Below are positions 1 to 64,000 of a DNA stretch of 64,000 bases, piece by piece (within the stretch, counting starts at the first letter, position 1; every line of letters starts with the position of its first letter). The notes under the pieces are model-generated. The model did no database searches. It worked only from the letters and a program-made list of their open reading frames with translations, and was not told where the DNA came from. The DNA lies in assembly GCA_964372165.1 (NCBI GenBank), contig CAYJPT010000001.1, positions 1,106 to 65,105 on the forward strand, given 5' to 3'. Made by a program: the position numbers and the translations under genes. Source of the DNA: an uncultured Desulfovibrionaceae bacterium. Its GTDB lineage: Bacteria; Desulfobacterota; Desulfovibrionia; Desulfovibrionales; Desulfovibrionaceae.

Positions 1-284
1 GTAGGTTTTTCTTTCATATCTGGTGTCATTCCACCACCTTGAATCATGAAATCACCAATTACTCTGTGGAAAATTGTTCCATCATAATGACCGCTTTTCA
101 CATAATTAATAAAGTTTGCTACAGTGACAGGAGCCTTTGCGGCATCCAAACGCACAACAAAACTACCTAGAGTAGTATCAAATTGAACTGCTGGGCTTGG
201 TGTAGTTGCAGCAAAACTTTGTGTACTTGCTAAAAAAACAACACAGGCTACAATAGCCATCATAAAACGTTTAGTAAATGACAT
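1..284 (-). CDS. Secreted cyclophilin-type peptidyl-prolyl cis-trans isomerase (3' end runs off the window)
   Basis: Own translation of the minus strand from ATG at 284-282: [25 protein letters not shown] (signal peptide), then [14 protein letters not shown], the cyclophilin core motif. Absent from the ORF track because the window edge truncates it. Confidence 0.8.
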
Positions 285-396
285 AAAAAACTCTCTCGTT
301 AAAGGTTATAGATATCCATTTTTAACAAAGGCAATTATATTTCTTTTGTGCATCAGCTATTAACAATAATAGTATGCAATTTTTAACTGGTTTTAA

Positions 397-972
397 TTAT
401 TCTGACCACTCCTCAGGTGCTGGCACACTTGGCAAAGGAAGGTTGGCAGACATTTGCTGAGTATTTACTATGAAATTAAGTCTAAAAGACCATATACTAC
501 CTTCACGCTTGCGCACAAAATGAGAGGTTTTATAACGCAATTCTTTTTTCACCACACTCATAGGACCAAAAAAATTTCGCATAGTGCTAATGTCAGAAGC
601 TTTCCAGCGAAAAGCTCCAACACTCATTAATTGCTCCATAACTCTTAAAAATTGTTGTCCACCTTCATTATTTTGTCCGGTGTCAGTGAAGGTTACCTCA
701 GCTCCCGTAACCACAAGTTTATTCACATATATTGTGAGTAATACACTATGCCCATAGTCAACTACATAGCCTTGCTCACTTTTACGCGCATTGGTAAGAC
801 TTACAAATTTTGTTTCATACTTGCCCCAGAATCTTTGAAAAGATTCCCATAAAAATTGCGGAGGCTGCTGAATAGACTCTTGATTTTGACAAGCCATTAA
901 ACAAATACATATCATGAATGAGGAGAAAAACAATAATCTTTTTTTCACACTATCATCCCTTTGCTGTAGCAT
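397..972 (-). CDS. Hypothetical lipoprotein, last gene of the export block
   Basis: ORF 397..1029 trimmed to the internal ATG at 972 (MLQQRDDSVKKRLLFFSSFMICICLMAC). It has a basic n-region, a hydrophobic core and an LMAC lipobox-like cysteine. No recognisable catalytic motif. Confidence 0.5.
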   Translation of the reverse strand: MLQQRDDSVKKRLLFFSSFMICICLMACQNQESIQQPPQFLWESFQRFWGKYETKFVSLTNARKSEQGYVVDYGHSVLLTIYVNKLVVTGAEVTFTDTGQNNEGGQQFLRVMEQLMSVGAFRWKASDISTMRNFFGPMSVVKKELRYKTSHFVRKREGSIWSFRLNFIVNTQQMSANLPLPSVPAPEEWSE

Positions 973-2368
973 TTTCCCAAGGCGGAGGTGGGCGCCATAC
1001 CCACAATAAAGCAAGCAGTGGAACAACACCTATAATTTCTGCTATCAAACGCCCGACTATAGGCAGTAATATCCACCACAAACTAAAAGCCAAGGCTGGC
1101 ACACAGATAACAATTACCCACTGCAAGATACTTAGTGGTTTAGCCTTATATTGAAAATATGATACCGTGCAAATGGCTACCCAAACCTTGGTTAAAGTTA
1201 TAGCCAGTGCTGCCCCTTCTAAAGGCATCTTTTGTGTTAAATAAGTACACAATAAAATATTTATCCCCAAACCACTGGCATAAAATACTAAAAGCAATTT
1301 GTGTTTACGCATGCTTATCATTGCATACGCTGCAAGATTGTGCAAAAAAGCAGTTGCAATGCAGGGTGCTAAAATCCGCTGTGCGGTAACCGCAACATCA
1401 TAATTTGCACCATAAATAAAGGTCAAAATACGATCACTTTCCACACATATAACATAAATCAAAGGCATACAAGCAGCCCACAAACTACGTGCAGTTTGCC
1501 CTGTTAATTTTTGAAATGCTAGTTTATCTGTATCCCATAATTTAGCCATAACCGGAAAAACAACTTTTGCCAAAAGCGCACTTGATACCAATACAGAAAG
1601 ACCGTCAACAACCTCCCAAGCAACGCTATACGCACCAACTGCGGCATCTCCACCATATTTTTTTAGAAAAAATACATTTAACTTATTATAAAGAATAGCG
1701 CATGCGGCAATGCATGTAAAAACAATCCCTTGCTTCCATTTATTTGCTATTTGCCTCAAGTCAACAAGGCGTATTCCTATAAGTGGATTACGCCCCAGTG
1801 CCTTTAGAGAAATAGAAACAAGAAGTAATGATTCAAGTGGTTTATATAGAGCAATATAGATGGGAGGTGCATCAAAAAGCACTAAGGCTATACCAACACC
1901 GATACCAATAAGACTTGCAGGAACACGAATACGCATCTCTACATCTTGGCGCCCTCGTGCTTGGCACAAAGCAAAAAACGAATCGCTAAGAGCATCAATA
2001 CCAAGCCCTGCAGCAATCGACATAACTATAATGCGTAATTCTAAACTATAGCCTTGCCAAACAGTAAAAAACCACGTGCCTACTAAAGCTAAGCAAAGCA
2101 GCACAATTTTTAGCCATGTAATGGCTCCCAGCAATTGAAGCGGACGGTTTTCACGCCTAGCAAATGTTGAGATTAAAAAGTCATTAAGCCCAACATCAGC
2201 AATAAGGCGTACAATATACCCAAATGATAGAGCAAGCATAATCTGGCCAAGGACATCAGAGCTATGACGCGCTAGAATAATAGTGAACAATGTCCACGTA
2301 ACATCACGAGTCCACTGCGCACCTAGCACATATCCAAGCCGCTGTGGAATGCTTCTTAACTTGGCCAT
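953..2368 (-). CDS. MOP-superfamily flippase (Wzx / polysaccharide-biosynthesis-protein type)
   Basis: 471 aa, polytopic and hydrophobic throughout. Overall resemblance to oligosaccharide/lipid flippase family proteins. Overlaps or abuts its neighbours on the same strand. Confidence 0.7.
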   Translation of the reverse strand: MAKLRSIPQRLGYVLGAQWTRDVTWTLFTIILARHSSDVLGQIMLALSFGYIVRLIADVGLNDFLISTFARRENRPLQLLGAITWLKIVLLCLALVGTWFFTVWQGYSLELRIIVMSIAAGLGIDALSDSFFALCQARGRQDVEMRIRVPASLIGIGVGIALVLFDAPPIYIALYKPLESLLLVSISLKALGRNPLIGIRLVDLRQIANKWKQGIVFTCIAACAILYNKLNVFFLKKYGGDAAVGAYSVAWEVVDGLSVLVSSALLAKVVFPVMAKLWDTDKLAFQKLTGQTARSLWAACMPLIYVICVESDRILTFIYGANYDVAVTAQRILAPCIATAFLHNLAAYAMISMRKHKLLLVFYASGLGINILLCTYLTQKMPLEGAALAITLTKVWVAICTVSYFQYKAKPLSILQWVIVICVPALAFSLWWILLPIVGRLIAEIIGVVPLLALLWVWRPPPPWENATAKG

Positions 2369-2383
2369 GTAACCTGTATCAAT

Positions 2384-3436
2384 TTAAGATGCGTTTGGTT
2401 GTGCGCTTGGCTGTACAATCGGCTGCGCGTTCGATTCTCCCTGAGGATTTTGATTATCATCACTTGGAGCTTGCGCAGGCTCAGCCTTCGCATCATCTTT
2501 ATTTTCTTGTTTATTAGCATTTTTTACATTACGAGACATTGCCACTAAAACCTTAAAACCAGGCCTTAATTCAAAATCTGGATTAGGAATAGTAAATTCT
2601 ATTGTAAAATATGATGGTGCACCAATTTCTATGTTATTACTAGTCCAAGAAATATTGCTAACAGTAGCATCAATAACCTTATCATTTAAAGAAGGAATAG
2701 TAGCTTGGCCTATGTCACCAACCTTTATATCTTCCATATCGCCTTCATATACAAGGACATTAATTAGCATTGGATTCAAAGTTCCGATGGTAATGGGCTT
2801 TGCACCCTCTGCTAATTCTTTATTGGGAAACAATCCTGACGCTAGAGAAAGCACTCTACCATCCATAGGGGCTTTAAGTACTAAACTTTTAGGAAGGTCC
2901 ATACCTTCTTTAATGGTTACTCCAAAGTATTCACTCAATTCTTCAAGTCTTTGCTTAAAGTTTTTTTCTCTTTTTGCTACCGCACGTTTAAGTAATTTAA
3001 TACGTTGCCTTATGGAGTCAACATCTCCAGCTAAACGATCGGAAAGTTGATCTGGTCCAAGCCCACTTGATGACAATTTACGCGCCGTATTCCTATTATT
3101 AGTAAGTTCTACTAATTGCCTTTCCGTGGACAAAATATTAGCTCGGTCTTCTTCAGTATTAGCTCCAGTGGTTACTTCTTGTTGCAAGTTTCGTCTGGCA
3201 TCATCTGTAAGTGTGTATTTCATCAAAACTTGATCTTTCATAACACTTTGGCCAGGCTTAACTAAAACTTCTTCAACCACGGCTTCAAAAGGTAATGCAG
3301 TAGCACGTGTTACTTGGCTAACAACTTTGCCACTAAGTGAGGTAGTTACTGTGGCAGCATCTGCACTTTGCAGGCTTGTAAAAAATGAACAAAAAACACA
3401 TATCAGTGCTATGTTTTTTATTTTGTTAATAATCAT
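2384..3436 (-). CDS. HlyD-family membrane fusion (periplasmic adaptor) protein
   Basis: N-terminal signal/anchor (IALICVFCSFFTSLQSADA), a lipoyl-like hairpin (VEEVLVKPGQSVMKDQVLMKY), a long coiled-coil middle and a beta-barrel-like C-terminal part. Low-complexity Q/N/P/A tail. Confidence 0.75.
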   Translation of the reverse strand: MIINKIKNIALICVFCSFFTSLQSADAATVTTSLSGKVVSQVTRATALPFEAVVEEVLVKPGQSVMKDQVLMKYTLTDDARRNLQQEVTTGANTEEDRANILSTERQLVELTNNRNTARKLSSSGLGPDQLSDRLAGDVDSIRQRIKLLKRAVAKREKNFKQRLEELSEYFGVTIKEGMDLPKSLVLKAPMDGRVLSLASGLFPNKELAEGAKPITIGTLNPMLINVLVYEGDMEDIKVGDIGQATIPSLNDKVIDATVSNISWTSNNIEIGAPSYFTIEFTIPNPDFELRPGFKVLVAMSRNVKNANKQENKDDAKAEPAQAPSDDNQNPQGESNAQPIVQPSAQPNAS

Positions 3437-3437
3437 G

Positions 3438-4916
3438 CTAAAACTCCTCTGATGCTGGCAAACCTAAGAAACGTTCACTTAGCAGGCCAGCAACATCCAT
3501 CCACTTAATTCTTGCCATATCATAATCTAGCTCTACCATAATTAAACTAATACGTGCAGCAATAAGGTCTGCTTGTGCACTAGCTAACTCAGGGTACACT
3601 ACAACGCCGTCATTAAAGCTAATTTCTTTTTCTTTTAACAGCATTTCTGAAACTTTTAAGTTATTTTGGGCTATTTTAAGGCTATTTTCAGCCAATTTTA
3701 CCATCTGTTGCCCCTCTATCCATTCATGCGAAAACTCTGTACGAGCCTGAGCTTGCTCTTGAAATGCCTGAGCTTTTTCCATGCGTGCGGTCTGTACACC
3801 GCGATAACGCCTACCCCAATCTATAAGAGGAAATTGCAAATTCAAGTGTACAAATGTATCTTCTTGTCCATCAACAGGCTGATACTGTCCAGCAGGTGGA
3901 TTATTATCAACACGGATAGCTATATCTGGAATGTACTCTGCCCACGCTAACATTATGCCAAGATCCATCAAAGCAATTTGTCCGCGCAGTAAAAGTGCGT
4001 CTTCACTGCGATTCCAGTGTTCTTCCCAATGTAATTGTTCTCCGTCAAAACCTTGAAGAATATTTTTTGCATCGGTAGTATCAACATTAAATTTATGCTC
4101 TAACTCCACACCAACTATACTCTTCAACTTAGTGCGCAGCATTAAATCTTCAATCTTATTACGCTCAAGTTCGAGTTGTCTTTCACGCTCTTGTTGTATT
4201 GCTATGTTAAGAGATGCACCTTGTTTGCCCTCCACAGCTTCTAATTGCTGCCAATATTCGATTAATTTTTTGGCTATAGGCAAAAGTTGCTCTTGTAATG
4301 CAATAGTTTTTCTTTTTGCCTCAAGCTGCTGATACATACCAGCAATATTTAAAATAGCTTCAGCAATCGCTTTGCGATGTGTGGACAAAGCAATATCAAT
4401 CATCATAGCTTTTGATTTGTGATTAAAATATGTTGAGACAGGATTTGGGAAACTCATATTAAAAGCTACCCGCATCTTTGTTTTAGCATAGTCTGCCGGC
4501 AAGTCTTCAAGTCCAGTATTTAGAGCTGTAATATTATTTGAAATGTCTAAAGATATAGTTGGCTCTGGTAAATATTGCCAAACTGCATCAACAAGCTTGA
4601 GCTTACTCATCTCAATAGATACGGCTGAGTTAGCTAGTAATGGAGATTGCTGTATTGCCAAATACACGCTATCATCAAAGGAAAATGCTTTGTCAGAATT
4701 ATATAGGTTTGGCATTGAAGCTTCTAGCTTTGCTTTATGCTCAACAGGCACTCCTGGAGCAGACTCAAGCCAGTGTCGTGCTGGCAATTCAGGCGCACTC
4801 ATACCAGCTTTTTGTGATGCGCAACCTCCAAGGAAAGCTATCATCATAAATAAACATATGATATTTTTTGAAAGATATAACCTCTGCCCCACAAACCAAC
4901 CACTAAATTTAAACAT
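3438..4916 (-). CDS. TolC-family outer membrane efflux protein
   Basis: 492 aa with a lipoprotein-like signal (FLGGCAS) and two long helical repeats typical of outer membrane factors. The stop is 1-2 nt from the adaptor gene start. Confidence 0.75.
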   Translation of the reverse strand: MFKFSGWFVGQRLYLSKNIICLFMMIAFLGGCASQKAGMSAPELPARHWLESAPGVPVEHKAKLEASMPNLYNSDKAFSFDDSVYLAIQQSPLLANSAVSIEMSKLKLVDAVWQYLPEPTISLDISNNITALNTGLEDLPADYAKTKMRVAFNMSFPNPVSTYFNHKSKAMMIDIALSTHRKAIAEAILNIAGMYQQLEAKRKTIALQEQLLPIAKKLIEYWQQLEAVEGKQGASLNIAIQQERERQLELERNKIEDLMLRTKLKSIVGVELEHKFNVDTTDAKNILQGFDGEQLHWEEHWNRSEDALLLRGQIALMDLGIMLAWAEYIPDIAIRVDNNPPAGQYQPVDGQEDTFVHLNLQFPLIDWGRRYRGVQTARMEKAQAFQEQAQARTEFSHEWIEGQQMVKLAENSLKIAQNNLKVSEMLLKEKEISFNDGVVVYPELASAQADLIAARISLIMVELDYDMARIKWMDVAGLLSERFLGLPASEEF

Positions 4917-4925
4917 TTTTTTACC

Positions 4926-7900
4926 TCATGACACAACAGAAAGCATACGTAAACCTTGCAATACGAGCAAAACCTTACCATTTACCTCAACTATTTGCGC
5001 ATTAATTAATTTTTCCAAGCCTGAACCTTGTAATTGCCAATCTATATGAGCAATGTCATAATTTTGCATAGCAGACACGTGGCTAAAATGTAAGATATCA
5101 ACTATTTGGTAATTTTCGTATGTTGGCAAAGCCAACTTTTGTATCAACCCAATGCTTGCGATTTGCAAGTTATAGTACAAATCATGCTGTTCTGCAATGT
5201 TTTTTATTGAAAATATATGCTCATGAATATTTTTTTTATCTAATAATTCCTGCCTATTATCTCCCCATAAAGGAATTATACTTTCCTCTTCATTACTTAG
5301 GTAAATTTTTCCTTTAGCGTAGCATTGTTTCTCTTGTAAACGCCGTCCATTTTCAGAAATTGCATAAATCTCAAGCGATGATTGGCATGGCAAAACCAAA
5401 CCTTGGCCTGCATTTGTCCATTGCTCAGCTTCTATTATCGCTTCACCCTCGCGCGTGATACCATCTGGACATTTAAATGCACTTTCAAAATGTAAATCAC
5501 TAGCTCCACTACATTGCAACCAAGTAAAACCCATACGTGCTGCACTATATAATGTATCTAACATAAAAAGAGGTGACACTTCGGGGGCAGATGTTTTTTG
5601 ACTAGCCAAAAAACCATCTGCATAAACAGAAAAATTACGACGTGCAATAAAATTTGTCTGGCTATCTAACTTCATTTGCTTAGGGTATAAATGTGGAAAG
5701 TTATGCATATCTTCAGCAAGACCAGCTTTTGCCACTGCTGTGGGGCTTGCATCTGGCATAAGGGTTGGCACTTGCGGAAATGATTTATGCCAAATAACAT
5801 TGTTCTCAGTACCACATAAAAGCTCACGAGCAAAAAGCATTGGCAATACATCATAATCAAGTAAACCTACGCCCAGCGCAGTAAATACACTTTGTAAACC
5901 CTCATTAGATAGCATACCCACATTACCATTTACAGGTGCTAACCATAGGCAACGCCAAAACAAATCATGCTTTGTACAAAACTGCTCCAATAAGGCAGCC
6001 ATAGCTCGATTAGCTGCAGCATAATTAGCTTGTCCTATATTACCACACCAGGCAGCAAGCGATGATATACCCACAGCATAGCGCAAACCATACTTAACCG
6101 ATTCTTGCAAAAGGTTTTCTAAGCCATCATATTTAACGGCCATTACCTGCGATATTTGCCTTGTGCTCAATTCACTCAACGGTACATCTTCATTTATACC
6201 AGCTCCATGTATTAAGCCATGTATTTCACCCCAAGTTTCAAAAATGCTTGCCAGCGTTGTTTGTACTTGTTTTTTATCACTCACATCACAGGCGTAATAA
6301 ACACATTTTGCCCCAAAACCTGCCAGTTTTTCTATAACTTGTTGAGAAGGCGCAGCACTACGCCCTAATAGCAACAAGGTGCATTCAAGCATGGCTAAGC
6401 CCTCTAAAGCCTTTGGAGTAATGCCACGCCCTCCACCTGAAACTATAATTACTTGCCCTTTGCTAATGGGTAAGCCAAATCTACCAGCAGCCCAAGGTTT
6501 TTGCTTTAAGCGAAGCGATCCCATGTAGCTTGAGTTTAAACATGAGTACAAAGGAAATTCACTATGCGTGCATAATATTTTTTGCATAAAGCCTTGCATT
6601 GCGCCATTACTTAAACCTTGCTTAGTGTGTATGGCTCTAAAATGACGCTGTGGATATTCCTGCGCTGCCGTCAAGAGTAATGCATTTAAGCTTGCAAAAA
6701 GATTTGAACCAAGTAGCGATGTTGTCAATTCTTCATGTACTATACACATTTGCCCTTTTTCACTACGCAAAAATGCCTGTACAAGACTCATGTATTCTAT
6801 AATAGGTGAAGAATCTTTATAGGATAAAATTTCATCTAGATATGGCAAAGCTATGACAATCAGACCTGGTTTCAAGTCTTGCTCAAGCGTTGCTTGTGCG
6901 TGAAGTATATCCTCAACCCTTAATACTTGCTCACTGCCAAAGGTTTGCGTCAAAAATTCATACCATTGTTGAGCATAGTCATTTTTCCCAACTATCACAG
7001 CCGGTAAAAATTCTTTTTTATCACTAAGCAATTGTGCATTCCACTCCTCACCTGGCATTACAAAAGGGCATTTTTCAATAACACTACGTACAATGGGATG
7101 AGTGGTAATAGGCTTTTCTATGGTAGGTTGTTCATCACTTGTTGAATCTATATTTAATGAACGCGCATTAGCCACAACCTTTGCTAAATCTGCAATAGTG
7201 GCAACATCTATAAAATCCTCAAAGTTGACCTTAACATTAAATGTCTTTTCAATTTCATTAATAACTACAGGAAAACGACTTGAACGCATAGCAAGGTCAT
7301 AACGCAAATCCATGTGTGCAGACAATTGGTGCGACTCAAAACCTGTTACTCGTACCAAAAGCGGTATAATGTCTTCTACATAATTGGCAGTGTTTTCAGT
7401 TTTTGTTTCAAGACATTTTGCGTCGCTTTGATCTTTTGCAATTTTTTTTCGCTTTGGTACAAAATTATCCGGAACAACATAAGTACTTGGGCCTTTAATA
7501 TGCCCAAGAGAATAAAGCTCAGCCACAGCCCTGCGCATGGCTTCAACTTCTTTACCTTTACGTCCAACGGAAATACGATGCGCTGTAGGTTGTATTTCTG
7601 AAATAAGCCGACTTAAAGTTGCAGTTGGACCAAGCTCCACAAAATGGCGAACAGAATAATCATTATATACTCTATTAACACAATCCACCCAGCGTACCGG
7701 GCTTTCATCAAGGTCAGCTATATATTCGCATATACTTTCTTTATCGTTTGGATATAAATCTGCAGTAACATTGCTTAACACTGGTGTATGTCCAGCTTGA
7801 ATAGTAAATTCCATCAAACTATCAATGGATATTTTGCGAATAGTACGCAAACCAGGATGATGGAAAGCCATACTAATATTAAGCAGGCCTACCATAATTT

Positions 7901-8762
7901 TTTGCTCTTTTAATTTAGCGCAGGCTTTTTCTAAATCGCTTCGTGTTCCACTTAAAATGTACTGCGTAGGGCTATTATAACTTGAAACATAAAAATTTGG
8001 AAAATCCTCTAAAACCTGCTTGATTACATCATAAGGAGCATGAACAGCCATCATACCACTATCGTGATTACCCTCTTGCTCCATATCATCTATAATTTTT
8101 GAATGCTTATTGATGATACCCCACGCATCTTCAGGCGAATATACTCCCGCTAGGCATAAGGCAATAAGCTCTCCTAAACTATGCCCAACAACAATATCCG
8201 CTTTATATCCTAGTGTCTCAAGGTAGTATGCTTGGGCATATGAAACGAAAAAAATATACGGAGCTTGCCAGCGTGTGCGCATAAGCTTTTTTTTATCGGT
8301 TTCATCAAGTAAGGCTAAAATATCCCAATCTGAAACAGCAGCAATGCGCTCCATGGCTGCTCTAACAGCAGGAATATTATCATAAAGTTCACGCCCCATA
8401 TGAGCAAAAACGCTGCCTTGCCCTCCGGTAATAGTAGCAATTCTAGGCTTATCTTGCTTTTTTTCCAGCCATATACCCTGCTTGCGCAAATCCTTTAAAG
8501 TAGCATTATCTGGATTTTTTCCAATGTTAGTTATATAATTACGCCATGATGGTGTTATAGAGCCAATTCGCCATAATTCACCTGCATGACTAAGGCTAAT
8601 TAAGCGAACACCATTTTCTACGTGTTGACTTTCTATGAAGTTTTCTTGTTCCTGTCCTGCACCCATAGATACGGCATTAGTACTTTCCAATTCAATGCTC
8701 CCACATAAAAGCCAATAATATGGCTTTTCAATATAAACTATATTAATTAACACATAAAACAA
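4926..8762 (-). CDS. KS-less PKS-like multidomain protein: acyltransferase - ACP-like - ketoreductase, plus unassigned N- and C-terminal regions
   Basis: AT motifs GGQGSV, GHSLGE (nt 8172-8186) and MAFHHP. ACP-like four-helix region around nt 7271-7315. SDR/KR motifs GGGRGIT (about nt 6421-6450) and YAAAN (about nt 6004-6032). No CHH ketosynthase motifs anywhere. The track start is a non-ATG codon; the true start may be the ATG at 8666. Confidence 0.85.
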   Translation of the reverse strand: MFYVLINIVYIEKPYYWLLCGSIELESTNAVSMGAGQEQENFIESQHVENGVRLISLSHAGELWRIGSITPSWRNYITNIGKNPDNATLKDLRKQGIWLEKKQDKPRIATITGGQGSVFAHMGRELYDNIPAVRAAMERIAAVSDWDILALLDETDKKKLMRTRWQAPYIFFVSYAQAYYLETLGYKADIVVGHSLGELIALCLAGVYSPEDAWGIINKHSKIIDDMEQEGNHDSGMMAVHAPYDVIKQVLEDFPNFYVSSYNSPTQYILSGTRSDLEKACAKLKEQKIMVGLLNISMAFHHPGLRTIRKISIDSLMEFTIQAGHTPVLSNVTADLYPNDKESICEYIADLDESPVRWVDCVNRVYNDYSVRHFVELGPTATLSRLISEIQPTAHRISVGRKGKEVEAMRRAVAELYSLGHIKGPSTYVVPDNFVPKRKKIAKDQSDAKCLETKTENTANYVEDIIPLLVRVTGFESHQLSAHMDLRYDLAMRSSRFPVVINEIEKTFNVKVNFEDFIDVATIADLAKVVANARSLNIDSTSDEQPTIEKPITTHPIVRSVIEKCPFVMPGEEWNAQLLSDKKEFLPAVIVGKNDYAQQWYEFLTQTFGSEQVLRVEDILHAQATLEQDLKPGLIVIALPYLDEILSYKDSSPIIEYMSLVQAFLRSEKGQMCIVHEELTTSLLGSNLFASLNALLLTAAQEYPQRHFRAIHTKQGLSNGAMQGFMQKILCTHSEFPLYSCLNSSYMGSLRLKQKPWAAGRFGLPISKGQVIIVSGGGRGITPKALEGLAMLECTLLLLGRSAAPSQQVIEKLAGFGAKCVYYACDVSDKKQVQTTLASIFETWGEIHGLIHGAGINEDVPLSELSTRQISQVMAVKYDGLENLLQESVKYGLRYAVGISSLAAWCGNIGQANYAAANRAMAALLEQFCTKHDLFWRCLWLAPVNGNVGMLSNEGLQSVFTALGVGLLDYDVLPMLFARELLCGTENNVIWHKSFPQVPTLMPDASPTAVAKAGLAEDMHNFPHLYPKQMKLDSQTNFIARRNFSVYADGFLASQKTSAPEVSPLFMLDTLYSAARMGFTWLQCSGASDLHFESAFKCPDGITREGEAIIEAEQWTNAGQGLVLPCQSSLEIYAISENGRRLQEKQCYAKGKIYLSNEEESIIPLWGDNRQELLDKKNIHEHIFSIKNIAEQHDLYYNLQIASIGLIQKLALPTYENYQIVDILHFSHVSAMQNYDIAHIDWQLQGSGLEKLINAQIVEVNGKVLLVLQGLRMLSVVS

Positions 8763-8766
8763 GATT

Positions 8767-8950
8767 CAGCACAATTAATTGGCACAGACTGATGACAAAC
8801 CCCCTTTCAGGCGTTTGTGCCGCCTAAGGCAGACAAGCTGCCTTGGCAGTAAGGCACGAAAATCATTCGTTTAACGGCGCAAATGAATTGCGCCTACTCT
8901 TGATTTATCGGCTCGTGCTGACTTTGTCAGCACTCTGAGCACAATTAATT
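8767..8950. repeat. Structured ~156-nt module flanked by an exact 14-bp direct repeat (AGCACAATTAATTG) and splitting a palindrome
   Basis: Direct repeats at 8767-8780 and 8937-8950. The second lies in the perfect 16-bp palindrome GCACAATTAATTGTGC (8938-8953). The interior carries at least four hairpins, for example AAGGCAG-ACAAG-CTGCCTT at 8825-8843. Its core is homologous to 16709-16794. Confidence 0.6.
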
Positions 8951-9346
8951 GTGCAGTAGTCTTAAAATATTCAATAAAAGACCACAAAGACAGAAAAAAT
9001 ATTTTTCACAACATAACAATTCAAACTATACTCAAAAAAATACATATCATATCAAATTCTTATGTGGAATAAAATTACAACTCCAAATTAATTCGCAAAA
9101 TGAGCACAGTATAGCATTATTACTTCCTACATTAGAAGTAACATGCTCATCAAAGCTGCAAGGTCTTTGATTTATAAATTATAGGACATTTTATCACACT
9201 TGTCTATCAAGGCATAGGTTTGCCCAAAACCAAGTTAATATATATTCTTGCCAAAAAGAAAAGTTTGTTGTAAGCATCTTCATTCACGTGCTACATGATA
9301 ACATTGTCAATACAAGCACCATATAAAACTTTGGGAGATAGATGGC

Positions 9347-10645
9347 ATGAATAAAGAGCAAGAATTGAACACCATGTCCGATGAGCAAATAGAAAAAAGT
9401 GATTCTTCGTTGGAGTTCAATTATGTGCACAAAAAACTTTCCGTTGGTCGAGCTGTGGCCATGGGAAAAAAAATGGGTATTCGCAACCCACTATTTTTGT
9501 GCCACGATAAAGCTGCCAAAGCTTATACCACCATTGAGGGCAAAGAATACCTCAATTTTTCTACCTATGATTACCTAGACATTAATACACATCCTGAAAT
9601 AACCGCCGCTGTTACTAAAGCTGCAGAAAAATACGGAACTTCTGCCGGTGCAAGCCGCCTTGTTGGTGGGGAGCGCCCACCACATTTAGAGCTTGAACGC
9701 GCCATTGCAGATTTTTATGAAGTTGATGATAGCATTGTTTACGTAAGTGGCCATGCAACCAATGTTTCAACATTGGGTTTTCTCTTCACCTCGCGCGATT
9801 TAATATTGCATGATAATCTTGCACATAACTCCTTAATGCAAGGAGCTAAGCTTTCATCTGCAACGCGCATGTCTTATACGCATGATAACACCGACGCTTT
9901 AGAAGCTATATTAAAACAACGCCGTAATGACTTTCGCCATGTAATAATTGTAACTGAAGGCCTTTTTAGCATGGACGGCAATATACCTGATTTACCACGC
10001 ATCGTTGAACTAAAAAAACAATATAATTGTATGCTACTTGTAGACGAAGCACACTCATTAGGTATACTTGGTGCAACAGGGCGTGGTGCACGTGAGCATT
10101 TTAATATTGACCCCAATGATGTTGACATGTGGATGAGCACCCTTAGTAAATCACTGTGTGGTTGCGGGGGTTTTATTGCCGGCAATAAAAAACTTATTGA
10201 AAACTTAAAGTATGGCTCTCCAGGCTTTGTTTTTAGCGTAGGAATGTCACCTATACTTGCTGTTGCATGCAAAACAGCTCTTGACATAATACAACGTGAA
10301 CCAGAGCGTGTACACAAATTACAACATATTAGTAAGTATTTTCTTGACTATGCCAAAAGCCTCAACCTTGATACTGGTGTTGCACAAGGATATGCCAATG
10401 TTCCAATAATCGTTGGTAATTCTATGGTGACAGGCGTTGTATCCAACGCACTATTAAACCGTGGTATTTACGTTATGCCTATTACTTTCCCGGCAGTGCA
10501 GGAAGGTACAGCAAGACTTCGTTTCTTCTTATCAGCTGCACATTCTGAAGCTGATGTACGAAGAGCACTTGATATTACAGCAGAAGAATTACCAAAGGCT
10601 GCAAAAACCATTGAAGAATGGATTGCAAACAACCCACAAGATTAA
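9347..10645 (+). CDS. PLP-dependent alpha-oxoamine synthase family enzyme (BioF / serine palmitoyltransferase / CqsA class)
   Basis: 432 aa with a class-II aminotransferase fold. VDEAHS and the PLP-lysine motif STLSKSL (about nt 10136-10160). SD-like GGGAGA precedes the ATG. Confidence 0.85.
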   Translation: MNKEQELNTMSDEQIEKSDSSLEFNYVHKKLSVGRAVAMGKKMGIRNPLFLCHDKAAKAYTTIEGKEYLNFSTYDYLDINTHPEITAAVTKAAEKYGTSAGASRLVGGERPPHLELERAIADFYEVDDSIVYVSGHATNVSTLGFLFTSRDLILHDNLAHNSLMQGAKLSSATRMSYTHDNTDALEAILKQRRNDFRHVIIVTEGLFSMDGNIPDLPRIVELKKQYNCMLLVDEAHSLGILGATGRGAREHFNIDPNDVDMWMSTLSKSLCGCGGFIAGNKKLIENLKYGSPGFVFSVGMSPILAVACKTALDIIQREPERVHKLQHISKYFLDYAKSLNLDTGVAQGYANVPIIVGNSMVTGVVSNALLNRGIYVMPITFPAVQEGTARLRFFLSAAHSEADVRRALDITAEELPKAAKTIEEWIANNPQD

Positions 10646-10834
10646 GTATTCACTTTAACAAGATAATTTTCACACTTTGTGCTATGCACTTAATGAATAT
10701 TATTTATTAGTGAACATTTTTTAGTAAAAAAATACTGCGCATCGTTATATTATGTTTCTTTTTGTCAAACAATGTACAGGCAAAAAGCTAGTGAAACATT
10801 CAAAAATTACAGTATAAAATACAAATTTATGACA

Positions 10835-10876
10835 ATTGAAGACCTCTGCGCAATCTATTGTGCAGAGGTCTTCAAT
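10835..10876. repeat. 20-bp-stem palindromic hairpin of the CTCTGCACAAT / ATTGTGCAGAG repeat family
   Basis: TTGAAGACCTCTGCGCAAT-CT-ATTGTGCAGAGGTCTTCAA has one G-T pair and no U-tract. The same arm sequence bounds the elements at 16626-16828 and 53110-53194. Confidence 0.6.
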
Positions 10877-10919
10877 CTTAAAAATACAAATATGTCATTG
10901 GGCATAATATGGAGTTACT

Positions 10920-12839
10920 ATGTGTGGCATAGCAGGTTTTTATCAACTTGATGGGCAAAATTTACCGCATGAAGCCTCTACATGGCTAAAAAATATGACA
11001 GACGCCATAAACTATCGTGGCCCAGACGGTGAGGGACAATGGATTGATGGTGCTGTTGCTCTAGGGCATAGGCGCCTTTCTATAATTGACCTAAAAACTG
11101 GTGCGCAGCCTATGTCAGATGCCTCTGACCAAGTATGGGTTACCTTCAATGGTGAAATATATAATTTTCCAGCACTACGTGAAGAATTAAAAGCACGCGG
11201 TTGCACCTTTCGCACAAACTCAGATACAGAAGTTATACTATATGCTTGGCAAGAATGGGGTAAGGATTGTGTGCAGCATTTTGAAGGCATGTTTGCCTTT
11301 GTCTTATATGATAAAAGACAAAAAATCCTTTTTTGCGCTAGGGATCGTTTTGGGAAAAAACCTTTCTATTACACGATTCAACAGGGTCGCTTTATTTTTG
11401 CCTCAGAACTTACAGCTATAAAATGCTTTCCAAACTTGAGCTTAAGTGTAAAGCCACAATCTCTTATGCGTTATTTAGCATATGAGTATGCGCCAACACC
11501 TGAGTGCATTTATACCGAAGTGCAAAAACTGCCTCCTTCACACAGCCTCATGCTATGTGAAGGAAAAACAACACTGTCGCGCTATTGGGAAATACCAACG
11601 CCGCTTGAAAATGTCACAGTTTCTGAAGATGACCTTGCAAGTGAGCTTTGCCACCTGCTAGACAAAGCTGTGGAGCGGCGCATGATAAGTGATGTGCCAC
11701 TTGGTGTTTTTCTATCCGGTGGTATTGATTCTTCAATAATCACAGCCCTAATGGCTGGCAAAGCTGATAAAATAAAAACATTTTCCATAGGGTTTAAAGA
11801 AGCAAGCTATGATGAGTCACAATATGCGCGCATTATTGCAAACCACTATACAACCGACCATTGCGAGCACATACTATCCGCCGATTATTGCGCAGAAATT
11901 TTGCCAGATGTTATAAGTCGTCTTGATGAGCCTATGGCTGACGCATCTGTTGCGCCAACATATTTATTATCAGAGCTTACCCGAAAGCATGTTACTGTGG
12001 CCCTTGGCGGTGACGGATCAGATGAATTATTTGCAGGCTATGAACATTTTATTGGCTTAAAAGTTGCTGAACATTACAACAAATGGCCTTCATTGTTGCG
12101 TAAAGGAATTGAAGGTATTTCATCAAGTTTACCTGCCAGTTCAAACTATATTAACTTAAACAATGCATTATCTACTTTTCTGGGTGCAGCTTATGCTCCA
12201 CCATGGCAAAGAGTACAAAGCTTGCTCACAGCCTTTACCCCTGAAATGCAACAAGATATTTGGAATAAAAATTTTATCAAGGATAACCATGATTTTTTAG
12301 CTTTAGATTCACTTTTTGCACCTACTAAGGAACATTTTTCCCACTGGCCAACCTCCAGCGCAGTGGGCAATGTAGAAAGAGCTGCTTATGTTTATGCACG
12401 ACAATTTCTTGTCGATGATATTTTAACTAAAGTGGATCGCTGCTCAATGTTGAAATCGCTTGAAGTGCGAGCACCATTTTTAGATACACAAGTGGCAGAA
12501 TTTGCAGCTAGACTACCACTACAGTATAAACTTAAAGGATTTAAAAGAAAATACTTACTTAAAAAAGCTTGTTCTGGGCTTTTACCCAAGGAAATTCTTA
12601 ATCGCAATAAGCGCGGATTTCAGATTCCAGTGGCCGCATGGTTACGAGGTTCCTTACGCCCCATGGTAGAAGAGTTATTAGGGGAACGCTTTTTGCAAGA
12701 ACAAGGTGTATTTAGTGTACCACACATTAAATCACTGGTAGATACGCACATGAGTGGCAAAAAAGATTTACGCAAGCCCCTTTGGACTTTGCTTGTGCTA
12801 CAAATGTGGTGGAGGGCAAACAAGCCAAAAATTTTATAA
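10920..12839 (+). CDS. Asparagine synthase (glutamine-hydrolysing) family amidotransferase, probable pathway-specific paralog
   Basis: N-terminal MCGIAG (Ntn Cys2), the SGGIDSS PP-loop, 639 aa. Confidence 0.9.
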   Translation: MCGIAGFYQLDGQNLPHEASTWLKNMTDAINYRGPDGEGQWIDGAVALGHRRLSIIDLKTGAQPMSDASDQVWVTFNGEIYNFPALREELKARGCTFRTNSDTEVILYAWQEWGKDCVQHFEGMFAFVLYDKRQKILFCARDRFGKKPFYYTIQQGRFIFASELTAIKCFPNLSLSVKPQSLMRYLAYEYAPTPECIYTEVQKLPPSHSLMLCEGKTTLSRYWEIPTPLENVTVSEDDLASELCHLLDKAVERRMISDVPLGVFLSGGIDSSIITALMAGKADKIKTFSIGFKEASYDESQYARIIANHYTTDHCEHILSADYCAEILPDVISRLDEPMADASVAPTYLLSELTRKHVTVALGGDGSDELFAGYEHFIGLKVAEHYNKWPSLLRKGIEGISSSLPASSNYINLNNALSTFLGAAYAPPWQRVQSLLTAFTPEMQQDIWNKNFIKDNHDFLALDSLFAPTKEHFSHWPTSSAVGNVERAAYVYARQFLVDDILTKVDRCSMLKSLEVRAPFLDTQVAEFAARLPLQYKLKGFKRKYLLKKACSGLLPKEILNRNKRGFQIPVAAWLRGSLRPMVEELLGERFLQEQGVFSVPHIKSLVDTHMSGKKDLRKPLWTLLVLQMWWRANKPKIL

Positions 12840-12885
12840 ACAGTCTTTTTAATTATAAAATACAGACTGTTCACTGGAGGAAGCT

Positions 12886-13515
12886 ATGTTTAAACGTCTA
12901 ATTTTTACTGCACTATTATGCCTTATTATGGTTGTGCCTGCTGCGGCAGAAACTTCCGGATTTTATGCTGGAGGTAAATTTATTTACTCCTATCAAACTT
13001 CTTGGGGCGGTGGATTATTTAGTGAATCCTACTCTCAAAGTGTCACTGGTGGTGGTTTTTTTGCAGGCTATGATTTTTATCAACAAAGTGACCTACCCAT
13101 ACGTGCTGAAATAGAATATGCTTTTCGTGGAAACCTTTATAAGGAAGATAATGCATCAGGCTACGCATCAGAAACTTTTTATAATATGCAAACATTATTA
13201 GTTAATTTTTATTATGACTTTTACAATGAAAGTTCCTTTACCCCCTATGTAGGTGCAGGTTTAGGTGTTGGATTTATGAATGGTAATTATAAATTTGATG
13301 TATCCGGAAGCAGTTTTGAAGGTAGTATGACCGACACAGTGCTTGCCTGGCATGTAGGTGGCGGTGTTGGCTATGCCATAACAGATAGAATTACTGCTGA
13401 CCTTGGTTATCGCTATCAAACCTTTGGCAGTAGCTACAAAGATTCCAACAATCAAGAGTTTGAAACTTCCACCAGCGGCCATGAAATAAGCCTTGGTGTA
13501 CGCTTTAACTTCTAA
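12886..13515 (+). CDS. Small outer-membrane beta-barrel protein
   Basis: Signal peptide ending AAAE, alternating aromatic/Gly beta-strand pattern, and the C-terminal GVRFNF with a terminal Phe typical of OMPs. Confidence 0.75.
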   Translation: MFKRLIFTALLCLIMVVPAAAETSGFYAGGKFIYSYQTSWGGGLFSESYSQSVTGGGFFAGYDFYQQSDLPIRAEIEYAFRGNLYKEDNASGYASETFYNMQTLLVNFYYDFYNESSFTPYVGAGLGVGFMNGNYKFDVSGSSFEGSMTDTVLAWHVGGGVGYAITDRITADLGYRYQTFGSSYKDSNNQEFETSTSGHEISLGVRFNF

Positions 13516-13520
13516 AATCA

Positions 13521-13542
13521 TCCGCACAATAAATTGTGCAGA
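13521..13542. repeat. Degenerate copy of the GCACAAT-ATTGTGC palindrome
   Basis: TCCGCACAAT-AA-ATTGTGCAGAA, immediately after the OMP stop codon. Confidence 0.45.
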
Positions 13543-13566
13543 AGTCTAAAATTTCATTAACAAAAC

Positions 13567-13606
13567 AAAAAGGTCTCTACGGCAAATGCTGTGGAGACCT
13601 TTTTGT
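13567..13606. terminator. Bidirectional intrinsic terminator between the OMP gene and lepA
   Basis: AAAAGGTCTCTAC-GGCAAATGCT-GTGGAGACCTTTTTGTTT has a 10-bp stem (one G-T pair) with A-run and T-run flanks. It sits in a convergent intergenic region. Confidence 0.6.
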
Positions 13607-13673
13607 TTAAATGTATAAAACTTTTATATCAAATCCTTAACATATAAGACTACTCAATACCAACACCAGGATA

Positions 13674-15479
13674 TTAATCATCACCCACTTGTAGGGCAGC
13701 TAAAAATGCTTCTTGCGGTAATTCAACATTACCCATACGCTTCATACGTTTTTTGCCTTCTTTTTGTTTTTCAAGCAATTTACGTTTACGTGTAATATCA
13801 CCGCCATAGCATTTTGCAGTAACATTTTTTCTAAATGCAGACACCGTTTCACGGGCAATAACTTTTTGCCCAATGGCTGCTTGAATGGCTACTTCAAAAA
13901 GTTGACGAGGAATGGTGCGCTTAAGCTTTAAGGCTAAAGCTCTGCCATAATGATAAGATTTATCCTTATGTACAATAACAGCTAAGGCATCAACTGCTTC
14001 GCCATTTAATAAAATATCAAGTCGTACTAAGTTTGAAGCGCGATACTCAATGAATTCATAATCCATTGAAGCATAACCCTTAGTGCCAGACTTTAAACGA
14101 TCAAAAAAATCAAATACAATTTCTGCAAAGGGCAATTCATAGGTAATAACCACACGATTAGTTGCTAAGTAGTGTAAGTTTTTTTGCAGCCCGCGTTTTT
14201 CTTCACATAATTTAAAAACATTACCCACAAAGTCATTGGGTACATGTATATCCATTTTAACAAAAGGTTCATAAAGTGTTGCAATTTTTGTGGCATCTGG
14301 CAACTTTGACGGATTATCTATATCAAGGGTTTTGTCATCAACTGTTTCAACCTTATAGATAACTGACGGTGCAGTTGCAATTAATTGCACCTCAAACTCT
14401 CGTTCAAGTCGCTCTTGTATAATTTCCATATGCAAAAGCCCCAAAAAACCACAACGAAATCCAAAACCAAGAGCTTGTGACGTTTCCGGCTCATAAGAAA
14501 AAGCTGAGTCATTAAGTTGTAATTTTTCCAATGCAGCTTTTAGCGTTTCATAATCGTCTGATTCTGATGGATAAAGCCCACAAAAAACCATGGGCTGAAC
14601 TTCTTTAAAACCTGGTACAGCCTCAGTTGCTGGCTCATCACGCAATGTAATAGTATCACCTACCTTGGCATCACCAAGCTCTTTTATACTGCCACATAAA
14701 AAACCTACCTCACCGGCGGATAATTGTGGCACATCTTGAGCCTCAGGAGAAAAAACTCCCAAGCGCAAAACTTCGTATTCCTTACCCGTAGCCATAAGTT
14801 TGATACGGTCATTTTTACGAATTGTACCATCAACAATGCGAAAAAGCACTACAACACCTTGATAGCTATCATACCAAGAGTCAAAAATAAGTGCTTTTAA
14901 TGGAGCTTGCCCATCACCTTCTGGGGCAGGTAAGCGACGAATTAAAGCCTCAAGTACCTCTGCAACACCTTCGCCTGTTTTAGCAGACACAGGTAAAGCC
15001 TCGGTACAATCAAGCCCTATAGATTCCTCAATTTCTTCTTTAACTCTATCTACGTCTGCACTTGGCAAATCAATTTTATTTAAAACAGGAATAATTTCAT
15101 GGTCATGATCAAGTGCCAAATATACATTGGCAAGGGTTTGAGCTTCCACACCCTGAGTTGCATCAACTACAAGCAAAGCACCATCGCATGCTGCAAGGGA
15201 GCGAGAAACCTCATAGTTAAAGTCCACATGTCCTGGTGTATCAATTAGATTTAATATATATTCATCACCAGTTGCAGACTTAAAAGGTATGCGCACCGTT
15301 TGTGCTTTAATGGTAATTCCGCGTTCACGCTCAAGATCCATCTTATCAAGATATTGATCGCGCTTTTCCCGCTCGGAGACCAATTTTGTGACTTCCAAAA
15401 TACGGTCTGCTAGTGTAGACTTACCGTGGTCAATATGGGCAATTATAGAAAAGTTTCGTATGTGTTCTTGTTTTGGCAT
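13674..15479 (-). CDS. lepA: Translation elongation factor 4 (LepA)
   Basis: [28 protein letters not shown] and NKIDL GTPase motifs, plus the LepA C-terminal domain. Track ORF trimmed to the ATG at 15479 ([10 protein letters not shown]). Confidence 0.95.
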
Positions 15480-15624
15480 AACATTGAATGTTAGCGTAAA
15501 TATGCACAAAAGTCCAAACTTGTTTTTGCATGTTTTTTACAAAGACACTCAGCATATACATTCTTTTATTTCAACACCTTGCCTTTACATTAATGTTTTT
15601 TTTAACATGAGTACCATAATACAC

Positions 15625-15815
15625 TTAAGGAAACGCATATTAAATTAACGAGTCAAAAAACATATTGTGCGTTTCCTTGCAAAGTAGGCAATTGTGCCTG
15701 CTTTGCACGCCGAATGAGAGCAAAAAACCACGTTTTTTTGCGTCCCACAGGGCGAATGAAGGCAGTGTGCCTTTCTGATTTATGCTGCTTGCAGAATAAA
15801 TCAGCATTTCCTTAA
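15625..15815 (+). repeat. Structured repeat (TTAAGGAAA-terminated family), long copy, in the lepA / glycosylase divergent promoter region
   Basis: An 82-nt core (15667-15748) matches the reverse complement of 32709-32850 with 5 mismatches. Hairpins include AAGGAAACGC...GCGTTTCCTT, CAAAGTAGGCA-ATTG-TGCCTGCTTTG and GCAAAAAA...TTTTTTGC. It carries about 50 extra nt (two hairpins) absent from the other copy. Confidence 0.65.
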
Positions 15816-15827
15816 TTTGGAGCTTAT

Positions 15828-16469
15828 ATGTATTTTAATTATGACGACCATGCTATAGCACATTTAAAAAAGCGTGATACTGCACTTTCAAAAGCCATTG
15901 AACAAATAGGGCATATTAATCGCGAAGTTAATTCAGATATTTTTACTTCCATTATAAAGCACATTGTAGGTCAGCAAATATCTACTGTTGCTCAGGAAAC
16001 AATTTACACAAGGCTTACCGAAAAATTTTCTTGCCTTGATGCCTCTAGTTTGTGTGCTTGCCCACGAGATGAATTGCAAGCATGTGGACTCAGCTTTAGA
16101 AAGGTAGATTACATCCAAGATTTTGCAAGAAAAGTACGTGGTAATGAATTCTGTGTAACAAGCCTTGCCCAAATGTCTGATGATCAAGTAATTGAACAAC
16201 TAAGTGCACTTAGAGGCATTGGAGTTTGGACAGCAGAAATGCTATTACTTTTTTGCCTACAAAGACCAGATGTTGTAAGCTTTGGTGATTTAGCAATTCT
16301 ACGTGGCATGCGCATGCTTTATCGTCATCGTAAAATTGATAAAAAATTATTTGCTAAATATGCAAAACGGTATTCGCCCTATGGCTCTGTTGCAAGTTTA
16401 TATCTTTGGGCCATTGCCGGCGGAGCAATGCCAGAACTTACTGACCCTGCACCAAAAAAGAAAGCATAG
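15828..16469 (+). CDS. DNA-3-methyladenine glycosylase II family (HhH-GPD)
   Basis: HhH motif LRGIGVWTAEMLLLF followed by GDLAILRG with the catalytic Asp. 213 aa. Confidence 0.8.
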   Translation: MYFNYDDHAIAHLKKRDTALSKAIEQIGHINREVNSDIFTSIIKHIVGQQISTVAQETIYTRLTEKFSCLDASSLCACPRDELQACGLSFRKVDYIQDFARKVRGNEFCVTSLAQMSDDQVIEQLSALRGIGVWTAEMLLLFCLQRPDVVSFGDLAILRGMRMLYRHRKIDKKLFAKYAKRYSPYGSVASLYLWAIAGGAMPELTDPAPKKKA

Positions 16470-16560
16470 CTATGTATTAAATGCTATAAAATTGCAGTGA
16501 CGCACATTTCATGCTTTGTTTCTGATAATTTATCTAAAAAAATAAGTATACAACAAACAA

Positions 16561-16602
16561 AATTGCCAGAAAATAGCTTTTGATACTATTTTCTGGCAAT
16601 TT
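16561..16602. terminator. Long hairpin, probable terminator downstream of the glycosylase gene
   Basis: AAATTGCCAGAAAATA-loop-TATTTTCTGGCAATTT has a 16-bp perfect stem followed by TTT. Confidence 0.55.
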
Positions 16603-16625
16603 TACTAATATTTTATAATACTGAA

Positions 16626-16828
16626 AGCTCTGCACAATTGTTTTCAGATATGAATTAATGGTTAAAACTTAAAATCTACTTAAACACCACAGCCAAGCGT
16701 ACAGAGCGAAAGGCACGAAAATCAATCACTTAACGGTGAAGCAAAGCTCCACCTATTCTTGATTTTCGGTTGCGCTGATTAACGTCAACGCTCTATGAAC
16801 CTCTACATAATGAGTTATGCAGAGGTTT
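16626..16828. repeat. Composite element: CTCTGCACAAT-type inverted ends enclosing the structured module also seen at 8849-8936
   Basis: Left end AGCTCTGCACAATTG (16626-16640); right end TTATGCAGAGGTT (about 16815-16828). The first ~60 nt align with 53110-53170. The core at 16709-16794 aligns with 8849-8936 with compensatory changes in two hairpins. Confidence 0.6.
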
Positions 16829-16864
16829 CAATACTGTTATTTTATTTACGTAATTCGCACACAT

Positions 16865-16900
16865 TTAAGGAAACCCTGATTAAATCAGCATTTCCTTAAA
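16865..16900. repeat. Solo TTTAAGGAAA...TTTCCTTAAA hairpin overlapping the cobA-hemD stop codon
   Basis: TTTAAGGAAACCCTGATTAAATCAGCATTTCCTTAAA has an inner CTGATT/AATCAG stem. The TAA stop of the minus-strand gene (16898-16896) lies inside the right arm. Confidence 0.5.
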
Positions 16901-18404
16901 ACCCAAAAAATTGCGTCAGCTCTTCAACCAAGGCCGGAATAGTAAACTCTTTGGGTTGAATGTGGCAATCCAAACCATGTTTTTGTAATGTTTTAGCTGT
17001 GATTGGTCCTATGGCTGCTAATTTTACATTAGGATATTGCGCTAAAGTTTCTTTGGGAACTAAAGATAAAAAATTATCTACAGTAGAAGATGAACCAAAG
17101 GTGATACAATGAATACGACCATTTGCAAGGTCTTCTAGCACTTCTTCCTTGCGGTTGGCTGCAGGCTTTGTTTCATAAATTGGCAAAACATTTACCATTG
17201 CACCAGCTTCACGCAAAGCTTCTGGTAGGACTTCGCGTGCCTCCTTGGCTCGTGGTAATAAGATATTTTGTCCTTTCATACCAAGTGCCAACATGCCTTC
17301 AACTACACCCTCTGCAACATATTGTGCCGGAACAAAATCAGCTTCAATGCCAAAGCTGCGCAAAATTTGCGCCGTTGCCGGGCCAATGGCCGCAACCTTT
17401 ATGCCATGCAAGCAGCGGCTATCAAGACCATGTATTTCAAGCCTTTTCCAAAAATGTTTCACTCCATTAACTGACGTAAACACAAGCCATTGGTAAGTGT
17501 TAAGCTTTTTTATTTGCTCATCAACTTCGGCATAGTCTGCCATAGGATGTATTTCAATAGTTGGGAATTGAATAACATGCGCGCCAAGCTCTGCAAGGTC
17601 AGCGGCAATGGTGCTTGCTTGCTCCCTTGCCCGTGTTACAACAATACCCTTACCAAGCAATGGTTTTTGCTCAAACCAATTAAGTTTATCACGCAATGTA
17701 ACAACATTACCCACTACAATAATTGAGGGATTGGTAAAGCCTTGTTTTGCTCCCTCTTGAGGCAATGCTGCAATGGTTGCAACAAGAGAACGGTGATGCG
17801 CAGTCGTACCCCAATGTACAAGGGCAGCAGGTGTATCAGGATTTAGCCCAGCATTAATCAAATTTTTTGAAATATCAGGTAGATTTTTCATACCCATAAC
17901 AAACACAAGGGTGGATGCCGATTTTGCAAGGGCTTCCCAATTATGTACAGAGCCGGGCTTATCTGGATTTTCATGTCCGGTAATAAGTGTAACTGACGAT
18001 GCAAAAGCACGATGTGTTAAAGGTATGCCTGCATAGGCTGGCCCTGCAATGGTACTTGAAATACCTGGTACTTCTTCAAAGGGCACTTGTGCAGCCAAAA
18101 GCTCTTCAGCTTCTTCTCCACCCCTACCAAAAATATAAGGATCGCCACCCTTTAACCTTGCAACAACTTTACCTTCTTTAGCTTTTTCAATAATAAGCGC
18201 ATTAATTTGATCTTGCGGTAAAGCGTGGTTTGCAGCCCTTTTACCCACATAAATAAGCTCTGCTGTGGGTTTTGCGTAATTTAATAATGTTGTATTGGCT
18301 AGAGCATCATAAACTACAACGTCAGCCATTTCTAAAATATTTTTACCCTTTATGGTCAAAAGACCAGCATCACCAGGGCCTGCTCCGATAAGATATACTT
18401 TCAT
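16896..18404 (-). CDS. cobA: Uroporphyrinogen-III C-methyltransferase fused to uroporphyrinogen-III synthase
   Basis: N-terminal MKVYLIGAGPGD with GGDPYIFGRGGEE (SUMT motifs), followed by a HemD-like C-terminal half. 502 aa. Confidence 0.9.
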   Translation of the reverse strand: MKVYLIGAGPGDAGLLTIKGKNILEMADVVVYDALANTTLLNYAKPTAELIYVGKRAANHALPQDQINALIIEKAKEGKVVARLKGGDPYIFGRGGEEAEELLAAQVPFEEVPGISSTIAGPAYAGIPLTHRAFASSVTLITGHENPDKPGSVHNWEALAKSASTLVFVMGMKNLPDISKNLINAGLNPDTPAALVHWGTTAHHRSLVATIAALPQEGAKQGFTNPSIIVVGNVVTLRDKLNWFEQKPLLGKGIVVTRAREQASTIAADLAELGAHVIQFPTIEIHPMADYAEVDEQIKKLNTYQWLVFTSVNGVKHFWKRLEIHGLDSRCLHGIKVAAIGPATAQILRSFGIEADFVPAQYVAEGVVEGMLALGMKGQNILLPRAKEAREVLPEALREAGAMVNVLPIYETKPAANRKEEVLEDLANGRIHCITFGSSSTVDNFLSLVPKETLAQYPNVKLAAIGPITAKTLQKHGLDCHIQPKEFTIPALVEELTQFFGF

Positions 18405-19934
18405 TTAAATGCCACTCCGCATAAGTTCAACTAAGCTACGCACACCAAAGCCAACAGCCCCAACGGGACAAAGAGCCGACTTCTTAAAAGCCCAATCAGC
18501 TCCTGCAATATCCAAGTGCGCCCAACGTACATCTGCTTTAATAAAGTTTTTTAAGAATAATGCCGCGTTAATAGCTCCACCTTCACGTGTACCAAGGTGA
18601 CTAATATCAGCCACTTGGCTTTGAAGATTTTCTTCATAATTGACCCACAAAGGCAGTGGCCAATAATTATCACCGCATAGTGCACCTGCGTTACGTATTT
18701 CTTCACTTAATGCAACATCATCACAAAATAATCCAGCTATCTCATTGCCAAGGGCAATGGCACATGCGCCGGTTAGAGTTGCAATGTCTATAATAAATGC
18801 TGGATTCCACTTTTCTTGCGCGTAACTTAAAGCATCACATAACACCAAGCGTCCCTCAGCATCGGTATTTAATATTTCGACAGTTTTACCTGAGTGAGAT
18901 TTAACAACGTCACCAGGGCGCATAGCTTTACCACCGGGCATATTTTCTGCACAAGCTAATATACCTATAATACGCCTTGGAATTTCTTCTTGCCCTGCCA
19001 CCTCAAGAGCACCAACTATGGCCGCAGCTCCGGACATATCACTTTTCATAGTGTGCATGTTACTTGCAGGTTTAATACTTATACCACCGGAATCAAATGT
19101 TAAACCCTTACCTACAAAGATTATGGGGTCATCATTTTCATGCCCTTTAGGTGCATGTTCTACAATGGCCAAATATGGTGGATTTTTAGATCCATTGCCC
19201 ACAGCTAAAATGGCATTACAACCTATTTTTTCAAGCTCTTGCACATCTAAAACTGTATAATGCATGCCATGCTTTTTAGCTACATCTTGGGCAGCTTTAG
19301 CCAAAGCCTCCGGAGTCATAATATTTGGTGGATAATTTGAAAGATCACGAGCAAGACAAACGCCACTTGCTGTGCGCTCACCACGCCTTGCTGCGGCATG
19401 CTCTGCATCTGGTACTGAACTTTCTGCAAAACCAAGAGCAAGCCATAAAGGATCTGCTTTATGGTCCGGTTTTGGTTCACGTAAAGCCATAAAGCGATAA
19501 AGACCTAAAAATGCAGCACAAACACCTTCTTCTATCAAGCGTGTCACTTGCATAGGCAATGTATTTAACGCTGGCACAGGTAGTAAGATGGACTCAACTC
19601 CCAAGCTACGGCAACGTGCAACAGCATCCGCCATAGCAGAGCGGAATGTCGCAAGCGAAAAGGCATCACGCTCACCAAGACCCACTGCTAATACTCGTGG
19701 GATAGATTGTTCTGGATGACCATAAAACACACCAATTTGCCCTTTGTCCCCTGTAAAGTCTTTTAGACCAGGTGCAATGGTAAACCAAGGTGTTGCCTCA
19801 CCCACCTCAGCGCATAAAGTTGAGGGGTCTTCACCTTTACAAGCAAAGGTGAGCATAATTTGCCCTTTCCATGTATTTGGGCCATTGGCTTGAAAACGTA
19901 TATCCACAATAAAGCTCCTTGCAAATTTGCTCAT
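18405..19934 (-). CDS. pepA: Leucyl aminopeptidase (M17)
   Basis: M17 signature NTDAEGRLVLCDAL, and VGKGLTFDSGG. Confidence 0.9.
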   Translation of the reverse strand: MSKFARSFIVDIRFQANGPNTWKGQIMLTFACKGEDPSTLCAEVGEATPWFTIAPGLKDFTGDKGQIGVFYGHPEQSIPRVLAVGLGERDAFSLATFRSAMADAVARCRSLGVESILLPVPALNTLPMQVTRLIEEGVCAAFLGLYRFMALREPKPDHKADPLWLALGFAESSVPDAEHAAARRGERTASGVCLARDLSNYPPNIMTPEALAKAAQDVAKKHGMHYTVLDVQELEKIGCNAILAVGNGSKNPPYLAIVEHAPKGHENDDPIIFVGKGLTFDSGGISIKPASNMHTMKSDMSGAAAIVGALEVAGQEEIPRRIIGILACAENMPGGKAMRPGDVVKSHSGKTVEILNTDAEGRLVLCDALSYAQEKWNPAFIIDIATLTGACAIALGNEIAGLFCDDVALSEEIRNAGALCGDNYWPLPLWVNYEENLQSQVADISHLGTREGGAINAALFLKNFIKADVRWAHLDIAGADWAFKKSALCPVGAVGFGVRSLVELMRSGI

Positions 19935-20145
19935 AATAATTCATGTTAGTACATGTTTCACTATATGCTTTCTTGATGCTTTTGCCAAGAGCAGACTGTG
20001 ACTCAATCTATTATACTTAGTTTCTAGTGCCTTAGTATAATATAATAAATGCACATACTATAAATATTGAGCGAAATTAAGACAAAACACTTTTGATAGA
20101 GCTTTTAATACACAGCGAAAATAGTATTTTTTAAGAGAGTAATTC

Positions 20146-21354
20146 ATGCTACTATACATACATGTACCTTTTTGCCGCACTAAATGTACCTATTGCGCCT
20201 TTCATTCGGTGGGAGTTGGTAAAGGTGTTAATATTCTTGATTATGAGCCATTTCTCCATTATATTGATACATTATTTTTAGAGCTTGCGGTATGGGGCGA
20301 TCGCTATAATGGCATGCCTATAGAATCAATTTTCTTTGGAGGAGGTACTCCTAGTCTTTTACCGGCACGTGTTGTTAAACTTATGCTTGAACGAATTCAT
20401 AAATGTTTTACAGTTGCAGATGATATTGAAATAACATTAGAAGCTAATCCAGAATCTTTACGCTCAAAGCAACAGATACGTGGTTTTTTAAAGGCTGGAG
20501 TCAACCGCCTTTCCATTGGTTTACAAAGTCTTGATGATGTTTATTTGCGTCAACTTGGACGTTCTCATCGTGTAAAAGACAGTCTTTATGCAGTCATGCA
20601 AGCCCGTGATATGGGTTTTGCTAATATTAATGTGGATTTAATGTGGGGTCTACCATCGCAAGGTGTACGCCATTGGTTAAATACTTTGCGCGAAGTCACA
20701 CGCATGAAACCTAATCATATTTCTGCCTATGGCCTTACACTTGAAAATGGTACAGACTTAGAGCGTGACTTTGCAGAAGGAAAAATCAACTTGCCGCCTG
20801 AGCGTGACCAATCAGTTATGTTTATCGAGGGAGCGGCAATTTTAGAAGAACAAGGCTATTTACACTATGAAATATCTAACTTTGCACGCATGGGCTTCCA
20901 ATGTAAGCATAACTTGGGATATTGGGAAGGCAATGACTATTTGGGTCTAGGTCCTTCGGCTACATCTACCATTCAAGGCAGACGCTGGACTAACCCTTTA
21001 AGTCAAAAAGTATGGGCTGCCAAAGTTGCAGATAACAGCCTTGACGCAGAAGCACAAAATTTAAATTCTACAGAACGTGTACTTGAGCTAATCATGCTGC
21101 GCTTGCGTACATCACGTGGACTACGTGTTAAAGCCTATAAAGCATTAACCGGACGTGATTTTATGGGTGACCATAAAAAACTTATTCAGGCTCTTCATGA
21201 AAATGGTCTTATCCGTATTCGCGATGGTTATTTACGCCTAACACGAAGCGGTATGTTAGTCTCCAACAGTATTTTATCAAATATTTTTTCGCAAACTGAG
21301 GCAACTCTTAATGCCCCACCTCCAACAAAGCCGGAAAAAAAGAAGATTAAATAA
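20146..21354 (+). CDS. hemW: Radical SAM HemW/HemN-family protein (heme chaperone / oxygen-independent coproporphyrinogen oxidase-like)
   Basis: YIHVPFCRTKCTYCAF CxxxCxxC radical SAM motif, GGGTPS, 402 aa. Confidence 0.85.
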   Translation: MLLYIHVPFCRTKCTYCAFHSVGVGKGVNILDYEPFLHYIDTLFLELAVWGDRYNGMPIESIFFGGGTPSLLPARVVKLMLERIHKCFTVADDIEITLEANPESLRSKQQIRGFLKAGVNRLSIGLQSLDDVYLRQLGRSHRVKDSLYAVMQARDMGFANINVDLMWGLPSQGVRHWLNTLREVTRMKPNHISAYGLTLENGTDLERDFAEGKINLPPERDQSVMFIEGAAILEEQGYLHYEISNFARMGFQCKHNLGYWEGNDYLGLGPSATSTIQGRRWTNPLSQKVWAAKVADNSLDAEAQNLNSTERVLELIMLRLRTSRGLRVKAYKALTGRDFMGDHKKLIQALHENGLIRIRDGYLRLTRSGMLVSNSILSNIFSQTEATLNAPPPTKPEKKKIK

Positions 21355-21420
21355 TCAGACACAGGAAAAACAATACAGCATGCTGAAAATAAACTACTTT
21401 TTATCTAAAACATACAAAAA

Positions 21421-21463
21421 AATTTCCAGAAATAAACACATGGAATGCACTTTTCTGGAAATT
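21421..21463. terminator. Bidirectional terminator hairpin between hemW and flgE
   Basis: AATTTCCAGAAA-loop-TTTCTGGAAATT has a 12-bp perfect stem and sits in a convergent intergenic region. Confidence 0.55.
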
Positions 21464-21530
21464 TTATAATGCAGATAACGACTAAAAAACTTTAAGACAT
21501 CAAAATTAAATGTGTAAATATCAACTATGA

Positions 21531-23012
21531 CTATTGCCGCTTAATTTCCATAGCTTTTTTTAGCATCTCATCTGCCGTTGTCACAACCTTACTATTACTT
21601 TGAAAACCACGTTGAGTAACAATCATATTAACCATTTCTTTTGCCATATCCACATTGGACATTTCTAAAGTACCGGCTTGAATTGAACCGTAGTTTTCTG
21701 TACCGGCCACTCCAAGGTCCATAGCACCAGCCGCCGGCGTTGAAGAAAATAAGTTTCCACCTTCGCGATGCAAACCATCTTCACTGGTAAATCTGGCAAT
21801 AGGTATTTCAAAAAGATCTGCATCTTGACCATTGGTATATCGACCAACAATGCGGCCATTTTCAGTTATATCAAGCTGGGTTAATTGCCCTTCACCATAC
21901 CCATCTTGCTCACCTAAGTATTGTGAATTTGAACCACTAAAGGCAGTTGAAGCATCTGCACTCACCGTAGCATTAGCACCCATACTTGATAAAAGAGCCT
22001 TATCTGTGCCAACAGCTGCCGCAGTTGCAGGAGCATTTGTCCATGCCTCAGCACCGGAAATACCCATATTAATACCAATTGATTGTTCATTAAAGGTAAA
22101 TTGTGGCACTCCATTTACCAGCGTTGCAGGTACCCAAGTATTTAAATCTTGTGTATTTGCAGCATCTGTTGGAGTAAAAGCTGACATATCTATAAGTTCG
22201 CCCTGTGAGTCAAATGTTAATGTGCCCGTCATCAAAGCCTGTGAACTTGCATCATCTGTAGTGGCATTTGAGGCTATTAAAAATTCTATCACTTGTTCAG
22301 GTGGGTCTGATGGTGTGCCATCAAAATATATGGTTAAGTCTTCTTTTTCACCAGCAGCATTATATATTTGCAAAGTCTGCGAATACCCAGGATTACCTAT
22401 GGGTACTGTAGCAGTTGGATCATAATTTTGAGCTAAGCTAAAAAAAGAATCTGTTGCACTTTCTGTTGAATCAGGCACATTACCAAGGTTAAAGCCTAAA
22501 TCCATTTGCGTAGTACCACTACCTGCCAATGTATCAAACTTATTAAGTTGTATAGGGACAAGTGATGTTAAAACGCCTGTTTCATCAATGGGATGCCCAT
22601 TTAGTACTTGTCCTCCCGGTAAGGATAAAAAGCCTGATTCATCAAAGCGAAAATTGCCTGCACGTGAGTATAATGTTTCACCCTCAAGCCCCGTTACTTG
22701 AAAAAACCCCTTACCTGCAATGGCTAGGTCTGTAAGTTCATTACTACTTTCAAAAGCACCTTGATTAAAAGATGTTCTAATAGCATCAACTTGCACACCA
22801 GAGCCAACTTGCCCTAAGGCTACAATGGAGTCATCGGTTGTGTTCCATGAGTCACCTAAGTTACCCTGACTATTATACATAAGATCAGAGAAGGTTATTA
22901 CTTGCTCTTTAAAACCTACAGTGCTTACATTAGCAATATTATTACTAACAACATTCATGCCTTCACTAAGGCTTTTCATGCCGGTTGCACCTACATATAG
23001 GGCACTGTTCAT
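21531..23012 (-). CDS. flgE: Flagellar hook protein FlgE
   Basis: N-terminal ALYVGATGMKSLSEGMNVVSNNIANVSTVGFK and C-terminal MSNVDMAKEMVNMIVTQRGFQSNSKVVTTADEMLK flagellar axial-protein motifs. Confidence 0.9.
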   Translation of the reverse strand: MNSALYVGATGMKSLSEGMNVVSNNIANVSTVGFKEQVITFSDLMYNSQGNLGDSWNTTDDSIVALGQVGSGVQVDAIRTSFNQGAFESSNELTDLAIAGKGFFQVTGLEGETLYSRAGNFRFDESGFLSLPGGQVLNGHPIDETGVLTSLVPIQLNKFDTLAGSGTTQMDLGFNLGNVPDSTESATDSFFSLAQNYDPTATVPIGNPGYSQTLQIYNAAGEKEDLTIYFDGTPSDPPEQVIEFLIASNATTDDASSQALMTGTLTFDSQGELIDMSAFTPTDAANTQDLNTWVPATLVNGVPQFTFNEQSIGINMGISGAEAWTNAPATAAAVGTDKALLSSMGANATVSADASTAFSGSNSQYLGEQDGYGEGQLTQLDITENGRIVGRYTNGQDADLFEIPIARFTSEDGLHREGGNLFSSTPAAGAMDLGVAGTENYGSIQAGTLEMSNVDMAKEMVNMIVTQRGFQSNSKVVTTADEMLKKAMEIKRQ

Positions 23013-23246
23013 AATAACTCCTTTGCAAATACTCTATTAAAACGACGTTGTGCATTTTTTTCCGCGCTGTATATTAGCGATGTGAAGAAAAAAATTACAA
23101 TCAAAACACTTAATACAAAGCAAAAATATTAAAAATTAACTAACAAACACTGTTTGTTATGCTTTTAATTTATGATAAGTTTTGCCATACACTTACCACG
23201 TCAAAACGGAAAATTTTTCCGCATAATAGGTCTGCATAAGATTAAA

Positions 23247-23262
23247 AGCATTTTTCATGCCA
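23247..23262 (-). promoter_or_regulatory. Candidate sigma-54 (-24/-12) promoter upstream of flgE
   Basis: The minus strand reads TGGCATGAAAAATGCT, against the consensus TGGCACG-N4-TTGCW. GG and GC have the correct spacing. It lies about 235 nt upstream of the flgE start. Confidence 0.5.
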
Positions 23263-23432
23263 TTGCATTGTTTTCGGACCAGTAGTCGCGTTACAAGTAA
23301 TTAAAGCAGTGCATGTTTTAGCAATATTTATTATAAATTAATTACTTAAGTCACCTTGCACTATTGTGCATATTTGTATACAATTTGACAGAGTATTTAT
23401 TTTTAATTTTTTACCAAAGTGAAGGATTTGAT

Positions 23433-24425
23433 ATGAAACGTATTCTCTTTTTATGTGGACTTTGTGTTGCAAGCTTAGTGTTCCTGTCAGCCCCAATCTC
23501 GCATGCCGCTGAAGCAAACACTCCGGATCATTTACGCTTTATGGCGGGACCTCCCGGTGGGAACTGGTTTGCCCTAGGTACAGCCCTTTCTGAAATGTGG
23601 TCTAAAAATGTAGTACAAACTACCAATAGCACCGGCGGTGGCGTATCAAACATCATTAATGCAAATAGTCGTAAAGGTGATCTTGGATTTACAGTCACCT
23701 CTTTTATTGGTGCAGCCGTTGCAGGTGAAGAAGATTTTAAAGGTAAAAAAATTGATAACGCTGTTGTATTTGCCAACTTATATACGCAAGTAACCTATTT
23801 TATTATGCGCGAAGACTTTGCTCAAAAGCACGGCATTACAACCGTTGGCGAACTATTAACAAAAAAAGTACCAGTACGCTTTGCTACTTTAAAACCCGGT
23901 ACTGCATCAGAATTTTTAGTAAAGGTACTTTTCTCCAAAGGGTATGATACTAATTACACAAAACTTAAAGGCAATAATGGCTGGTCAGTGCAATATGCAT
24001 CTTATGAAGGCGGTGCAGACTTGATTGCTGATAACCATCTTGACGTATTTGCATTTTCTGTAGGACAAGTAGCATCCATCGTAATGAACATTGAAAGCCG
24101 CGTGCCTGTGCGTATTTTAGGTGTGGAAACAAAAGCCTTAGACGCTGTAAGCAAAGCCTATGGTACAAGCGCACACACAATTGAGCCTGGTATTTACAAA
24201 AGTGTAACCAAGCCTGTTGTAACTGTTGGTGACTACACAAGTATAGTTATACGCAAGGACCTACCGGAAGAATTTGTTTACAAGCTAAGCAAAGCCATGT
24301 GGGAAAATAAGCAAAACCTAACCAATGCTGTTAAAGATGTACAAGAACTATCACCAGCAACAGCTCTACCAAAGGGTGTGCCTGCACATCCCGGCGCAGT
24401 AAAGTTTTGGAATAGCGTAAAATAA
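23433..24425 (+). CDS. TAXI-family TRAP transporter solute-binding protein
   Basis: Signal peptide MKRILFLCGLCVASLVFLSAPISHA, GGNWFALG and a C-terminal HPGAVKFW motif typical of TAXI receptors. Trimmed to the ATG at 23433 behind GAAGGA. Confidence 0.85.
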   Translation: MKRILFLCGLCVASLVFLSAPISHAAEANTPDHLRFMAGPPGGNWFALGTALSEMWSKNVVQTTNSTGGGVSNIINANSRKGDLGFTVTSFIGAAVAGEEDFKGKKIDNAVVFANLYTQVTYFIMREDFAQKHGITTVGELLTKKVPVRFATLKPGTASEFLVKVLFSKGYDTNYTKLKGNNGWSVQYASYEGGADLIADNHLDVFAFSVGQVASIVMNIESRVPVRILGVETKALDAVSKAYGTSAHTIEPGIYKSVTKPVVTVGDYTSIVIRKDLPEEFVYKLSKAMWENKQNLTNAVKDVQELSPATALPKGVPAHPGAVKFWNSVK

Positions 24426-24595
24426 ATACCGCAATACATAATATAAAGGCATGCAATTTAAGCATTAGTGAACATTGTAAACCTTTATAAATGCAAAGAA
24501 CAACGGCGTAAATTACTTGCACCGTTATATGTATTCAATCACTAGCTGTGTGGGCCATGCCCACACAGCATCACACAATAAAAAGTAGGTTTATA

Positions 24596-26461
24596 ATGAG
24601 AGCACTGATAGGCTGGCAACAAAAATTGCTCTACGTGTATATTGTATGCATTGGCATATTCCATCTATATACTGCCTTTTATGGCAGTTTTGAAGCATAC
24701 TTACAGCGTACCATACACCTTATGCTTATCCTTCCTCTCACCTATTTTTTATTTCCTATCAACTCTAAAGCACCAAAAGACAACATACCTTGGTATGATT
24801 GGATATTGGGTTTTATAGCCGCTGTACCAGGTTTATATGGTGTGCTAAATTATGATGATATTGTTAACCGCATACAGCAGGTAGACCCTTTAACTGATGC
24901 ACAATTTTTTTGCGGTGCATTGCTTGTATTTATGCTACTTGAAGGCTCAAGGCGTGTTGTGGGTTTACCCCTTTCTATCATTGCAGCAATGTTTGCAGCC
25001 TATATGCATTTTGGCTACTCCTTACCAGGAATTTTACAAGGTTTATCCTTGTCCTACCCGGAAATAGTGGAGCAATTATACCTTACAGATGAAGGTATTT
25101 TTTCTATGCCACTAGGAGTTTCTGCTACATTTGTCATTGTATTTTTAATATTTGGTGGTTTTTTGGACAAAAGCGGAGCCGGAGATTACTTTATGGACAT
25201 GGCTCGCGCACTAATGGGGACAAAACCTGGAGGACCAGCACAAATTGCCGTTGTTAGTTCCTGTCTTTTTGGGTCCATTAGTGGCTCGGCAGTTGCTAAT
25301 GTATATGGAACTGGTTCATTTACCATACCTTTGATGAAACGTATTGGCTATACCCCAACTTTTGCAGGAGCAGTTGAAGCTGCAGCAAGTACCGGTGGGC
25401 AAATCATGCCACCTGTTATGGGTGCTGGTGCATTTCTCATGGCCTCATTTTTGGGTATACAGTTTAAAGAGATTATGGTTGGGGCTTTTTTACCAGCCCT
25501 TATGTATTATGGAGCCTTGCTACTTATGGTGCGCTTAACTGCTTTGCGTAATGGTATGCAAGGGCTTGATCCATCAGAATTACCAAAGCTTAAAGATGCA
25601 TTAAAACGTTTATACTTACTCTTTCCCATAGTAGGTGTTGTATATATGCTGCTTGACGGTGCATCACCCATGAAAGCTGGCATTGTTGGTATTGCTTTGT
25701 GTTGGCTTGTTTCCCTGCCTGACCCTAAACGTCGCATGGGACCCAAACAAATTATTGATGCCATTTATGAGGGAACAAAAGGTATTCCACTTGTATGTGT
25801 TGCCTGTGCTTCAGCAGGCATAGTACTTGGTGCAGTTGCCTTAACCGGCATTGGCGGAAAGTTAGTTGGATTTGTTATCGCCCTTGCAGGCAATGTACCC
25901 TTTATGGCTCTTGTTCTTATTATGCTTGTATCCTTAGTGCTTGGGATGGGTTTACCAACCACAGGAGCATATATTTTAGCCTCTGCCCTTGGTTCACCAG
26001 TGCTCATTAAACTTGGCTTTGAACCACTTGCCGCACATATGTTTGTATTTTATTATGCTATCATTTCAAACATAACACCACCCGTTGCCCTTGCTGCATA
26101 TGCCGCAAGCTCCGTTGCAGGCTCTCCACCTAATCGTACCGGATTCCAAGCTATGAAACTTGGCAGCATTGCCTTTTTAGTCCCATTTGCTTTTTGCTAT
26201 GATCCTGGCCTACTTATGCTTGGTGATTTGCAAACTAATTCTTTAGCAACATTAAGTGGAGTGATGAGCGTCTTGGCACTTGGCGCTTTTTGGGTAGGCT
26301 ATGCCTATGATAATCTAAACACCATACATCGTGTCATTCTAGCTTGTGGTGGCATTTTAGTGTTTACCCCACAACCAATATTCGTTTTTGTTGGGATGAC
26401 TGCCATATTAGGAGTATGGGTGTTATCTTGGCTACGAGCGCGTAAAAATTCGCACACTTAG
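24596..26461 (+). CDS. TRAP transporter fused permease (TAXI-type)
   Basis: About 620 aa, polytopic, immediately downstream of the TAXI receptor. The start is uncertain (GTG 24548, ATG 24557 or ATG 24596). Confidence 0.85.
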   Translation: MRALIGWQQKLLYVYIVCIGIFHLYTAFYGSFEAYLQRTIHLMLILPLTYFLFPINSKAPKDNIPWYDWILGFIAAVPGLYGVLNYDDIVNRIQQVDPLTDAQFFCGALLVFMLLEGSRRVVGLPLSIIAAMFAAYMHFGYSLPGILQGLSLSYPEIVEQLYLTDEGIFSMPLGVSATFVIVFLIFGGFLDKSGAGDYFMDMARALMGTKPGGPAQIAVVSSCLFGSISGSAVANVYGTGSFTIPLMKRIGYTPTFAGAVEAAASTGGQIMPPVMGAGAFLMASFLGIQFKEIMVGAFLPALMYYGALLLMVRLTALRNGMQGLDPSELPKLKDALKRLYLLFPIVGVVYMLLDGASPMKAGIVGIALCWLVSLPDPKRRMGPKQIIDAIYEGTKGIPLVCVACASAGIVLGAVALTGIGGKLVGFVIALAGNVPFMALVLIMLVSLVLGMGLPTTGAYILASALGSPVLIKLGFEPLAAHMFVFYYAIISNITPPVALAAYAASSVAGSPPNRTGFQAMKLGSIAFLVPFAFCYDPGLLMLGDLQTNSLATLSGVMSVLALGAFWVGYAYDNLNTIHRVILACGGILVFTPQPIFVFVGMTAILGVWVLSWLRARKNSHT

Positions 26462-26472
26462 TCATCTTGTAA

Positions 26473-26523
26473 AAATACCCCTTTGGGGACGTAAGAAGTA
26501 AATTCTGGCTTGTTTTACGGCAC
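26473..26523. repeat. Copy of the ACCCCTTTGG...TTCTGGC...TTTTACGGCAC repeat module
   Basis: AAATACCCCTTTGGGGACGTAAGAAGTAAATTCTGGCTTGTTTTACGGCAC aligns with 29698-29748 and, more distantly, with 8797-8856. Confidence 0.55.
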
Positions 26524-26563
26524 TTATGCTTTAATAATCTTAAAGAATTTTCTTTTTGCTTTA

Positions 26564-26611
26564 CTAAATTGTCAGAAAGTCGCATTAGATGCTTTGTTTC
26601 TGACAATTTAG
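26564..26611. terminator. 15-bp perfect-stem hairpin in a convergent intergenic region
   Basis: CTAAATTGTCAGAAA-18 nt-TTTCTGACAATTTAG. A half-copy (GCTTTGTTTCTGATAATTTA) occurs at about 16512-16531. Confidence 0.5.
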
Positions 26612-26668
26612 TATGCTTAATTTTATGTTACAATATTTTCTTATTTTTTAGCATCTACTCATTATTTT

Positions 26669-27070
26669 TCAGCGCCTCGTGCGCAGCCAATAGTAAGCAA
26701 GGGTAAGCCCACCGCCAAGTGCTGTAATACTTGCAACAGTGCCAACAATTAGCACTATCAACATCCAATCAGCCCTTAACTCATTTAGTGACAAGTCAAA
26801 TAGCAGCATACCAGTAACTACAACAGCATGCACCAATGTGGCTGGCCAAACGTGACCAGAAATTTTTACTCCTATAAAACCAAGAAGCAAGGCAAAAGTT
26901 ACACTAAAAATTAGTCGCAAAAGCAAAACCCTACGCACTAAGATAATAGTTTTTGTGCCTTCAAGGGCTACATCTGCATAGTAATTTAAAGCAGAATAAA
27001 AAATTAAGCAGAGCACAAAAAGAATGATAAATTCAGCGTAATTAATTCTATTAAGTATGTTTTGTATCAT
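26669..27070 (-). CDS. Small integral membrane protein, unknown function
   Basis: 133 aa with four hydrophobic segments. Co-directional and closely spaced with fcl. Confidence 0.5.
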   Translation of the reverse strand: MIQNILNRINYAEFIILFVLCLIFYSALNYYADVALEGTKTIILVRRVLLLRLIFSVTFALLLGFIGVKISGHVWPATLVHAVVVTGMLLFDLSLNELRADWMLIVLIVGTVASITALGGGLTLAYYWLRTRR

Positions 27071-27081
27071 GATGTTATTAA

Positions 27082-28017
27082 TTATGTACGCAAATCACGT
27101 GATAAAAAATCTTCATATGTTAGACTAAGCCCGTGGTGCAAAGCAATTTTAGGTTGCCAACCAAGCTCATTAATAGCTGTAGTATCAAGTAATTTTTGCA
27201 TAGTACCATCTGGCTTGGTATAATCATTTATTATTTTACCTTTAAATCCAACCACATCAGCCACTAAGTGTGCTAACTCCATTATAGGTATATCTTTACC
27301 CCAACCAACATTTATATGCTTTGTTTCATTATAATTTTGCATAAGAAACAAACAAGCTGAAGCCAAATCATGTACATGCAAAAATTCTCGTCTAGGCTTA
27401 CCGCTACCCCAAATGCTTACCTCACTGGCTTGACTCATTTTTGCTTCATGAAAGCGGCGCATTAAAGCTGGTACAACATGAGCATTACTTTGATGATAGT
27501 TATCACCTGGACCATAAAGATTGGTTGGCATTACAGTAATGGCATTAAATCCATATTGCTTGTTATAGCTTTGGCACATTTCTATGCCTGCAATTTTTGC
27601 TAAAGCATATGCCTTGTTAGTTGCCTCCAAAGCACCACTAAGCAAATAATCCTCTCTTATTGGTTGAGGACATTCCTTAGGGTAAATGCAGGATGAACCA
27701 AGAAATAAAAACTTCTTTACTCCATATTTCCACGCAAAATGAATGCAATTGGTTTGAATTTGTAAATTCTCATATATAAAGTCTGCAGAAAAAGTATCAT
27801 TGGCAAATATGCCACCAACCTTAGCCGCACAAAGAAAAACAAAAGATGGCCTATTGTTTGCGAAAAAATCTTCAACCATCACTTGATTACATAAATCAAG
27901 CTCTATATGTGTGCGTTTTATAATATTAGTAAAGCCCTGTTCGTTTAAAGCATTACATATGGCAGAACCTACCATACCTCTATGCCCTGCTACAAATATA
28001 GGCTCATCTTTTTGCAT
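27082..28017 (-). CDS. fcl: GDP-L-fucose synthase
   Basis: IFVAGHRGMVGSA Rossmann motif and YALAK catalytic YxxxK. 311 aa with overall GER1/Fcl-like sequence. Confidence 0.9.
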   Translation of the reverse strand: MQKDEPIFVAGHRGMVGSAICNALNEQGFTNIIKRTHIELDLCNQVMVEDFFANNRPSFVFLCAAKVGGIFANDTFSADFIYENLQIQTNCIHFAWKYGVKKFLFLGSSCIYPKECPQPIREDYLLSGALEATNKAYALAKIAGIEMCQSYNKQYGFNAITVMPTNLYGPGDNYHQSNAHVVPALMRRFHEAKMSQASEVSIWGSGKPRREFLHVHDLASACLFLMQNYNETKHINVGWGKDIPIMELAHLVADVVGFKGKIINDYTKPDGTMQKLLDTTAINELGWQPKIALHHGLSLTYEDFLSRDLRT

Positions 28018-28021
28018 TTAT

Positions 28022-29488
28022 TTATCCTCGTCCATAGTTATCATCAAAGCGCACAATATCATCTTCATCAAGATATGAGCCTGACTGTATTTCAATCAAA
28101 GTAAGTGGTGTTTTACCAGGATTTTTCAAGCGATGCTTGCATGTAGCTGGTATATAAGTAGATTGATTTTCAGTTAAGAAAAGTGTTTCGTCTCCAACAA
28201 CAATTTCTGCTGTGCCGCTTACAACTACCCAATGTTCGGAGCGATGATAGTGCAATTGCAGCGATAGTGATGCACCAGGGTTAACTTCAATTCGTTTAAC
28301 TTGAAAACCTTGGTCACGCACAAGGCTTTCATAATTACCCCAAGGCCGATAGACCTTACGATGAAATGTGCCTTCTTTACGTTCTTGAGCTTGCATAGCC
28401 ATGACCAAGGTTTTAACATCTTGAGCATGCCTTTTTTTGGTGACCAAAACAGCGTCAGCTGTTTCCACAACAATCATATCTTCAACGCCTAAGGTTGCAA
28501 CCAAGCGTGTATCAGCGTGAATATAAGAATTTCTGGTTTTATGTGCAATAATGTCTCCACAACACACATTGCCTTTAGCATCTGCATCTGCCGACTCATA
28601 CAAAGCAGTCCAAGATCCAAGGTCATTCCAATAAATGTCCAGCGGTAACACAGCGGCCTTTTCGGTGTGTTCCATTATGGCGTAATCAATAGATTGGCTT
28701 GGGCAAGACACTAAACTTGCACTATCAGGTCGAATAAAGTCATAATCTTGCTTGCGTAAGTTCCAAGCATGGCGACAAATATCTAGCATATCAGGAGCAA
28801 ATTTTTCCATTTCCCACAATAAAGCATCTGCTCTAAATAAAAACATACCACTGTTCCAAAAATAATCGCCTTCTTGCAGCATAGTTTTGGCAACATCTTT
28901 TTGCGGCTTTTCTACAAACTTTGTTACATAGCATGTAGGATTTTTAAGATGCCCCCGAGTGTCCTCGCTACTGTCAATAAGATTACCACTTTTTATATAA
29001 CCATATCCGGTTTCAGCTGAGCTTGGCTTAATGCCAAATGTTACTAAAAATCCTTTACTAGCAGCTTGTGTAGCATCTTTAACAGCATTTACAAGGGCAT
29101 TTTCCGGACGTAAAATATGGTCAGAGGGCAAAACCAACAACAGCGCGTCGGGAGTTTCATCAAGAGCTGCCAAAGCACCAAGTGCTATAGCAGGCGCTGT
29201 ATTGTTTGCTTGTGGTTCAAGGATAATATTATGTGCACGATTACCGGGTATATACATTTGTTGAGCTGTGGCAGCAGCAAAAAAACGATGTTCTTCGTGG
29301 CAAATAATTATTGGAGCACCAACAGAACGCTCATGCGCACGCTGCAGGTGCTGCACACGCTGCAGAGTTTGAGTAAATAATGGTGGAGCATTGGCCGTAT
29401 ATTCCATAAACTGCTTAGGATAATGCGTACGGGACAAAGGCCATAAGCGAGAACCACTACCACCGCAAAGTATTATTGGATAAAGCAT
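28022..29488 (-). CDS. manC: Mannose-1-phosphate guanylyltransferase / mannose-6-phosphate isomerase (bifunctional type)
   Basis: N-terminal ILCGGSGSRLWPLSR nucleotidyltransferase motif and a C-terminal cupin with HRSEHWVVVSGTA. 488 aa. Confidence 0.9.
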   Translation of the reverse strand: MLYPIILCGGSGSRLWPLSRTHYPKQFMEYTANAPPLFTQTLQRVQHLQRAHERSVGAPIIICHEEHRFFAAATAQQMYIPGNRAHNIILEPQANNTAPAIALGALAALDETPDALLLVLPSDHILRPENALVNAVKDATQAASKGFLVTFGIKPSSAETGYGYIKSGNLIDSSEDTRGHLKNPTCYVTKFVEKPQKDVAKTMLQEGDYFWNSGMFLFRADALLWEMEKFAPDMLDICRHAWNLRKQDYDFIRPDSASLVSCPSQSIDYAIMEHTEKAAVLPLDIYWNDLGSWTALYESADADAKGNVCCGDIIAHKTRNSYIHADTRLVATLGVEDMIVVETADAVLVTKKRHAQDVKTLVMAMQAQERKEGTFHRKVYRPWGNYESLVRDQGFQVKRIEVNPGASLSLQLHYHRSEHWVVVSGTAEIVVGDETLFLTENQSTYIPATCKHRLKNPGKTPLTLIEIQSGSYLDEDDIVRFDDNYGRG

Positions 29489-29697
29489 AATAACTCTTAA
29501 AATTAAATGGTTATGTCATTATATCTGCATAAAACATAGTGCCTAATGTATACATAGTTTGTAACCTTATATAAATATATATAGCCTTTACATGGCTTAA
29601 TGCAAGACAAATGTATCTATTTAAAATTTAAATAAATGTTACCTGACACAATTTTAACTTTATAAAGTTACTTAGAAAAATAAAGCACGTTGCCTTC

Positions 29698-29776
29698 AAA
29701 TACCCCTTTGGAGACGCCAGAAACAAGTTCTGGCTTATTTTACGGCACGCAAAATTTTTCTGTAAGAAAAATTTCG
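29698..29776. repeat. Copy of the ACCCCTTTGG...TTCTGGC...TTTTACGGCAC repeat module with a downstream helix
   Basis: AAATACCCCTTTGGAGACGCCAGAAACAAGTTCTGGCTTATTTTACGGCAC, then AAATTTTTC-TGTAA-GAAAAATTT. The hairpin GCCAGAA-ACAAG-TTCTGGC shares the loop ACAAG with 8825-8843 but has a different stem. Confidence 0.55.
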
Positions 29777-29918
29777 TTAGTCGCCACCCTCATAATGCTT
29801 AATCTCATTATTATAATAAGTCTTCATATATTTAAACTTCTCAATATATATTACTGCAAGATAAAAACACCTCAAGCAAGCAATTGCGAAATAATATTGT
29901 TTAGTATATTTTACACCC

Positions 29919-30419
29919 ATGAAACAAAAAAACTTCACTCAGTATAAGCGAAAAAAAGATACCCTTGGACGCCCTGAAGAAGTTAAACCTGTGCTTGAAC
30001 GCTACTTGCGCAAGTGGGGCAAGCCTGGCAATGCTTTAATTATTGAGTTGTGGCAACACTGGCACATGGTTATGGGAGATGAAATTGCATCCATTGCAAA
30101 TCCACTTGGATATGACGGTGGAATATTACTTATTGGTGCTGAAGATGCCATGAGCGCGCAAGATTTGTCTTACATGACTTACGAAATACTTGAGCGTGCC
30201 AATGCCTTTATGGAAAGAGAATTTTTCAAAACGGTACGAGTTAGCTTGAACCTTGGACAAACGGCACTAAGTGAAGCTGTCAAATTTCAAGGGATGAATT
30301 ATACACCGCCAAAGGCTCCTGCCCCAAAACTAAATGGTAAATATCTACAGAATATGACAAATGATTCAGCGGTGGCACGTTGTTATGCACGCTATGTGGA
30401 GTGGGCAAAAGGTAATTAA
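29919..30419 (+). CDS. DUF721-like protein (DciA-like?)
   Basis: 166 aa with a basic N-terminus. Resembles DUF721 family proteins by eye only. Confidence 0.5.
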   Translation: MKQKNFTQYKRKKDTLGRPEEVKPVLERYLRKWGKPGNALIIELWQHWHMVMGDEIASIANPLGYDGGILLIGAEDAMSAQDLSYMTYEILERANAFMEREFFKTVRVSLNLGQTALSEAVKFQGMNYTPPKAPAPKLNGKYLQNMTNDSAVARCYARYVEWAKGN

Positions 30420-30530
30420 CAATTTACAAAATTAGATTATATTCAAGGCAGTTATTAGTTTTTTATATACAATGGATCAACAACCAAACTTTTGCTTAAG
30501 GCATAGAGGCACATTTACCTTAATCTATTA

Positions 30531-31337
30531 TTAGTCCTTTTTCTCGATGAATGATTCAGCATATTGCAGTAATTTCCTAGCTTCTTGGAAATCAGGATTA
30601 AGCTTTAAAGCTGCTAAAGCAGCAGCACGGGCTTTTGGCCACTTCTTCCAGTCAACGTACAATCTTCCGATGTTAAAATATAAGTTTGGATCGAGGCGTA
30701 AATATTTAGAGGCACGCAAATAGTACGTTTCAGCAATTTCAAATCGCTCAACTTTACGTAGAGCTATGCCAATTACATTATAGTATGGCAACATATCTGG
30801 ACGTAAATCTAAGGCTTCAGTTAAATATCGTATGGCCTCCTCATAAAGCTGTGCTTTTAATAATGCCTCACCCATATTACCCAAAAGTTCAGCATCTCGT
30901 GGAAATTCACGTGCAAGCGATGCAAATGTGGCTAGCCCTTTTGCAGAATCACTCCCTAATTCTTCAACTCCACGGTTGAAGTCTGCTTTTTTACGCTCTT
31001 CTCGCAGTTGATGTGCTCTTTCAGCTTCTTCTCGTACATGTTCAGCCAAAGCATCATGTAAATCACGCAAATTTGCCAATAAATCACGCTCTTGACCTGC
31101 TATATAGCTGAGTTGCAGCGGAAATAGGTTGCGCACCAAAGTGTCATTACTTATGGCAGCTAATGCATCTTCAATGAATTTTACAAATTCATTGCGTTCA
31201 GCCTTCATAAGTGGGGTGCTAAGTAACAAGTTTATGCCGTCTTGTACCGCCTGTACTGCGCCTACGGCTTTACCTTGTTTAAGCTGTGTTGAGGCTTGCG
31301 AAAGAGATTTACGTACTTTGGAAATATCTGCAGCCAT
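30531..31337 (-). CDS. Tetratricopeptide repeat protein
   Basis: The C-terminal half carries several 34-residue TPR-like units (AIRYLTEALDLRPD, ETYYLRASKYLRLDPN, AAALAALKLNPD). Confidence 0.7.
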   Translation of the reverse strand: MAADISKVRKSLSQASTQLKQGKAVGAVQAVQDGINLLLSTPLMKAERNEFVKFIEDALAAISNDTLVRNLFPLQLSYIAGQERDLLANLRDLHDALAEHVREEAERAHQLREERKKADFNRGVEELGSDSAKGLATFASLAREFPRDAELLGNMGEALLKAQLYEEAIRYLTEALDLRPDMLPYYNVIGIALRKVERFEIAETYYLRASKYLRLDPNLYFNIGRLYVDWKKWPKARAAALAALKLNPDFQEARKLLQYAESFIEKKD

Positions 31338-31654
31338 GCTAACTCCAAAATATTTTTTTATAAGGCTTCATATTATTTAAATAAATACTTCAAACATAAT
31401 GATTCAACATTTGTAACCTACAATAAGAAGATTGTCATGTAAAGTATTAATGTATAAAGCGTATGCGCCAAACATAGCTAATACTTTTTTACGTAATATA
31501 TTAATAGTCCATGTTGACAAAGAAAGTTATAAAATGATAGCTTGTCTTAGCGTCACTTGTTGGATATTGTGAACGTAAATTAGCGTATCATTAATACTTA
31601 CGGCCCATCATAATATGTGCCGTATAATAAATACTAAGCAAATGGAGAGTTGTT

Positions 31655-32041
31655 ATGCATGTTGATAGTGCAAGTTATTCCATGGAAAATGTTTGTTTGA
31701 AGCATGACAATGGGTCTGATATTGCTTTTCATGGTCGCCTTTTTGCTGAGTCTTCATGGTATGATGAAGAAAGTTCAACATTAACGCGCCAAAAGCTCTA
31801 TGTTACTGATAAAAATGAGCAAGTATACTATATTGTACGTGGAAATGGACCAGAGCGCACGCGCCATGCGTACAGGCTAACTGTCAATGGCGACTTTTGC
31901 ATCATTTATAATGGTAGTTCAGAAATAACCCTTCAATTTGACATGCTTATGTTAGCAGTGCGCCAACTATGCGGCCTAGATGCTGACGCTACACCATCAC
32001 TTTGTATGGTTGAAGAAATGCTTAAAGCTGCAAATTCTTAA
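31655..32041 (+). CDS. Hypothetical protein (128 aa)
   Basis: ATG preceded by GGAGAG and followed by a strong intrinsic terminator. No recognisable motif. Confidence 0.5.
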   Translation: MHVDSASYSMENVCLKHDNGSDIAFHGRLFAESSWYDEESSTLTRQKLYVTDKNEQVYYIVRGNGPERTRHAYRLTVNGDFCIIYNGSSEITLQFDMLMLAVRQLCGLDADATPSLCMVEEMLKAANS

Positions 32042-32061
32042 TATTACTTATTAGCTATTTC

Positions 32062-32096
32062 AAGGGGGCGGTATTACACGTCCCCTTTTTTTGTTT
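32062..32096 (+). terminator. Rho-independent terminator
   Basis: AAGGGGGCG-GTATTACA-CGTCCCCTT has a 9-bp stem followed by TTTTTTGTTT. Confidence 0.7.
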
Positions 32097-32154
32097 ATTT
32101 TTTTAAGATATTTTATTTATTTTTTAAATTTGATTGTACTATGGATTGGTCATT

Positions 32155-32652
32155 ATGATTAGAGTTTTAGGCATTGATCCTGGGTCCAGAATCACTGGCT
32201 GGGGAGTTGTGCAGGAAGTTTCTGGCGTGCTAAGCTTAGTTGATTGCGGCGCTATTAAAACTCAGAGTTCATCTAAATTATCATTTGCCGAACGCTTAGC
32301 CAAAATATACCTAGAGCTTAATAAAATAATTGAGCTTGTAAATCCGCATGAAGCCGCAATTGAGCAGGTATTTACAGCAAAAAATGCTATGACAGCATTA
32401 AAACTTGGTCAAGCCCGTGGAGTTGCAGTAGCTGCGTGTGCTCAACATCAAGTACCTGTTTTTGATTATGAACCTACCTTAGTAAAAAAATCTCTTGTAG
32501 GTACTGGGCGTGCAGACAAGCAACAAGTTGCATTTATGGTGAGCAGGTTGTTAAATACTAAAGGCAATTGGCTTGCAGATACAAGTGATGCCCTTGGAGT
32601 AGCAATTTGTCATTTGAGTATGCAACGCCTTAACAGGCACAAAAGCTTATAA
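32155..32652 (+). CDS. ruvC: Holliday junction resolvase RuvC
   Basis: MIRVLGIDPGSRITGWG, with catalytic acidic residues and a DTSDALGVAICH motif. Trimmed to the ATG at 32155. Confidence 0.9.
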   Translation: MIRVLGIDPGSRITGWGVVQEVSGVLSLVDCGAIKTQSSSKLSFAERLAKIYLELNKIIELVNPHEAAIEQVFTAKNAMTALKLGQARGVAVAACAQHQVPVFDYEPTLVKKSLVGTGRADKQQVAFMVSRLLNTKGNWLADTSDALGVAICHLSMQRLNRHKSL

Positions 32653-32708
32653 TTCAATAAGCATACTTTATTGATTCGACCTTTTAACTACTGTAATAAT
32701 TAGCTGGC

Positions 32709-32850
32709 ATTTAAGGAAATGCCCCGGTGGGACGCAAAAAAGCACGGTTTTTTGCTCTCATTCGGCGTGCAAAGTAGGCACAATTGCCTACTTTGTAAGG
32801 AAACGCACAACATATTTTTAACTTGTTGATTTATCAGCGTTTCCTTAATA
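32709..32850 (-). mobile_element. MITE-like non-autonomous element (TTAAGGAAA-terminated family) flanked by a 7-bp direct repeat
   Basis: The ends ATTTAAGGAAATGC and GCGTTTCCTTAATA are inverted repeats (11 of 14 match). An exact AGCTGGC flanks both sides (32702-32708 and 32851-32857). The interior is the inverted homolog of 15625-15748. Confidence 0.6.
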
Positions 32851-32884
32851 AGCTGGCTATTTATAATATCAAAAATGCTTTCGA

Positions 32885-33733
32885 TTATTGTTCAATGGCG
32901 AATATATTGCTATAAATAAGCTTTTTATCACTATCTTTTACTTCTATAATAAGTTGTGCATTAAAAAGATCATGCTCTTGCACTATATCAGCAAAAAAAA
33001 CTGCTTTCTTCCAACGTAAAATTTTATAGCTACCAACATTATTCGGAGTTAATGTTAAAGGCACTGTATCGCCAGAAGCTAAGCTCAAAATACAAAAAAC
33101 AGTGCCCGAAAGACTAGTTTCACCAGGATTACGCAAGTCCAATGAGATCCTTAACCTTCTTGGCGCAATCAATCGACTTTGTACATTTTCTACTAAGATT
33201 ACTCCAACATCTACAACAGGGAATTCCTCATGCCCCGGACCATCTTGTAGTACTGCCTCATCCACTTCTACATCCGGACCATGCTCTGTTATTTGCTCAG
33301 TAATCTTTTTCGTAGTATCTTCATTTTCTACTTTCTTGACAGCGCTATTTTTTTCTTCAGCCTTGCCTTGCTTGCTTTCATTGTTCGCAACATTATCTTG
33401 CAAATTAAATTGATTTTGCGCGATTCTGCCTTCAATATTAGTATCATGTTCAAGTAAGGCTTCAAGGGTGGTCAAGCGTTTTACTGTAAACTCATTTTCT
33501 TTATTAATATTTTCTAAGCTTAAATTTTTCTGTTTCAGCAATACATTATCTTGCCATAAAATATAAGCGCCCCACCCAACAAAACCTGCTATTATAGGAA
33601 AAAGCAAGAATAAAACTACAGTAGTATAAAACAAAGAGCGTCGGACACGATAGCGTTTAGTTTCACCACTATCGCGCATTATTAACAAATTTAATTTTTC
33701 ACCTGATACACTCATGCTTTTTACCTTCAACAT
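32885..33733 (-). CDS. Membrane-anchored hypothetical protein
   Basis: 282 aa with a single TM segment (LFYTTVVLFLLFPIIAGFVGWGAYILW), a coiled-coil/acidic linker and a C-terminal beta-rich domain. Its start overlaps the stop of the upstream L,D-transpeptidase gene by 1 nt. Confidence 0.5.
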   Translation of the reverse strand: MLKVKSMSVSGEKLNLLIMRDSGETKRYRVRRSLFYTTVVLFLLFPIIAGFVGWGAYILWQDNVLLKQKNLSLENINKENEFTVKRLTTLEALLEHDTNIEGRIAQNQFNLQDNVANNESKQGKAEEKNSAVKKVENEDTTKKITEQITEHGPDVEVDEAVLQDGPGHEEFPVVDVGVILVENVQSRLIAPRRLRISLDLRNPGETSLSGTVFCILSLASGDTVPLTLTPNNVGSYKILRWKKAVFFADIVQEHDLFNAQLIIEVKDSDKKLIYSNIFAIEQ

Positions 33734-35613
33734 TAATCAGTTGGTGATGCCGCCCATTCTTCAAGTACTATGCGCCAGCTATCGCCATGTGGCGCAAGAA
33801 TAAGAGTTTTTGTACCCTTATCACCTTTATTATTCTTATCACGGTATACTTGCATCATATCAGCACGCACACCTCTATCATCAAGCTGCACCCTAAGTCC
33901 ACTGAGTTTAATTTCTGCAGGGGACGCATTGGCCCATAAGGCTTGTTTTTGCGCTGCAATGGCGGCCTTATCTCTTGCACCTTGTTTTGCATTTGGTGCA
34001 TAATATGTCATGTAAGCTTTAACATTTGCAGCAAGCCAATCGGCACGCCAAGATGTAACAAATTTTGAAATTGAGGTGCTTATTTTTTCAAGGTATGCAG
34101 CCTCCATACCCAAGCGTTTTGACTTCCACTCAGAGCCTACAATTTTCCACCTATTTTTATCATCAAGCTGCCAATAAAGGTACTCTTCACCTTCTATTAC
34201 CTTTTTACCGGGTATATATATCAACCGCTTGCCAATAGTTAGCAAACTATCACCTCGCACAACCATTTGTACCTTACCGCTTATCATATCCAACCACGGT
34301 GCTTTAAAGTAAACATCCATAGCATTTTTAAGCTCTGCAATATTTGCCGCCGGTACATTACGTACTTTGCCATATTTTCCAGTATTATAAAAACCATAAA
34401 ATGTTTTAGCATCTTTTGCTTGCCACGCTTTTGAGCGTGCATCGACATTTTTTTGGATAGTAGCAGAAACTTCGCTTGTTAAAATTATCCTGCCTTGAGC
34501 ATTTACACTTGCTTGTGCCACCTGACTTTGCTTTGGTTTAGTAGCTTGTTCTACATTTTCTTCTGTTTCAGGCATTGAAAGAGGCGGTGGAACCGGCACT
34601 TCTTTTTGTACATCTGACGGTAAGGCATCGCTAACAATTGTTTGTGAAGCAGCCACAAGCTGACCTTTTTCATAAGCAGCTTGCATACCAACATTACGTG
34701 GTATCCATTCCATACCTACAATTCTAAACTGGCCTCCTTTATCACGCTGCCAGTAAAGTCTGCGTACACCCTCTGTAGAAAGGTTTGGTGCACGATAAAA
34801 CTGCTCTGACCATGTAACCCAATAACCAGGTCCTTCAAGGACATGGACTTCTCTATTAAAAATATTTATCCAAGCAAGATGCTTGAATAAACGCTCTTTA
34901 TTAGACTTAAATGCATTAAAACTTTCTGGCATTGCCTTAGAATAAGCACCTGCATCGTAAAAATCAAAAAATTTATCTGAGCGGCTTGCCCAGGCCCGTG
35001 TCCATTGCTCCATACGCAAACGTAAGTGTTTTGCTATACCTGAATCTTCCATGGGTACTTGTGAGGTATTTAGCGTCTCACCCACCACAACGGCCGTTCC
35101 TGGTAGAAGCATGGGCCCAACTTCAATAATATCTTTACGTTCAATGGCAATACAACCACGCGTATTTAATGGAATAATGTCGGCATCTTCACCCTTGCTA
35201 TGTATCCAGATACCATAACCTGTTTTACCACGTAATTTATCAACAGGATTTGGATAATTTAACGTGTAAGCAACGCCGCCATACTCTTTAAAGTCCAGTC
35301 CTTTAGCTATTTTATATTCAATAAAGTAAACACCTTCTGGTGTACGTTTATCGTTTACAACTTGTTTATCACCTAGCACCTGTCCTGTAGTGCAGGGATA
35401 ACTGAGTTTGAGTCTAAGTGGACTTTTTTTCTCATATAAATAAAATTTTTGTTCATTTTTATCTATAGCCACAATGCGCTGTGGCAAGGCGTAATCATAA
35501 ATACGCGCCTGCCAATCTTGAGCATAAGCAATTGAAAATGAGCCGCCAAAGCAACATATAGTCAAAGCCAAACTAAATTTATGAAAAAACGACAAGTATT
35601 TTTTATGCATCAT
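33733..35613 (-). CDS. L,D-transpeptidase (YkuD domain) with three tandem C-terminal repeat domains
   Basis: Signal peptide. YkuD catalytic region GIWIHSKGED...NTRGCIAIERKD (His...Cys). Three ~110-aa repeats follow, each ending in a W(R/K)IVG(M/S)EW-like motif. Confidence 0.8.
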   Translation of the reverse strand: MMHKKYLSFFHKFSLALTICCFGGSFSIAYAQDWQARIYDYALPQRIVAIDKNEQKFYLYEKKSPLRLKLSYPCTTGQVLGDKQVVNDKRTPEGVYFIEYKIAKGLDFKEYGGVAYTLNYPNPVDKLRGKTGYGIWIHSKGEDADIIPLNTRGCIAIERKDIIEVGPMLLPGTAVVVGETLNTSQVPMEDSGIAKHLRLRMEQWTRAWASRSDKFFDFYDAGAYSKAMPESFNAFKSNKERLFKHLAWINIFNREVHVLEGPGYWVTWSEQFYRAPNLSTEGVRRLYWQRDKGGQFRIVGMEWIPRNVGMQAAYEKGQLVAASQTIVSDALPSDVQKEVPVPPPLSMPETEENVEQATKPKQSQVAQASVNAQGRIILTSEVSATIQKNVDARSKAWQAKDAKTFYGFYNTGKYGKVRNVPAANIAELKNAMDVYFKAPWLDMISGKVQMVVRGDSLLTIGKRLIYIPGKKVIEGEEYLYWQLDDKNRWKIVGSEWKSKRLGMEAAYLEKISTSISKFVTSWRADWLAANVKAYMTYYAPNAKQGARDKAAIAAQKQALWANASPAEIKLSGLRVQLDDRGVRADMMQVYRDKNNKGDKGTKTLILAPHGDSWRIVLEEWAASPTD

Positions 35614-35626
35614 AGTCTACTCGCAA

Positions 35627-36187
35627 TTATTTTCTGCCAAGTTCAACTAACTCTTCACGGGTAAAAAGGGCCAAAAGCTCATAACCTGCATCTTTTAAAA
35701 TTTCGCGTCCACCTTCTTGACGGTCAAGAATTGTGCAAACAGTAACTATATTTAATCCTGCTGCACGCACACGCTCACAAGCTTTTAGTAATGAGCCACC
35801 AGTTGTAACAACATCTTCAAGCATAGCCACAGCATCACCTGTATTAAAATTACCAAGACCCTCTACATATTGACCTGTACCGTGCCCTTTAGCCTCCTTG
35901 CGTACCAATAAACCTGCTAAAGGTCGACCAAGTTCATGCGAAATTACCGTTGTGGATGAAACCAAGGGGTCAGCCCCAAGAGTCATACCACCAACACCCT
36001 TAATATCAACATTGGCCAGTAATTTATTAAAAAGTGAACCTATAAGCCAAGACCCCTCAGGATGCAAAGCTGTAACTCGGCAGTCAAAATAATAATCACT
36101 ACGGCGGCCGGAAGATAAAACAAAATCTCCCTCACGATATGATTTTTCAATCAAAATGCGCGCTAGGCGTTTTTTTAAGTCTTGCAT
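35627..36187 (-). CDS. pyrE: Orotate phosphoribosyltransferase
   Basis: PRPP-binding motif VAMLEDVVTTGGS. 186 aa. Confidence 0.9.
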   Translation of the reverse strand: MQDLKKRLARILIEKSYREGDFVLSSGRRSDYYFDCRVTALHPEGSWLIGSLFNKLLANVDIKGVGGMTLGADPLVSSTTVISHELGRPLAGLLVRKEAKGHGTGQYVEGLGNFNTGDAVAMLEDVVTTGGSLLKACERVRAAGLNIVTVCTILDRQEGGREILKDAGYELLALFTREELVELGRK

Positions 36188-36199
36188 AATATTTTCTTT

Positions 36200-37495
36200 C
36201 TAACTGTTGAAAACACGTGCAAAAATAGTGTCTTCATGACATAGGTAATAGTTTACATCAAAAAGTTCATTAAGGGCTTCAGCATTTAAATGAGCTGTAA
36301 TATCTGCGTTATCTTTTACAATTTCAGTAAAATGAACTTGCCTTTCCCAACTTTGCATTGCACAGCCTTGCACCAATTCATAGGCTTTTTGACGAGGAAG
36401 ACCCTTATCAATTAATGCTGTCAGTACACGCTGTGAATAATACAGACCAAGTGAGTGGTCCATATTTTTTTTCATACGCTCAGGCTTAACCACGAGATTT
36501 TTTAACAAATTTGTAAGCCTGTGCAAAATATAATCAGTAAGTATGGTTGAATCTGGCATAATAACACGTTCAACAGAAGAGTGACTAATATCGCGTTCAT
36601 GCCATAAAGCTTGATTTTCCATAGCTGCCACCGCATTGCTACGCAAAAGGCGAGAAAGACCAGTCATATTTTCTGCTGAAATGGGATTTTTCTTATGTGG
36701 CATGGCCGATGATCCCTTCTGCCCTTTGCCAAAACCTTCTTCAACCTCTAATACCTCGGTACGCTGTAAATGCCGCAACTCAACGCAAAGGCGCTCAATG
36801 CCACCACCAAGAATAGCAAGAGCAGTAAAAAACTGAGCATGGCGATCACGTTGGACTATTTGAGTTGAATGTACATCTACCTTTAAGCCCAAGTGTTGCA
36901 TTGTTAATGCCTCAACCTCAGGGCTTAAAAAAGCATAAGTACCAACAGCACCGGATAATTTACCCACGCGGACAATCTCAACAGCGTCAATTACACGCTG
37001 TAAGTGACGTGAAAACTCCGCATAAAAACCAGCCATTTTGATACCAAAGCTTGTGGGTTCGGCATGTATGCCATGAGTACGCCCCATGCATACTGTACCC
37101 TTCCACTTATGAGCAATGTCATGTAAAGTTTGAAGCAATGACTTAATATCTTGTATAATTATCTCACCTGCCTCCATAAGTAAAACGGCATTGGCAGTAT
37201 CTACAATATCTGAAGATGTGCAACCAAGATGAATATAACGTGCTTCTGCCCCAACATGCTCCTCAACCGAAGTCAAAAAAGCAATTACATCATGGCGTGT
37301 AGTTTCTTCAATTTCTAAAATACGATTAGTGTTAAAAGCTGCTTTTTTTCGTATAATTTCTATAACATCGTTAGGAATACGTCCAAGCTCATGCCAAGCT
37401 TCGCACACAGCAAGCTCCACCTTAAGCCACGCTTTATAGCGATTTTCAAGGGTCCAAATGGAACTCATGACTTCACGACTATATCTATCAATCAT
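36200..37495 (-). CDS. purB: Adenylosuccinate lyase
   Basis: Fumarate-lyase signature GSSAMPHKKNP. 431 aa. Confidence 0.95.
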   Translation of the reverse strand: MIDRYSREVMSSIWTLENRYKAWLKVELAVCEAWHELGRIPNDVIEIIRKKAAFNTNRILEIEETTRHDVIAFLTSVEEHVGAEARYIHLGCTSSDIVDTANAVLLMEAGEIIIQDIKSLLQTLHDIAHKWKGTVCMGRTHGIHAEPTSFGIKMAGFYAEFSRHLQRVIDAVEIVRVGKLSGAVGTYAFLSPEVEALTMQHLGLKVDVHSTQIVQRDRHAQFFTALAILGGGIERLCVELRHLQRTEVLEVEEGFGKGQKGSSAMPHKKNPISAENMTGLSRLLRSNAVAAMENQALWHERDISHSSVERVIMPDSTILTDYILHRLTNLLKNLVVKPERMKKNMDHSLGLYYSQRVLTALIDKGLPRQKAYELVQGCAMQSWERQVHFTEIVKDNADITAHLNAEALNELFDVNYYLCHEDTIFARVFNS

Positions 37496-37507
37496 AAAAA
37501 ATCCTCT

Positions 37508-37927
37508 TTATACGGCAGTCTTAACTTTATTCTTTGATTCTTTTTTTGGTGCGGCAGTAGACTTTTTATCTGCGGCTACTTTTTTTGTTTTCACATTGTT
37601 ACTACTTTTTTCTGCACCATTTGCTTTACTGTCTGAACCTTTGGCATCTGTAGACTTAGCCTTTTTACCACCATCAACGTCGCTATTCTTATTCTGGCTT
37701 GCAGTTTTATCCTGCTCTGTGTCGCCATTATTTTCTTGATTTTTACGGTTGCCATACTCTGTCACATACCAACCACCACCTTTAAGAACAAAGCTAGTAT
37801 TTGATATAATTTGGATAGCTTGCGTACCACATTGGGGGCAAGGTGCTTCTTGTGCACCTTCATGACTCTTTACCCACTCTTCAAAAACATTATCACATTG
37901 TGGGCAACTATATTCATAAATCGGCAT
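37508..37927 (-). CDS. FmdB-family zinc-ribbon protein with a Lys/Ser-rich tail
   Basis: MPIYEYSCPQCDNVFE...CPQCG (CxxC-N-CxxC). Trimmed to the ATG at 37927. Confidence 0.75.
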   Translation of the reverse strand: MPIYEYSCPQCDNVFEEWVKSHEGAQEAPCPQCGTQAIQIISNTSFVLKGGGWYVTEYGNRKNQENNGDTEQDKTASQNKNSDVDGGKKAKSTDAKGSDSKANGAEKSSNNVKTKKVAADKKSTAAPKKESKNKVKTAV

Positions 37928-38083
37928 AAAAAAATTCCCGTGGATTAAACCACAATAAACCACTAAAATAAAACATTTATAACGCAATAAAATTCATGCA
38001 TAATTTAAATTTATTGCCAAAAAACCTAAGTTCAACTAAAGGCATGGACCTGCCCCATAAAGAGCAGGTCCAAAAATACAAGG

Positions 38084-38197
38084 CTACTTCGCCTTTGCTT
38101 CAGCCTTAGCGTCGCGGATACGCTGTTTAATACGTTCTGCACGGCGTTTACGTCGTCTTGCCAATTCTTTGTGACGTTCAATCTTTTTTTGAGCCAT
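38084..38197 (-). CDS. Unannotated 37-aa highly basic small protein
   Basis: Own translation: MAQKKIERHKELARRRKRRAERIKQRIRDAKAEAKAK. A strong SD (GAAGGAGAT) lies 7 nt upstream of the ATG at 38197. The hairpin GGACCTG...CAGGTCC follows the stop. Below the ORF-track length cutoff. Confidence 0.55.
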   Translation of the reverse strand: MAQKKIERHKELARRRKRRAERIKQRIRDAKAEAKAK

Positions 38198-38375
38198 TAG
38201 GGCTATCTCCTTCATAAATGTATTATGTTTACGCTTTACACATTCTTCTCTTTATCCAATAGTATATAAGCACTTCAATGTCTAGACTTTTTTGATTTTT
38301 TTTTGTATTTATGGTACACAAAAAATTCGATTAAAATTTCAAAACATTTTAACACCAAAACTCATATATATAACT

Positions 38376-39626
38376 ATGCAAAATTTTAATTTTTTTCATA
38401 AAAAAACAACTTTGTTAATTGTCTGTAGTGCATTGTATATTTTTCTTTGTTGCATTATTTATGCTACGCCCACTTTAGCTATTGCTAAATCAAATAACAA
38501 CAAACAAGAAGAACTTCCATTTAAAACTTCACCCCTTGTACCCATAAGCAAAGCTGCTGCTACAAAACAAACAAAAGCATTAGATAAGGCACGTATGGGG
38601 CTAAAATCTTGGACTGAACTTGCTCCAAGCCTGCAAGATTCATTAAATTATAGTAAGCGTTGGCCTCAAAATAGCAGCGCCATTGAACACCAATATATAC
38701 CTTGGTCAAAAATTACTGCATCTTTGGAGCTGTTGATAAGCCTTTTGCCTCGCCTTGACAAAGAACCAGAACTTTTATCCAAACATTTTCAATGGTTTAA
38801 ATTAAATCCAAGTTCGCATTTTACTGGCTATTATTCACCTGTCATCAAGGCAAGCCAAACCAAGAAACCAGGCTATACGGCACCAATTTATCGCTTGCCT
38901 GACGAGCTTGCACCTGAGCTTGCATACTGCCTTGCTAAACACAATTGCCCTGATACTGCTTTTACTAAAGTCATTCGTCCTGACCCTCCATTTTTTAGCC
39001 GTGAAGCCATAGATCTTGATAATGCTTTAGAAGGGCGCGGTCTTGAAATAGCATGGCTTGAACACCCTTTTGATGTGTATGCTTTAATGCTTCAAGGCTC
39101 TGGATATTTAGATTTTGATACTGGTACTGATAGGGCCGTACTGTTTGCTGGCTTTAACGGTCATCGAGGCGAAAGTATGGCCGGATACCTCATGCGCACA
39201 AAAAATGTACATAAAAGAGATGCAACCATCGAAGGCATGCGAGCATGGTGGGACAAAAATCCAAGCAAACGCAGAGCTTTTTTGCAAGCATCTGCAGGCT
39301 ATGTATTTTTTCGCTATGGGCCAAGTGAGCCGCAAGCTACTATAGGTGGAAAACTTGTGCCTTGGGTAAGCTTAGCAGTTGATGCCAGAGTGTTGCCACT
39401 GGGTGGTATTTTGGCCTATGCCCTACCAACTAAGGGTACTGCTAAAGCTGGTGTCATTACAAGCGGTAACAATAGTATGCTCAATGGCTTAGGACTTGCT
39501 CAAGACACAGGTGGTGCCATAAATTTATTGCGTATCGACCTATACGCCGGTAAGGGCGCAAAAGCCCATGATAAAGCCATGAGTGTTTATAACAAAGGGC
39601 AAATATGGCTTTTATTAAAACGTTAA
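38376..39626 (+). CDS. mltA: Membrane-bound lytic murein transglycosylase A
   Basis: MltA-like and 3D domains (FTGYYSP, QDTGGAI). Trimmed to the ATG at 38376 with a signal/anchor. Confidence 0.8.
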   Translation: MQNFNFFHKKTTLLIVCSALYIFLCCIIYATPTLAIAKSNNNKQEELPFKTSPLVPISKAAATKQTKALDKARMGLKSWTELAPSLQDSLNYSKRWPQNSSAIEHQYIPWSKITASLELLISLLPRLDKEPELLSKHFQWFKLNPSSHFTGYYSPVIKASQTKKPGYTAPIYRLPDELAPELAYCLAKHNCPDTAFTKVIRPDPPFFSREAIDLDNALEGRGLEIAWLEHPFDVYALMLQGSGYLDFDTGTDRAVLFAGFNGHRGESMAGYLMRTKNVHKRDATIEGMRAWWDKNPSKRRAFLQASAGYVFFRYGPSEPQATIGGKLVPWVSLAVDARVLPLGGILAYALPTKGTAKAGVITSGNNSMLNGLGLAQDTGGAINLLRIDLYAGKGAKAHDKAMSVYNKGQIWLLLKR

Positions 39627-39681
39627 TCTAATTACATTGATGTCAACTTGCGCTTTATATTCAATTAAGGCATAATAAACG

Positions 39682-40581
39682 ATGCTTAAAAAATCCACCT
39701 ATATTCGGCGTTGGCTTTGGTTAGACATATTGCTAACCATTATCCTGTGCTTACTGGCTATTTCATTTTATAATTACGCTGTTAGTGCTGAAAGCACCCT
39801 GCCACAAAATTGGAAGTGGCATGAACTTGTTAAATACATTGGATGGATTGACGAGCAAGGCTGGCACATGGGACTTTTATTAAAGGGCCTAGCTACCACA
39901 TTGCGCCTTGGTATTTGGTCAGGAATTTTAGCTTTAATTATTGGGCTTGCCATGGGCATACAACTTGCTGCAAAACCCAATACAGTTTTAAGCCGTATAC
40001 TATTTATGTTGGTAGTATTTTTTCGTAATACCCCACCGTTAATATTACTTTTCTTACTTTATTTTTTAACAAGTGAAAGCACATTGGCACTTTTTACCAA
40101 TGCTATGCGTGAAGCACCACAAAGTGTGCAAAATGTAGTAGGATTTATTTTTGCAACACCTGAAAATATGGATCGCATGTTAGCTGCTGTTATCACACTT
40201 GGTTGCTATCAAGGTGCGTATATTGCAGAAATTGTGCGCGCTGGCTTGCAGAGCTTACCTCAAGGTCAATGGGATGCAGCGGCAGCTCTTGGATTTTCTC
40301 CAAGACAACAATTTTTTGGAGTTTTACTTCCACAATGCTTACCGCTTATGATACCTGCACTTGCTGGTCAATATGTTTCAATATTTAAAGATTCTGCGCT
40401 GGCTTCTCTTATTTCAGTTCCAGAGCTTACCTTTCAAGGAATGGAAATCATGGCTATTAGCCGCCTACCATTTGAAACATGGCTCTTAGTTGCATTATTA
40501 TATTTAATTATTTCTTTAGCATGCACTAATATATTTCACAGTATTGAGCGACGTTTGCGCTGGCATAAACACACACAGTAA
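39682..40581 (+). CDS. Amino-acid ABC transporter permease (His/Glu/Gln/Arg/opine family)
   Basis: EAA-type loop AAAALGFSPRQQFFGVLLPQ and the polar amino acid permease N-terminal motif. No ATPase or binding-protein gene is adjacent. Confidence 0.85.
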   Translation: MLKKSTYIRRWLWLDILLTIILCLLAISFYNYAVSAESTLPQNWKWHELVKYIGWIDEQGWHMGLLLKGLATTLRLGIWSGILALIIGLAMGIQLAAKPNTVLSRILFMLVVFFRNTPPLILLFLLYFLTSESTLALFTNAMREAPQSVQNVVGFIFATPENMDRMLAAVITLGCYQGAYIAEIVRAGLQSLPQGQWDAAAALGFSPRQQFFGVLLPQCLPLMIPALAGQYVSIFKDSALASLISVPELTFQGMEIMAISRLPFETWLLVALLYLIISLACTNIFHSIERRLRWHKHTQ

Positions 40582-40638
40582 CATTTTCAAAATATTTTGA
40601 AATTGTAATCACGTTTTTCAAATATCTTTGAAAAAGTA

Positions 40639-41655
40639 TTAAGCAAAATGGTCAAAGCCACCTTGTGTGGGTATATCCTGCGCATTTAAAGATATAGCCC
40701 CATCATCAGTAATACACCCAATGCCATAAGCTAAAGGCAGAGCGGCATATATTATTGGAAATAATTTTGGAGCGCATGCTCCTAAAAGAGCATAATCTTC
40801 ACCACCAAGCCAAGCCTCAACACTTGGGCATAAACCATATGTACGATTGTAACGCACAACTTCCTCATGCAACAGTGACTCCGGCAAAACAACTTGTGCA
40901 CCTAAGTGACTTTGCAAACTACTGTCACCACCAAGTAAGCGTGGCAAATCTTTTGCTAAACCATCTGACAAATCCATAAGCACTGGGGGTCTTGCTTGTA
41001 ACCCAAGGCGAGCAATGCTTAAACCGGCACGCACTAAGGGCTTTGGACGTAAATGTGTTGCACATGCAACTGGCCAATCGTCACTGGCTTTAATCCCATG
41101 TGCTTCAAGTACACTAAGCCCCACCCTAGCTAAACCTACATGCCCTACCAAAAAAAGAGTATCCCCCGGCATGGCTCCACCACGCACCAAGAATGTACTT
41201 TGATCTTCTTTGTTTGCCTTTAACGGCGATTTGGCACTTTCTCCCCAAATACTGATGCATACGCTTATTTGGTTTGAGCGTGCTATATCACCACCTACAA
41301 GCACCATATTGTGCTCATGTGCCAAGGATGACATGCCATTAAAAAACTCATTTAGCCATTTTTCATCTACCTTGGGCGAAAGTCCAAGACACAAACTAAA
41401 TCCCAATGGATTTGCACCCATGGCAGCAATATCACTTATATTCACTGCCAAGGCTTTATAGCCAATGTCGCCAGCTTGAAAATAATCATGACGAAAGTGT
41501 ATATCTTCAATAAAAAGATCACTGCTAAAGCAAAGGTTTTGATTAACACCCAAGACGGCACAATCGTCACCACGTCCCAAAATCAAAGAAGAATGCTTAT
41601 TTACAAAATACTTATCTACTATTTTCAAAACGTGATTTTCAGATAATAATGGCAC
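40639..41655 (-). CDS. thiL: Thiamine-monophosphate kinase
   Basis: AIR-synthase-like fold motifs GDDCAV, DLFIEDIHF and GGDI. 338 aa. Confidence 0.85.
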   Translation of the reverse strand: MPLLSENHVLKIVDKYFVNKHSSLILGRGDDCAVLGVNQNLCFSSDLFIEDIHFRHDYFQAGDIGYKALAVNISDIAAMGANPLGFSLCLGLSPKVDEKWLNEFFNGMSSLAHEHNMVLVGGDIARSNQISVCISIWGESAKSPLKANKEDQSTFLVRGGAMPGDTLFLVGHVGLARVGLSVLEAHGIKASDDWPVACATHLRPKPLVRAGLSIARLGLQARPPVLMDLSDGLAKDLPRLLGGDSSLQSHLGAQVVLPESLLHEEVVRYNRTYGLCPSVEAWLGGEDYALLGACAPKLFPIIYAALPLAYGIGCITDDGAISLNAQDIPTQGGFDHFA

Positions 41656-41656
41656 T

Positions 41657-43819
41657 TTATGACTCCAAGGTTAAAAAGTCCTTCATAATAACTTTTAATC
41701 CAAAGCCAGAAAAGTTTACTTGGTACTTATCAGGTGGTAAAAATTTTACCATTTTACCACGACCAAAAATTTTATGCTGACAATAGCCAAGTGGTAATGA
41801 TTCGGACTTACTTACTGTTGGCTGTTCACTTTCAATTTTTTTCTTATTATCAGATGGTGGTAAAAGTTGCACACTAGGTGTAAAACTACTCTGGTTTTGC
41901 ACTCTTTTTTGCATAATTTTACCGTAGCTTTCATACCATTCCTCACACATACCACGTGGAAGTTCTCGCAAAAAAGGACTGGGGGTTGCATAAATGCTGC
42001 CGGCACTGCCCCTATTGCTAACACAAGATGGTGCATAAAGCTCAAGGTGTTGCTTGGCACGAGTGCAAGCTACATACATTAAGCGCCGCTCTTCTTCAAA
42101 ACCTTCAGCATCGTTCAAAGCATGCCTTGAGGGGAAACGCTCCTCCACTAAATCCATTATAAGCACCGCATTCCACTCAAGACCCTTAGCAGAGTGCACA
42201 GTTGAAAGAATAATACATTGTTCATCAATATCATCTTCCTCCACTGTATCAAGCATTAAATCTGCAATAAAAAGATCCAAATGATTTGCACTTTCTGCCA
42301 TATGCAAAGTTTCATCCAAGCCTTGCCTGCGCCTTGGCCAGTCATCAGGGTAAGCTGCCTCCAACATAGGTTGATAATGCTCAATAATTGCTTCTATTTG
42401 CTCGCTAGGGCTACGCATAAGCACGCGCTTAGCATCCAAAAATTGCATATCTGCTAAAAAACCTGGATATTTTGCAAACGCTTTTTCTGTGGCATTGGCA
42501 TCACCCTTAATGGCTATGCCATAAAGTTTTAGCATGGTTTTTTTGCCAATTCCCTTGTGCAACATGGCCACACGTTCAAAAGCTGGCATATCAAAGGGAT
42601 TTATCAACAAGCGCGCATAAGAGAGAACATCTTTAATATGCGCTGCATCTGCAAAGCGTATTCCGCCATATTTTCTAAATTTTATTCCCGCACGCTTGAG
42701 AGAAATTTCTAAATTATATGAATGAAAACCAGCACGAAATAGAACTGCTATTTCATGTGGTAAATAGCTCTGTAATAATTCAATAATACGTCTTGTTATA
42801 ATATCAGCCTGACTTTTGTCTGTTCCTGGTATAACCAGACGCACGGGATTGCCTCCAATGCGCTTGGTAAAAAGTGTTTTTTGATATGACTCTTGGGCAT
42901 TTTGCAATAAGGTATTGGCTACATCTAATACCGGCTGCGTTGAGCGGTAGTTTTCTTCTAAACGAATAACCTTAGTATTTGGAAAATTATCTGGAAAGTC
43001 CAAAATATTTCGTACATTAGCCCCACGAAAAGCATATATAGACTGGGCATCATCACCTACAGCCATAACATTACCATGCCCACCAAAGTCCTTGCTACCC
43101 AAAAGTCTTACTAAACGTGCTTGCACCAAGTTAGTATCTTGATACTCATCCACCATAATATGCTGTAAGCCACGTCTAAAATTCTGTAAGGCAGGGCTAT
43201 TTTCTTGCAAAAGAGCTTCAAGTTCAAATAGCAAGTCATCATAATCAAGCAAACCTTGTGTACGCCTATAATCTGTATATGCAGCATTAATATCTTGTAA
43301 AGCTTCAGTATGTGGCAATAAGTGATTTGCCTCACGCTGCAAAACTTCTTCTATGCTAATTTCTTTATTGCGAGCTTTGCTTAAAATACCAACTATATTT
43401 TGGCTTTTTGGAAAAGACCTATCACCTTTACCAAGCTTTAACTCCTCACGACAATGTCTAATGGCAGACGTGATATCGGCACTATCCATAATTGAAAAGT
43501 GCCTTCCATCAAGCCATGCCGGTCGATATTGCCGTAACACACTGTAGGCAAAGGCATGAAACGTGCCCCCACGTACACCCATTAAGCCACGCTCAAGTAG
43601 TTGTGATGCCCTTTTAAGCATTTCTTGTGCTGCTTTGCGAGTAAATGTAAGCAAGAGCATATGCTCAGGGTCAACCTCTTGTTCCACAAGCCAAGCCAAG
43701 CGGTAAATAATGGTACGAGTTTTACCACTGCCTGCTCCAGCAATAACTAAAACTGGACCATCAGGTGCTGTCACCGCTGCATATTGTGCAGGATTCAAAC
43801 TTTTTTCATAATCAATCAT
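41657..43819 (-). CDS. UvrD/Rep/PcrA-family ATP-dependent DNA helicase
   Basis: Walker A AGAGSGKT, the DEYQDT motif II and VHSAKGLEW motif VI. 720 aa. Confidence 0.9.
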   Translation of the reverse strand: MIDYEKSLNPAQYAAVTAPDGPVLVIAGAGSGKTRTIIYRLAWLVEQEVDPEHMLLLTFTRKAAQEMLKRASQLLERGLMGVRGGTFHAFAYSVLRQYRPAWLDGRHFSIMDSADITSAIRHCREELKLGKGDRSFPKSQNIVGILSKARNKEISIEEVLQREANHLLPHTEALQDINAAYTDYRRTQGLLDYDDLLFELEALLQENSPALQNFRRGLQHIMVDEYQDTNLVQARLVRLLGSKDFGGHGNVMAVGDDAQSIYAFRGANVRNILDFPDNFPNTKVIRLEENYRSTQPVLDVANTLLQNAQESYQKTLFTKRIGGNPVRLVIPGTDKSQADIITRRIIELLQSYLPHEIAVLFRAGFHSYNLEISLKRAGIKFRKYGGIRFADAAHIKDVLSYARLLINPFDMPAFERVAMLHKGIGKKTMLKLYGIAIKGDANATEKAFAKYPGFLADMQFLDAKRVLMRSPSEQIEAIIEHYQPMLEAAYPDDWPRRRQGLDETLHMAESANHLDLFIADLMLDTVEEDDIDEQCIILSTVHSAKGLEWNAVLIMDLVEERFPSRHALNDAEGFEEERRLMYVACTRAKQHLELYAPSCVSNRGSAGSIYATPSPFLRELPRGMCEEWYESYGKIMQKRVQNQSSFTPSVQLLPPSDNKKKIESEQPTVSKSESLPLGYCQHKIFGRGKMVKFLPPDKYQVNFSGFGLKVIMKDFLTLES

Positions 43820-43918
43820 GGGGCTACTCTACTGTTATATGTTGACGCAAGCAAGGTTTACCCTATACATTGTGCGAGAAAATTTTTAAATACATTAAAT
43901 TTCAACAAGGAAACTATT

Positions 43919-44428
43919 ATGTCACAACAATCAGACAACTTTAACAAGGCTGTGGAAATAATATTAGAAGCTGTTATGTTTGAAAATTGGTTACGCTTTT
44001 ATTTCATAAGCGAAACACTTGGTGATGTAGAGGTGCTATACCTTACCGTTCCAGAACAAGGTATGGAGCGTATCAAAGAATTATATCCGCACTTATTGCC
44101 ACTAGCAGAATTAGTAAACAACAAGGAAGTAACCTTTGAATCGTCACGCACAGCCGTCTGTACATATGTAATAACCGACGTTGACGGCAAGCGCATTCCA
44201 CAAAATATGTCTAACATGGTTTTAGACAGCAATACTTTTCAAATAGAGTTGCAATTGTTTACCACATGGGTACAAAGCCACGAAAGCCAATTAGACGAAA
44301 CATTTTTAGAATTTGGTACATGGCAAAACTTTTTCTCACAGTGGAGAGAAACCGACGAAGTTAAGGATTTTCGCCTACAAATGCATGCCAGTGTAACCAT
44401 GCCTGAAGGTAAAGAAGGTAAGGCTTAA
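43919..44428 (+). CDS. Hypothetical protein (169 aa)
   Basis: Track ORF trimmed to the ATG at 43919 (MSQQSDNFNK) behind AAGGAAA. No recognisable motif. Confidence 0.45.
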   Translation: MSQQSDNFNKAVEIILEAVMFENWLRFYFISETLGDVEVLYLTVPEQGMERIKELYPHLLPLAELVNNKEVTFESSRTAVCTYVITDVDGKRIPQNMSNMVLDSNTFQIELQLFTTWVQSHESQLDETFLEFGTWQNFFSQWRETDEVKDFRLQMHASVTMPEGKEGKA

Positions 44429-44519
44429 TAATTATATTGTAATTCTCCATATAGTATGTAGAATGTTCTTAAGGTTAAAATCCTTTATGTGTAAGCAAAA
44501 ATTCTTATGGAGGTATATT

Positions 44520-45071
44520 ATGGCAATAGCTACATCAGCTGAACAAATAAGCCCCTTGGGCGTTGGCAGCAAAGTACCAGATGGTGCGCTATTAACTATG
44601 GATGGGCAAAGCACTACACTCAAAGCAGTTTTAAATGATAAGGCTGCAGTCATAATTTTTTATCGTGGTGAATGGTGACGCTTTTGCCTCACGCAGTTAG
44701 CGGGAATAAACTTCATCCTTTCAACATTAGAAGAGCGTGGATATTCAGTGCTTAGCATTTGCCCTGATTTACCAGCAGGACTGAAAAACGTACATGAAAG
44801 CAGGAAACTTGATTTCCCTCTTTTTTCTGATACAAGCGTTGCCCTTTCAGAACAATTTGGCATAGCATTTCATGTTGATGACGCAACTGTTGATATGTAT
44901 TTAACAAAATACAATATTGATCTTGAAAAAGCTTCAGGCGAAAAACATCATAACTTACCCGTACCGGCTGTGTTTGTAATTGACGCAGAGGGCACAATTA
45001 AATTTGCATACACCAATGCAGATCATACTACACGCCTAAGCAATGATGAGCTACTAGAGCAGGCTACTTAA
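44520..45071 (+). CDS. Peroxiredoxin-like (PRX_like2 / AhpC-TSA fold) selenoprotein, with UGA at 44676-44678 read as selenocysteine
   Basis: Track ORFs 44463..44678 and 44748..45071 are in the same frame, with no other stop between them. The joined sequence reads VIIFYRGEW-U-RFC, where non-Sec homologs have FYRGxWCPxC. GGAGG precedes the ATG at 44520. Confidence 0.8.
44676..44705 (+). promoter_or_regulatory. In-frame UGA plus a candidate bacterial SECIS stem-loop
   Basis: The stem UCACGC / GCGGGA (one mismatch) with loop AGUUA spans 44689-44705 and starts 11 nt after the UGA. This is the position expected for a bacterial SECIS. Confidence 0.4.
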
Positions 45072-45091
45072 GGAAATCAGCGTTTCCTTAA
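45068..45091. repeat. Solo TTAAGGAAA...TTTCCTTAA hairpin overlapping the selenoprotein stop codon
   Basis: TTAAGGAAA-TCAGCG-TTTCCTTAA. The TAA stop (45069-45071) lies inside the left arm. Confidence 0.5.
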
Positions 45092-45123
45092 ATATACATT
45101 TATAAAATCATACAAAATCTATT

Positions 45124-45157
45124 AAAGACCTTTATGTAGCTTTGCATAAAGGTCTTT
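45124..45157 (+). terminator. 13-bp perfect hairpin downstream of the selenoprotein gene
   Basis: AAAGACCTTTATG-TAGCTTTG-CATAAAGGTCTTT. The U-tract is weak. Confidence 0.5.
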
Positions 45158-45191
45158 GCATTTCCGTTAGTTACTAACTATTTTCTCTTTG

Positions 45192-45207
45192 TGGAATAGA
45201 TTGTGCA
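45192..45207 (+). promoter_or_regulatory. Weak sigma-54-like element upstream of flgI
   Basis: TGGAATAGATTGTGCA has GG and GC at the consensus spacing but poor flanking matches. It ends 39 nt before the flgI ATG. Confidence 0.25.
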
Positions 45208-45246
45208 TCTAGGTGCATAGTAAACTGTCACCAAGGAGAAAGTGTC

Positions 45247-46356
45247 ATGATTTTGACTTATCGTAATTATATACAAATTTTTCTGGCTATAGCCATAGTC
45301 TTTGCTCTTGTAATACCTGCCAAGGCTGTTCGTATAAAAGACATTGCCACATTTTCCGGTGTGCGTGACAACCAGCTTATTGGATATGGTCTTGTTGTAG
45401 GCCTTAGCGGAACAGGTGATAAAACCGGATCAGTTTTTACAACTTCATCCATTGCCAATATGATGGATAAAATGGGTGTTGCCGTTGATCCAGATAAACT
45501 TAAAGTAAAAAACGTTGCATCTGTAATGGTTACAGCGCGTATGCCTATATCCGCAAAACCTGGTACACGTCTTGATGTTACAATTTCTTCAGTTGGTGAT
45601 GCATCCTCACTACTTGGCGGTGTTCTTTTACAAACATCACTTAAAGGTGTTGATGGCAAAACCTATATGCTGGCTCAAGGCTCTTTAACTGTTGGTGGTT
45701 TTTCTGCCGGTGGTGCTGCTGCTAATGCTCAAAAAAATATTGCTACTGTTGGCATCATTCCCGGCGGTGGTATTGTGGAGCGCGGCATACCATTTGAATT
45801 TAATGATCAAGATAACCTAACCTTAAGTATGCGCATTGCGGACTTTAGTACCAGCCAAAAAATAGCTGAACGGCTCAATGCAGCTATGGGTGGCCCTTTT
45901 TCCAAAGCAACAGATGCATCTACAGTAGAAATTACCATTCCTCCGCAATATAAAAATAATATGGTTCCACTTATGGCCTCATTAGAAAACATTGAAATTT
46001 CGCCTGATTCTCCAGCTAAGGTTGTGGTTGATGAAAAAACAGGGACTGTTGTACTTGGGCGTAATGTACGTATTTCGCAAACGGCTGTAGCGCATGGAAA
46101 TTTACAAATTACAGTACAAGAAACAGAGCAAGTTTCGCAGCCTGGTCCATTTTCGCAAGGACAAACTGTGGTCACTCCTGAAACAGCCATTAACGTGCGT
46201 GAAGAAAATCGCCGCCTTATGATGGTTGAAGGTGCTACACTGCAAGAATTGGTAGATGGACTAAATGCCATTGGTGCAACCCCTCGTGACTTAATCTCAA
46301 TACTACGCACTTTACAAGTTTCCGGTGCTTTACATGCAGATTTGGAGGTAATTTAA
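45247..46356 (+). CDS. flgI: Flagellar P-ring protein FlgI
   Basis: [31 protein letters not shown] and a C-terminal [38 protein letters not shown]. Confidence 0.95.
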
Positions 46357-46357
46357 T

Positions 46358-47713
46358 ATGTCAGTAAATCAATTAAATATGCTTCAAACCAAGGGACATA
46401 TGCAAGCTCAAGACTTGGAACTTAAGCAAAATCAAGTTTCATCGCTTACAAAAAGCAATCTAGATCCTGCTGCAAAAGAAAAGAAGCTACGCGAAGCTTG
46501 TGAGGGTTTTGAGTCAATTTTTATACAAAAAATGTGGCAACAAATGCGTGCTACTCTACCTCAAGAAAATCCCCTAGTAGGACGAGAAGAAAAATTTTGG
46601 CAAGGCATGTATGATCAGGAACTTGCTAAAAAGATGGCTTCATCTGGTGGTATTGGTCTTGCGGATATGATGTACAGTCAACTTTCTCGCAACTTGGTTT
46701 CAGCTAGTCGTACTACAGCTGATGCTATGGGACAGAATAAAGGTTTTGAAATTAGCTCAACACCACTATTGCCTGTACAAGATTCTGCGCCTATGCAGGC
46801 ACAAAGCTCCCCAAATGCTTTAGACCAAGGTACTAAGGTGCAAACCAATGACAATAAATTAAGTGCTAACAATAATGTAACGCAACCAAGCAACGTTTCG
46901 CAAAACATAACTAATAGCACAGCTTCAACTATACCAAATAGTATTTATAGTGGTGCTGCTCCACATATGGGCGAAAGTGCAAGTCATGATGCAAACACTA
47001 ACACAAACCACAATAGCAATTTTGTGGCAAATGCAAGCAACAATATGCAAGCAAGCGCAATGACTTCTAGCCCAAATAGCACACCAATTGTGGAGCAATA
47101 CCTTACTAATATACAAAACAAGCAAACAGCAACAGCAACAACGCAAGAAATTCCAACAGGTCTTGAACTTGCAAGACAAGCTCAGCTACAAGCTACAAAT
47201 CAGCCACCCTTAAATGGTGTTTTACCAAGGCAAAACACACCGCTTAATGCCAATGACTTACAAATACAAAATGCCTTTATTCAACCAAATGCCAATACTT
47301 CCGTAGTTGCAGGGATAACACAAGCCATGGGCAATGCAGCTATGACTAACACTTCTTTGGGAAATAGTTCTGGGCAAATAGCACCGGGTGCGGCTCTTAT
47401 GCAAGCGCAAATTGGCAATCAAACACTAGAAAATACGCAACAACATATCATTCGCACTACCTATACAACTAATATTCCAGCTAATGAGCGTAGCAAGCGT
47501 AAAAGCAGTCAACATTTAACTTCAGGCCAGCCAACGGTACAAAACTTAACAACGGCTTATCCTTATGGTTCAAGTAAGGTAAATAATGCTCAAGGTAATG
47601 CTGCAGTGCAATCCACAAATGCAAGACAGCTTGCTCAATCCCCCCTTGTGCAAGAACTTGAAAGTTCACCAATTACACCTGTAGCTGCGCCAAATGAACA
47701 AGATAAGAGCTAA
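46358..47713 (+). CDS. FlgJ-like rod-binding protein lacking a muramidase domain, with a long Q/N/T/S-rich tail
   Basis: The rod-binding domain LREACEGFESIFIQKMWQQMR...GGIGLADMMYSQL lies in the first ~110 aa. The remaining ~340 aa are low complexity. Confidence 0.75.
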   Translation: MSVNQLNMLQTKGHMQAQDLELKQNQVSSLTKSNLDPAAKEKKLREACEGFESIFIQKMWQQMRATLPQENPLVGREEKFWQGMYDQELAKKMASSGGIGLADMMYSQLSRNLVSASRTTADAMGQNKGFEISSTPLLPVQDSAPMQAQSSPNALDQGTKVQTNDNKLSANNNVTQPSNVSQNITNSTASTIPNSIYSGAAPHMGESASHDANTNTNHNSNFVANASNNMQASAMTSSPNSTPIVEQYLTNIQNKQTATATTQEIPTGLELARQAQLQATNQPPLNGVLPRQNTPLNANDLQIQNAFIQPNANTSVVAGITQAMGNAAMTNTSLGNSSGQIAPGAALMQAQIGNQTLENTQQHIIRTTYTTNIPANERSKRKSSQHLTSGQPTVQNLTTAYPYGSSKVNNAQGNAAVQSTNARQLAQSPLVQELESSPITPVAAPNEQDKS

Positions 47714-47722
47714 GCGAAATAA

Positions 47723-47738
47723 AGGCATGATATTTGCA
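47723..47738 (+). promoter_or_regulatory. Candidate sigma-54 (-24/-12) promoter for flgN-flgK-flgL-csrA-fliW
   Basis: AGGCATGATATTTGCA against the consensus TGGCACG-N4-TTGCW. GG, TTGCA and the spacing all fit. It ends 53 nt before the ATG at 47792. Confidence 0.55.
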
Positions 47739-47791
47739 TTATAAGTTTATATAAATTTTATGGGCACATTTTACCATACAAGGAAGATATA

Positions 47792-48259
47792 ATGTACCAA
47801 CAAATACACAATACCCTAACCAGACAAAGCCAAGGTCTAAAGCTTTTGGTAAGTTTGTTAGATGAAGAATATGACCTTTTACGTCAGCGTGAAACTGATG
47901 CCGTTGTCGCCATAGAGTTTAGCATACATGAACTTATTCGCCAATTGGCATACGAAAAAGAATTTGTTATTCGTATGCTTAACGGTGGAAAAATATTACA
48001 TTATGTTGAGCTATTACCTGCTGGACAAAGCGAGGTTTTGCTTGAACTATATAAAAGTATTGGCACAAATGAGCAAAGAGCATCGCGGCAAGCTTCACGC
48101 AATGCGCAACTTTCTTTAGCCTTGCTTGATCAAAGTCAACGCCTTATGCAAGAGCTACACAGTCACATAATACCTAAGCCCACACCAACCTATGGTAGAC
48201 GTGGTGCTATGGGCACAAGACAAAGACCACAAGCCAGTCTTATTTCTGGGAGGCTCTAA
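47792..48259 (+). CDS. FlgN-like flagellar export chaperone
   Basis: 155 aa, helical, immediately upstream of and overlapping flgK. The call rests on position and general resemblance only. Confidence 0.5.
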   Translation: MYQQIHNTLTRQSQGLKLLVSLLDEEYDLLRQRETDAVVAIEFSIHELIRQLAYEKEFVIRMLNGGKILHYVELLPAGQSEVLLELYKSIGTNEQRASRQASRNAQLSLALLDQSQRLMQELHSHIIPKPTPTYGRRGAMGTRQRPQASLISGRL

Positions 48260-50379
48260 TGTCCATTAACGGTTTATTCAATATAGGCCAATCGGCTCTT
48301 AACGCGCAACAAAATACCATTGCTACTACTGGTAATAATATTGCTAATGTGAATACACCTGGTTATTCACGTCAATATGTGCAGCTTGAGGATGCCTTTG
48401 CCCTTACTGATAAACCTGGTGCCCAAGGTATGGGCGTTGATGCTGTTCAAGTTTTACGCCGCTTTGACCAATTTATTGAAGTTTCTTTTTTAGATAAATA
48501 TACCGAAGCCTCACGCTGGGAACAACAATCAACCACCATGACCAGCGTAGAAAGCATTTTTAATGAAGCAAATCGTACTGGTATTAGTGATAGTATGACT
48601 GCCTTTTTTAAAGCATGGCAAGACCTTGCACTACGCCCCGATGATTCTGCAACAAGGCAAAACTTGCTTTCAACTTCTGACAATTTAAGCTTGCTTGTAC
48701 GCCAATCTATGGAAGATTTAGAGCAAATCCGCCAGCAAATGGATTTATCTATTCAAGTTGATGTTGATAGAGCCAATGAATTAATAGGAACCATTGCAGA
48801 ATTAAATAAGCAAATTACCCAAAATACCATTGTGGGTGTTAGCAATCCCAACGACCTCATGGATAAGCGTGATGTAGCCATACGTGAACTTGCTGAAATT
48901 GTTGACATAGACACACAATATGGTGATGGTAATGACATAACAATTCGCCTATCCAATGGCTTTCCCTTAGTGCAAGGACATGAAACATTTTCTTTAGAAG
49001 TTTTAGGTCATCGCTCTGAAAGTAATAAAGTGCCTGATTCCACTTATGAAGGTAATATCACATTTGATGGTGCAGATTCGCGTGAATACACAGTTGAAAT
49101 GCTAAGCGGTGGTGACGCAGGAGCAGTTGGTGCAGCTACAAATCCAACATTTAGGGTATCACTTGACGGCGGCAAAACTTGGTTACGTGATGAAGATGGT
49201 ACAGAGTCCGTATTTGAAGTAACTGACGATAACGGCGATGGCGAAGTTGATCCAGTGCTTGTACATAACCTTAAAATATCATTTAGTGAAACTGACGACT
49301 TCACAGCCAATGATCGTTTTATTATAACTCCCAAAAGTGGTTTATATTGGATTGAGCCCACACGTGGACCTCAAAATATTACACCACAAACCTATTTTGA
49401 CGGGACTGAAAATCAAGATCGTTTATCTGGTGGCACACTTACAGCTTTCTTTAATGTGCGTGATGAGCATATAGGACGCTACGAAGACGAGCTTGACGCT
49501 GTTGCCCATAGTCTTATATGGGAAGTAAATAAACTACATAGTCAGGGTGCTGGACTTGAGCATGTTTCTTACTATGCCGGAACAGAGCAAGTTACTGACA
49601 CAAGCATTGCCCTAAATACACCGCAAAGCGGGTTGGAATTTGCTGATAAATTAACAGAGGGTAATATACATTTTCATTTTTATGATAAAGAAACAGGTAG
49701 CTACTACGATGGTGGCATGTTAGATTTTGATACCGCTACCGACGGCATACAAAACTTTGACCCCTCAGTACACAGCCTTCAAGATGTTGCAAGTGCTATT
49801 AATAACACCTTTGGAACTGAAATCAGTGCTACCATTCTTGATAATAAGTTAAGCCTTAATATCAATAACCCTGACCTTGAATTTTCATTAGGTACTGATA
49901 CCACCGGCGTTATGGCAGCCCTTGGCATTAACACATTTTTTCAAGGGGATGATGCCACAAGTATCGCGCTTAATTCGGATATACACTCTGACCTTAACCG
50001 CATTGCGGCAGGCTACATTAACGGCAAAAACGAACTTAACCCCGGTGATGATGCTCTAGCCAATGGCGTTGGTAATTTACTTACTGAAAAAGTAGAAATA
50101 TCCACAGTTTGGCGTACTACAAGTGATCAAAGTATTTCAGAATATTACAGCACATTTGTTTCTCGTGTTGGTGCTGATACACGTACAGCACATACCAATG
50201 CCGAATACAATACGGCCCTTGCTAATGACTTAAGTGCACAACAGCAAGCGGTATCAGGTGTTAACCTTGATGAGGAAATGTCTAATTTAATTAAGTTTCA
50301 ACATTCCTATACCGCAGCGGCAAAGCTAATTACCACAGCAGATGAAATGCTACAAACATTGCTTGGCCTTAAGCAATAA
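48259..50379 (+). CDS. flgK: Flagellar hook-associated protein 1 (FlgK)
   Basis: N-terminal SALNAQQNTIATTGNNIANVNTPGYSRQ and C-terminal NLDEEMSNLIKFQHSYTAAAKLITTADEMLQTLL. Confidence 0.9.
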   Translation: MSINGLFNIGQSALNAQQNTIATTGNNIANVNTPGYSRQYVQLEDAFALTDKPGAQGMGVDAVQVLRRFDQFIEVSFLDKYTEASRWEQQSTTMTSVESIFNEANRTGISDSMTAFFKAWQDLALRPDDSATRQNLLSTSDNLSLLVRQSMEDLEQIRQQMDLSIQVDVDRANELIGTIAELNKQITQNTIVGVSNPNDLMDKRDVAIRELAEIVDIDTQYGDGNDITIRLSNGFPLVQGHETFSLEVLGHRSESNKVPDSTYEGNITFDGADSREYTVEMLSGGDAGAVGAATNPTFRVSLDGGKTWLRDEDGTESVFEVTDDNGDGEVDPVLVHNLKISFSETDDFTANDRFIITPKSGLYWIEPTRGPQNITPQTYFDGTENQDRLSGGTLTAFFNVRDEHIGRYEDELDAVAHSLIWEVNKLHSQGAGLEHVSYYAGTEQVTDTSIALNTPQSGLEFADKLTEGNIHFHFYDKETGSYYDGGMLDFDTATDGIQNFDPSVHSLQDVASAINNTFGTEISATILDNKLSLNINNPDLEFSLGTDTTGVMAALGINTFFQGDDATSIALNSDIHSDLNRIAAGYINGKNELNPGDDALANGVGNLLTEKVEISTVWRTTSDQSISEYYSTFVSRVGADTRTAHTNAEYNTALANDLSAQQQAVSGVNLDEEMSNLIKFQHSYTAAAKLITTADEMLQTLLGLKQ

Positions 50380-50402
50380 AGCAAATAGGATAGGAGTTTA
50401 AT

Positions 50403-52250
50403 ATGCGCGTAACCAATAATATGATTTATGATAATTCGCTGTACAATATGCAGTCATCTTTAGGCGCGCTTTTAGAATCTAACATTCAAGGCGGATCACA
50501 AAAGAAAATTAATCGCCCTTCCGATGATCCGGCAGGTGCAGCACTTGTACTCAACTCAAGAGCCAATATTGAATCAACTGAGCAATACCAGCGTAATGTC
50601 GATACTGCACGCGGTTGGCTACAGCTTGCTGATGCAACCTTGCAACAAACCAGTACAACCATATTAAAAATTAAAGAATTGACTGAGCAAGCCTCTACCG
50701 AAACCATGACTGATGAAAATAGAGAACAAATTGCTTATCAATTGGAAGAATTATTTGGACAGCTTTTAAATTTATCCAATACTGAATTTGAAGGCAATTC
50801 CATCTTTGCCGGTCATAAGTATGACAATAACGCCTTTGAACAAAGTCTTGGTGTTGTGAGCAAAGATCCAAATTTTGATAGCAGTACTGTTACTGTTAGT
50901 GGTGATAGTGATACAAATACAGCCATACGCTTTATAAGTAATGGTACTGTAGGTGTTGATGCCCTAAACTACCAATACAGCCAAAACGGTGGGGATACAT
51001 GGACTGACGCCACCCTTGCCGCTGGTGAAACAAGCATTACTGTTGAAGGTGTAACATTAGACATTCGTCCAGGTTCGCAAATAACTGCAGCAACCAGAAC
51101 CGATGATATATATTCTGATGACGGTACCTTTTTATATGTTCACCCAACAACAGAATATGGTGGTGATGATAATGACCGCAATATTTATGGTTTAACAAGT
51201 GGTGCGCCAAGTGGTATGAGCAATACCGTAGTCGGGTCACTACCTGACAATACAATTTTTACCTTAACAGGTGATGTTGACCTGAAAACTGCTGGTGCAA
51301 CTATCAACTATAGCATTACCCAAAGTGATGGCACTGTACAAAACTACACAGCTACTGTACCAAACCCACCACCGCCACAAACACCAAATGGCATTGTGGA
51401 GCTACCCTTTGATGATGCTAACGGCAACAGATTGACCCTTGAACTTGATACCAGCAATGCAACTACTAGCGCTTTAACAGCAGGTATGCGCATTGACCTA
51501 CAACCTCGCCGCGTGGATATGCTTGGTGGTAATCCTGATAATACCTTGCTTAATGCTCAAGGTAGCTTTGCACAAAACACCTTGGTACGTTTAGACGATG
51601 ATACAAACCTTAGTGATGCAGGCTCTATAATTAACTATTCATACAGCTCAGATGGTGGTAATACTTGGATTACGGCCACAAGCCAAGTACCAACACCACC
51701 GACAGGTAGTGCACGCTTAGCATTGCCCGGTGGTTTTTTAGAATTATCCGATGCCCCTGGTATTGCACCACCAAATACAATGCCTGCTGGTACGCAATTA
51801 GTTATACATCCTGACCGTGCTGACCTTAGTTATGAAATTATGAAGGACACCTACGTTGCAGCAAACCAAGTTGGTAAGGATATTTTTGGTGGGCAATACA
51901 ATGGTCAAGTAGTTGATGGGCCAAACCTTTTTGAAGTTGTGGGACAACTTATTTCGTATTGCCACTTTAATGACACCGATGGTATCTCCCAAACTTTGGA
52001 AACTTTAACCGAAGCACATGAACATGTAGAAACACAAGCAACTCGCATCGGTGGATTAAATAATCGCTTAGACCTTGCAGCCGACGTTTTGAGCTTTGAA
52101 AAGCTAGACCAACAAGAACGTTTAAGTTATACTGAAGACATAGACTTGACAGAACTTTTAAATAATTTGGCAAAACAAGAGCTTGCATACAATACTGTGC
52201 TAAAATCATCCTCCATGATTATGCAGCTTAATTTGACACAATTTGTATAA
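50403..52250 (+). CDS. flgL: Flagellar hook-associated protein 3 (FlgL), unusually long
   Basis: MRVTNNMIYDN with the flagellin-like N-terminus PSDDPAGAA, and a flagellin-like C-terminal helix. 615 aa with a large central insert. Confidence 0.85.
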   Translation: MRVTNNMIYDNSLYNMQSSLGALLESNIQGGSQKKINRPSDDPAGAALVLNSRANIESTEQYQRNVDTARGWLQLADATLQQTSTTILKIKELTEQASTETMTDENREQIAYQLEELFGQLLNLSNTEFEGNSIFAGHKYDNNAFEQSLGVVSKDPNFDSSTVTVSGDSDTNTAIRFISNGTVGVDALNYQYSQNGGDTWTDATLAAGETSITVEGVTLDIRPGSQITAATRTDDIYSDDGTFLYVHPTTEYGGDDNDRNIYGLTSGAPSGMSNTVVGSLPDNTIFTLTGDVDLKTAGATINYSITQSDGTVQNYTATVPNPPPPQTPNGIVELPFDDANGNRLTLELDTSNATTSALTAGMRIDLQPRRVDMLGGNPDNTLLNAQGSFAQNTLVRLDDDTNLSDAGSIINYSYSSDGGNTWITATSQVPTPPTGSARLALPGGFLELSDAPGIAPPNTMPAGTQLVIHPDRADLSYEIMKDTYVAANQVGKDIFGGQYNGQVVDGPNLFEVVGQLISYCHFNDTDGISQTLETLTEAHEHVETQATRIGGLNNRLDLAADVLSFEKLDQQERLSYTEDIDLTELLNNLAKQELAYNTVLKSSSMIMQLNLTQFV

Positions 52251-52266
52251 AGCACATGGGTAATAT

Positions 52267-52503
52267 ATGTTAATTCTTACACGTCGCCCCGGTGAAAGCC
52301 TTTATGTGGGTGAAAATATACGCATCACCGTTCTTGGCTTGCAAGGTAAGCAGGTCAAAATTGGTCTTGATGTACCCAATGACATGACTGTCTACAGGGA
52401 AGAAGTATATAAACGTGTGACTGAAGAAAATCGTCTCGCCATTGAGACAAGCAACGAAGACCTATTGATGGTGGCAAGTTTATGGCAAGAGAAAACGAAG
52501 TAG
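52267..52503 (+). CDS. csrA: Carbon storage regulator CsrA
   Basis: [37 protein letters not shown]...VYREEVY. Confidence 0.95.
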
Positions 52504-52973
52504 AAGTGCAAACCCGATTAGGGACTAGGCACATCAATAAAGATAAAGTTATTTACTTTCCTCGTGGCTTGGCTGGGTTTGAAGGTTTACATGAATTTAC
52601 CTTACTCCAAATACGCCCCGATGCGCCCCTTTTGGTATTGCAAAGCATGGATAAGCCAGAGGTGGGTTTACTGGTAGCTGACCCTTATAGTTTTATAAAA
52701 GATTTTAATATTAAAATTGGTGATGCTGAACAAAAACTTCTATGCTTAAAAGAATTACACCAACTAGCAGTGCTTGTCACTGTAACTATACCTGTTGGCC
52801 AGCCAGAAAAGACTGCCCTCAACCTTGTAGGGCCAATCATCATTAACCACGAAGCTCGTATTGGCTTACAAATACCTCAATCAGAAAACAATACCCCAAA
52901 CCAAGTTTTACTATCTGAATTAAATAACGATAAAGAGCTTAATAATGATGATGAAAGTGAAAAATCTTCCTAA
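52482..52973 (+). CDS. fliW: Flagellar assembly factor FliW
   Basis: [16 protein letters not shown] and NLVGPIIIN motifs. Overlaps csrA by 22 nt. Confidence 0.85.
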
Positions 52974-53109
52974 TATATTCGATGCTGAATAACACAGTTC
53001 AATGTATTATTCTAAAAGGCACATTAACCCCAAGTAAACTTTTGGGAAATACCAGCATTTCATCTCAAAGCTCGCCGGGGTGTTCCCGTTAGCCTAAAAA
53101 CAAAGCGAG

Positions 53110-53194
53110 AGCTCTGCACAGTTGTTTTAAAATATAATTTTGCCGTTAAAATTTTAAAAATTACTTCAATGGCAAAATGTAATGTGCAGAGGCT
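53110..53194. repeat. Short element bounded by CTCTGCACA(A/G)TT-type inverted ends
   Basis: Left end AGCTCTGCACAGTTG (53110-53124); right end AATGTGCAGAGGCT (53181-53194). The interior aligns with the first ~60 nt of 16626-16828 and contains the TTTTGCC...GGCAAAA stem. Confidence 0.5.
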
Positions 53195-53242
53195 TTTATT
53201 TTTATTATTGCAGAAGCTTTTTATCTTTTATGAATTGGCAGC

Positions 53243-54145
53243 TTAGCTGATGGACATTTGTTTTTTTTGCCTAATAACCCAAAGACTTTGCAAACATACC
53301 GAAAGAATAATCACAAAAAGTCCCATATAAAAAGCAAAATTAAGCTCTCTTGCTTCACCAAGAAAAGCTATGGCAATAAATATGCTATACACTGGTTCTA
53401 AATTATAACTTAAATTAACAGTAAAAGCTGAAATACAGTGTAGGGATTGAATAAGCAAGTAACTCATGCCAATAGTACAAAAAGTTGAAAGACAAAATAA
53501 CAGTATAGTATCTTTTAAGCTTGGTATCAAGTAGGTGATTTCAAAGTAGTTAATGCAGATAGGCAAGATACAAGTTAAGAATAAAGCCCCACCTCCCATT
53601 TGATAAAGTAAAGTAGCATTATCACTGTACCCTTTGAAATACTTAATACTAATCGTATATAATGCACCTAAAAAAGCAGCGATTACTCCGGCAATAATGC
53701 CAAGCCTGTAGCGCACATCAAAAGAAAAAATCAGCAACACTCCAAGCACTGTTAATAGGCTAAAGGCCAGTTCACGCCAAGAAAAGCGGGTGCGTAATAA
53801 AAGCGGTTCACTAACGGCTGTAAAAAATCCAATTAAAGAGTAACAAACAACGCCAATTGACACATTGGAAAGCTTTATGCTGGCATAAAAAAACAACCAA
53901 TGCACACAAATTAGCACACCACTAAAGCCGATTTTTAAAAAGTCCTTTAAGCTAATTCGTTCAAACTTACCGCTGAAATATAAAAAAAGGGCAAAAATAA
54001 CAAAGGTCATGGACATTCTATACCAAACAAGCATGACTTGTTCCAAATCAATCAGCTTGCCTAAAATACCTGTAAAACCAGCTAGTAGTATAGATGTATG
54101 CAGCTTAATAAACGCTTTATTTGTATCAGTTAGAGTAAAAAACAT
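53243..54145 (-). CDS. EamA/DMT-family transporter
   Basis: 300 aa with about ten TM segments in two homologous halves. Confidence 0.8.
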   Translation of the reverse strand: MFFTLTDTNKAFIKLHTSILLAGFTGILGKLIDLEQVMLVWYRMSMTFVIFALFLYFSGKFERISLKDFLKIGFSGVLICVHWLFFYASIKLSNVSIGVVCYSLIGFFTAVSEPLLLRTRFSWRELAFSLLTVLGVLLIFSFDVRYRLGIIAGVIAAFLGALYTISIKYFKGYSDNATLLYQMGGGALFLTCILPICINYFEITYLIPSLKDTILLFCLSTFCTIGMSYLLIQSLHCISAFTVNLSYNLEPVYSIFIAIAFLGEARELNFAFYMGLFVIILSVCLQSLWVIRQKKQMSIS

Positions 54146-54148
54146 TTT

Positions 54149-54634
54149 TTACCGAGCTTTTAAGGTTTGCCTTGGGTCTAATATGGGAAAGGGGCGTGAC
54201 CCACCATCAACAATTTTCAAGGTGTTGACAATATTTTGAAAGTCTACACAAGCACCACTTGCCACTACAAAGACAAGCCTGCTACCATGATAAGTAAAGC
54301 GAGCAGAGCTTAAGACATCACTTTTTGTGTTTACAAAAAAACTAAATCCACCATCATCAGCCTTAGGGTTTTGCCCTTGCATACTTTGATATAAAACAAT
54401 GCCAAGCTCATTAAAATCTGAATTTTGGTGCAAGGTCACACTTACATTAATAACACATTGCTCCTTAGGCTCAGTAAAAATATAACTATTGCCCTGCTCT
54501 TCAACGATCCAATCACTTGGAATATCAATACTAAATTCCTTAAAATTTTGTGCAAAGGCAAGAGATGGCATGAAAATCATGCCACATATACATAGACATA
54601 AAAATCCATTTGCCACTTCTTGCACAAATTTCAT
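54149..54634 (-). CDS. Secreted hypothetical protein
   Basis: Trimmed to the ATG at 54634 (MKFVQEVANGFLCLCICGMIFMPSLAFAQ signal peptide). This removes the overlap with the upstream ligase gene. Confidence 0.45.
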   Translation of the reverse strand: MKFVQEVANGFLCLCICGMIFMPSLAFAQNFKEFSIDIPSDWIVEEQGNSYIFTEPKEQCVINVSVTLHQNSDFNELGIVLYQSMQGQNPKADDGGFSFFVNTKSDVLSSARFTYHGSRLVFVVASGACVDFQNIVNTLKIVDGGSRPFPILDPRQTLKAR

Positions 54635-54669
54635 TAAGTATGAGTGCAAAATAATTAAAGTTTTATTTA

Positions 54670-56367
54670 TCACAATTTCTTGCTTGCAGGAGCTTGCATT
54701 GCTTCTGGCCACATTTCAGAAGCCATTTCACGTAATTTAAACTTTTGTATTTTTCCACTGGCAGTTAGTGGGAAGCCCTCAATAGTTGCAATGTAACGTG
54801 GGATTTTAAACCATGCTATCTTGCCTCGGCAATGGTCCCGCACGTCTTCGGGTTGCACATCATAACCTGGTTTAGCAATGATAAATGCCCCGACTTCTTC
54901 TCCATATTTATGGCTTGCAACAGCTATTACTTGTACGTCTAAAACACCTTCCATGCCAAGTAAAAACTCTTCAATTTCACGTGGGTAAACATTTTCTCCC
55001 CCGCGAATAATCATATCCTTGATACGTCCGGTAATAGTAACATAGCCATTTTCATCCATAGTACCAAGGTCGCCTGAATGTAACCAACCATCAGGTGTTA
55101 TAGTTTCAGCTGTTTCTTTTGGCATGTTATAATAACCTTTCATAATATTATAACCACGGCACATAATCTCACCAACTTCACCACGTGGCATTTCTTCACA
55201 GGTGTCTGGATCTGCTACCTTTACCTCAATACCTGGCATGGCACATCCAACAGTGGCACAACGAACATCTAATGGATCATTTACATCTGATTGCGTCATA
55301 ACAGGCGAAGCTTCAGTTAAGCCATAACAAATTGTAATTTCACGCATATACATATCATCAACTACACGGCGCATTAGTGGTTCAGGACACACAGAGCCTG
55401 CCATAATACCAGTGCGTAATGAAGATACATCAAAACGTTTAAACATCTTATGTTCAAGAACCGCAATAAACATTGTTGGCACGCCATACAATGCCGTACA
55501 GCGTTCTGAATCAATAGCCTCTAACATATGAAGTGGATTGAAGTTTTCTAAAATGACCATAGTTGTACCATGATTTACGCAAGCTGAAACGCCAAGTACG
55601 CAACCAAAACAATGGAATAAAGGTACAGGCAAACAAAGGCGGTCTTTATCACTAAATTTTTGATGCGCACCAATCCAATAACCATTTAAACCAATGCCGA
55701 CATGAGTTAACATAACACCTTTGGGAAAGCCAGTAGTACCAGAAGTATATTGCATATTAATTACATCCCAAGGATCAAGCTCAGCCTGCCGTGTGGCATA
55801 TTCTTCGTCACTTACCATAACCGACATGGCTCGTACCTCAGGTATAGAGTACATACCACGATACTTTTCAACCCCTAAAAAGAAAATACGGCGCAAATGT
55901 GGTAAACTTGGTACATTAATACAATCACGTGATTGTGTGCGTAGCTCAGGCACTATGGTGTACAAGGTTTGAATAAAATCATGGTCACGTACATTATCGA
56001 TAATGAAAATATTTTCACATTCAGAATGCTGCAAAAGATAACGTAACTCATGCTCACGATAATTTGTATTAACTGTAATAAGCACAGCACCAATTTTTGC
56101 TGTAGCAAATTGCAAAGCTACCCAATATGGCACATTTGTCGCCCAAACGGCAACTTTTTCGCCTCTTTTAACCCCAAGCCCCATGAGACCTTTGGCCAGT
56201 TCATCAACAGTTTTACCAAATTCACGCCATGTTTGGCGATACTCACGATCAACATAAACAACAGCATCACTATCAGGAATGCGTGCTATGGTTTCATCAA
56301 GAATTTGTCCCAAGGTTCTTTCTTGTAATACAAATTGTTTTTGCCTTTCTGCTACTTTATTTTTCAT
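54670..56367 (-). CDS. AMP-dependent acyl-CoA synthetase/ligase
   Basis: AMP-binding signature YTSGTTGFPKGV, GYGLTE, and GDLGTMDENGYVTITGRIKD. Confidence 0.9.
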   Translation of the reverse strand: MKNKVAERQKQFVLQERTLGQILDETIARIPDSDAVVYVDREYRQTWREFGKTVDELAKGLMGLGVKRGEKVAVWATNVPYWVALQFATAKIGAVLITVNTNYREHELRYLLQHSECENIFIIDNVRDHDFIQTLYTIVPELRTQSRDCINVPSLPHLRRIFFLGVEKYRGMYSIPEVRAMSVMVSDEEYATRQAELDPWDVINMQYTSGTTGFPKGVMLTHVGIGLNGYWIGAHQKFSDKDRLCLPVPLFHCFGCVLGVSACVNHGTTMVILENFNPLHMLEAIDSERCTALYGVPTMFIAVLEHKMFKRFDVSSLRTGIMAGSVCPEPLMRRVVDDMYMREITICYGLTEASPVMTQSDVNDPLDVRCATVGCAMPGIEVKVADPDTCEEMPRGEVGEIMCRGYNIMKGYYNMPKETAETITPDGWLHSGDLGTMDENGYVTITGRIKDMIIRGGENVYPREIEEFLLGMEGVLDVQVIAVASHKYGEEVGAFIIAKPGYDVQPEDVRDHCRGKIAWFKIPRYIATIEGFPLTASGKIQKFKLREMASEMWPEAMQAPASKKL

Positions 56368-56397
56368 ACACTACCACACTTTTAAAGAACTTTAAGA

Positions 56398-56967
56398 CTA
56401 AGGATTATATATAATTGCCAAAATTTCTGCAGGGCCATCACCATGAGCTCCCACGTAATGCGGCACTATGGAATTGTAATATATTGTATCACCCTGTTTT
56501 AATATATGACTTTCACGCCCGTAAACCACCAACAACTCCCCCTTAAGCACTAGCATAAATTCTTCACCTTGATGGGATGATGTTGTACGCTCATCACCTT
56601 TATCCGGCATGATTTCAATATAAAAAGGCTCCATATTTCTATCACTCTTACCCTTACCCAAGGCGTGATAAAGGTAGCTTGCATTACTATTCCTACTCTT
56701 ATGCATGGCAAGATCTGCACTACAGTCACCAATGCGTGAAATAATAGGATCACGGGTAATTTCATCATCCATAAATGTACCCAAACGCACTCCAAGAGCG
56801 CGTGCTATTTTTTGCAAAGGTCCAATGCTTGGGTAAACATTATCATCTTCCAAGGCTGTCATAAAAGATTCTTTCAAGCCGGTATGTTCACACAACGTTT
56901 CAAGACTGATACCACGCTCTTCTCGATAAGCCTTAATTCTTTTGCCTAATTTTTGTTCAACGCTCAT
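56398..56967 (-). CDS. XRE-family HTH regulator with a C-terminal cupin domain
   Basis: N-terminal HTH LGKRIKAYREERGISLETLCEHTGL. C-terminal cupin HQGEEFMLVLKGEL...GDTIYYNSIVPH. Confidence 0.85.
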   Translation of the reverse strand: MSVEQKLGKRIKAYREERGISLETLCEHTGLKESFMTALEDDNVYPSIGPLQKIARALGVRLGTFMDDEITRDPIISRIGDCSADLAMHKSRNSNASYLYHALGKGKSDRNMEPFYIEIMPDKGDERTTSSHQGEEFMLVLKGELLVVYGRESHILKQGDTIYYNSIVPHYVGAHGDGPAEILAIIYNP

Positions 56968-57216
56968 ATAAACCTCCCTATATGGCTACTGGCACTTTAC
57001 TTCACAAAACACTACGTTATCACAACAATATCAGCTTTACATATAACTCTCAAAAGCACAATTTTATTAAAATTGCTTTTACAGTCTATGCTGCTTAATT
57101 ACGCTAAAATGCAGCAAAGTAGTCACCACCACTTAACAAAATGCTAAGTATTAAGCAAGAAATCTATCCACGAAAAACAGGATGCAAACAATATTGTTAT
57201 TTGTTAGCTTTAAGGC

Positions 57217-59613
57217 ATGGAAAATACACAAAACTTAAAATCTATAAAAACTACTGAGCGCAAGCAAATCTTAGTGAATGGGCAAGTGCAAGGTGTTGGC
57301 TTTAGACCTTTTGTATACCGTTTAGCTTGTATTCATAAAATATATGGTAAGGTTGGTAACACTTCACAAGGTGTATGCATAGAGGCTCAAGGCTCAAAGG
57401 AAAATTTGCATAATTTCATAGAAGATTTGCAACAGACACTTCCACCATTAGCTAAAATAAATACTTTGGACGTTAAATGCATCCCCATTCAAAATGACTA
57501 TGATTTTCAAATTATCACTAGCCAAGCAGAAGGAGGAAATGAAGTCCTCATAGCTGCCGACGCAGCTATTTGTGCTGAGTGCATGCAAGATATATTAGAC
57601 CCAAGCGATCGCCGCCACTACTACCCTTTTACAAATTGTACCAATTGCGGACCACGCTATACCATTACGCATTCCATACCCTATGACCGCCACACTACAT
57701 CTATGCATTGCTTTAATCTTTGCCCGCAATGCCAAAGCGAATACACTAACCCTCTTGACCGTAGATTTCATGCTCAACCTAATGCTTGTCCAATATGTGG
57801 ACCGCAAATATGGTTTGTCAAATCAGGCACTTCCCTAGAACAAAGTGATTTTTCGCAAACACCACAACATCAACGTAATGACGCAAGCATTCAATGCGTA
57901 GCATCAAGATTAAAGGCTGGAGATATTGCTGCTATCAAAGGGCTTGGTGGTTTTCACCTTTGTTGTGATGCCACCAACCAAGATAGCATTGCGCTACTAC
58001 GAGAACATAAAAACCGCCCTCACAAGCCTTTAGCCGTGATGGTTTTAGATATTGCAATGGCTAAACGCATTGCTCACATTGGTCCAAGAGAAGAAGCCTT
58101 ACTTAATGGCAATGAAAAACCCATTGTGCTTTGCAAAAGGAAGCAAAACATCTTGCCGCAAAGCCTTGCACCAGACACAGAACAAATAGGTTTAGTTTTA
58201 CCATATACGCCACTACACGTGGTACTTATGCAACATTATACCAAACTTTGTTCTAAAAATGCTATTGTAGCCTTGGTTATGACCTCTGGAAATGCCGGAG
58301 GTGAACCCATATGTCTTGGAAATCGTGAGGCTTTAAACCGCCTCTCACACATTGCGCAAGTTTTTTTATTACATAATCGTGACATATTAATACGCAATGA
58401 TGATTCAGTTTGCAGCACAACACCTATTATAAATGGATTATCACCTTCTGTTGATAAAATATTTTTTCGGCGTGCACGTGGTTATGTACCACGCCCTATT
58501 AAACTCTCTACGCAAGACGCAGGCGCAATTATGGGCATGGGTGCTGAATTAAAATCTACTATTTGTTTGAGCAGAGGCAACTTAGCCTTTGTAAGTCAGC
58601 ATATTGGTGATTTACACAACCTTGAGACTATGTATTTTTATAATGAAATCATACAACACATGGAAATGCTTTTACAAGTACAGCCCAAAGCCATTATACA
58701 CGACCTGCACCCTGACTTTATGTCTACACAAATTGCAAAAAACATTGCGCAAGAGCGCAACATTCCCTGCATCCCCATGCAACATCACTTTGCACATGCA
58801 TGGAGTGTTTTGGCAGAGCATAATTTTACAGGAAAAATATTAGCTTTAAGCCTTGATGGTACTGGACTTGGTACTGATGGCACTATTTGGGGAGGAGAGC
58901 TTCTTTACATTAATACAATTAACCTTGAACATAAACGCCTTGGAAGACTAGCACCCTTTACTTTACCGGGTGCTGATAGTGCGACCAAAGAACCTTGGCG
59001 CATTGCGCTAGGTTTAGCTCAAAACTCAAAATGGCAAAAGCACATTGAAATTCAGCACGAACAATACGCTTTAGGCGTAAGTGAGATATTAAAACGTAAC
59101 CTTAACTGCCCTCTAACTTCAAGTGTAGGTAGACTGTTTGATGCTGTGTCCGCAGGGCTTGGACTTTGCAACATTACAAGCTATGAAGGGCAAGCCGCCA
59201 TTAGACTAGAACAAGCCCAACGCAATGTACCTTGGGTTGGGCTTGGCAGTATTGACAATGGTTATGACTGTATTGCACAAAAAAAAGGAGACCTTTGGGA
59301 ACTGCCAAGCCAAACATTGTTTATGCATTGCCTTGAGGAAAAAAATATTGAGATGGCCGCACGGCGTTTTCACGTAGGCTTAGCTCAAGGTTTTGCACAA
59401 ATGGCTAAAATGGCAGCCTTGCAACTTGATATCAAACACATTGCCCTGTCAGGAGGAGCTATGCAAAATCTAACATTACACAGCATACTACCTGCCATAC
59501 TAAGAAATCATGGTTTTACAGTACTTATGCACCAAGATATTCCTTGCAATGATGGTGGCATTGCTCTTGGGCAAGTAGCTTGGGGTAGGCAATGCCTTGC
59601 GCAAAACAGTTAG
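57217..59613 (+). CDS. hypF: [NiFe]-hydrogenase maturation carbamoyltransferase HypF
   Basis: Acylphosphatase domain (VNGQVQGVGFRPFVYRLA), two CxxC-N18-CxxC zinc fingers, and YrdC-like and Kae1-like domains. 798 aa. Confidence 0.95.
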   Translation: MENTQNLKSIKTTERKQILVNGQVQGVGFRPFVYRLACIHKIYGKVGNTSQGVCIEAQGSKENLHNFIEDLQQTLPPLAKINTLDVKCIPIQNDYDFQIITSQAEGGNEVLIAADAAICAECMQDILDPSDRRHYYPFTNCTNCGPRYTITHSIPYDRHTTSMHCFNLCPQCQSEYTNPLDRRFHAQPNACPICGPQIWFVKSGTSLEQSDFSQTPQHQRNDASIQCVASRLKAGDIAAIKGLGGFHLCCDATNQDSIALLREHKNRPHKPLAVMVLDIAMAKRIAHIGPREEALLNGNEKPIVLCKRKQNILPQSLAPDTEQIGLVLPYTPLHVVLMQHYTKLCSKNAIVALVMTSGNAGGEPICLGNREALNRLSHIAQVFLLHNRDILIRNDDSVCSTTPIINGLSPSVDKIFFRRARGYVPRPIKLSTQDAGAIMGMGAELKSTICLSRGNLAFVSQHIGDLHNLETMYFYNEIIQHMEMLLQVQPKAIIHDLHPDFMSTQIAKNIAQERNIPCIPMQHHFAHAWSVLAEHNFTGKILALSLDGTGLGTDGTIWGGELLYINTINLEHKRLGRLAPFTLPGADSATKEPWRIALGLAQNSKWQKHIEIQHEQYALGVSEILKRNLNCPLTSSVGRLFDAVSAGLGLCNITSYEGQAAIRLEQAQRNVPWVGLGSIDNGYDCIAQKKGDLWELPSQTLFMHCLEEKNIEMAARRFHVGLAQGFAQMAKMAALQLDIKHIALSGGAMQNLTLHSILPAILRNHGFTVLMHQDIPCNDGGIALGQVAWGRQCLAQNS

Positions 59614-59680
59614 ATATTTTCGGCAAGGCAATACTTTGCCACATAAACATAAGGCTATAACAATATAATATTAAATATTT

Positions 59681-60076
59681 TCAATCAATTTTTTTCTGAT
59701 GAAATGTAAATTTAGCATTGCGGTTTTGCACTCTTTTATCGCAAGCGCAAGACTTACATGCACCTGCGCATTGGCAAGGGCTATTTTTCATAGCTAAAAT
59801 TCTATTACCGTGATGGCCTAAGCGAACCCCTTGCTCACCTTTGAAAATAATTTGTCGCGGTGTAACATGAGCAATGCACCTCTTGAAATCTTGACAATAA
59901 TCATCTTGCACAGGTTGCAGCTTGCGAACATCTAAAAAAATTCGTGAATCATCTATGTTAGCTTCAAATATTGCTGCTGTAAATTTTGTTACATCTTGTT
60001 TTGTAAAATTTCCAAACAGAGCAAAATGCACCCCAGTAATACTTTTTCTTACTGTATAATAAAAATTTTCTTGCAT
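59681..60076 (-). CDS. Hypothetical protein with a C-terminal Cys-rich motif
   Basis: 131 aa with the C-terminal CQCAGACKSCAC (five Cys in 12 residues). The ATG is preceded by an AGGAG-containing sequence. Confidence 0.5.
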   Translation of the reverse strand: MQENFYYTVRKSITGVHFALFGNFTKQDVTKFTAAIFEANIDDSRIFLDVRKLQPVQDDYCQDFKRCIAHVTPRQIIFKGEQGVRLGHHGNRILAMKNSPCQCAGACKSCACDKRVQNRNAKFTFHQKKID

Positions 60077-60216
60077 TACCTAACTCCTATAAGGTGAAGC
60101 TTGTTGTAAGTTTTTAAATGCAACATCAAAGCTTTAATAGCTTCTAAAACCGCACACAGTTACATAGCATGTGCAAAAATTGTTTACACAACCATGTGCG
60201 GCTTTGGACTTAACAG

Positions 60217-60660
60217 CTATGCGGAGGCTAGAACATTTTTAACAAAATCATCTATTGAGGATTTTTCTGATTGTGGCTCACCATCAATCTTTAGAGTATC
60301 AATCACCTCTGCGCCCATAGCATTTAATTTTTGCTCAATAGCATCTACTGCACCACAAAAATATGTATAGCTACTATCACCGCAACCAAACACTGCTGTT
60401 TTTTTGCCTTGCGCACCAATGCTATCAAATTCATCAAAAAGTGGAATAAAGTCGTCTTGCAGCTCAATTTCCTCATCACCCCAAGTAGAGCAACCAAACA
60501 AAATTAAACTATATTTATCACAAAGCCCGCTAGCACTAACTGCGTCAGCGCTTTGATTTGTAACATTATAACCTTCTTGCTCAAGCAATTTTTCAATATG
60601 CGACGCAACAAATTCAGTATTGCCAGTGGTTGAGCCATACACAATTAAAGCTTCTTTCAT
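60217..60660 (-). CDS. Short-chain flavodoxin
   Basis: MKEALIVYGSTTGNTE FMN phosphate-binding loop and the STWGDEE motif. 147 aa. Confidence 0.9.
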   Translation of the reverse strand: MKEALIVYGSTTGNTEFVASHIEKLLEQEGYNVTNQSADAVSASGLCDKYSLILFGCSTWGDEEIELQDDFIPLFDEFDSIGAQGKKTAVFGCGDSSYTYFCGAVDAIEQKLNAMGAEVIDTLKIDGEPQSEKSSIDDFVKNVLASA

Positions 60661-60695
60661 AATTTTCTCCTTAAGATATATAAATTTATCGACAT

Positions 60696-60714
60696 GAGAA
60701 TGATATTCAAAATC
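60696..60714. promoter_or_regulatory. Fur-box-like site upstream of flavodoxin
   Basis: GAGAATGATATTCAAAATC matches 15 of 19 positions of the classical GATAATGATAATCATTATC box. It lies 36-54 nt upstream of the flavodoxin start codon. Confidence 0.35.
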
Positions 60715-61018
60715 ATAAAAATTGCAACATTTTTCTTAAAATATTTTTGATTATAATTTCACTATATTTACTGTCACTTACTTTACAACAATCTTATTTC
60801 CCAGCAAGCAATACAAAAAAAATTTCTCCAAAGCTCTTTTCAAAATCGTAAAAAATTGCCACAAGGGACGCAAATTCCCCATTATTTAAAAATAATTGTG
60901 CAGATCTCTCAAATATCAAATTTAAGTGCTTAAAGGATTGATTAAGCTTTACATTAAACTATTAATATATCATGATGCAGGTTACACTTATATAGCTTAA
61001 TCTTAATAGGAATTTTAT

Positions 61019-61492
61019 ATGGCAAGTAGTCTTGGCGGAAAATCAGCCCTAACCAGTGATACAACAATACTTATGTATTATGCACTCTCAATGTTAAGCC
61101 TTGTGGTTGGAGTGACATTTTTTTTAGCTCTTATCGGTTCATTTGTATCCCGTTACATTGCAAACAAAGAAGGAGCACCCTTTGTTGAGCAACACTGTGC
61201 CTGGATTTTTCGTAGTCTTTGCATTACACTTTTCTTAATATGCATTATCATAGTTATAACAATTTTTTTATTAGGAGCTGCAGGTGTGGTTATGCCTGAC
61301 ACATCCCAAATAAATAATTTTGCACAACTTTGGTCTGACCCCAGCATACGCATTGCTTTACAATATATTTTTAGTATGCTTACTTGCATACTGCTGGTAC
61401 TTTTGTGGTTTATTTACCGTATACTACGTGGAGGATATGCACTGATAAAAAGACAGCCCTTGCGCGCATTAAAAGTGCATACACGACTATAA
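61019..61492 (+). CDS. Integral membrane protein, unknown function
   Basis: 157 aa with four hydrophobic segments. Confidence 0.5.
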   Translation: MASSLGGKSALTSDTTILMYYALSMLSLVVGVTFFLALIGSFVSRYIANKEGAPFVEQHCAWIFRSLCITLFLICIIIVITIFLLGAAGVVMPDTSQINNFAQLWSDPSIRIALQYIFSMLTCILLVLLWFIYRILRGGYALIKRQPLRALKVHTRL

Positions 61493-61494
61493 AA

Positions 61495-62241
61495 ATGACT
61501 GTATTACCAATTGCTGCACCTTCTTGCATTCTTCCAGACCATGTGGCGGCCAATGCATATTTTTTAGCCTCTAAAGTACAAGAGGTAGGCTTATGTTTTT
61601 TTGAAACCAAAGCTTGCCTTGATTACTCTGAAAAAGATTTGCCACAAGATCTTGCAACCCTTCCTTTAACTTGGCATATTCATTTGCCGGTTGATTTGCC
61701 TTGGGGAACAAGTAGCGACATTCAAGCCGCTCAAGCCGCATTCAACATTGCTCAAAAGGTCAACCACCTAAATCCACGTTGTGTAGTTTTACACCCACCA
61801 ACCAAGGTAAGCCTTAAAGAACAGGAAGCACTTTTATCAAATTTTGCAGACTATTGGTATAAGCATAGTACCACACCTATATTATTAGAAAATATTGAAG
61901 GCGCACCACTTGCAAACCTCAGTTCAAATCTTTTTAGCTCAAGCCACATACCTTTTGGTATTTGCCTTGATGTAGGGCATATGCTAGGATATGGACATGT
62001 AGATATACTAATGAATAGTCATTTGCTAGATAAAGTTGGCTTGGTACATTGGAGCGCACCAGGAAAAAAAGATGAGCACCTTGCCCTTAAGCACTTTACC
62101 CCATCAGAATATTTACTGGCTAAACAAGTTGTTAAAAGGATACCATGCTCAGCTCATCATATGTTAGAAATTTTTAATTGGGAAAACATTGTGCAATCCT
62201 ACCCTATATTAAGGCAACTTTTGGATAATACAGATGAGTAA
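61495..62241 (+). CDS. Xylose-isomerase-like TIM-barrel / AP-endonuclease-2 superfamily protein (possibly CbiR-like phosphodiesterase)
   Basis: Track ORF trimmed to the ATG at 61495, 3 nt after the upstream stop. His/Asp/Glu-containing strand ends (HIHLP, VLHPP, LLENIEG, DVGH) fit this fold. The specific function is not established. Confidence 0.55.
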   Translation: MTVLPIAAPSCILPDHVAANAYFLASKVQEVGLCFFETKACLDYSEKDLPQDLATLPLTWHIHLPVDLPWGTSSDIQAAQAAFNIAQKVNHLNPRCVVLHPPTKVSLKEQEALLSNFADYWYKHSTTPILLENIEGAPLANLSSNLFSSSHIPFGICLDVGHMLGYGHVDILMNSHLLDKVGLVHWSAPGKKDEHLALKHFTPSEYLLAKQVVKRIPCSAHHMLEIFNWENIVQSYPILRQLLDNTDE

Positions 62242-63235
62242 AGCGGATAACAAAATCGCTACACGCATAATGCAATGGCGTAATACATTATGTAAAAATG
62301 ATACATGGTGTATATTAATAGCGGCAGACCCAGATGCACTTGGTGCAGCCATGGCCTTAAAGCGTATTTTAAGTTACCGAGTTAAAGAGGTTACTATTGC
62401 AAGCATTAACACCGTAACACGCCCCGATAATCTTGCCATGTTGCGCTATTTACGCATCCCCTTAGTGGACTGGCAAGAAAATATGGTCAATGACTTTAGT
62501 CACTTTGCCATTGTAGATTCTCAACCACATCATAATCCGGCCTTTGAAAAAGTAAAATTTTCTGTCATTATTGATCATCACCCCTTAGCTGAAAAAACCA
62601 CATATGAAGCTGATTTTATAGATATTTGCCCAGAATATGGTGCAACATGCACCATGATGACGCGTTATATAAAAGCCTTAAATATTCGTCCTGGTAAATT
62701 ACTTGCCACAGCCATGCTTTATGGCATTCGTGCCGACACAGCAGCCTTTGACCGCAGCGGTATTACCGTTGATTTCCAAGCTTATCAATATCTATCACGC
62801 TTTGCAGATATAAATTTAATGCGACGTATTTTTCGTAGTGAATATCTTTTAAGCTGGCTTCCTCTTTTTAGTCGTGCATTTCGCAGCCTTAAAACTTGCA
62901 AAACAGGGGCTCATGCCCATGTGGGCGATGTTAAATCACCGGATTTATTGGTAGCCATTGCTGATTTTTTTACACGCGTACATGGTTTACGCTGGGTTGC
63001 TGTTAGTGGTGTATTTAATGACACTGCTGTTATAATTTTTAGAAGCGATGGTAGTAAAAATATGGGTAACTTTGCTTCTCAGCTTTTTGGCGACATTGGT
63101 TCAGCAGGTGGTCACAAAAATATGGCCCGTGCCGAAATACCAATCATTGCCATTGATGCCGTAAACGTTCAAGATTTTATATATGGTAAACTCATGCCAT
63201 ACTGCAAAACTAAGAAACGGAAAAACAACAACTAG
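62234..63235 (+). CDS. DHH/DHHA1-family phosphoesterase (NrnA-like)
   Basis: Motifs DPDALGAAMAL, VDSQP, IIDHHP and GGHKNMA. 333 aa. Confidence 0.8.
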   Translation: MSKADNKIATRIMQWRNTLCKNDTWCILIAADPDALGAAMALKRILSYRVKEVTIASINTVTRPDNLAMLRYLRIPLVDWQENMVNDFSHFAIVDSQPHHNPAFEKVKFSVIIDHHPLAEKTTYEADFIDICPEYGATCTMMTRYIKALNIRPGKLLATAMLYGIRADTAAFDRSGITVDFQAYQYLSRFADINLMRRIFRSEYLLSWLPLFSRAFRSLKTCKTGAHAHVGDVKSPDLLVAIADFFTRVHGLRWVAVSGVFNDTAVIIFRSDGSKNMGNFASQLFGDIGSAGGHKNMARAEIPIIAIDAVNVQDFIYGKLMPYCKTKKRKNNN

Positions 63236-63257
63236 CCACAATAAAAAGGAGATTTTC

Positions 63258-64000
63258 ATGGCTCAACAAAAAACCCCAAAGAGCGCCTCAGAACTAACTA
63301 TCTGGAAAGATGCCACCGCAATGATTGAAAAGGCACGTGCAGAAAATATCCAAACTGTATGGGACCGCTTTGAACAGCAACAACCTGCATGTAAATTCTG
63401 TGAGCTTGGCACTACTTGTAAAAACTGTAGCATGGGTCCATGCCGCGTTGTGCATAGTGAGGATGGCACAGGTAAAAGAGCCTTAGGTGTTTGTGGGGCA
63501 AATGCTGATATTATTGTTGCACGTAACTTTGCACGTTTTGTGGCTGGAGGTTCAGCAAGTCACTCTGACCACGGTCGTGACCTTATTGAAGTTTTAGAAG
63601 CCGTAGCCCTTAATCAAGCACCAGACTATTGCATTAAAGATGAAGAAAAACTACGCCGCATTGCCGCTGAACTTGGCATTGAGGTTGAAAATAAAGACAC
63701 TCTCGTCGTAGCAAAAGAACTTGCTGAGTTATTTTTTAGTGACTTTAGTAGTCGCCGCAAGGAAGTTTCTTTCATCGGTCGCGTACCCGAAAAGCGTCGT
63801 GAACTGTGGAATAAACTTAATATAACACCACGTGGCGTTGACCGCGAAGTGGTAGAGATGATGCATCGCACACATATGGGTGTTGATAATGATGCAGTAA
63901 ATATTCTTCTGCACTCTGCACGATGTGCCTTGGCTGATGGCTGGGCAGGCTCCATGATAGGTACAGAACTATCAGATATTCTTTTTGGTACTCCAAGCCC
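63258..64000 (+). CDS. cooS: Anaerobic carbon-monoxide dehydrogenase catalytic subunit (5' part; runs off the window)
   Basis: Own translation from the ATG at 63258 behind AAAGGAG: ...CKFCELGTTCKNCSMGPCRV...GVCGANADIIVARNF...HSDHGR. These are the CooS N-terminal cluster-binding motifs. Not in the ORF track because there is no stop inside the window. Confidence 0.9.
   Translation, partial: MAQQKTPKSASELTIWKDATAMIEKARAENIQTVWDRFEQQQPACKFCELGTTCKNCSMGPCRVVHSEDGTGKRALGVCGANADIIVARNFARFVAGGSASHSDHGRDLIEVLEAVALNQAPDYCIKDEEKLRRIAAELGIEVENKDTLVVAKELAELFFSDFSSRRKEVSFIGRVPEKRRELWNKLNITPRGVDREVVEMMHRTHMGVDNDAVNILLHSARCALADGWAGSMIGTELSDILFGTPS

What the first reader, a model, noticed from the sequence alone, without database searches (positions are those of the whole stretch)
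9347..10645. Alpha-oxoamine synthase as the sole condensing enzyme; amino-acid and acyl substrates unknown
The protein has the PLP lysine (STLSKSL) and the fold motifs of the BioF/SPT/CqsA family. It is not next to biotin genes (bioA/D/C/H), a CqsS-type sensor or recognisable ceramide synthase/reductase genes. Its context is an ACP-containing megaprotein and an amidotransferase. That context points to a sphingoid-like, capnine-like or autoinducer-like amino-ketone product that has not been assigned.
Basis: partly seen in the sequence, partly recalled or inferred. Interest (0 to 1): 0.6.

Follow-up and report, generated by a model that had tools for sequence, protein, structure and literature searches.

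The report
SgaB/RkpG-type sphingoid-base synthase gene
This is an intact gene for an enzyme that joins an amino acid (most likely serine) to a carrier-bound fatty chain to start a sphingolipid-like lipid; its enzyme group was characterised in 2025, but in this gut-type Desulfovibrio relative its usual polyketide-synthase partner lacks the chain-building domain, so the product is unknown.

Summary
ORF 9347-10645 (+) encodes a 432-aa alpha-oxoamine synthase (AOS) with a good ribosome-binding site and a complete catalytic set (H160, D233, H236, K268 in STLSKSL, R392). It is the only AOS in a 97%-complete genome. It is not an ordinary BioF, KBL, CqsA or canonical SPT, because it reaches no NCBIfam equivalog cut-off.

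In a maximum-likelihood tree it falls in a 100/100-supported clade. That clade holds Sinorhizobium RkpG (46% identity) and PfSgaB of Pseudomonas fluorescens MYb115 (50% identity). PfSgaB was shown in 2025 to be an L-serine-specific enzyme that takes chains from an iterative PKS and yields very-long-chain sphinganines. In 8 relatives the ortholog directly follows a KS-AT-DH-ER-KR-ACP synthase, and in two of them it lies inside a KpsS/KpsC capsule cluster.

In this window, and in Desulfovibrio legallii and gut or rumen MAGs, the partner is a ketosynthase-less AT-ACP(-KR) protein. It sits beside a MOP flippase, an MFP and a TolC-like channel.

My best reading is serine plus an ACP-bound acyl chain giving a 3-keto-sphingoid base for an exported surface lipid. 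The chemistry is inferred, not shown. The genome keeps bioB and bioDA but has no bioF, bioG or bioC, so a BioF role cannot be fully excluded. Earlier agents in this scan found rkp/sga-type modules on other DNA.

The parts
9347..10645 (+). SgaB/RkpG-type alpha-oxoamine synthase (432 aa). PLP lysine is K268. Catalytic residues are H160, E204, S208, D233, H236, T265 and R392. Clade signature residues are Y74, E109-R110-P111, N161, W262, C273, V298-G299, E386 and F393-F394.
9333..9338 (+). Shine-Dalgarno-like GGGAGA, 8 nt upstream of the ATG
   Evidence: read directly from the sequence
8763..9346 (.). 585-bp divergent intergenic region shared with the AT-ACP-KR gene. Earlier notes of this scan place a small mobile insert at 8767-8950.
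   Evidence: consensus promoter-like matches only
4926..8762 (-). 1278-aa ketosynthase-less AT(113-389)-ACP(465-529)-KR(770-928) protein, the presumed carrier of the acyl substrate. The AT has GHSLGE and MAFH motifs but His in place of the malonyl-binding Arg. The carrier motif is DLx[LM]RSS. The KR shows GGGRG and YAAAN motifs.
3438..4916 (-). TolC-like outer-membrane factor (OEP), same operon as the carrier protein
2384..3436 (-). HlyD-type membrane-fusion protein
953..2368 (-). 471-aa membrane protein. Its 61%-identical ortholog in G041 matches the Polysacc_synt/Polysacc_synt_3 (MOP flippase) families.
10920..12839 (+). AsnB-type glutamine amidotransferase. It is the last gene of the AOS operon in relatives and one of three paralogs in this genome.

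Best explanation
The gene encodes a PLP-dependent alpha-oxoamine synthase of the SgaB/RkpG (WcbT) clade. These are SPT-like enzymes that take an acyl chain from the carrier domain of a type I synthase rather than from acyl-CoA. They release the chain by decarboxylative Claisen condensation with an amino acid. By homology to PfSgaB, the amino acid is most likely L-serine and the product a 3-keto-dihydrosphingoid base. In this genome the acyl donor would be the ACP domain of the divergently transcribed AT-ACP-KR protein, which has no ketosynthase. Its KR domain, which is intact here, may reduce the 3-keto group, as the SgaC/RkpH reductases are proposed to do. The resulting amino-lipid would then be handled by the co-operonic MOP flippase, membrane-fusion protein and TolC-like channel. 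In relatives it would also be modified by two GT4 glycosyltransferases and an AsnB-type amidotransferase, giving a surface or exported (glyco)aminolipid. Shown here: gene integrity, catalytic and signature residues, clade membership, conserved synteny. Inferred: every chemical step, the identity of both substrates, and the export route.
For: (1) Clade membership. The window AOS lies in a 100/100 (UFboot/SH-aLRT) clade with a stem of 1.27 substitutions per site. The clade holds Sinorhizobium RkpG, Microbulbifer, Burkholderia sp., Igneacidithiobacillus and PfSgaB. Identity to PfSgaB is 49.9% over 373 aa, and to RkpG 45.9%.

(2) PfSgaB biochemistry. PfSgaB condenses L-serine with C16-C20 acyl thioesters and shows virtually exclusive preference for serine over alanine and glycine. 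sgaAB yields C24-C28 sphinganines (PMC12134224).

(3) Signature residues. Twelve or more residues set this clade apart from BioF, KBL and SPT, and the window and PfSgaB share them: Y74 in place of a near-invariant Asn, [E/D]109-R110-P111, N161, W262, C273, V298-G299, E386 and F393-F394.

(4) Synteny. Every ortholog whose flanks could be read lies next to an ACP-bearing synthase. In 8 loci it directly follows a KS-AT-DH-ER-KR-ACP PKS (G034, G040, G027, G059, G015, G031, Igneacidithiobacillus, Burkholderia sp.). The same order is seen in Microbulbifer and Sinorhizobium. About 9 loci carry the KS-less AT-ACP form instead.

(5) rkp-1 collinearity. The G031 cluster is collinear with rkpU-rkpA-rkpG-rkpH-rkpI. 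In G027 and G040, KpsS-like and KpsC-like genes flank the pair.

(6) Independence from biotin. Six of the 10 sampled Desulfovibrionaceae genomes that carry this AOS type have no true BioA, and G041 has a separate bioF-bioG-bioC cluster.
Against: There is no biochemical or expression evidence for this gene or for any KS-less cassette. The acyl donor is unclear, because without a ketosynthase the neighbour cannot build a chain. Its AT is FabD-like (147 bits to fabD), and in orthologs it keeps the Arg typical of malonyl selection. The carrier motif is atypical: RSS instead of DSL. A PKS-type KR normally acts on ACP-bound substrates, and the KR is degenerate in orthologs. This window also lacks the GT and 349-aa genes that follow the AOS in relatives. 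The genome lacks RkpH/I/J, KpsS/C and Wza homologs. The deep position of the clade is unresolved: sister to SPT at only 91/75, and an AU test does not reject joining it with BioF-type rows (p = 0.37). About 50% identity does not guarantee the same amino-acid specificity.
Confidence: 0.6

Rival explanations
1. Short-chain chemistry. The FabD-like AT loads malonyl (or another short dicarboxyl unit) onto the carrier. The AOS condenses it with an amino acid to a gamma-amino-beta-keto acid. The KR reduces this to a gamma-amino-beta-hydroxy acid, whose free carboxylate is then amidated or ligated by the AsnB-type enzyme, for example as a decoration of a surface glycan.
For: The cassette has no ketosynthase. 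The AT carries GHSLGE and xAFH motifs and scores 147 bits to fabD, and orthologs keep the malonyl-binding Arg. An AsnB-type enzyme, which needs a carboxylate substrate, is conserved at the end of the AOS operon. The KS-less subclade of the AOS has gained conserved basic residues at positions 28 and 30.
Against: The AOS keeps all the signature residues of the long-chain, serine-using PfSgaB. Only 15 columns distinguish the KS-less-partnered subclade from the PKS-partnered one. The position aligned with E. coli BioF R21 is Leu or Phe. In this window the AT Arg is itself replaced by His. I know of no AOS that uses malonyl thioesters.
Confidence: 0.15
2. It is, or doubles as, the genome's BioF (8-amino-7-oxononanoate synthase), feeding the bioB-bioDA genes found elsewhere.
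For: It is the only AOS in a 97%-complete genome that has bioB and a fused bioD-bioA. Its best NCBIfam hit is bioF, at 343 bits. The AU test does not reject a tree that joins the clade with BioF-type rows. G047 and G059 show the same pattern.
Against: The score is below the bioF cut-off of 426 bits. It lies in a separate 100/100 clade with a serine-specific enzyme. Six of the 10 carriers of this AOS type have no BioA. The sister genus G041 has both this AOS and a bioF-bioG-bioC cluster. G000 also lacks bioG and bioC, which points to loss of the whole early pathway. Six other BioA-positive family genomes have no AOS at all, so a missing bioF is common in this family. The gene is never bio-linked.
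Confidence: 0.08
3. It is a decaying remnant. The cassette in this lineage is being lost and the AOS no longer has a physiological substrate.
For: The GT and 349-aa genes present after the AOS in all close relatives are absent here. The AT has an Arg-to-His change at a conserved position. Repeat elements sit in both flanking spacers.
Against: The frame is intact and has a ribosome-binding site. All catalytic and signature residues are kept. Identity to the same-genus ortholog is 74-78% with no stops. The carrier, OMF, MFP and flippase genes are all intact.
Confidence: 0.07

Closest known systems
PfSgaB of Pseudomonas fluorescens MYb115 (with the iterative PKS PfSgaA and the KDSR-like PfSgaC; Peters et al. 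2025, PMC12134224)
   Same: Same 100/100 clade, 49.9% identity, and shared catalytic and clade-signature residues. The enzyme is adjacent to an ACP-bearing type I synthase.
   Different: PfSgaB follows a complete KS-AT-DH-ER-KR-ACP iterative PKS. Here the partner has no KS, DH or ER, is transcribed divergently, and is tied to MOP flippase, MFP and OMF genes. No SgaC-type SDR is in the locus. The product here is untested.
RkpG of the Sinorhizobium rkp-1 region (rkpU, rkpA, G, H, I, J), and the homologous wcb capsule clusters of Burkholderia (WcbR PKS; that WcbT is the AOS is from my memory)
   Same: Same clade, 45.9% identity to the Sinorhizobium ortholog, whose locus is collinear with the published rkp-1 gene order. 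[quoted passage not shown]
   Different: No RkpA-type PKS, RkpH, RkpI, RkpJ/KpsS, KpsC or Wza homolog was found in this genome. The export genes here are of a different type.
Bacterial serine palmitoyltransferase (Sphingobacterium multivorum 3A2B, Sphingomonas 2JG2/2X8U)
   Same: Same fold and catalytic residues. 212 bits to 3A2B. The clade is weakly sister to SPT in the tree (91/75).
   Different: About 31% identity. All three NCBIfam SPT cut-offs are missed: 292 of 640, 237 of 500 and 187 of 670 bits. The near-invariant Asn is replaced by Tyr74 and the HAS motif reads HNS. Canonical SPT-like genes form a separate clade in 11 other Desulfovibrionaceae genomes.
Thermus thermophilus BioF/KBL dual AOS (7POA) and E. 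coli BioF and Kbl
   Same: Best solved-structure sequence match (223 bits). Shared AOS chemistry.
   Different: The bioF and KBL equivalog cut-offs are missed. The clades are separate. There is no bio or tdh linkage.
Fungal PKS-offloading AOS enzymes (Fum8 of fumonisin, SphA of sphingofungin; 9PEP)
   Same: Same logic: an AOS releases a synthase-bound chain by condensing it with an amino acid.
   Different: Distant in sequence (93 bits to 9PEP), and eukaryotic secondary metabolism.

Membership tests
Alpha-oxoamine synthase family (fold-type I PLP enzymes) | Aminotran_1_2 fold with the PLP lysine and the His/Asp/His/Arg catalytic set | tested here: met
   Pfam E 5e-46. K268, H160, D233, H236 and R392 align with E. 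coli BioF K236, H133, D204, H207 and R361.
SgaB/RkpG (WcbT) clade of synthase-partnered AOS | Monophyly with PfSgaB and RkpG | tested here: met
   100/100 clade of 20 rows, stem 1.27. 49.9% identity to PfSgaB and 45.9% to RkpG.
SgaB/RkpG (WcbT) clade of synthase-partnered AOS | Shared signature residues around the active site | tested here: met
   Y74, E/D109-R110-P111, N161, W262, C273, V298-G299, E386 and F393-F394 are shared with PfSgaB and RkpG and are rare in the BioF, KBL and SPT rows.
SgaB/RkpG (WcbT) clade of synthase-partnered AOS | Adjacent complete iterative type I PKS (KS-AT-DH-ER-KR-ACP) | tested here: not met
   The neighbour is AT-ACP-KR without KS, DH or ER, and is transcribed divergently. 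A full PKS is present in G015, G027, G031, G034, G040 and G059.
SgaB/RkpG (WcbT) clade of synthase-partnered AOS | L-serine specificity and a long-chain base product | not testable with these tools
   Shown only for PfSgaB (PMC12134224). Inferred here by homology.
rkp-1 / wcb capsule lipid module | Presence of RkpH SDR, RkpI (sulfatase family), RkpJ/KpsS, KpsC and a Wza-type exporter | tested here: not met
   No Capsule_synth match in G000. tblastn finds no RkpI, RkpJ or RkpU homolog, and only a generic SDR at 32% identity.
BioF (8-amino-7-oxononanoate synthase, TIGR00858) | Score above the curated equivalog cut-off | tested here: not met
   343 bits against a cut-off of 426.
BioF (8-amino-7-oxononanoate synthase, TIGR00858) | Placement within bio-linked sequences, or linkage to bio genes | tested here: not met
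   No bio-linked row lies inside the clade. bioB and bioDA lie on another contig. An AU test on the clade's deep position is inconclusive (p = 0.37).
Serine palmitoyltransferase equivalogs (NF047600, NF047599, NF047603) | Score above the curated cut-offs | tested here: not met
   292 of 640, 237 of 500 and 187 of 670 bits.
KBL (glycine C-acetyltransferase) | Equivalog cut-off and tdh linkage | tested here: not met
   302 of 460 and 257 of 493 bits. The true KBL of G034 scores 697 bits and groups with E. coli Kbl.
CqsA/LqsA autoinducer synthase | Equivalog cut-off and an adjacent CqsS-type sensor | tested here: not met
   164 of 428 bits and 89 bits to CqsA structures. No sensor kinase is in the locus.
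Cysteate acyltransferase (CapB/SulA, sulfonolipid) | Closer to the solved CapB and SulA chains than to other AOS enzymes | tested here: not met
   171 and 175 bits to 28EH and 7U7H, against 212-223 bits to SPT and ThAOS and 373-378 bits to RkpG and PfSgaB. These two were not placed in the tree.

The most novel reading that the evidence does not exclude
Gut and rumen Desulfovibrionaceae, including human-gut Desulfovibrio legallii, use an SgaB-type serine-condensing enzyme with a ketosynthase-less AT-ACP carrier protein to make a previously unseen sphingoid-base-derived (glyco)aminolipid. The lipid is exported through an unusual MOP flippase / membrane-fusion protein / TolC-like route. This would be a second, independent rewiring of the PKS-sphingolipid pathway, in a phylum not known to make sphingolipids.
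Probability: 0.35. Interest if true: 0.7.

Novelty: new variant of a known kind. Interest (0 to 1): 0.5.

Why it matters
Sphingolipids from gut bacteria, so far known mainly from Bacteroidota, influence host lipid metabolism and immunity. The PKS-dependent route to bacterial sphingoid bases was demonstrated only in 2025. The enzyme in this window belongs to that clade. It also marks a conserved, unstudied cassette in gut and rumen Desulfovibrionaceae in which the chain-building synthase is replaced by a bare loading and carrier protein and coupled to an export system. If the cassette is active, it would add sulfate-reducing gut bacteria to the producers of sphingoid-type lipids. It would also give a compact system (AT-ACP-KR plus AOS) for studying how an SPT-type enzyme takes its substrate from a carrier domain. 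If instead the AOS stands in for the missing BioF, it would explain how several Desulfovibrionaceae keep bioB and bioDA without bioF.

Tried and rejected
- **Curated AOS families.** None of the NCBIfam equivalogs (bioF, KBL, three SPT models, ALAS, CqsA) is reached.
- **Ordinary BioF.** Rejected on clade, synteny, co-occurrence with a true bioF-bioG-bioC in G041, and presence in six BioA-less genomes. The AU test could not reject a deep join with BioF-type rows (p = 0.37), so phylogeny alone does not settle it.
- **Literature.** Searches for Desulfovibrio together with PKS, SPT or AOS found nothing relevant. The two key rkp papers (Kiss 1997, PMC178947; Muller 2009, PMC2772494) are not held, so what I say about RkpG being called an 'acyltransferase' is from memory.
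- **Source names.** The names given for rhizobial RkpG orthologs are only generic.
- **Unassigned parts of the 1278-aa protein.** Pfam scans of residues 1-112, 530-770 and 931-1278 found nothing.
- **Tree references.** CqsA and CapB/SulA were compared only by PDB bit scores and were not placed in the tree.
- **PfSgaB sequence.** It came from machine-read supplementary text and shows two apparent dropped residues. It was used only for local BLAST, alignment and the tree.
- **Tools.** I ran no structure prediction, because it would not separate AOS subfamilies.

Full report
**1. The observation**

ORF 9347-10645 (+) is 432 aa with an ATG start. A GGGAGA box lies 8 nt upstream of the ATG.

The protein matches Pfam Aminotran_1_2 at E 5e-46. 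Aligned with E. coli BioF, it keeps every catalytic residue:
- H160, E204, S208, D233, H236, T265 and R392
- K268, the PLP lysine inside STLSKSL

- A divergent 1278-aa AT-ACP-KR protein at 4926-8762 (-). It is followed on the same strand by a TolC-like OMF, a HlyD-type MFP and a 471-aa membrane protein. The G041 ortholog of that last protein is a MOP-type flippase.
- Downstream of the AOS, an AsnB-type amidotransferase and a small beta-barrel OMP.

No ketosynthase domain occurs in the locus.

**2. Not a member of any curated AOS family**

NCBIfam scores, with cut-offs in brackets: bioF 343 (426), KBL 302 (460), SPT-CFB 292 (640), ALAS 222 (339), CqsA 164 (428).

Among solved structures, the best matches are the Thermus BioF/KBL enzyme (223 bits) and the S. 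multivorum SPT (212 bits). The cysteate acyltransferases (171-175 bits) and CqsA (89 bits) score lower.

**3. The biotin question**

The assembly is 2.5 Mb, 255 contigs and 97.3% complete. This is its only AOS homolog. The genome carries bioB, a fused bioD-bioA and a sodium/solute symporter on contig C19, with no bioF.

The absence of a second AOS is not good evidence for a BioF role, for four reasons:
- In a sample of 61 Desulfovibrionaceae genomes, ten carry this AOS type at 51-77% identity. Six of those ten have no BioA above the cut-off.
- The sister genus G041 has this AOS at 69% identity and also a separate bioF-bioG-bioC cluster.
- G000 has no bioG or bioC either, so the early pathway seems to have been lost as a block.
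- Six other BioA-positive genomes in the family have no AOS at all.

**4. What the clade is**

*Synteny in the family.* In G034, G040, G027, G059, G015 and G031 the ortholog directly follows a 2516-2585-aa protein. In G031 this protein reads KS-AT-DH-ER-KR-ACP. It is preceded by a Wza-like gene and followed by GNAT, SDR and sulfatase-family genes.

*Relatives outside the family.* A tblastn of plasmid records found a 52%-identical gene in Microbulbifer. It lies after a PKS and beside an SDR, a Wza-like gene, an ABC-transporter pair (permease and ATP-binding protein) and two Capsule_synth genes. A 46%-identical gene turned up in Sinorhizobium sp. C101.

*The Sinorhizobium locus.* It reads Wza-like / PKS / AOS / SDR / sulfatase-family / Capsule_synth. 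This is the published order rkpU / rkpA / rkpG / rkpH / rkpI / rkpJ of the rkp-1 region (PMC7902896). [quoted passage not shown] The G031 proteins match it gene for gene.

*Capsule context in the family.* In G027 and G040, KpsS-like and KpsC-like genes flank the PKS-AOS pair.

*More loci.* A scan of reference genomes added Igneacidithiobacillus and an environmental Burkholderia sp., both at 48% identity and both following a PKS.

**5. The 2025 biochemistry**

A note from an earlier agent of this scan pointed me to Peters et al. 2025 (PMC12134224). I read the paper. Its main findings:
- PfSgaA, an iterative type I PKS, and PfSgaB, an AOS, make C24-C28 sphinganines and phosphoglycerol sphingolipids in P. 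fluorescens MYb115.
- Purified PfSgaB forms the serine external aldimine and condenses L-serine with C16-C20 acyl-CoA. It shows virtually exclusive preference for serine over alanine and glycine.
- An adjacent KDSR-like SDR (SgaC) is proposed to reduce the keto group.
- Their census of sgaAB-like pairs is dominated by Burkholderia. It also lists Sinorhizobium (241) and Desulfovibrio (17).

**6. Phylogeny**

I built a maximum-likelihood tree of 63 AOS sequences (IQ-TREE, LG+C20+F+G4). The rows were:
- all AOS paralogs from the family sample
- E. coli BioF and Kbl
- plasmid-borne BioF, Kbl and HemA that lie next to bio or tdh genes or are named by their annotators
- three solved structures
- RkpG orthologs and PfSgaB

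The window AOS falls in a 100/100 clade of 20 rows, with a stem of 1.27, together with RkpG and PfSgaB (one search gives the same result without PfSgaB). Identity to PfSgaB is 49.9% over 373 aa.

The bio-linked sequences, the KBLs and a canonical SPT-like group form other clades. The SPT-like group holds S. multivorum SPT, S. wittichii SPT and 11 Desulfovibrionaceae genes.

The deep position of the clade is not resolved. It is sister to SPT at 91/75. An AU test does not reject joining it with the BioF-type rows (p = 0.37).

**7. Active-site signature**

The SgaB/RkpG clade differs from BioF, KBL and SPT at conserved positions:
- Tyr74 replaces a near-invariant Asn (E. coli BioF N47).
- [E/D]109-R110-P111 lies in the loop after GxSR.
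- Asn161 follows the catalytic His.
- W262, C273, V298-G299, E386 and F393-F394 are also clade-specific.

The window enzyme and the serine-specific PfSgaB share all of these. That is the basis for proposing serine here. It is an inference from homology.

**8. The unusual partner**

In G000, G041, D. legallii (human-gut contigs) and six gut or rumen MAGs, the PKS is replaced by a 1000-1465-aa AT-ACP protein. It is transcribed divergently from the AOS, and OMF and MFP genes follow it wherever the contig reaches far enough. A MOP flippase was confirmed next in G000, G041 and D. legallii. The AOS operon continues with a GT4, a 330-370-aa protein of unknown family, a second GT and AsnB.

This window lacks the GT and unknown genes.

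Features of the window's carrier protein:
- The AT has GHSLGE and MAFH motifs. It carries His where FabD, RkpA and its own orthologs have the Arg that binds the malonyl carboxylate.
- The carrier motif across this protein family is DLx[LM]RSS rather than DSL.
- The KR motifs GGGRG and YAAAN are intact only in the window protein and are degenerate in the orthologs.

How a chain reaches the carrier without a ketosynthase is the main open point. It motivates the short-chain rival.

**9. Verdict**

The gene is real and intact. It is a member of the SgaB/RkpG clade and not an ordinary biotin gene. The family is known: genetically since the 1990s and biochemically since 2025. The ketosynthase-less, flippase/MFP/OMF-linked cassette is an unstudied variant.

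I rate it a new variant of a known kind, with interest 0.5. My confidence in the serine plus carrier-bound-acyl mechanism is 0.6.

Noticed in passing
G000 contig C19:18440-22916 (locus L008 9441-13917): bioB, a fused bioD-bioA and a sodium/solute symporter sit together. The genome has no bioF, bioG or bioC. Six other BioA-positive Desulfovibrionaceae genomes (G024, G038, G044, G053, G054, G060) have no AOS homolog at all, so the KAPA-forming step is unaccounted for in part of this family.
   Followed up: partly
L039 5403-14847 (G027) and L038 1629-11545 (G040): A second AOS clade, found in 11 of the 61 sampled Desulfovibrionaceae genomes, is strongly SPT-like (337 bits to S. multivorum SPT; 420 bits to NF047600, below its cut-off). 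In G027 it lies beside a MacB-type ABC transporter, an OMF, an MFP and a MOP flippase, and G040 shows OMF and MFP in the same order. This suggests canonical-type sphingolipid synthesis and export in this family.
   Followed up: partly
window 10646-10919: In D. legallii and six MAG relatives the AOS is followed by a GT4, a conserved 330-370-aa protein with no Pfam match, and a second GT before AsnB. Here only a 274-bp spacer remains. Earlier notes place a 20-bp-stem palindrome at 10835-10876, which suggests a deletion.
   Followed up: partly
window 4926-8762 (-), protein residues 193-230 and 770-930: The window's AT domain has His in place of the conserved malonyl-binding Arg that its orthologs retain. 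Conversely, its KR keeps the GGGRG and YAAAN motifs that are degenerate in the orthologs.
   Followed up: partly
L035 12700-14238 (G031) and L041 16068-17744 (Sinorhizobium RkpI): RkpI-type proteins belong to the sulfatase/LtaS superfamily. Peters et al. report sphinganines carrying +154 Da (phosphoglycerol). An RkpI-type enzyme could be the glycerophosphate transferase, making a phosphoglycerol-sphinganine analogue of the lyso-phosphatidylglycerol acceptor used by KpsS/KpsC. This is an idea only.
   Followed up: no
G000 contigs C152:559-2400 and C74:3830-5701: Two further AsnB-type paralogs (37% and 35% identity to the window copy) exist, so the cassette copy need not be the housekeeping asparagine synthase.
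   Followed up: no

Follow-up and report, generated by a model that had tools for sequence, protein, structure and literature searches.

The two related segments of the window, that is, of the whole 64,000-nt stretch analysed here (GC content 39%), belong to a dispersed repeat family that we assign to the MITEs because of its TIRs, its duplicated target sites, its sharply defined ends, and copy numbers that reach dozens in one genome; every testable hallmark of a MITE is found in it. Two features set the family apart from ordinary MITEs, namely, the duplication of a whole palindrome at the insertion site and a conserved fold of the RNA type. We consider it probable that the family is mobilised in trans, that it inserts, in the manner of IS1630, with duplication of the target palindrome, and that its core is retained by selection as a minus-strand RNA. 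The first-pass annotation had suggested the scaffold of a MITE- or PATE-like mobile element; the first half of this suggestion stands, given the TIRs, duplications, boundaries, and copies, while the second does not, as TIRs and target duplications are both present.

Homology between 8849–8936 (copy 1) and 16709–16794 (copy 2), which had been aligned in that annotation, is seen with both blastn and nhmmer. With blastn within the window, 8851–8921 and 16710–16778 show 74.6% identity over 71 nt (E 5.5e-6), and the same pair is recovered by the direct-repeat search of the window (family D4). Both copies contain AAGGCACGAAAATCA, TAACGG, and CTAYTCTTGATTT, and both keep the long-range helix CGAAAATCAA/TTGATTTTCG, as had been described. 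The reported sequence changes in the two inner hairpins are present as well: P2 changes from GGCGCAA/TTGCGCC in copy 1 to GGTGAAGC/GCTCCACC in copy 2, and P4 from GTGCTGAC/GTCAGCAC to GCGCTGAT/GTCAACGC, each with one mismatch in copy 2.

A pattern scan for AAGGCACGAAAATCA-N4-10-TAACGG, performed on one genome per GTDB species, yields at least 118 loci, all of which, except for one chance match, come from at least 18 Desulfovibrionaceae MAGs; AAGGCACGAAAATCA and TAACGG, being fixed by the pattern, are invariant in the copies so collected. Among the matches listed, a single MAG has 31 loci. Many of the loci are located at contig ends; in practical terms, the repeats break MAG assemblies of this Desulfovibrionaceae clade. 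The copies were sorted into classes by the sequence 5′ of AAGGCACG, with 69 of class A and 40 of class B among the scan matches listed. An nhmmer profile built from class A copies of other genomes has 152 matches within the 118 listed loci; in all, more than 150 further copies are seen in the at least 18 MAGs. Run against the window, this profile matches 8785–8937 at E 3e-47 and 16690–16794 at E 4e-20, with no third significant match in the 64 kb. The dispersed copies occupy unrelated loci with unrelated flanking genes. The family is expanded in low-GC Desulfovibrionaceae; the cobA/hemD protein of the window is 89% identical to that of one repeat-bearing MAG and ~72% identical to its Bilophila counterpart. 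In the literature searched, neither this repeat family nor any Desulfovibrio MITE was found described.

Copy 1 is a full-length class A element (CAGACTGATGAC...GTCAGCACTCTG; 8785–8937, minus strand) that covers profile positions 1–151, and its TIRs are recovered with zero mismatches in the TIR search. Class A elements have a constant length of 150 nt, or 152 nt counting the terminal C and G, in which no ORF fits. They end in imperfect TIRs, CAGACTGATGACAAAC (left end) and CAGAGTGCTGACAAAG (right end, read as its reverse complement), which match at 12 of 16 positions and have the core TGNTGACAAA.

On each side of a class A element the same short hairpin sequence is found, and this sequence varies among loci. 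A direct repeat of 14–38 bp (median 25) abuts the element in 44–45 of the 50 class A copies with both flanks, and the same repeat score is reached by 0.7% of left and right flanks paired at random; in the strict class A set the duplication lengths are 17–34 nt. The duplication coincides with a palindrome: the summed unpaired overhang has a median of 1 nt and is zero in 15 of 35 cases. Of the flanking repeats, 39 have the direct and four the inverted orientation, two of these four being near-perfect palindromes. For copy 1, the duplicated palindrome is AGCACAATTAATTG(T)GCA; its left copy, AGCACAATTAATTGGCA (8768–8784), abuts the element and matches the right copy, AGCACAATTAATTGTGCAG (8938–8956), as seen from direct reading and flank alignment. 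Typically, the left hairpin copy consists of the stem-loop and approximately three T, while the right copy has the full T-run, so that the target was a rho-independent, often bidirectional, terminator.

The class A targets are palindromes of unrelated sequence, with no fixed motif. In five cases (L076, L094, L101, L118, and copy 1 of the window) the insertion is within a class B TIR palindrome. Two loci, L014 and L111, contain tandem hairpin–A–hairpin–A–hairpin arrays with identical units, which fits unequal exchange between duplicated hairpins. The flanking hairpins of L028 and L073 show loop flips. Retro-insertion models were rejected, since both flanking hairpins are the local one and not that of the donor. 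A clean empty site was not recovered, as the two candidate orthologous sites are rearranged or too diverged; in the closest relatives (89% and 87% identity) the downstream gene order differs from that of the window, and the metagenome scan with the neighbouring protein as the query returned no relative.

Copy 2 is a class B element. The interval initially assigned to it, 16626–16828, falls within a complete 207-bp element at 16623–16829 (minus strand), bounded by TIR-L GAAAGCTCTGCACAATTG (16623–16640) and by TIR-R, which ends with TTATGCAGAGGTTTC (16813–16829), and flanked by a directly readable 6-bp target duplication, AATACT, at 16617–16622 and 16830–16835. Generally, class B elements have sharp boundaries at 207–209 bp, a length in which no ORF fits, and TIRs AAGACCTCTGCACAATT / AATTGCGCAGAGGTCTT; copies from one genome are ~95% identical. 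They duplicate an AT-rich target of 5 bp, the two copies of which are identical in 14 of 26 cases and agree in at least four of five bases in 20 of 26.

The make-up of class B is tripartite, with a small MITE of 87 nt that has an inward-facing copy of its own TIR, a stretch of class A that runs from AAGGCACG through the P4 hairpin, and a full palindrome of the B TIR. In copy 2, the part captured from class A, the 3′ two-thirds of its core (AAGGCACG, the long helix, P2, and P4; profile positions 47–151), lies at 16709–16794 on the minus strand, and the terminal palindrome GAACCTCTACATAA TGAG TTATGCAGAGGTTTC, formed by the internal TIR copy and TIR-R, lies at 16797–16829. Hence, what had been taken for a second copy of the module is indeed homologous to the first, but is a composite, in which a different MITE carries a part of the module. 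A homologue of exactly this subtype is found at an unrelated locus (L054). At L019 and L040, a class A-like element has B palindromes on both sides, an arrangement through which the composite probably arose. As judged by eye, AGAnnnCTG(C)ACAA is common to the A and B TIRs.

Further relatives are seen in the window. At 53107–53196 there is a B-type MITE without the RNA core, which shares its TIRs and AT-rich body with the 5′ portion of copy 2 and is 77% identical to 16623–16674; a solo palindrome of two class B TIRs, the hairpin type targeted by class A, is located at 10837–10876. The element at 29680–29790 represents family C, a short relative of class A consisting of a P0-like hairpin, a hairpin with an ACAAG loop, GGCACG, a simple hairpin, and TTAGTCGCCAC; a partial copy at 26473–26523 is 86% identical to 29698–29748. 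Family C has many copies in other genomes, and at L032 (3415–3535) the class A TIR-L and P0 (the first hairpin) are joined to a family C body. The ACAAG-loop hairpins that had been ascribed to a single module are both present, at 8826–8844 and 29717–29735; the latter, however, belongs to family C. The candidate TGCACAATT was rejected as a DNA uptake sequence, as its k-mer counts show no genome-wide over-representation and the motif is the class B TIR.

Compared with dinucleotide shuffles, the fold has z of −5.0 for copy 1 and −3.8 for copy 2. Covariation was analysed on 37 distinct class A copies from other genomes, for which the structure predicted by RNAalifold has 41 pairs, compensatory changes being seen at 15; in a pair count on that structure, 97.5% of cells are paired. 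Double changes occur at 16 pairs, versus 2–4 with the partners slid by 1–3 columns. The number of doubly changed cells is 116, versus 37 ± 4 in shuffles, and none of the 500 shuffles reaches the observed value; as the copies are kin by descent, the shuffle control overstates the significance, and the slid control together with the many pair types (AU/UA/CG; CG/GC/UA at single pairs) is the stronger argument for covariation. In the copies from high-GC Desulfovibrio (L028, L069, and L073) the stems are GC-rich and the junction and loop sequences unchanged; the interior of class A is better conserved than the TIRs. The earlier interpretation of the compensatory changes as a selected structure is thus borne out by strong covariation in other genomes; the plus orientation given to the fold is not, since the imbalance between G.U and A.C and the fold energies favour the minus strand.

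On the plus strand, the alignment has 33 A.C cells and four true G.U cells; another 18 apparent G.U at alignment columns 45/60 were discounted as an alignment-indel artefact. The minus-strand structure has 44 pairs with 98.3% of cells paired, and G.U outnumbers A.C 86 to 5, with U-A / U.G / C-G series at several single pairs; the class B cores show the same trend on the minus strand (G.U 44 versus A.C 8). The consensus fold energy is −50.5 kcal/mol for the minus strand versus −27.3 kcal/mol for the plus strand, and 31 of the 37 copies have the lower MFE on the minus strand. The one-sided mismatches and the energies together indicate that the folded molecule is the minus strand. The wobble pattern is of the RNA type, and we take the fold to be maintained by selection acting on the minus strand in single-stranded form, most likely as RNA rather than ssDNA.

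In copy 1, the minus-strand fold starts with the 5′ hairpin H4′ (8915–8933), which contains the right TIR, and proceeds to the long helix H3′ (8857–8865 with 8902–8910), which encloses the apical hairpin P2 (8876–8882 with 8888–8894), hairpin H1′ with internal loops (8817–8857), and the 3′ hairpin H0′ (8796–8817), in which the left TIR is represented by its inner half. Helix H3′ has a GA/GA internal loop and a 1 × 5 loop (A / GUUAA); insertions of approximately 70 nt are tolerated in P2 (L026, L044, L050, and L078).

A structured RNA could be selected for the host rather than for the element. In that case the core would be a host-useful small RNA or a 3′/5′-UTR riboregulator, with the MITE ends as a vehicle and host function selecting the fold at many loci; we regard this as possible, but rather unlikely. 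The conserved loops, the covarying stems, and the RNA-type wobble asymmetry would all be expected of such an RNA, the fold is kept even as a passenger in class B, and the copies are located beside terminators, so that many would be transcribed as UTRs. In the window, a strong minus-strand terminator (16604–16558) follows copy 2, and a good minus-strand promoter-like site (9206–9178) is seen upstream of copy 1. Copy 2 itself lies, as had been noted, between two convergent 3′ ends, those of a DNA-glycosylase-like gene (15828–16469, plus strand) and of a cobA/hemD fusion (16896–18404, minus strand). However, the orientation of copies relative to the neighbouring genes is approximately random (seven sense and six antisense among the co-directional, with a further 12 convergent), and the neighbours are unrelated housekeeping genes. 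Moreover, no copy was found conserved at an orthologous locus between species, the regions compared being rearranged or diverged, and the ~95% identity within a genome agrees better with recent bursts than with loci retained over long periods. Within the element there is no evident promoter. The approximately random orientation, unrelated neighbours, and the lack of an internal promoter together favour a function tied to the element over one for the host, a preference that we hold loosely.

Alternatively, the fold might be a by-product at the DNA level, reflecting hairpin- or cruciform-templated repair, or a cruciform bound by the transposase, with no RNA involved. The element does have palindromes as its targets, a hairpin containing half a TIR is found at each end, and the loop flips in the flanking hairpins of L028 and L073 mean that palindrome-specific DNA events occur. 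Nevertheless, this explanation is unlikely: it predicts no strand asymmetry, contrary to the excess of G.U over A.C (86 versus 5) and the U-A / U.G / C-G series, and the unpaired internal-loop sequences are conserved across lineages in which the stems have diverged.

Searches for known RNA families agree with the first-pass annotation, which could name none. Rfam 15 at gathering thresholds gives no matches in the whole window; relaxed to E up to 10 for both copies, it gives only chance-level matches of the miRNA/snoRNA type, and at E up to 1 no matches at five other loci with diverse copies. A 17-bit match to twister-P3 was rejected, as the conserved hairpin of the ribozyme is absent. The tRNA/tmRNA scan and the search for tandem repeats and CRISPR-like arrays in the window yielded nothing relevant.

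The search for an autonomous partner, for which the IS200/IS605 TnpA/TnpB, IS110-type, and RT genes had been the candidates, finds none of these in the window or the flanks. According to Pfam and NCBIfam, the 40 ORFs of the window encode no transposase, integrase, reverse transcriptase, TnpB/IscB, or Cas protein; the 632 flanking ORFs cluster into housekeeping families only, with no protein family recurring beside the copies; and genes for DEDD, TnpA, TnpB, or IscB proteins are absent from both the window and the copy flanks. Inverted TIR pairs 0.6–3.5 kb apart are pairs of separate MITEs, none of which encloses an ORF. The plasmid collection has no match to the element, and the viral contigs have one chance match, inside a coding region. 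As no autonomous element with matching ends is found in the window, ~650 kb of flanks, plasmids, or viral contigs, the transposase family named below is a guess.

Under the reading that we favour, a trans-mobilised MITE with a selected RNA core, a DDE-type transposase supplied in trans would bind the TGNTGACAAA ends of class A and strike an extruded palindrome, in most cases a rho-independent terminator, at its base. Since the duplication equals the palindrome to within 0–2 nt, the simplest geometry is a short stagger of the normal kind that spans the base of the cruciform; the entire hairpin would then be copied onto both sides of the element by gap repair. Class B represents a second generation, in which a different small MITE with the TIR AAGACCTCTGCACAATT captured the 3′ two-thirds of class A together with a flanking palindrome, and would now spread as a conventional 207-bp MITE with 5–6 bp duplications. 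The fold would serve the element, as a regulatory or transposase-associated RNA derived from the ends of a lost autonomous parent. A stronger version, in which the minus-strand fold of 150 nt acts as a functional RNA, so far undescribed, on which the element depends for its movement or control, seems to us quite unlikely. It could, e.g., be an RNA cofactor that loads or directs the transposase onto extruded terminator palindromes; if so, this would be RNA-dependent DNA transposition of a new kind, targeted by structure and not by sequence.

If the favoured reading holds, this high-copy MITE provides dozens of natural insertions for studying a transposase that reads DNA shape instead of sequence. 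Each insertion would rebuild the terminator that it strikes, letting the parasite stay harmless, and UTRs, 3′ as well as 5′, may be altered by insertions at many genes. MITE interiors normally decay; the conservation of the four-hairpin fold from 39%-GC to high-GC hosts would therefore point to an RNA with a job, which is not expected of elements of this class.

Several known systems resemble the family in some traits and differ in others. PATEs and the IS200/IS605 ends with omega RNA are likewise small and non-autonomous, and they carry hairpins in subterminal position together with a structured RNA at one end; PATEs, however, have neither TIRs nor a duplication and lie beside a fixed 4–5-nt motif, and, as all three properties differ here, this assignment was rejected. 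The IS110/IS1111 bridge or seek RNA was rejected as well, as there is no DEDD gene beside the copies and the duplication is present. Accordingly, although subterminal hairpins at both ends, a ~150-nt RNA with long stems and internal loops, insertion at palindromes, and the existence of solo small-RNA modules mobilised by IS110 (ssr9 of ISPpu9; PMC12288879) would suit derivatives of PATE-like IS200/IS605 or IS110-type elements, with the fold as a guide-type RNA (omega RNA, bridge/seek RNA), such an origin is very improbable, given the TIRs and target duplications lacking in those families, targets that are unrelated palindromes and not a fixed motif, no TnpA, TnpB, IscB, or DEDD gene in the window or flanks, no match in Rfam, whose models cover HEARO and the motifs associated with IS605, and the entry of ISPpu9 into REP at a constant AG, which leaves the REP unduplicated. 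The ssr9 module of ISPpu9 (IS110 family, Pseudomonas putida) is itself a selfish passenger that bears a small RNA, spreads independently, and lands in palindromic repeats (PMC12288879). It differs in that ISPpu9 uses a specific AG in REP, makes no duplication, and has the transposase adjacent in most copies, while here the palindromes are sequence-independent and duplicated, with no transposase nearby.

Bacterial class C group II introns, similar to class A, use terminator hairpins as safe insertion sites; they are, however, ribozymes of 0.7–2 kb that possess domain V and, in most cases, a reverse transcriptase, and insert downstream of the hairpin without duplication. The intron models of Rfam match neither the window nor the five further loci. 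REP/REPIN, mobilised by RAYT, are paired inverted REP hairpins without duplication, in contrast to the four different hairpins, TIRs, and duplication seen here. Long target duplications, as in class A, are also known for the IS1202 family (ISNCY), where they are fixed for each subgroup at 5–6, 16–17, or 27–28 bp (bioRxiv 10.1101/2022.12.17.520857); this family was rejected, as the class A duplication varies continuously with the hairpin, from 14 to 38 bp.

Transcribed members that form long hairpins are known among bacterial MITEs (such as Correia/NEMIS, RUP, ERIC, MITEAba12). Ordinary MITEs show end-to-end pairing and a drifting interior, whereas here there are four local covarying hairpins with strand-specific wobble; ordinary MITEs duplicate 2–10 bp, whereas class A duplicates a whole palindrome of 14–38 bp. 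Insertion of the latter kind is rare and, in the literature searched, described only for IS1630 of a mycoplasma. IS1630 (IS30 family, Mycoplasma fermentans) targets and duplicates inverted repeats or terminator-like palindromes of variable sequence, 16–26 bp long (PMC3317919, PMC2853133). IS1630 is an autonomous IS of 1.2–1.4 kb with 27-bp TIRs from a mollicute, while class A is 150 bp long, non-coding, and found in Desulfovibrionaceae. With no transposase found beside the copies, the likeness of class A to IS1630 is one of insertion pattern, and here the characteristic trait is observed directly: what is duplicated is the palindrome itself, to within a median overhang of 1 nt.

A sigma-70-like promoter of near-consensus sequence (TAGACA-17-TATAAT, 11/12) lies on the minus strand at 9206–9178. 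Transcription from this putative promoter would pass through copy 1 of the class A element, a 150-nt MITE with a folded core, on the folding strand, and continue into the PKS-like gene at 8762–4926. This large gene (acyltransferase and ketoreductase) and a BioF/serine-palmitoyltransferase-like gene are divergently arranged at 4926–10645; the pair may represent a sphingolipid- or sulfonolipid-type pathway.

Class A duplicates its target hairpin. At two loci of Desulfovibrio sp., L028 and L073, the loops of the two flanking hairpin copies are reverse complements of each other (ATAAC vs GTTAT; CAACTGA vs TCAGTTG), and at L028 the stem additionally carries a compensatory change. It looks as if the loop had flipped once the element was in place; the alternative is that insertion follows another geometry in that lineage.

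Solo palindromes, each made of two TIRs of the composite class B MITE (TTGAAGACCTCTGCGCAATCTATTGTGCAGAGGTCTTCAA), are found at gene ends at 10837–10876, 13524–13548, and 60890–60910; they resemble minimal MITEs or terminators. Class A insertions at other loci use such palindromes as targets. A B-type MITE that has no RNA core occupies 53107–53196, and after it comes a 25-nt tandem repeat (53180–53237), which repeats the right TIR of that MITE.

Another palindromic repeat, GGAAAnnCTGATTAAATCAGnnTTTCC, is also located at gene ends (15794–15815, 16866–16899, and 45070–45091), and at locus L058 this hairpin forms the target that class A has duplicated. A repeat of about 55 nt with the hairpin TGCAAAGTAGGCAATTGTGCCTGCTTTGCA is present in two copies of opposite orientation, 15660–15720 and 32750–32810, one being upstream of a glycosylase-like gene and the other adjoining ruvC.

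Family C, a short relative of class A, is a further repeated structured element, observed in the window at 29680–29790 and 26473–26523 and, in other Desulfovibrionaceae MAGs, at loci L020, L062, L090, L012, and L106. It has the AAAGGCACG junction in common with its relatives, along with the ACAAG-loop hairpin; longer units start with TAGTCGATGC plus a hairpin and end with the similar TTAGTCGGCAC.

In class A variants at L026, L044, L050, and L078, the apical loop of the P2 hairpin is enlarged by an insertion of about 70 nt (GACCCAACGGGCACGTAGTG...). This insert is conserved between two species of MAG and may represent either an additional RNA domain or a mini-element nested within class A. The long poly-G run at a contig end in L120 (5070–5179) is an assembly or sequencing artefact of that MAG. 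At L049 (approximately 4285–4455; Desulfovibrio sp. JAGZUV01), an unrelated MITE, about 180 bp long, interrupts the P1 loop of the class A copy; it has TIRs GGCTCAGCCCTCATTAAAAGCGCC and, in IS630/Tc1-like fashion, an apparent TA duplication.
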